Shown: one piece after another, positions 1 to 20,000 of the stretch
Layout: the number at the start of each line of letters is the position of its first letter
Numbering within the stretch: position 1 is the stretch's first letter
Sequence record: DRR378314_1813
Reading direction: 5' to 3' (one strand)
Length of the DNA stretch: 20,000 bases
Position numbers and translations under genes: made by a program
Notes under the pieces: generated by a model
Database searches by the model: none
Told to the model about the DNA's origin: nothing
What the model saw: the letters and a program-made list of their open reading frames with translations, nothing else

Positions 1-147
1 ATGATTGCAGGCGCTCGAATGATATCGCAACTGTTTTCGGGATTTTTTCCGACAAACCCTTCCCCGGAGTTGAAATTCACCTAAACTGTTTTGGTATCGA
101 AAAAGGTCATAATAAGAAACTCGAATGGACGCGGGAGTTGGTATTTG

Positions 148-1095
148 ATGAAAGCGAGGCGAGCGTACGGCTGGCTGCCGGCCCTGGCATTAGCGCTGGT
201 TGGCCCAGGTATTGGCGTGTCTTCGGAGTACAGCCGGGCGGAGACACAGGAAACGGAATATCACCTGTGGTATCGGAACTACGACAGCCCGCCCATAAGA
301 GCGCTGGTCGCCCTCGCCTTCGACAAGACACCGGAATACGGCCCCTACCGAATCATCCGCACGCCGGAGATGGCTCAGGGCCGGGTTGTTCGTGAGCTTG
401 AGCAAGAGCAATCAGAGCTGGTCGACCTCGCCAACGTTGCCACCTCCAGCCAAAGAGAAAAGGACCTGAGAGCCATCCCCATTCCTATCGATGGTGGTCT
501 GCTGGGGCTTCGGGTTTGCGTAGTGCTTAAAGAAACGCTGCCCGAGTTCGAGAACATCCGCAGCATTGACGATATGCGGGATGCCGGTATCCGCATTGGC
601 CAGGGCACACACTGGCCGGATTCATCAATTCTGCAGACCAACGGCGTCAATGTGGTGACTCACTCGCGGTATGAAATTCTTTTCCGCATGCTGGAGAATC
701 ATCGTTTTGAATGCTTTGCTCGCGGCGTGAGCGAGGTCCTGTTCGATCTCAAGCTCGAAAACAACGAGGATTTCGTCATCGAACCTGACCTGCTCCTGGC
801 GTACCCCATGCCCTCCTACTTCTTCGTCAACCGCAATGACCATGAAACCGCCCAACGGCTGGAGCTGGGTATGGAGCGGGCCATTTTCGACGGCAGCTTC
901 GGCGCCTATCTCCATCAATACTACGGGCGCGCCATCGAAGAACTGGAACTGGAAAGCAGGAACGTCCTTGTCCTGGATAATCCCTATCTTACGAATGATT
1001 CCTGGGAGATTGGCAGCCGTGCTCTCAGCGAACTCCGGCGGCGCATTCAGCTGTTATCCGGCCCCGAGGAGACCTCGTCAGACCCGGAATCGTGA
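148..1095 (+). CDS. Periplasmic solute-binding-protein-like (type 2 PBP fold) exported protein, orphan
   Basis: ORF 91..1095. ATG at 148 chosen because GGGAG (133-137) precedes it and a signal peptide follows ([19 protein letters not shown]). Motifs [36 protein letters not shown] and [13 protein letters not shown] resemble marine gammaproteobacterial SBP-like proteins. Confidence 0.7.
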
Positions 1096-2964
1096 CACGT
1101 TCTGACTGAGCGTGTGGCCAATCGATTCAATCTGGCCGCTGTACACATCGTTTTCGCTGGCCGCCCTGGCCGCCTCCTGCCCCTGGTCGGCAATTCGGGT
1201 AATGGACGAATTCAGCTCTTCCGTCACCGAGGTCTGTTCTTCAGACGCTGTGGCGATCTGCGAGGTCATTTGGCTGATTGACGTTATGGCATCGGCGATG
1301 CGGTTGAGTGATTCCATCGCATCCTGGGCCTTCTCCATGCTCACATTCGACACCGCAGTTGACGCCTTCATGACGTCCACGGCCTGGTTTGCGCCACTTT
1401 GAAGGCGTTCGATCATGTTGTTGATTTCTTCCGTGCTGTCCTGGGTGCGACGGGCAAGGTTTCGTACTTCATCCGCCACCACCGCAAAGCCGCGGCCTGC
1501 GTCTCCAGCCCTGGCGGCTTCAATGGCCGCGTTCAGTGCCAGCAGGTTGGTCTGTTCCGCAATGCCCTGAATGACTTCAAGGACGGAGGTGATATCCGTC
1601 ACATCCTTGCCAAGCTTGTCGATGACTTCCGCAGCCGCATTAATCTCCTTCGACAATTTTTGAACCGCATCCCGGGACGCGGCGACGGTTTCAAGTGAAG
1701 CGCGGCTATCCGCGTCTGCGGTGTTTGAGGCGTCCGCGGTCTGTTGGGCATTCTGCGCAATTTCGCCGGCTGCAGCGGACATCTCATTAATCGCAGTAGC
1801 CACCATATCAATCTCGGCCTGCTGCTTTTCAACGCTGTCACGGCTGGTGCTGGCGGTGTCCCGCAGGGACAGCACGTTTTCACCCAACTCGGAAGTGCCC
1901 CGCTGAACGTCTCGAACCACATTCTGGATATTCTCTACAAAACTGTTGAATTCGGCCGCAAGCTTACCGAACTCGTCGTTGGCGCTGTCGTCCAGACGCT
2001 TGGTGAGGTCCGCGTCGCCACTGGCAATGGAGGCCATGGCAGCATTCAGCCTGCGAACCGGAGACATCAGGAACCGAATGCCAAAATGCAGGATCACCAG
2101 CGACACCAGCAAACCAATGACCGCAATGATCAGGCCCGTCACGCGGGCAGCGTGGACCGGTGCGTTGATCTTGTCCTCATTGATAAACGTGCCGAGATAC
2201 CACTCCACGCCACGCGCTCCCTGAATGCGATGGAAGGCCGCGGACCAGTTGGCTTCTTCAGTGTCGTAGCGGTGGACCTCGCCACTGAGTCGGGGTGCCT
2301 CGCCCAACAGACCGCTGATTTTCTTGCCGACCAGCTCCTTGTTCGGGTGAAACAGCACCGTGCCATCGCGACTGATCAAAGCCGCATAGCCGGTGTCGGC
2401 CAGCGTAATGGTGGAGAGCGTCTGCTCGATCGTCTTAAGAGCAATATCACCGCCGATGACACCCTGGTAGGGCCCGCGCTTGACGGGCGCCAGGGTGGAA
2501 ATAATTGTGCCGCCGGTGCCAGCATCGAGATACGGTTCTGTGAACGACGCCGAGCCTTTCTGCTTCGCCTGTTTGAACCAGGGGCGCGTACGTGGGTCAA
2601 AATCCGCTGGCAACGTGGCTTCTGACGCGTCGTCCTTCATCAGCATGTAGCCGTCGTCACGGCCAACGTACACATCAATGAATCCACCGCCGGTTGTTGC
2701 GGCGGCAAGGATAACCCGGGCTTCCGCGTCGGTTTCCACCGACTCCAGCGCTTTTGCGGTTGCTTCGGTCATGGCAAGGCGGGTATTGAGCCAATCAGCG
2801 ATGCTCGACGTACTCTGGGCCACGGTGTCTTCAATCAGCGCATCGACATAGGTATCCGTGGTGTTTTGCAGCCGGAGGTTGCCGCTAATAGTAAACGCCC
2901 CCATAACAAGTAAGAGCAAGATACCGAAGGCAATGAGCAACTTCTGGCCGAAACTCAGGTTCAT
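1078..2964 (-). CDS. Methyl-accepting chemotaxis protein (TM-dCache-TM-HAMP-MCP signal), PctA-like
   Basis: Canonical signalling hairpin [37 protein letters not shown]; two TM helices; HAMP segment (DLTKRLD...DEFGKLA); dCache motif DPRTRPW...TEPYLD...GGDI. ATG at 2964 has an AAGGA SD upstream. Confidence 0.95.
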
Positions 2965-3042
2965 TTTCCAGGTCCTTATCAAGACATTCTTAACGGGGGC
3001 GGACGCAAACGGCGTGTCGTCGGCCTATTATTCTTATAGTGG

Positions 3043-3069
3043 TTTTCGGCGTTTGCTGCGAAGTCTTTA
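3043..3069 (-). promoter_or_regulatory. Sigma28 (FliA) promoter of the chemoreceptor gene
   Basis: Minus strand reads TAAA-gacttcgcagcaaac(15 nt)-GCCGAAAA, one mismatch from TAAA-N15-GCCGATAA, about 80 nt upstream of an MCP gene, a typical FliA target. Confidence 0.8.
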
Positions 3070-3144
3070 GCGCTATCTGATAAAATACCCAAGACTATCA
3101 AGGATTCGTGTCACCACTTTCACGCCCAACGGGAGCTGCCGTAT

Positions 3145-4692
3145 ATGGCCCACGAAGAACTGCACCTCAACCTTCGTAACCTGACCAGCAACGATTACCC
3201 TCAGTTGCAGCGACTAATGGACAGGGTTTACGACGATATCGGCGGTGCCTGGCCGGAAGACACCATCGAGGCGCTGGTTGAGCAGTTTCCAGACGGACAG
3301 ATCTGCATAGAGGAGTCTGGAGAGCTGGTGGCCGTCGCCCTCACGGTGTGTGTCAAGTATGAGCGGTTCAGCAACCCGCATACCTACGACGACCTGATCC
3401 TGCGCAACGAAAAAATCTGGCACAACGCCAAAGGCGACTCGCTGTACGGCCTGGATGTGTTCATCCACCCCGACTATCGTGGTTACCGTCTTGGCCGGCG
3501 GCTTTACGAAGCCCGCAAGGAGCTTTGTCGCTCCATGAACCTGCGCGCCATTCTGGCCGGCGGTCGTATTCCCGGATATCACAAGTATTCCGACCAGCAC
3601 TCCCCGGAAGACTACATCCAGCGCGTTGACCGCAAGGACATTTACGACCCTATCCTGAGTTTCCAGCTGTCCAACGATTTCCAGGTCACCCGTTTGATGC
3701 ACAAATATCTGCCGGAAGACGAGAAGTCTCTCGGTTACGCCACGCTGCTGGAGTGGCGGAATATTCTGTACACACCGCCCTCACCGGTGCTCAGTGTCAA
3801 GAAAACACAGGTACGTCTGGGCGCGGTTCAGTGGCAGATGCGTGAATTCACATCCGTGGAGGAAGTGCTGGAGCAGGTGGAGTACTTCGTGGATGCGCTC
3901 TCGGACTATAAGAGTGATTTCGCCCTGTTCCCCGAGTTTTTCAATGCGCCGCTGATGGGCCTGACGGACCAGGTGGACCAGACACGCGCGATTCGCTTCC
4001 TGGCGGGTTTCACCGAACAGTTCCGCAATCAGATGTCGGAAATGGCGGTCAGCTATAACATCAACATCGTTACGGGCTCCATGCCTCTGCTCGAGAACGA
4101 CCGGGTCTACAACGTGTCCTACCTATGCCACCGCGACGGTCGTGTGGACGAGCAGCGCAAGATCCATATCACGCCCCATGAACGCCGTGACTGGGTCATC
4201 GAAGGGGGCGACAAGTTCCAGGTGTTCGATACCGACGCAGGCCGCGTGGCGATCATGATCTGCTACGACATCGAATTTCCGGAACTGGGGCGCCTGGCCG
4301 CCATCGAAGAGGTTGATATTATCCTGGTTCCGTTCTGGACGGACACCAAGAACGGCTACCTCCGGGTGCGTCACTGCGCACAGGCACGGGCGATTGAAAA
4401 CGAGTGCTACGTGGTGATCACCGGTAGCGTGGGCAACTTGCCCAAGGTTGAGAACCTGGACGTCCAGTATGCCCAGTCCTCCGTATTCTCACCGTCGGAC
4501 TTTGCGTTCCCCCACGATGCCGTTATGGCGGAAACGACCCCGAACACCGAAATGATCATGTTCTCGGATATGGACCTGGAGAAACTGAAGCTTGTGCGTA
4601 ACGAAGGGTCCGTCACCAACCTGAAAGACCGGCGCACGGATATTTACAAGCTGAATACGTTACAAACGGGCCAAAATGACACCGATAGTTGA
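3145..4692 (+). CDS. Bifunctional GNAT N-acetyltransferase / carbon-nitrogen hydrolase (nitrilase superfamily)
   Basis: N-terminal GNAT acetyl-CoA motif (VFIHPDYRGYRLGRRL). C-terminal nitrilase triad Glu (FPEFF), Lys (QRKIHIT), Cys (ICYDIEFPE), plus ARAIENECYV. GGGAG SD upstream. Confidence 0.92.
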   Translation: MAHEELHLNLRNLTSNDYPQLQRLMDRVYDDIGGAWPEDTIEALVEQFPDGQICIEESGELVAVALTVCVKYERFSNPHTYDDLILRNEKIWHNAKGDSLYGLDVFIHPDYRGYRLGRRLYEARKELCRSMNLRAILAGGRIPGYHKYSDQHSPEDYIQRVDRKDIYDPILSFQLSNDFQVTRLMHKYLPEDEKSLGYATLLEWRNILYTPPSPVLSVKKTQVRLGAVQWQMREFTSVEEVLEQVEYFVDALSDYKSDFALFPEFFNAPLMGLTDQVDQTRAIRFLAGFTEQFRNQMSEMAVSYNINIVTGSMPLLENDRVYNVSYLCHRDGRVDEQRKIHITPHERRDWVIEGGDKFQVFDTDAGRVAIMICYDIEFPELGRLAAIEEVDIILVPFWTDTKNGYLRVRHCAQARAIENECYVVITGSVGNLPKVENLDVQYAQSSVFSPSDFAFPHDAVMAETTPNTEMIMFSDMDLEKLKLVRNEGSVTNLKDRRTDIYKLNTLQTGQNDTDS

Positions 4693-4731
4693 TGAATCGC
4701 CTGAGAGCCCCATCGTATGACACTGAACACG

Positions 4732-4760
4732 TTGCCAAACTCACAGACTGTGGCTATTGT
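4732..4760 (+). promoter_or_regulatory. Putative sigma70 promoter for the 4839-8323 gene run
   Basis: TTGCCA (4732-4737), 17-nt spacer, TATTGT (4755-4760), in an AT-rich intergenic region. Confidence 0.55.
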
Positions 4761-4838
4761 TTAACCATATACGTTAAAGGTTATTCACCCGGGACGCCGT
4801 TGGGGCAATCCCGGGGACGCAGAAGAGACCCTGTTTAA

Positions 4839-5237
4839 ATGAACGAAGCACTGCCGGATCTTGTTGCCCATTTTCACATCAAGCGTGGCCTTTTTCGCCG
4901 TGAGCGAGTACAGGCTGCATTGTTCGAACTGGATCACTTCGGATGTGTGATGAAGACGGACAAGGTGTTCAATCCCGGTGATACGGTCGTTCTGGATCTT
5001 GTCATGGAAATGCCGTTTGACAACATCCGGGCAGACGGCATCACTGGCCTGGTCACCGAGCGTAGAAAGCACTGTAGCAATTTCTTCTATTCCGTTGATT
5101 TTGTTGAACTCAATGACAACTCCTCCTCGGCGCTGAGTGAAAAACTCAAGCGCATTCGGGAGGTTGTGATAAAGAAGCAAACGCTGAAGTCCAGACGTTC
5201 CTCGGGGCCCGCCTCCAGCATTCGGCAACTGGCCTGA
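4839..5237 (+). CDS. Hypothetical protein, possibly a degenerate PilZ-like beta-barrel
   Basis: 132-aa ORF. The pattern LFELDHFGCVM...FNPGDTVVLDL...GLVT...YSVDF resembles PilZ strand order, but canonical RxxxR and DxSxxG motifs are not evident. Confidence 0.55.
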   Translation: MNEALPDLVAHFHIKRGLFRRERVQAALFELDHFGCVMKTDKVFNPGDTVVLDLVMEMPFDNIRADGITGLVTERRKHCSNFFYSVDFVELNDNSSSALSEKLKRIREVVIKKQTLKSRRSSGPASSIRQLA

Positions 5238-5285
5238 ACCCACGCCTAACACTTCATTCAATCGCACCGTAAGGAGACAGTCCTC

Positions 5286-6047
5286 ATGGCGAAGAAAGCC
5301 AATAAGCAAAGTGTTGAAAAAGTCGTCAAGAAAGTGAACAAAGAGTTCGACAAAACATCGTCTCAGATCGAAAAGCTGATTAACGATGCCCTCAAGCAGT
5401 TCGACAGCCTGCAGAACCAGATTCAAGAGCCGGTCCGCAAGCTGCTGAAGGAAGTGGACGAGCTTCGTGACCGCGAAATGAAGCGGTTCAACGAAGAGTT
5501 CGAGCGTCGCTTGGGTGAGTTTCATGAATTGCAGAACAGCATCCTGGATCGCCTCGGCATTGCCAGCAAGGAAGCCAAGGAAGAAGTAAAGAAAGCTGCG
5601 GATCAAGCGGCCAAGAAGACCCCGAAAAAGTCCGCTCCGAGCAAGACAACGGCTAAGAAGCCAGCCGCTAAGAAAGCCGCACCCGCGAAAAAGGCCACAA
5701 CGGCCAAGAAATCTCCAGCGCCGAAGAAAGCCGCCCCAGGCAAAGCGAGTGCCACCGCCAAAAGCCCGGCTGCCGCGGCCAAAGCCGCTCCCAAAAAAGC
5801 GACGACAACGACCCGTACTGCGCGGAAACCGGCTGCCGCAAAGGCTGCTCCGAAGCCGAAGGACAAGAGCGATCTCACTCTGGTCAAAGGCATTGGGCCC
5901 GCAACCGCCCGCAAGATGAAAGAAGCAGGCATCACCTCGGTCGACCAGATCGCGAATCCGTCTGACGCGGATAAGGAAAAGCTAAAGGCGTTTTCAAACG
6001 TGAAAGGTTTTAGCACCTTCAGCGAAGAAGCCAAGAAAGTTACTTAA
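5286..6047 (+). CDS. Coiled-coil + Lys/Ala/Pro-rich histone-H1-like linker + C-terminal helix-hairpin-helix protein
   Basis: AAGGAG SD. Residues about 1-105 are helical and charged; central KKPAAKKAAPAKK-type repeats; C-terminal DLTLVKGIGPATARKMKEAGITSVDQIA is a typical HhH motif. Confidence 0.8.
   Translation: MAKKANKQSVEKVVKKVNKEFDKTSSQIEKLINDALKQFDSLQNQIQEPVRKLLKEVDELRDREMKRFNEEFERRLGEFHELQNSILDRLGIASKEAKEEVKKAADQAAKKTPKKSAPSKTTAKKPAAKKAAPAKKATTAKKSPAPKKAAPGKASATAKSPAAAAKAAPKKATTTTRTARKPAAAKAAPKPKDKSDLTLVKGIGPATARKMKEAGITSVDQIANPSDADKEKLKAFSNVKGFSTFSEEAKKVT
5590..5862 (+). repeat. Low-complexity K/A/P/T-rich coding repeats (KKAAP/KKPAA-like)
   Basis: Degenerate peptide repeats such as AKKPAAKKAAPAKKATTAKKSPAPKKAAP in the translation. 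Confidence 0.75.
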
Positions 6048-8323
6048 TGCAATCACCCGATCAGCCTGTTTTACGGGACATTGTCCTGATTGGCGGCGGA
6101 CACAGCCACGTAGGCGTTCTCAAGCGCTTTGCCATGAACCCGGTGCCTGGTGTCCGCCTTACCCTTATCTGCAGAGACACCCATACGCCCTACTCCGGCA
6201 TGTTGCCCGGCTATGTGGCCGGGCACTATTCCTACGACGACGTCCATATCGACCTGAGCAAACTGGCGGAGTTTGCGGGTGCGCGGTTCTATCGCGATGA
6301 AGTTGTGGGCATAGACCGCGATCGCAAACGGGTAATCTGCCGTTCCCGGCCAGACGTGCCCTACGACATCCTGTCCGTGAACATCGGCTCCGCTCCCCGG
6401 GTAGGCGACGTCAATGGTGCCGCCGACCATGCCGTGCCCGTCAAGCCGATCAATGGCTTCAACAACCGATGGCTGTCGCTCCTGTCGCGGCTGGAAAACC
6501 ATGAAGGCCCGATGACGGTTGCGGTGGTCGGTGCGGGTGCGGGCGGCGTTGAACTGACCCTGGCCATGCAGTTCCGCCTACTAAACGAGCTCCAGAAACG
6601 AGGCCACGACCCGGATCAGTTGCACTTCCATTTGTTTGATGCGAACCAGCAGATCCTGCCCACCCATAACAGCAAAGCACGTGCAGTATTTGTGGAAACG
6701 CTCGCAACCCGCGGTGTGAAAGTGCACCTGGGATCGGCGGTCTCGTTGGTGGAAGCGAATCGATTAACGACCGAATCCGGCGACACCCTGACGGTCGATG
6801 AGGTTCTTTGGGTCACCCGGGCCGGCGGCCCTGATTGGCTGCAGGATACCGGCCTTGCGCTGGATGACGGTGGCTTTATACGGGTAGCGGATACCCTTCA
6901 GACGGAGACCGACGACGACATTTTCGCGGCGGGCGACATCGCCAACGTCGTTAATCACCCTCGCGAAAAGGCCGGCGTGTTTGCAGTGCGCCAAGGCCGC
7001 CCCCTGGCGGACAACCTCAGGCGCCATGCCCTGGGCAAAACGACCAAATCATTTAAGCCGCAGAAGAAATGGCTGGCGCTGATCAGTACCGGTGACAAGT
7101 TTGCGGTGGCCTCCCGTGGCGAATTTTCGGTGGCCGGAAGATGGGTCTGGCGCTGGAAAGACGGTATTGATCGGCGCTTTATGGCGAAGTTCAATGATCT
7201 CCCCGCGATGGAAGAAAATGCCGCCCTGCCCGACACCGGTGCCGCACAGAACCCCGAAGAGGCATCACAGGCCATATCGGCGGTCGCAATGCGTTGCGGG
7301 GGCTGCGGCGCCAAAGTCGGCAGTACCGTACTGTCACGAGCGTTGGGCGAGTTGCGGCCCATTGAGCGGGACGACATCCTTATTGGACTGCACGCACCCG
7401 ACGACGCGGCGGTACTGACCGTCCCACCTGGCAAAGCCGTGGTTCATACCGTGGACTTTTTCCGTGCCTTTATTGACGACCCCTATGTGTTTGGCCGGGT
7501 GGCTGCGAATCACGCACTGGGCGACGTATTTGCCATGGGCGCCGAGGCACAGAGCGCCACCGCGGTTGCGACCGTGCCCTACGGCATTGAATCCAAGGTG
7601 GAGGACGTGGTTTACCAGATGATGTCCGGCGCCGTGGAAGCGCTCAATGAAGCTGGCTGCGCGCTGGTGGGCGGCCACACGGGTGAAGGCCGGGAACTGG
7701 CCCTGGGCTTTGCGGTTAACGGGCTGATTGATCCGGACGAGGTGATGAGCAAGGGCGGCTTACGGGCTGGCGATGCTCTCCTGCTGACCAAACCCATCGG
7801 CACGGGCACCCTGTTCGCTGCCCACGCCAAGCTCGCAGCGAAGGGCCGCTGGATTGATTCCGCCCTTGCCTCCATGATGCAGTCCAACAAAGAGGCAGCC
7901 CAGTGTCTGCGCCGCTATGGATCAAGGGCATGCACTGACGTGACCGGCTTCGGTTTGCTCGGCCACCTGGTGGAGATGACCCGGCCGTCCGGCGTTGATG
8001 CAGAGCTGGATCTCACGGCGATTCCGATTCTGCCCGGCGCAGAAGAAACAGCGGCAGCGGGTATTCTCAGTTCACTGCAACCTGCCAACATTCGCCTGCG
8101 CCGTGGTATCCGTGACCAGGAGAAGTGGGTCAGGCACCCGCGCTATCCTTTGATCTTCGATCCGCAAACGGCTGGTGGCCTGTTGGCCAGCGTGCCCGCC
8201 GACCAGGCCGATGCCTGTGTCGAAGAGTTGAAGGCATTGGGTTACCCACACACCGCCATTATTGGGCGTGTGTTGCCCCAGGACGAAAGCGGGCCGGTTG
8301 AGCCCATCACGCTTCGGGACTGA
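6047..8323 (+). CDS. selD: Selenide, water dikinase (selenophosphate synthetase) fused to an N-terminal FAD/NAD(P)-dependent pyridine nucleotide-disulfide oxidoreductase domain
   Basis: N-terminal Rossmann motifs IVLIGGGHSH and VVGAGAGGVE, YSGMLPG and IFAAGD. C-terminal SelD motifs CGGCGAKV, DDAAV, TVDFF, FGRVAANHALGDVFAMG, GGHT, LTKPIGTG, TDVTGFGLLGHL and DPQTAGGLL. Confidence 0.93.
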   Translation: MQSPDQPVLRDIVLIGGGHSHVGVLKRFAMNPVPGVRLTLICRDTHTPYSGMLPGYVAGHYSYDDVHIDLSKLAEFAGARFYRDEVVGIDRDRKRVICRSRPDVPYDILSVNIGSAPRVGDVNGAADHAVPVKPINGFNNRWLSLLSRLENHEGPMTVAVVGAGAGGVELTLAMQFRLLNELQKRGHDPDQLHFHLFDANQQILPTHNSKARAVFVETLATRGVKVHLGSAVSLVEANRLTTESGDTLTVDEVLWVTRAGGPDWLQDTGLALDDGGFIRVADTLQTETDDDIFAAGDIANVVNHPREKAGVFAVRQGRPLADNLRRHALGKTTKSFKPQKKWLALISTGDKFAVASRGEFSVAGRWVWRWKDGIDRRFMAKFNDLPAMEENAALPDTGAAQNPEEASQAISAVAMRCGGCGAKVGSTVLSRALGELRPIERDDILIGLHAPDDAAVLTVPPGKAVVHTVDFFRAFIDDPYVFGRVAANHALGDVFAMGAEAQSATAVATVPYGIESKVEDVVYQMMSGAVEALNEAGCALVGGHTGEGRELALGFAVNGLIDPDEVMSKGGLRAGDALLLTKPIGTGTLFAAHAKLAAKGRWIDSALASMMQSNKEAAQCLRRYGSRACTDVTGFGLLGHLVEMTRPSGVDAELDLTAIPILPGAEETAAAGILSSLQPANIRLRRGIRDQEKWVRHPRYPLIFDPQTAGGLLASVPADQADACVEELKALGYPHTAIIGRVLPQDESGPVEPITLRD

Positions 8324-9287
8324 GCCTGGCAGCGGCAAAGGCCTGTTCAATGGCCGCCAACAAGGCAGCCTGTTCCGCTTCCGGGGTGAAACAACCGGCG
8401 AGCTCGGTAACGCGAGCCGTCAGTTCTCGGAGAAACCCGGGGGATGTTTCCGCTCGCTGTAATACCTCGGCGAGATCGGCTTCATCACCTACTTTGAAGT
8501 ACCCGGGATAATCATCGCCCAGGAGCCCGATGTTACCGGATATATCCGATGCAATGACCGGCAGGCCCGCACGGCAGGCTTCCGACACAACGTTGGCACC
8601 GCCCTCCATGACCGAACTGATCACCATGGCGCGGGAGCGCCCCATCAGTTGTTGGATGCCAGCCTTATCGACTTCTCCTAACCACTGGAAGCGGGGGTTG
8701 GTGGCCTGCTCATCCAACGCACAGGTTGCCCACTCTGGCGTATGCGCCATACCGGCATTGATGACGTGTAGGGTAGACGTCGCGGGCAGATGTCTCACTG
8801 CCAATGAGGCACGGAGCGGGTCTTTCTCACCCCTCAGATGGCCGATGACACAAACGCCAAACCCGCTGGCGCTGTCCGCTGTCTCTCTAATTGGCTGTTC
8901 GGCGGATTGAAGCACGGTCACCAGCTTGGCGACGAATGACTTTGGGATATCACGGGCAACCCGATGATGGAGCCCGATCAGGCAATCGGCCAGGGCCATT
9001 GAATTGAGGGTTTGTTCCGGATAGCGGTACTGGTAGTCATAGATATCGGTGCCCGTAAGCACGACAATCAATGGCGTTTCCGGGTTCAGGTCTCGGAAGC
9101 GCGCCACAGCTTCGTGACTTCTCCAGGCGTGTAGCGCGATAAATAGGTCACAGGACTCATCGGTGTATTCGGTAAGCAGAGACACCAGGTGCCCCATGTT
9201 CTGAAGCAGCAGACGCCAACGCTCCGCTGTTGCCCTGTTCCCAGCTTTAGACCCCGGCTGTGCAGGCGTGATTAATGCTATTTCCAT
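8307..9287 (-). CDS. senB: Selenosugar synthase SenB-family GT-B glycosyltransferase (TIGR04348-like)
   Basis: Family-typical motifs ITPA...GNRATAERW, ALHAWRS, VLTGTDIY, VIGHLRGEKDP, SSVMEGGANVVSEA and GNIGLLGDDYPGYF; adjacent to selD. Confidence 0.88.
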   Translation of the reverse strand: MEIALITPAQPGSKAGNRATAERWRLLLQNMGHLVSLLTEYTDESCDLFIALHAWRSHEAVARFRDLNPETPLIVVLTGTDIYDYQYRYPEQTLNSMALADCLIGLHHRVARDIPKSFVAKLVTVLQSAEQPIRETADSASGFGVCVIGHLRGEKDPLRASLAVRHLPATSTLHVINAGMAHTPEWATCALDEQATNPRFQWLGEVDKAGIQQLMGRSRAMVISSVMEGGANVVSEACRAGLPVIASDISGNIGLLGDDYPGYFKVGDEADLAEVLQRAETSPGFLRELTARVTELAGCFTPEAEQAALLAAIEQAFAAARLSPEA

Positions 9288-9364
9288 CGTTACAGGTGCC
9301 CGTAAAGATTTTCTTTTTTAGAGGGAGATCCATAACCTGTTTAGATCAGGGAATCGTATAGCTG

Positions 9365-9393
9365 TTCAGAGTTGAGGTAAATCACGGTATTCT
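9365..9393 (+). promoter_or_regulatory. Possible sigma70 promoter for the ABC importer operon
   Basis: TTCAGA (9365-9370), 17-nt spacer, TATTCT (9388-9393); each box matches consensus 4/6. Confidence 0.35.
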
Positions 9394-9462
9394 GAGTCGT
9401 CTCGAGCTTCTTGCTCGCTTACTGACTCCGTTCAACCCCAGATCAATCACAAGGAAACTCAA

Positions 9463-10332
9463 ATGTTACTGAATCTTATACGGAAATTGGCTGCCAGTAG
9501 CCTCCTGATGTTTATAGCTTCTGCCACGGTTTCTGCCCAAACGCTCGTGTTCACAGCCATTCCGGATGAAGATGAAACCAAATTGGTAGAGCGCTTCAAG
9601 GGTATTGCTGATTACCTGACGGAAGAACTGGACGTGGACGTGCGCTATATTCCGGTAAAGTCCTATGCTGCGGCCATTTCAGCGTTTCGTAACAATCAGG
9701 TCCAGTTGGCCTGGTTTGGTGGGCTTTCCGGTGTTCAGGCCCGGGAACTGGTCCCTGGCTCACAAGCAATCGCACAGGGCGTGGAAGATCAGGCATTCAA
9801 CTCCCATTTTATCGCTCATAAAAGTACTGGACTCGATGAAATGGAGAACCTGTCTGACGAGCTACGAGGTAAAACCTTCACGTTTGGCTCCAAGGGCTCT
9901 ACGTCCGGTCGTCTGATTCCCGAGTACTACATCCGCGAAGCCTTTGGGGAAAGCCCGGAAGACGTCTTTGGCCGTGTTGGTTTCAGTGGCAACCATACCC
10001 GCACGCTTCGTCTCGTTGAGGCTGGCACCTACGACGTAGGTGCGATCAACTATTCGGTGTGGAAGAAAGAAATGGAAAACGGCAATATCGATACCGACGC
10101 CGTTAAAGTCATCTGGACGACGCCTGCCTACCCCAACTACCAGTGGACCATCCGCGGCGACGTCAATGAACGATTCGGCGAAGGGTTCTCAAAGCGAGTT
10201 CAGGAAGCCCTGCTGGCAATGGATGATCCGGCACTCCTGGAGAGCTTTCCTCGTAGCGGGTTCATTCCGGTTTCAAACGATGCCTATGAGCCAATCAGGG
10301 TTGTTGGCAAGCAAATCGGAATCATCGATTAA
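9463..10332 (+). CDS. PhnD/PtxB-family ABC periplasmic binding protein, putative selenium-oxyanion subfamily (TIGR04553-like)
   Basis: Signal peptide ending VSA-Q; FTAIPDEDE, SYAAAI, QLAWFGGLSGVQAR, oxyanion loop GSTSGRL, GFSGNH, YPNYQW; AAGGAA SD; located beside selD/senB. Confidence 0.85.
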   Translation: MLLNLIRKLAASSLLMFIASATVSAQTLVFTAIPDEDETKLVERFKGIADYLTEELDVDVRYIPVKSYAAAISAFRNNQVQLAWFGGLSGVQARELVPGSQAIAQGVEDQAFNSHFIAHKSTGLDEMENLSDELRGKTFTFGSKGSTSGRLIPEYYIREAFGESPEDVFGRVGFSGNHTRTLRLVEAGTYDVGAINYSVWKKEMENGNIDTDAVKVIWTTPAYPNYQWTIRGDVNERFGEGFSKRVQEALLAMDDPALLESFPRSGFIPVSNDAYEPIRVVGKQIGIID

Positions 10333-10982
10333 TGCCTGGGTTTAATCTGGCTGGCCTGACAGCTTCATTTGGCGGAGAGCGGGTTATCGGCCCGCTCTCC
10401 CTGAGTGTCAAGGAAGGTGAGAAAGTTGGTCTTGTGGGCCGTAGCGGCGCCGGTAAATCAACGTTGATCCGGCTGATCTATCAGCAAGTCGAAAGGCTGG
10501 CCTCTCTCGTTCCGCAAGACCTTGGGCTGGTAAATGCGCTCCCGGTGTTCCATAACATTTTCATGGGGCGCCTGGATGCACACAGCACCTGGTACAACAT
10601 TATTACTCTGATGCGACCGTTTTACAGGGACAGCCACGACGTGAAAGAACTTCTGTCAGAACTGGGGATGTCGGAGAAAGTATGGATTCCAGCCGCGTCC
10701 CTGTCTGGTGGCCAGCGACAACGAGTGGCCATTGCGCGGGCCCTTTACCGGAACTCCGGTCTCTTGCTCGCTGACGAGCCGGTGTCTGCGCTGGATGGCC
10801 CCATGGCCCACCAGACAATGAGGTTGCTGGATGCGCGTTTCCAAACCAGCGTGGTTGCACTCCATGATGTCGAACTCGCGCTGAAGTATTGCACTCGTAT
10901 CGTGGGCATCCAGGACGGCCAAATCGCACTGGATGAGCCCAGCGCAAAGCTCTCCCCGGCCGATATTGCGCCGCTCTACTGA
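10332..10982 (+). CDS. ABC transporter ATP-binding subunit, PhnC-like
   Basis: Walker A GRSGAGKS, Q-loop VPQ, signature LSGGQRQR, Walker B LLADEP, H-loop ALHD. TAATG overlap with the upstream gene. Confidence 0.9.
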   Translation: MPGFNLAGLTASFGGERVIGPLSLSVKEGEKVGLVGRSGAGKSTLIRLIYQQVERLASLVPQDLGLVNALPVFHNIFMGRLDAHSTWYNIITLMRPFYRDSHDVKELLSELGMSEKVWIPAASLSGGQRQRVAIARALYRNSGLLLADEPVSALDGPMAHQTMRLLDARFQTSVVALHDVELALKYCTRIVGIQDGQIALDEPSAKLSPADIAPLY

Positions 10983-10995
10983 CCCATAAACCTCT

Positions 10996-12462
10996 ATGTT
11001 GTCGTCGCCGACCGTAAGAACCAGCCTGATCTTCACCGCTATCGCCCTGATAGGTCTGGTCTTTGCGGATATCGCCATTACCGCCGCAAATCCCTGGAAA
11101 GACCTGGGGCGGTTTTTTCTCGGTGTTGTTACCCCCGACTTCTTTAGCACCGAAGGACTCGCCACCGCCCTGCTCCGAACCGTCGCCTTTGCTTTCGTAG
11201 GCGTGGCCCTGGGAAGTATCTGTGGGTTTCTGCTGTCCCTTGTTTACCGAGCCTGGCCGGTGCGGATTTTCTGCGCTTTTGTACGTGCCATCCACGAACT
11301 CTTCTGGGCGCTTATTTTCCTCCAATTTTTCGGTTTCCATCCGCTTACCGGGGTGTTGGCAATCGCGATTCCCTATTCCGGTATATTTGCCAAGGTCTAT
11401 TCAGAGATCATTGATGAAGCTGACCCCGAACCAGGTCGGTTGCTGCCGCCCCGCACCAGTGCGATAGCTGCGTTTATCTATACCAAGATTCCCGATTGCT
11501 GGGTCCAACTACGCACCTACACGGCTTACCGGCTCGAGTGTGGTCTCCGCTCCAGTGCAATTCTTGGCTTCGTCGGTCTTCCCACTCTTGGGTTCTATCT
11601 GGAGTCAGCGTTTTCCCAGGGCCACTATTCCGATGCCGGCGCCATGCTGATTCTTTTCTACGTCCTGATCGCGACCATGCCGCTTTGGGTCAAGCCCAAA
11701 CTGCTGCCCGTGTATGTGATCGCCGCGCCGTTTTTCCTAGGTGAAGGGCTGCCCATCGTCTGGGGTAATGTCACCCGGTTCTTTACACAGGATATCGTAC
11801 CATCGCCGTTGCGCGGCGAAGAAGGCTGGTCCGGCATGGGCGCCTGGTTCGGAGACATGTTTGTCAATCAGGCGCTGCCAGGTATCTTCAATACGGTGGT
11901 TCTCACACAGATTGCACTTGTCGCGACGGGGCTGATTGCGTTGCTCGCATTCCCATTGATTTCCACCCACTTCGGAGGGCCCGTGCGCCGTACCTCCGGG
12001 CATGTTTTCCTGGTGATCATGCGTTCCACCCCGGAATACATCCTGGCCTACATCCTGTTGCAGTTATGGGGGCCCTCCATGTTGCCAGCCGTGGTTGCGC
12101 TTGCGCTCCACAACGGCGGCATTATCGGCCATCTGATCGGCCGACAGTCCAGCACCATTCAGCTACGGCCAGACGCACCGACGGGTCTCAATCGATACAC
12201 CTACGAGCTAGTGCCAAGAGTCTATCGTTCGTTCCTCGCTTTTCTGTTTTACCGTTGGGAAATCATCATGCGGGAAACCGCCATTCTCGGCATACTGGGC
12301 ATCTACACCCTTGGATTCTATGTCGACAGTGCCATCCAGAACATCCAGTTTGATCGCGCCATGGTTCTGATCCTGATTACCGCCTCCCTGAATATCGGCG
12401 TCGATGTGCTGGGCCGCTTTATCCGTCGGAAGCTCGCCCTTCAGACCATGCCAACCTGCTAG
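10996..12462 (+). CDS. ABC transporter permease with two fused PhnE/PtxC-like domains
   Basis: Two homologous hydrophobic halves: RAIHELFWAL...YRLECGLRSSAILGFVGLPTLG and RSTPEYILAY...YRWEIIMRETAILGILGIYTLG. Confidence 0.88.
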   Translation: MLSSPTVRTSLIFTAIALIGLVFADIAITAANPWKDLGRFFLGVVTPDFFSTEGLATALLRTVAFAFVGVALGSICGFLLSLVYRAWPVRIFCAFVRAIHELFWALIFLQFFGFHPLTGVLAIAIPYSGIFAKVYSEIIDEADPEPGRLLPPRTSAIAAFIYTKIPDCWVQLRTYTAYRLECGLRSSAILGFVGLPTLGFYLESAFSQGHYSDAGAMLILFYVLIATMPLWVKPKLLPVYVIAAPFFLGEGLPIVWGNVTRFFTQDIVPSPLRGEEGWSGMGAWFGDMFVNQALPGIFNTVVLTQIALVATGLIALLAFPLISTHFGGPVRRTSGHVFLVIMRSTPEYILAYILLQLWGPSMLPAVVALALHNGGIIGHLIGRQSSTIQLRPDAPTGLNRYTYELVPRVYRSFLAFLFYRWEIIMRETAILGILGIYTLGFYVDSAIQNIQFDRAMVLILITASLNIGVDVLGRFIRRKLALQTMPTC

Positions 12463-12639
12463 CTGACTACCACGTCACAGTTCCATAGATTCCCATGGCT
12501 TTTGGCCCGGCTTCCCTTCGTGCCGCGGATACATTTAGTTACACTTTGCTCAACGAATGTAACAATCTCCACGTGAAGACCGCTTGGCCAAGGCCCAGGC
12601 AGGATTTGAGCAACAGGAATCGAGCAAAAGGAACCGCCC

Positions 12640-13245
12640 ATGATGAACAGCCTTATTCTCCTGTTTGAAGTCGGGTTGATCGCCCTGTTGCTATTGCTGG
12701 CTTTCCGAATGCTGACCCTGGTCCGAAAAGAGCCGTTTGTGCCCGCCTCCGTGTTACCAATGACCACCGCGGGCCAGGGCTCCGCTCATGCGCCGGTGTC
12801 GCCGCCTCTCCAGAAGCGCGCCATTGCCGAACCACAACCTTCCCGGCCACGCTCTTCCGATAAATGCGGCCTGATCACCCAGTTGCATATTTTGCTGAGC
12901 CTTCAGGAAAGAGATTGCCGTGAGCAGGGGCTTGATCTGGAAACCGCGCCCCATGCGGTCCGGGAATACGCCGTCGCCTGGTTGTACGGCGCTGCCTGTG
13001 CGCTGTGTGAAAAGCCACAGCGGCATTCCGACCCCTTGCTTCACCTGGTCAGTCAACTGGCCAGCCGCAAAACCGGCATACGACAACCGGAAGCCGTCCA
13101 GGCCCTATCAACCCTGACGGGGAGCTCTACCTTACTGGCGTGTTTCAGGAGCGGTGTGAGCGGCGCTGAGTTCTGGCAGGGGCATCGCTTTGTTCCTCAG
13201 GAACACAGCCTCTACTCGGCAGTGACCTCGAACGCCTTCATCTAA
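12640..13245 (+). CDS. Hypothetical membrane-anchored protein
   Basis: AAGGA SD, N-terminal TM helix, Pro-rich linker, helical C-terminal domain; fills the gap between neighbours. Confidence 0.7.
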   Translation: MMNSLILLFEVGLIALLLLLAFRMLTLVRKEPFVPASVLPMTTAGQGSAHAPVSPPLQKRAIAEPQPSRPRSSDKCGLITQLHILLSLQERDCREQGLDLETAPHAVREYAVAWLYGAACALCEKPQRHSDPLLHLVSQLASRKTGIRQPEAVQALSTLTGSSTLLACFRSGVSGAEFWQGHRFVPQEHSLYSAVTSNAFI

Positions 13246-13250
13246 CGCTT

Positions 13251-13282
13251 AAAAAAGGAAAACCCGCTTAATGGCGGGCCTT
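13251..13282 (-). terminator. Probable intrinsic terminator for the minus-strand genes
   Basis: Minus strand GGCCCGC-cattaa-GCGGGTT followed by TTCCTTTTTT, at a convergent junction; the stop codon lies in the loop. Confidence 0.5.
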
Positions 13283-13585
13283 GGGGCGGGCAGTCTGTTC
13301 TTCCAGTGTCCAGTCAGTGCCGAGGTTCACCACGTCGGTGGTGTCCGGGTTATCGGCCGGGGCTCCTGTCAATTCCGGGCGGGAAAAGCGACCATCTTCC
13401 AGCCGCTCCATGGTCTCCACATCCACAGAGCGCACCACATAACGGATTCCATTGCTTGTCACCCTCGCTCGGTGACTGATACCGAAGATAAACCGGCAAT
13501 AATCCAGTTTGAGCTGGAGCAGGTCCTGTTCCGCCTTCTGGATTTTCCTCAGCAGAACTTTCTGTACGCTATCGCCATAATCCAT
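13268..13585 (-). CDS. Hypothetical protein (about 105 aa)
   Basis: ATG at 13585 (MDYGDSVQ) follows GGGAAG. The longer start at 13678 would overlap the upstream gene. N-terminal coiled-coil-like helix then a beta-rich part. Confidence 0.65.
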   Translation of the reverse strand: MDYGDSVQKVLLRKIQKAEQDLLQLKLDYCRFIFGISHRARVTSNGIRYVVRSVDVETMERLEDGRFSRPELTGAPADNPDTTDVVNLGTDWTLEEQTARPKARH

Positions 13586-13655
13586 ATGTGCTTCCCTGGA
13601 CGATCTGTTGTGGTTCGCTGATTTTACACCATCCTGACACACTGTCATCCCGTCG

Positions 13656-14138
13656 TCAGGCGCGACCCTCGGCCACAAACGTCAGTTTTAAGGGCCTCTC
13701 GACGTTCTTGTCCATCCCGGCCTGGAGGTCGACCCGCCAGGTCATGTAAGGGTCCGTGGTACAGAAAGGCGCTGTGAACCGTGCTTCCCAGAGCTGGCCT
13801 TGACCATCCGGCGCTGGACCGGCCCTTGTCATGGGAACGGGATACTCACCCAGGTACATCGACTCTCCCCGCAACACAGCCAACATCCGGGGCTGGTTCA
13901 TGTCTGTCTGTACGGTGAGATGGTATTCCGTGCCCTCGGCCTGAACCCCGCTTTTCTGCAGCTGCGCATGCCAACGATTACCCTGTTCCGACCATTGGCA
14001 CGTACTGTTAAGGAGGTCACACCCAACCGCGCCCTGATCGGCCCGGCCAGCATCTTCCGACATCAGCCAACGTGGCCCCAAAACGCCCAGCGCGACCACG
14101 CCCGCAATGGCAATTACAGCAACAAGCGCTTTCAACAC
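13656..14138 (-). CDS. Hypothetical N-terminally anchored periplasmic protein with Cys/Met motifs
   Basis: GGAGGA SD at 14150-14145 favours GTG at 14138. TM/signal segment; motifs CDLLNSTC, GESMYLG and FCTTDPYMTW. Confidence 0.7.
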   Translation of the reverse strand: MLKALVAVIAIAGVVALGVLGPRWLMSEDAGRADQGAVGCDLLNSTCQWSEQGNRWHAQLQKSGVQAEGTEYHLTVQTDMNQPRMLAVLRGESMYLGEYPVPMTRAGPAPDGQGQLWEARFTAPFCTTDPYMTWRVDLQAGMDKNVERPLKLTFVAEGRA

Positions 14139-14260
14139 ATCCACTCCTCCACGACTAGGCGGGCATTATGGGGATAATCGCTGACAAGGCAAAGCTTTCT
14201 AAATCATCACCGGTCATGAGAAAATACCGCGCCTTTACACACCACCAACAGGATAAGCCA

Positions 14261-15181
14261 GTGCAACCGGACATTTCCGTCAAGCACCTCAATAAAGTCT
14301 ATGCGGATGGTTTCAGGGCCCTCAACGACATCAACCTCGACATTGAGCGGGGAGAGATCTTTGCCCTACTCGGCCCGAACGGTGCCGGCAAAACCACGCT
14401 GATCAGCATTATCTGTGGCATTGTGAACCTCTCTGACGGCGAAGTGAACGCTGCCGGCTATGACATCGTGAAGGATTATCGCAAAGCCCGGGAGAGCATC
14501 GGCCTGGTTCCCCAGGAGCTCAATACCGACGCCTTCGAAACCGTCTGGGACGCTGTCTCCTTCAGCCGGGGCCTGTTCGGCAAGGCGCCCGCGCCAGACC
14601 ATATCGAGAAGGTCCTGAAAGACCTGTCGCTCTGGGACAAGCGCAATAGCCGCATCATGTCCCTGTCGGGCGGCATGAAACGTCGCGTGATGATTGCCAA
14701 GGCGTTGTCCCACGAACCCCGCATCCTGTTCCTGGACGAGCCCACCGCTGGCGTCGACGTGGAGTTGCGCCGGGACATGTGGGAAATGGTGCGCAAGCTG
14801 CGGGAAAACGGCGTCACCATCATCCTCACCACCCACTACATCGAAGAGGCGGAGGAGATGGCGGACCGCATCGGCGTTATCCGCCAAGGTGAGATCATCC
14901 TGGTTGAGGACAAATCCCGGCTGATGAGCAAGCTTGGCAAGAAGGAGCTTCGCCTGCACCTGCAGAATCCTTTGGAGAAGATCCCCGGTGAACTCACGCT
15001 GGAACCGGTGGACCTTTCCGATGATGGCTACGAGCTGATCTACACCTTCGACTCCCAACAGGAGCAGGCAGGCGTGGCGAGGCTGCTACGAACCCTGGGT
15101 GACCTGGGCATCGAATACCGGGATCTTCAGACCAGGGAAAGCTCCCTGGAAGAGATTTTCGTGGGCCTGGTGCATGAATAA
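14261..15181 (+). CDS. ABC-2 type transporter ATP-binding protein (YadG-like)
   Basis: [39 protein letters not shown] at 14261 follows AGGA. Confidence 0.92.
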
Positions 15182-15208
15182 AACCAACCGGTATGCGGGA
15201 GTAACGCA

Positions 15209-15970
15209 ATGAACCTTTACGGTGTCCGAGCAATCTACAACTTTGAAATGGCCCGCATGCGCCGCACCCTGATGCAGAGTGTCGCCTCGCCGGTTATCTC
15301 CACGTCGTTATACTTCGTGGTGTTTGGCTCAGCCATTGGCAGCCGCATGGGCGATATCGATAATGTCAGTTACGCGGCTTACATCATTCCCGGTCTCGTT
15401 ATGCTGTCGTTGCTGATGCAAAGCATTTCCAACGCCTCGTTCGGCATATACATGCCGAAGTTCTCCGGCACTATTTACGAGCTTTTGTCCGCGCCCGTCT
15501 CCTACATGGAGGTCGTCCTCGGCTATGTCGGTGCCGCCGCCACCAAGTCGGTTATTCTTGGGGTCATCATCCTGATTACCGCCAAGCTCTTTGTGGACTA
15601 CGAAGTGCTTCATCCATTCTGGATGTTTGCCTTCCTGGTGCTCACGTCCATCACCTTCAGCCTGTTCGGCTTTATCATCGGCATCTGGGCGGACGGATTT
15701 GAAAAGCTACAGATTGTTCCGCTGATGATCGTAACCCCACTGGTGTTCCTCGGGGGCACGTTCTACTCCATCGACATGCTGCCGGAAATCTGGCAAACCA
15801 TCAGCCTGTTCAATCCCGTGGTATACCTGATCAGCGGCTTTCGCTGGGCGTTCTACGGCGTCTCTGACGTGCATGTCGGCATCAGCGTGGGCATGACCCT
15901 GCTGTTTCTGACCGCGTGCATGGTCGCAGTGTGGTGGATCTTCAAGACCGGCTACCGGCTGCGTTCGTGA
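15209..15970 (+). CDS. ABC-2 type transporter permease (YadH-like)
   Basis: About six TM helices; [38 protein letters not shown]-terminal GYRLRS. Confidence 0.92.
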
Positions 15971-16443
15971 GAGCCCTGCTGGTTGGCCTGGCCCTGCTGT
16001 TCTCCGGATGCCTGGCCGCAGTGCCCGAGAACAGCGCCTTGCCGGTGGAACAGGCTTGCCTGATCTCCGCCGACAAGGCGGTACCGATCACCGTTGAAGT
16101 CGCGCAAACATCCGCCGAACGAAGCCGGGGGCTGATGGACCGAGTAAGGCTGGCGCCGAACGCCGGCATGTTGTTTGTCTACAACAATCAGCGCCGGGCC
16201 GACCATGGCTTCTGGATGTACCGCACACTGATTCCACTGGACATTGCCTACCTGGGCCGTGACGGCATCATCGGCGCGATTCGCCCGATGGTGCCCTGCC
16301 CATCAGACCAGGGCCGGGATTGCCCTACCTATGAAGCCGGCGTCCCGTTCTACCTGGCCCTGGAAATGAACCTGGGCTACTTCGAGAGCCACGGCATTGA
16401 CGTGGGCGACCGGCTCTCCCGGGACTCGTCAGACTGCCGCTAG
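15967..16443 (+). CDS. DUF192 family putative lipoprotein
   Basis: GTGA overlap with the permease stop; lipobox-like LLFSGC; DUF192 motifs VEVA...[33 protein letters not shown] and GIDVGD. Confidence 0.88.
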
Positions 16444-16449
16444 CCAGCC

Positions 16450-17244
16450 CTACTCGTCTTTCCATTCCGGTTTGCGTTTGTCCAGAAAGGCGCAGATGCC
16501 TTCGTGAGCGTCCGCCGCCTGCATATTCTTCGCCATCACTTCCGACGTAAAGTCGTAGGCATCGGCCAGCCCCATCTCCAGTTGTTGATAGAACGCTTCC
16601 TTGCCGATTTTCAGGGTATGGCCGGATTTGCCGGCGATGGTGGCGGCCAGGCGGTAGACGGTTTCATCCAGAACCTGTTCATCCACGACCCGGTTCACCA
16701 ACCCGATCTGTTCTGCCTTCAACGCACCGACCATCTCACCGGTCAACAGCATCTCCATGGCCTGCTTACGGGACACATTGCGGGACAACGCCACCATGGG
16801 GGTGGAGCAAAACAGGCCGATGTTCACGCCCGGCGTGGCGAAACGCGCGGTATCGGCCGCCACCGCCAGGTCGCAACTGGCCACCAACTGGCAACCGGCG
16901 GCCGTCGCCACACCGGCCACACGGGCAATCACCGGTTTCGGCAGGTTCACAATCTGCTTCATCACCTTGCTGCACTGGTGAAACAGTTTCAGCTGGAATT
17001 CGTGGCTGTCGAGCTGATCGCGGATTTCCCGAAGGTCATGCCCGGCACAGAACACCTGCCCTGCGGCGGCGATCACCACTACCCGTGTGTCCACATCGCC
17101 CGAGACCGACTTCAGTTCGGCGGAAAGAGCTTCCAGCATCGCCATGGACAGGCTATTGCGGCGCTCAGGCTGGTTCAGTGTCAGTGTGGTGATTCCGTTT
17201 TCAGTATGTTTCTTTACCAACACCTCGGTTTGTTCGGTCATCAT
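16450..17244 (-). CDS. Enoyl-CoA hydratase/isomerase (crotonase superfamily, ECHDC3-like)
   Basis: LNQPERRNSLS, FCAGHDL, ATAAGCQLVASCDL, FATPGVNIGLFCSTP, EGICAFLDKRKPEW. Confidence 0.93.
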   Translation of the reverse strand: MMTEQTEVLVKKHTENGITTLTLNQPERRNSLSMAMLEALSAELKSVSGDVDTRVVVIAAAGQVFCAGHDLREIRDQLDSHEFQLKLFHQCSKVMKQIVNLPKPVIARVAGVATAAGCQLVASCDLAVAADTARFATPGVNIGLFCSTPMVALSRNVSRKQAMEMLLTGEMVGALKAEQIGLVNRVVDEQVLDETVYRLAATIAGKSGHTLKIGKEAFYQQLEMGLADAYDFTSEVMAKNMQAADAHEGICAFLDKRKPEWKDE

Positions 17245-17281
17245 GCCCCCTACTTCTTTTTCCTGATGTATCCTTTATCCC

Positions 17282-18748
17282 ATGAGAGATACAAAGAAAC
17301 AACGCCGGCAACTGGAAAAGCAACTCACCCAAGCCGTTTCCTACAAGGAGTGGCTCGCCGCTGCCACGCAACTGGACGAGCTGGAAGGCACCCTTGCCTG
17401 GCGGGAAGAGGACGGCTGCGAATTGCTCCACGAGGCCCTGATTCGCGACCACATCACGTCGATGAAGCGCTGTCGGGAAAAGGGCGACACCCGGGCGCTA
17501 ACGCGTGTGTTGCAGGAGAGCCTTTACCGCCACCTCGGCGAGATCGCCAACCCCGATCTTTACGCCATCGCCTGGAGCGGCACCAAGACCCTCGTGAGCG
17601 ATTTTCTGGATGAAGTGGAACGTTCCATGAACGTCATCTGCGACAATCCCATGCCAGGCGTGTCGGACCACCAAAAACTGCGCCTGTTTCGGGACGCCGA
17701 GCGTGTATACGGCCGCCCTGCACTCATGCTTAGTGGTGGGGCCGCTTTCGGTATCTACCACATCGGTGTTACGCGTGCGCTCTGGCGGGAAGGCCTGCTC
17801 CCCGACGTGATTGCCGGCTCCAGCATGGGTGCGATTGTGGCCGGGGCCATCTGCACACGGAACAACCAGGAACTGGAGCGCTTTTTCAATGAACCCGGTG
17901 AGATTCACCTGGACGCCTTTCGCTGGCTCGAACCCAAACGCATCTGGCGAAAACGCCATGCCATGGATCAATCCCAGCTGCTCCAGCATATTCGCACCAA
18001 CATCGGCAGCACTAGTTTCCTCGAGGCCGCCGAGCGCAGCGGGCGAACCCTGAACATTTCCGTATCGCCTACCCGTACCCGCCAGAAGCCCCGCTTGTTG
18101 AACAACCTGGCCTCGCCCGAGGTGCTGGTGGATTCCGCCATCCTGGCATCCTGTGCGGTACCCGGTATCTACCCGCCAGTGACACTCCAGTCACGGGATG
18201 GCGACCGGGGCAAGGACGGTGCCAAACCCTACATGCCGACGGAACGGTGGATCGACGGCAGCGTGCATGGTGACTTGCCGCTGATGCGCATGGCCCGGTT
18301 GCACAACGTTAATCGCACCATCGTCAGCCAGGCAAACCCCCATGTATTGCCCTTTATCAGCCATCATCACCAGCGCGGGCCCGGTGCCTCGGCCAAACAG
18401 GCCGCCGCCTCGCTGATGCATGCCCAGGTAGCCACCACGCTGAAGCTCACCCGCAACAGCTGGTCGTCAACGATACTGCGGCCCTTGCTGGAGCAGGCCC
18501 ATGCCATGGCCACGCAGACCTATCTCGGGGACATCAACGTCCAGTTCCCGTTCAAGCCGCTGCTGTATCGCAAGATTCTCTCCAATCCCAACAAGGAAGA
18601 CCTGGACATGTTCATACGGCTTGGAGAGCGGGCCACCTGGCCGAGAATGGCCATGATTCGCGACCAGACACGCATCAGCCGTACCTTCAGCGATTGTATC
18701 GCCCGACTCGAGAAAACCTGTGCCGCCAACGACAACGCAGCGGAGTAG
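17282..18748 (+). CDS. DUF3336 + patatin-like phospholipase (TGL3/4/5- and SDP1-like lipase)
   Basis: N-terminal SYKEWLAAATQLD...AWR (DUF3336-like); oxyanion motif LSGGAAFG, nucleophile GSSMG, ASCAVPG, catalytic DGSV, IVSQANPH. Confidence 0.88.
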   Translation: MRDTKKQRRQLEKQLTQAVSYKEWLAAATQLDELEGTLAWREEDGCELLHEALIRDHITSMKRCREKGDTRALTRVLQESLYRHLGEIANPDLYAIAWSGTKTLVSDFLDEVERSMNVICDNPMPGVSDHQKLRLFRDAERVYGRPALMLSGGAAFGIYHIGVTRALWREGLLPDVIAGSSMGAIVAGAICTRNNQELERFFNEPGEIHLDAFRWLEPKRIWRKRHAMDQSQLLQHIRTNIGSTSFLEAAERSGRTLNISVSPTRTRQKPRLLNNLASPEVLVDSAILASCAVPGIYPPVTLQSRDGDRGKDGAKPYMPTERWIDGSVHGDLPLMRMARLHNVNRTIVSQANPHVLPFISHHHQRGPGASAKQAAASLMHAQVATTLKLTRNSWSSTILRPLLEQAHAMATQTYLGDINVQFPFKPLLYRKILSNPNKEDLDMFIRLGERATWPRMAMIRDQTRISRTFSDCIARLEKTCAANDNAAE

Positions 18749-18752
18749 CGGC

Positions 18753-19625
18753 TTGCAGACGACACGACTCAAAGGGCTGAGCATTGCGGCACTGGGGGTG
18801 CTGTTTATCGTGCCAGACGCGCTGCTGGTCAAGATTACCTCGGTGGACCCGGTAGTCTTCCTGTTCTGGCGCGGCCTGCTGCTGGCGGTCAGCTTCCTGG
18901 TGATCAGCTCGCTGCGCTACCGCGCCCGCCTGGGGGCGGAGATCCGACGTTGCGGCTGGAAAGGCGCCTTCTGCGCCGTCGCCTTCGGCTTAAGCCAACT
19001 GGGCTTCGTGATGGGCATGAAGAACACCGCCGCCGGCAACGTACTGGTGATTCTCAATACCTCCCCGGTGATCGCGGCCCTGATTGCCTGGCTGGTCTGG
19101 AAAGAAGCCCTGCCCTGGCGAACCTGGGTGGTCATCCTCGTGTGCGTGGCAGGCGCCACCCTGATGGCGATTGGCGAATGGGGCCGTGGTGAACCCATCG
19201 GGCTGATCATGGCCGGCGTTGCAGCAACTGCACTGGCACTGAATCTCAATGTGGCTCGCTCAAAGCCGGACAGCGATATGAGCGTTGTGCTGATGTTCGG
19301 CGCGCTGCTCGTTGCCGGCGCGACGGCGCTCATGGGTGGCGCGGTAATGCTCTCCGTCCGGGACGCCCTGTTTATTGCCCTGCTCTGCCTGTTCTTCTTG
19401 CCGGTGGCCTGCGTGCTCATCCAGATTGGCCCACGCTACATCCCAGCGGCGGAAGTGAGCCTGATGCTGCTTCTGGAGACCATTCTCGGGTCCTTCCTGG
19501 TATGGCTGTTCCTGGGCGAGGTGCCCACCACTCTGAGCCTGATCGGCGGCACGATAGTCTTCTCCGCACTGGTGATTCATGGCTGGATCGAAGTAAAACG
19601 CTATCGGCAAACCCGGACGGCCTGA
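18753..19625 (+). CDS. DMT/EamA family transporter
   Basis: About ten TM helices; NTSPVIAAL...KE and GPRYIPAAEVSLMLLLE motifs. TTG at 18753 follows GGAG; GTG at 18720 is an alternative start. Confidence 0.88.
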   Translation: MQTTRLKGLSIAALGVLFIVPDALLVKITSVDPVVFLFWRGLLLAVSFLVISSLRYRARLGAEIRRCGWKGAFCAVAFGLSQLGFVMGMKNTAAGNVLVILNTSPVIAALIAWLVWKEALPWRTWVVILVCVAGATLMAIGEWGRGEPIGLIMAGVAATALALNLNVARSKPDSDMSVVLMFGALLVAGATALMGGAVMLSVRDALFIALLCLFFLPVACVLIQIGPRYIPAAEVSLMLLLETILGSFLVWLFLGEVPTTLSLIGGTIVFSALVIHGWIEVKRYRQTRTA

Positions 19626-19754
19626 CGCATCCGTTGATGTACGGACAATCCCGCCCGATTTGTAAGCCACCCAAGACGCAGGGCGCCAAAAACTGGATAA
19701 TGGCCCTCCGGCTTTTGAAAGCCCGCTCAATTCTGCAAACCCGGTACGCTGTTC

Positions 19755-20000
19755 ATGGAAATCAAAGTTAATTTTCTCGAAAACCTCAGGCTTGAAGCCA
19801 AGTTTGACGATTTCACCGTGGTCACGGACCAGCCCATTCGCTATAAAGGCGACGGCTCGGCCCCCAGCCCGTTCGACTATTTTCTGGCGTCGTCGGCGCT
19901 CTGCGCGGCGTACTTTGTGCGGGTTTACTGCAAGGCAAGGGACATTCCCACGGAAAACATCCGCCTGTCCCAGAACAACATCGTCGACCCGGAGAACCGC
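19755..20000 (+). CDS. OsmC-like domain protein, most likely the 5' end of an OsmC/YcaO fusion (TIGR03549-like); runs off the window
   Basis: Not in the ORF track. Manual translation from ATG 19755 gives MEIKVNFLENLRLEAKFDDFTVVTDQPIRYKGDGSAPSPFDYFLASSALCAAYFVRVYCKARDIPTENIRLSQNNIVDPENR with no stop. It has the OsmC-like D.P...G...P.P...L....C motif. Confidence 0.82.
   Translation, partial: MEIKVNFLENLRLEAKFDDFTVVTDQPIRYKGDGSAPSPFDYFLASSALCAAYFVRVYCKARDIPTENIRLSQNNIVDPENR

Follow-up and report, generated by a model that had tools for sequence, protein, structure and literature searches.

A 20,000-nt stretch of DNA from sequence record DRR378314_1813 (hereafter the window) carries five contiguous genes whose products may import an oxyanion of selenium, reduce and activate it, and attach it to a sugar. 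The question raised by this locus is what becomes of the selenosugar. A preliminary description of the DNA had considered an unlinked SenA/OvsA-like consumer, an unknown acceptor yielding a new selenometabolite, or the sugar itself as the end product.

Organization of the locus and the enzymes of selenium activation

The five genes were present as open reading frames (ORFs) at the coordinates given below, and profile matches confirmed the names assigned to them in the preliminary description (an oxidoreductase-SelD, a SenB-like glycosyltransferase and a PhnD/C/E-like importer). senC (6047..8323, plus strand) and senB (8307..9287, minus strand) are convergent, tail to tail, with a 17-nt overlap of their 3' ends, and senB is divergent from the ABC transporter operon. 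Because senB is on the minus strand, the five genes do not constitute one co-directional operon. Among the 18 flanking ORFs scanned, there was no match to an FGE-fold synthase, SelA, SelB or SelU, and tblastn with an OvsA query found nothing in the 20-kb window; a sulfoxide/selenoxide synthase is thus absent nearby, as had been described. No tRNA was found in the window, and no Rfam family matched in it.

Flanking proteins showed 74-93% identity to those of Marinobacter loci and were encoded in the same order, with DNA identity at the locus of only 76-78% relative to these relatives. The order of the five genes was kept in nine Marinobacter loci (L001-L008 and L012; for L006 also in its list of ORFs) and partially in another (L013), and was also found in a Rhodospirillales MAG (L009). 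Such conservation of gene order indicates that the juxtaposition is not due to chance.

SenC (758 aa) is a fusion protein. The N-terminal part (approximately residues 11-382) is an FAD/NAD(P)H pyridine-nucleotide-disulfide oxidoreductase of the NADH-dehydrogenase-like type, and the SelD part spans approximately residues 415-747. The protein scored 515 bits with TIGR03169 ('Nterm_to_SelD', cut-off 310) and 302.6 bits with TIGR00476 (selD, cut-off 125), matched the domains Pyr_redox_2, AIRS and AIRS_C, and stayed below the cut-off of TIGR04369 ('fusion_not_SelD', 480 vs 700). In its active-site loop, C417-G-G-C420-G-A-K423, residues C420 and K423 occupy the positions of Cys17 and Lys20 in the alignment with E. 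coli SelD (3U0O). With a model score above the cut-off and both equivalents present, the protein belongs to the selD/SenC family; judged from the function of that family and the motifs, its SelD domain probably makes selenophosphate. SenC was 82-86% identical to the fusions of Marinobacter. The Ndh-SelD fusions reported from marine bacteria (Romero et al. 2005, PMC1273633; Zhang and Gladyshev 2008, PMC2398784) share with it the NADH-dehydrogenase-like N-terminus and a SelD part whose loop contains CxxC, a motif given as typical of such fusions (PMC2398784); relative to these accounts, the window protein shows no notable difference. In all five genomes with the closest SenB, the fusion was the only selD over the cut-off, and SelU was encoded in 5/5 and SelA in 0/5 of them. 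Very likely, SelD of the window also feeds synthesis of tRNA 2-selenouridine.

SenB (326 aa), a GT-B Se-glycosyltransferase of the selenosugar synthase family, matched TIGR04348 with 400.1 bits (cut-off 300) over residues 3-314, which places it in that family, and scored 153 bits with the structures of Variovorax paradoxus SenB (VpSenB; 8JJQ and 8FBX). All 10 functional residues of VpSenB were identical in the alignment. K155 corresponds to the catalytic Lys158; N17, T20 and E228 to N20, T23 and E231, which serve the sugar donor; E236 to the ribose-binding E239; and H53, R56, T78, T80 and R152 to H58, R61, T83, T85 and R155 of the selenophosphate pocket (roles in VpSenB from PMC10891094). The window protein has the motif EGGANV in place of EGGAHV. 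The core of the preliminary description, activation of selenium by SelD and formation of a selenosugar by SenB, therefore holds up at the level of protein families and conserved residues, from which both activities are predicted.

The best identity of SenB to any protein in the collections searched was 76%, and that to the five closest genomes 72-76%. Identities of only 61-63% to the first loci compared, at which neighbouring proteins showed 84-92%, had raised the possibility that senB is a replaced or odd copy. This was rejected: across the family, identities of SenB range without a break between 55% and 76%, so SenB is simply fast-evolving.

Between senB and the ABC transporter genes there is a divergent intergenic region (9288..9462). 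In a MAFFT alignment of the window and five related loci (both anchors were found in five of the nine tried), some 44 nt (9351-9394) stood out as a block conserved across species between variable flanks. On this basis, the region is presumed to be a promoter/operator; a scan for consensus promoters found nothing in it.

The consumer of the selenosugar in related genomes

We profiled 263 genomes of the family of Marinobacter (hand tally, with a best E <= 1e-115 required for the synthase). SenB exceeded its cut-off in 183 of them; SenB and a synthase of the SenA/OvsA type occurred together in 171 genomes, SenB only in 12, the synthase only in three and neither in 77. The synthase was thus present in 171/183 SenB-positive genomes, nearly always unlinked to senB, although relatedness within one family means that these co-occurrences do not count as independent. 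In G001, a syntenic relative, senB and ovsA were 1.74 Mb apart, and in G213 they were 1.48 Mb apart; in other relatives the two genes were on separate contigs.

That the window's genome possesses neither OvsA nor SenA, with the selenosugar serving for storage or detoxification or being passed to an unknown acceptor, is very unlikely. Its points of support are the lack of a synthase within the 20-kb window, seven SenB-positive family genomes without a full-strength synthase match, and the reported accumulation of SeGlcNAc in a delta-ovsA mutant (Kayrouz et al. 2024, PMC11030361). A few relatives (G104, G113 and G206) also combined an intact senB with a frame-disrupted ovsA. However, we examined five of the 12 genomes with SenB only (the other seven, G123, G149, G158, G170, G183, G218 and G263, are mostly small assemblies), and all five carried the synthase gene in pieces, two split at contig ends and three with frame changes. 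Furthermore, ovsA and ovsM were both present in 5/5 genomes with the closest SenB, and in this family ovsA is normally unlinked. The profile gave no positive support to a new selenometabolite or to the sugar as end product. The idea of a selenosugar lacking a consumer does not hold up.

The relatives instead show an unlinked OvsA together with OvsM, which agrees with one of the options in the preliminary description. The synthase of G001 scored 667 bits with the OvsA structure 8U41 vs 189 bits with the SenA structure 8K5I, and that of G213 scored 637 bits vs 172 bits. The OvsA-type residues YPFMSTLQF and TYRQAY were found in 9/9 synthases of relatives. All five genomes in which SenB was closest to that of the window encoded OvsM (TIGR04345), and in at least four of them its gene adjoined ovsA. 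Of 10 genomes of relatives tested, nine had OvsM; G001 gave no OvsM match at E <= 1e-10.

These results bear on a second alternative, in which a true SenA acts on hercynine and senA and egtD lie elsewhere in the genome, a split selenoneine pathway. The synthases of the relatives do pass the NCBIfam SenA model, which was exceeded in 164/263 family genomes; one member (G063) has a 513-bit match beside one of 441 bits, and an NHISS gene is located directly beside senB in four loci outside Marinobacter (L009, L010, L011 and L014). However, by solved structures and by motif the relatives' synthases are of the OvsA type, and EgtD, the enzyme that supplies hercynine, was detected in 0/5 genomes with the closest SenB, as opposed to OvsM in 5/5. 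The window itself has no NHISS and does not represent a sen cluster. In the senA-senB-senC cluster of V. paradoxus, as reported by Kayrouz et al. (2022, 10.1101/2022.04.13.486033), the chemistry of SenB and SenC is alike, and the catalytic residues of SenB are conserved in the window; unlike that cluster, the window has no adjacent senA and its senB and selD genes are convergent and overlapping, and its relatives have no egtD and possess OvsA in place of SenA. Production of selenoneine is thus very unlikely. The scores of 422-432 bits lie just over the cut-off of 420, so automatic annotation would designate these OvsA proteins as selenoneine synthases and predict the wrong product.

As OvsA is encoded elsewhere on the chromosome in related genomes, the locus is most probably part of the known ovoselenol pathway in pieces, with ovsA and ovsM, judging from the relatives, at other sites in the genome. 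The importer would bring in an inorganic oxyanion of selenium, and the oxidoreductase domain of the fusion may help reduce it to selenide, from which the SelD domain would make selenophosphate. SenB would transfer selenophosphate to UDP-GlcNAc, giving 1-seleno-GlcNAc, as shown for homologues with the catalytic residues conserved here. The selenoxide synthase OvsA would then consume the selenosugar, selenylating histidine at C5, and OvsM would N-methylate the product to the antioxidant ovoselenol. The genes for these last steps are expected outside this locus, the arrangement seen in M. vinifirmus and in each of the close relatives examined.

The separated arrangement of senBC, ovsA and ovsM in Marinobacter is already published (PMC11030361). 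According to that report, ovs genes are found mostly in Marinobacter and accompany one another even though they are chromosomally separated, e.g. in M. vinifirmus, and most organisms with ovs genes have no egtD. M. vinifirmus has the same senB and senC cassette and belongs to the same bacterial group as the window, and the separation of its ovsA and ovsM from senBC matches the relatives of the window (OvsA 637-667 bits to 8U41). In contrast, senB, senC, ovsA and ovsM are clustered in Halomonas utahensis (PMC11030361). The collections searched contain no close representative of the window's species (best SenB identity 76%, DNA 76-78%). In all likelihood, the window derives from a chromosome of the Marinobacter type and bears the part of the ovs pathway in which selenium is acquired and the selenosugar formed, and the locus mainly adds one species to the published arrangement.

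The importer and its cargo

The PhnD-type periplasmic substrate-binding protein (9463..10332, plus strand) scored 419.1 bits with TIGR04553, 'putative selenate ABC transporter substrate-binding protein' (cut-off 250), and belongs to this family, the name of which is a guess based on context ('hypoth_equivalog'). The PhnC-like ATPase (10332..10982, plus strand, 216 aa) matched ABC_tran with 86 bits and TIGR02315 with 160 bits, under the cut-off of 266, and was 70-77% identical to its counterparts in Marinobacter loci. The permease (10996..12462, plus strand, 488 aa) matched TIGR01097 (PhnE) in two stretches with 195 bits, under the cut-off of 217, and was 81-87% identical to its Marinobacter counterparts. 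A look-up of the binding protein in the ESM Atlas returned 'putative selenate/phosphonate binding protein' clusters from Pseudomonadota only.

The nearest solved structures to the binding protein were those of picocyanobacterial PhnD1, from Synechococcus and Prochlorococcus (7S6G, 239 bits; 5LQ5, 206 bits), and a representative close to PhnD1 scored 344 bits with TIGR04553, the family to which the window protein belongs. The window protein has most of the ligand-contact residues described for the PhnD1C1E1 system (Shah et al. 2023, PMC10284923); by hand mapping, eight of 11 pocket/lid residues are identical. PhnD1 binds phosphite best (Kd 1.7-2.8 uM) and phosphate more weakly (26-88 uM), and according to the main text of that paper it was characterised with phosphorus ligands only. 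The phnD1 gene is reported beside tesA, not selD, in contrast to the binding-protein gene of the window, which is located in a selenium locus.

Accordingly, the transporter might be a phosphate/phosphite importer that adjoins the selenium genes without serving them, with selenium entering otherwise. The kinship with PhnD1 points in that direction, as does the presence of the binding protein in 227/263 family genomes, which makes it commoner than SenB. We consider this unlikely. The binding-protein gene adjoins the Ndh-selD fusion whether senB is present or not (e.g. in the SenB-negative genomes G079, G234, G236 and G237), and the protein occurred in 224/240 selD-positive vs 3/23 selD-negative genomes, a hand tally over related genomes that is weak evidence. 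A putative selenate transporter has been noted near many sen clusters (Kayrouz et al. 2022), and the PhnD1 paper does not use the string 'selen' in its main text.

One difference in the pocket is Asn in the window protein in place of Asp203 of PhnD1. We rejected it as a sign of specificity for selenate: among 18 SelD-linked proteins of the family, 11 have Asp and seven have Asn, and the position is polymorphic among cyanobacteria too.

Selenite, like phosphite, has three oxygens arranged in a pyramid. The hosts of PhnD1 also possess an Ndh-SelD fusion together with ybbB (PMC1273633). Expression of PhnD1 is constitutive and independent of phosphorus, and phosphite, its preferred ligand, is a compound that the hosts are incapable of using, which the authors term a paradox (PMC10284923). 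We tentatively propose that all members of TIGR04553, among them PhnD1 of Prochlorococcus and Synechococcus, could be importers of selenite feeding the shared Ndh-SelD, with phosphite bound by mimicry; this is possible rather than probable. We found no report in the literature of PhnD1 tried with selenium or tied to selenite import (for the PhnD1 screen, in its main text). If these proteins do import selenite, the kinship of the importer with picocyanobacterial PhnD1 could bear on the acquisition of selenium by the most abundant phototrophs of the ocean.

The selenium cassette and its surroundings

Five contiguous genes for selenium uptake, activation and glycosylation had been claimed in the preliminary description; ORFs and family models recovered all five at the same coordinates, and only the strand of senB had to be corrected, to minus. 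The selD fusion gene (6047-8323, +; 758 aa) matched TIGR03169 'Nterm_to_SelD' at 515 bits (cut-off 310) and the selD model TIGR00476 at 303 bits (cut-off 125), and its score on the 'fusion_not_SelD' model, 480, fell short of the 700 required there. senB (8307-9287, -; 326 aa; 400 bits on TIGR04348, cut-off 300) is convergent with the fusion gene, with a 17-nt overlap, and divergent from the ABC operon. The latter consists of a substrate-binding protein gene (9463-10332, +; TIGR04553 'putative selenate ABC transporter substrate-binding protein', 419 bits, cut-off 250), a PhnC-like ATPase gene (10332-10982, +) and a permease gene with two PhnE-like stretches (10996-12462, +). Between senB and the operon, a block of about 44 nt (9351-9394) is nearly invariant across five related loci amid otherwise variable intergenic sequence; it may serve both divergent transcription units as operator or promoter.

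The alignment of window SenB with the structures of V. paradoxus SenB scored 153 bits. The ten SenB residues reported as important in catalysis, in the choice of sugar donor and in the binding of selenophosphate (N20, T23, H58, R61, T83, T85, R155, K158, E231 and E239; PMC10891094) were all kept in the alignment, as N17, T20, H53, R56, T78, T80, R152, K155, E228 and E236. The loop of the SelD domain reads C417-G-G-C420-G-A-K423, with C420 and K423 aligned to Cys17 and Lys20 of E. coli SelD; all Ndh-SelD fusions are reported to have this CxxC form (PMC2398784). Family membership and these conserved residues support the predicted formation of selenophosphate by SelD and of a 1-seleno-sugar by SenB.

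Eighteen flanking ORFs in the window were scanned. They encode a chemoreceptor, a GNAT/nitrilase-fold protein, an Ala/Lys/Pro-rich helix-hairpin-helix protein, an ABC-2 exporter, an enoyl-CoA hydratase, a patatin-like protein, an EamA transporter and the start of an OsmC/YcaO protein; several had no family match. No FGE-fold synthase, SelA, SelB or SelU was found among the 18, and tblastn with an OvsA gave no match to the window, which bears out the absence of these genes near the cassette as first described. No tRNA and no Rfam family was found in the window.

Three of the flanking genes showed further features. The gene at 5286-6047 (+), encoding a coiled-coil and Ala/Lys/Pro-rich protein with a C-terminal helix-hairpin-helix, overlaps the start codon of the selD fusion by its last base, and the same 1-nt overlap occurs in L006, a locus in a complete Marinobacter chromosome; conservation of its product is confined to the C-terminal ~92 aa, and a link to selenium is not evident. 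The patatin-like phospholipase gene (17282-18748, +) has no counterpart in the related Marinobacter loci, where its neighbours are conserved, and is probably an insertion in the lineage of the window. The start of an OsmC-domain/YcaO-domain protein (19755-20000, +; TIGR03549) weakly matched the 'OsmC-related (seleno)protein' model, below the cut-off of that model.

A SenB scan of species-representative genomes yielded 14 loci, 10 of them from Marinobacter, and the ORF order of L006 mirrors that of the window. Window proteins are 74-93% identical overall to those of the Marinobacter loci (selD fusion 82-86%, permease 81-87%, GNAT/nitrilase 91-93%), with SenB at 61-63% only. Across the 263 genomes of the Marinobacter family set, identity to window SenB forms a continuum from 55% to 76%, so SenB is fast-evolving and the window copy is no outlier; SenB is far less conserved than the adjoining selD fusion and permease (81-87%). 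Because the closest loci reach only 76-78% DNA identity, the species of the window is absent from the genomes compared.

The importer and its kinship with PhnD1

The nearest solved relatives of the window binding protein are the PhnD1 proteins of Synechococcus MITS9220 (7S6G, 239 bits) and Prochlorococcus MIT9301 (5LQ5, 206 bits), with the phosphite binder PtxB far behind (112 bits). PhnD1 has a higher affinity for phosphite (1.7-2.8 uM) than for phosphate (26-88 uM), yet strains with PhnD1 did not grow on phosphite and the genes were not induced by phosphorus starvation, which the authors called paradoxical (Shah et al. 2023, PMC10284923). The string 'selen' does not occur in the main text of that paper, whose ligand list is in the supplement, and our literature search found no report connecting PhnD-type proteins with selenite. 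In the alignment, the window protein keeps 8 of the 11 PhnD1 pocket and lid residues and differs at three (T65 to S, S123 to G, D203 to N). D203 to N was considered as a sign of specificity and dropped, since the position varies in the Marinobacter family (D in 11 and N in 7 of 18).

All 10 representatives with 43-56% identity to the window binding protein passed the TIGR04553 cut-off. One of them, P0013, scored 346 bits to 7S6G and 344 bits on TIGR04553, which places the PhnD1 clade within, or right beside, the 'putative selenate' family. In Prochlorococcus and Synechococcus, SelD is reported to be extended at its N terminus by an NADH-dehydrogenase-like region, and ybbB is also present (PMC1273633).

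Among the 263 genomes, the binding protein was over its cut-off in 227 and selD in 240; by hand tally, 224 had both, 3 the binding protein only, 16 selD only and 20 neither. The genomes being related, this co-occurrence is weak evidence. The binding-protein gene adjoins the Ndh-selD fusion also where SenB is missing (G079, G234, G236 and G237), so the importer goes with SelD and not with the selenosugar. Many genomes in this family have a stand-alone SelD (~350 aa, ~430-450 bits) besides, or in place of, the Ndh-SelD fusion (~760 aa, ~305 bits); the complete Marinobacter chromosome G001 carries both.

A synthase gene elsewhere in related genomes

In five syntenic Marinobacter genomes, an unlinked open frame of 459-467 aa encodes an FGE-sulfatase-domain protein; that of G001 scored 432 bits on the NCBIfam SenA model, narrowly over the cut-off of 420. 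SenB was over its cut-off in 183 of the 263 family genomes and the SenA model in 164, with many more just under. With best E <= 1e-115 (our own threshold) taken as presence of the synthase, a hand tally from the SenB and SenA tables put SenB and the synthase together in 171 genomes; 12 had SenB alone, 3 the synthase alone, and 77 lacked both.

It had been proposed to look for senB-bearing genomes without a synthase. At this threshold they number 12 of 183, and in all five inspected the synthase gene was present in pieces: split over contig ends in G221 and G166, and in adjacent pieces in differing frames in G104, G206 and G113 (1, 1 and 2 frame changes). The others (G123, G149, G158, G170, G183, G218 and G263) are mostly small assemblies. 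Loci L031 (G104), L033 (G113) and L030 (G206), with 1, 2 and 1 frame changes, combine a broken ovsA with an intact senB; these may be natural ovsA-null strains, expected to build up SeGlcNAc, or the breaks may be sequencing errors.

The synthase gene lies at most ~150 bp from senB in eight genomes (G022, G023, G024, G026, G027, G030, G259 and G260) and ~0.8 kb away in G235; elsewhere in the family it is unlinked, 1.74 Mb off in G001 and 1.48 Mb in G213. In the non-Marinobacter loci L009, L010, L011 and L014, the gene for the SenA/OvsA-type synthase (NHISS) adjoins senB directly. Of the preliminary description, the activation and selenosugar genes stand, but a true lack of the consumer is improbable, since relatives carry the synthase (171 of 183 SenB-positive genomes), nearly always unlinked to senB. 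Judging from these relatives, the consumer would be absent from the locus only because it is encoded elsewhere, which is normal and published for Marinobacter.

OvsA and the predicted ovoselenol pathway

The synthases of G001 and G213 scored 667 and 637 bits to 'Selenoxide synthase OvsA' (PDB 8U41) vs 189 and 172 to SenA (8K5I). The two enzymes are told apart by a composite motif, ...HYYN(F/Y)(F/Y)R in SenA vs ...HYMQAYR in OvsA (Kayrouz et al., PMC11030361). YPFMSTLQF and TYRQAY, which are wild-type OvsA residues in the 8U41 alignment and are altered in the variant entry 8UX5, occurred in 9/9 synthases checked in the relatives. Five genomes have the SenB closest to that of the window (G072, G051, G213, G229 and G124). 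OvsM (TIGR04345) was found in all five, its gene adjoining ovsA in at least G072, G051, G213 and G229, and EgtD was found in none. From the OvsA scores and motifs, the presence of OvsM and the failure to find EgtD, these relatives are predicted to make ovoselenol, not selenoneine. In the same five genomes SelU was always found and SelA never, and the fusion was their sole selD over the cut-off; the fusion SelD probably also serves 2-selenouridine.

Two Marinobacter OvsA genes, at L022:1456-2859 (-) and L042:6-1478 (+), encode proteins with 637-667 bits to 8U41 and 422-432 bits on the SenA model NF041186 (cut-off 420). Being just over this cut-off, they would be annotated automatically as selenoneine synthase SenA, implying the wrong product. 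G001, which holds L006, L022 and L039, has senB, the selD fusion and ovsA; TIGR04345 was unmatched there at E <= 1e-10, whereas OvsM was found in nine other relatives tested. Its pathway may end at 5-selenohistidine or use another methyltransferase. G063 has two synthase matches: the stronger scores 513 bits on the SenA model, well beyond every other, and the second, at 441 bits, resembles the OvsA group. Enzymes of both the selenoneine and the ovoselenol type may thus be encoded in this genome.

M. vinifirmus is a reported ovoselenol producer whose delta-ovsA mutant builds up SeGlcNAc, and egtD is missing from most of these ovoselenol-pathway organisms (PMC11030361). A putative selenate transporter has been noted close to many sen clusters (2022 preprint, 10.1101/2022.04.13.486033), and ABC_peri_selen is among the genes co-encoded with NHISS (2026 paper, PMC13674229). 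Judged by gene context, the ABC system would import a selenium oxyanion and the oxidoreductase domain of the fusion would have a reductive role. The SelD domain would supply selenophosphate to SenB for a 1-seleno-sugar, which the published mutant indicates to be SeGlcNAc; as in the relatives and the literature, an unlinked OvsA would use this sugar, and OvsM would act next. On this reading, the locus would represent an already known system in one further species.
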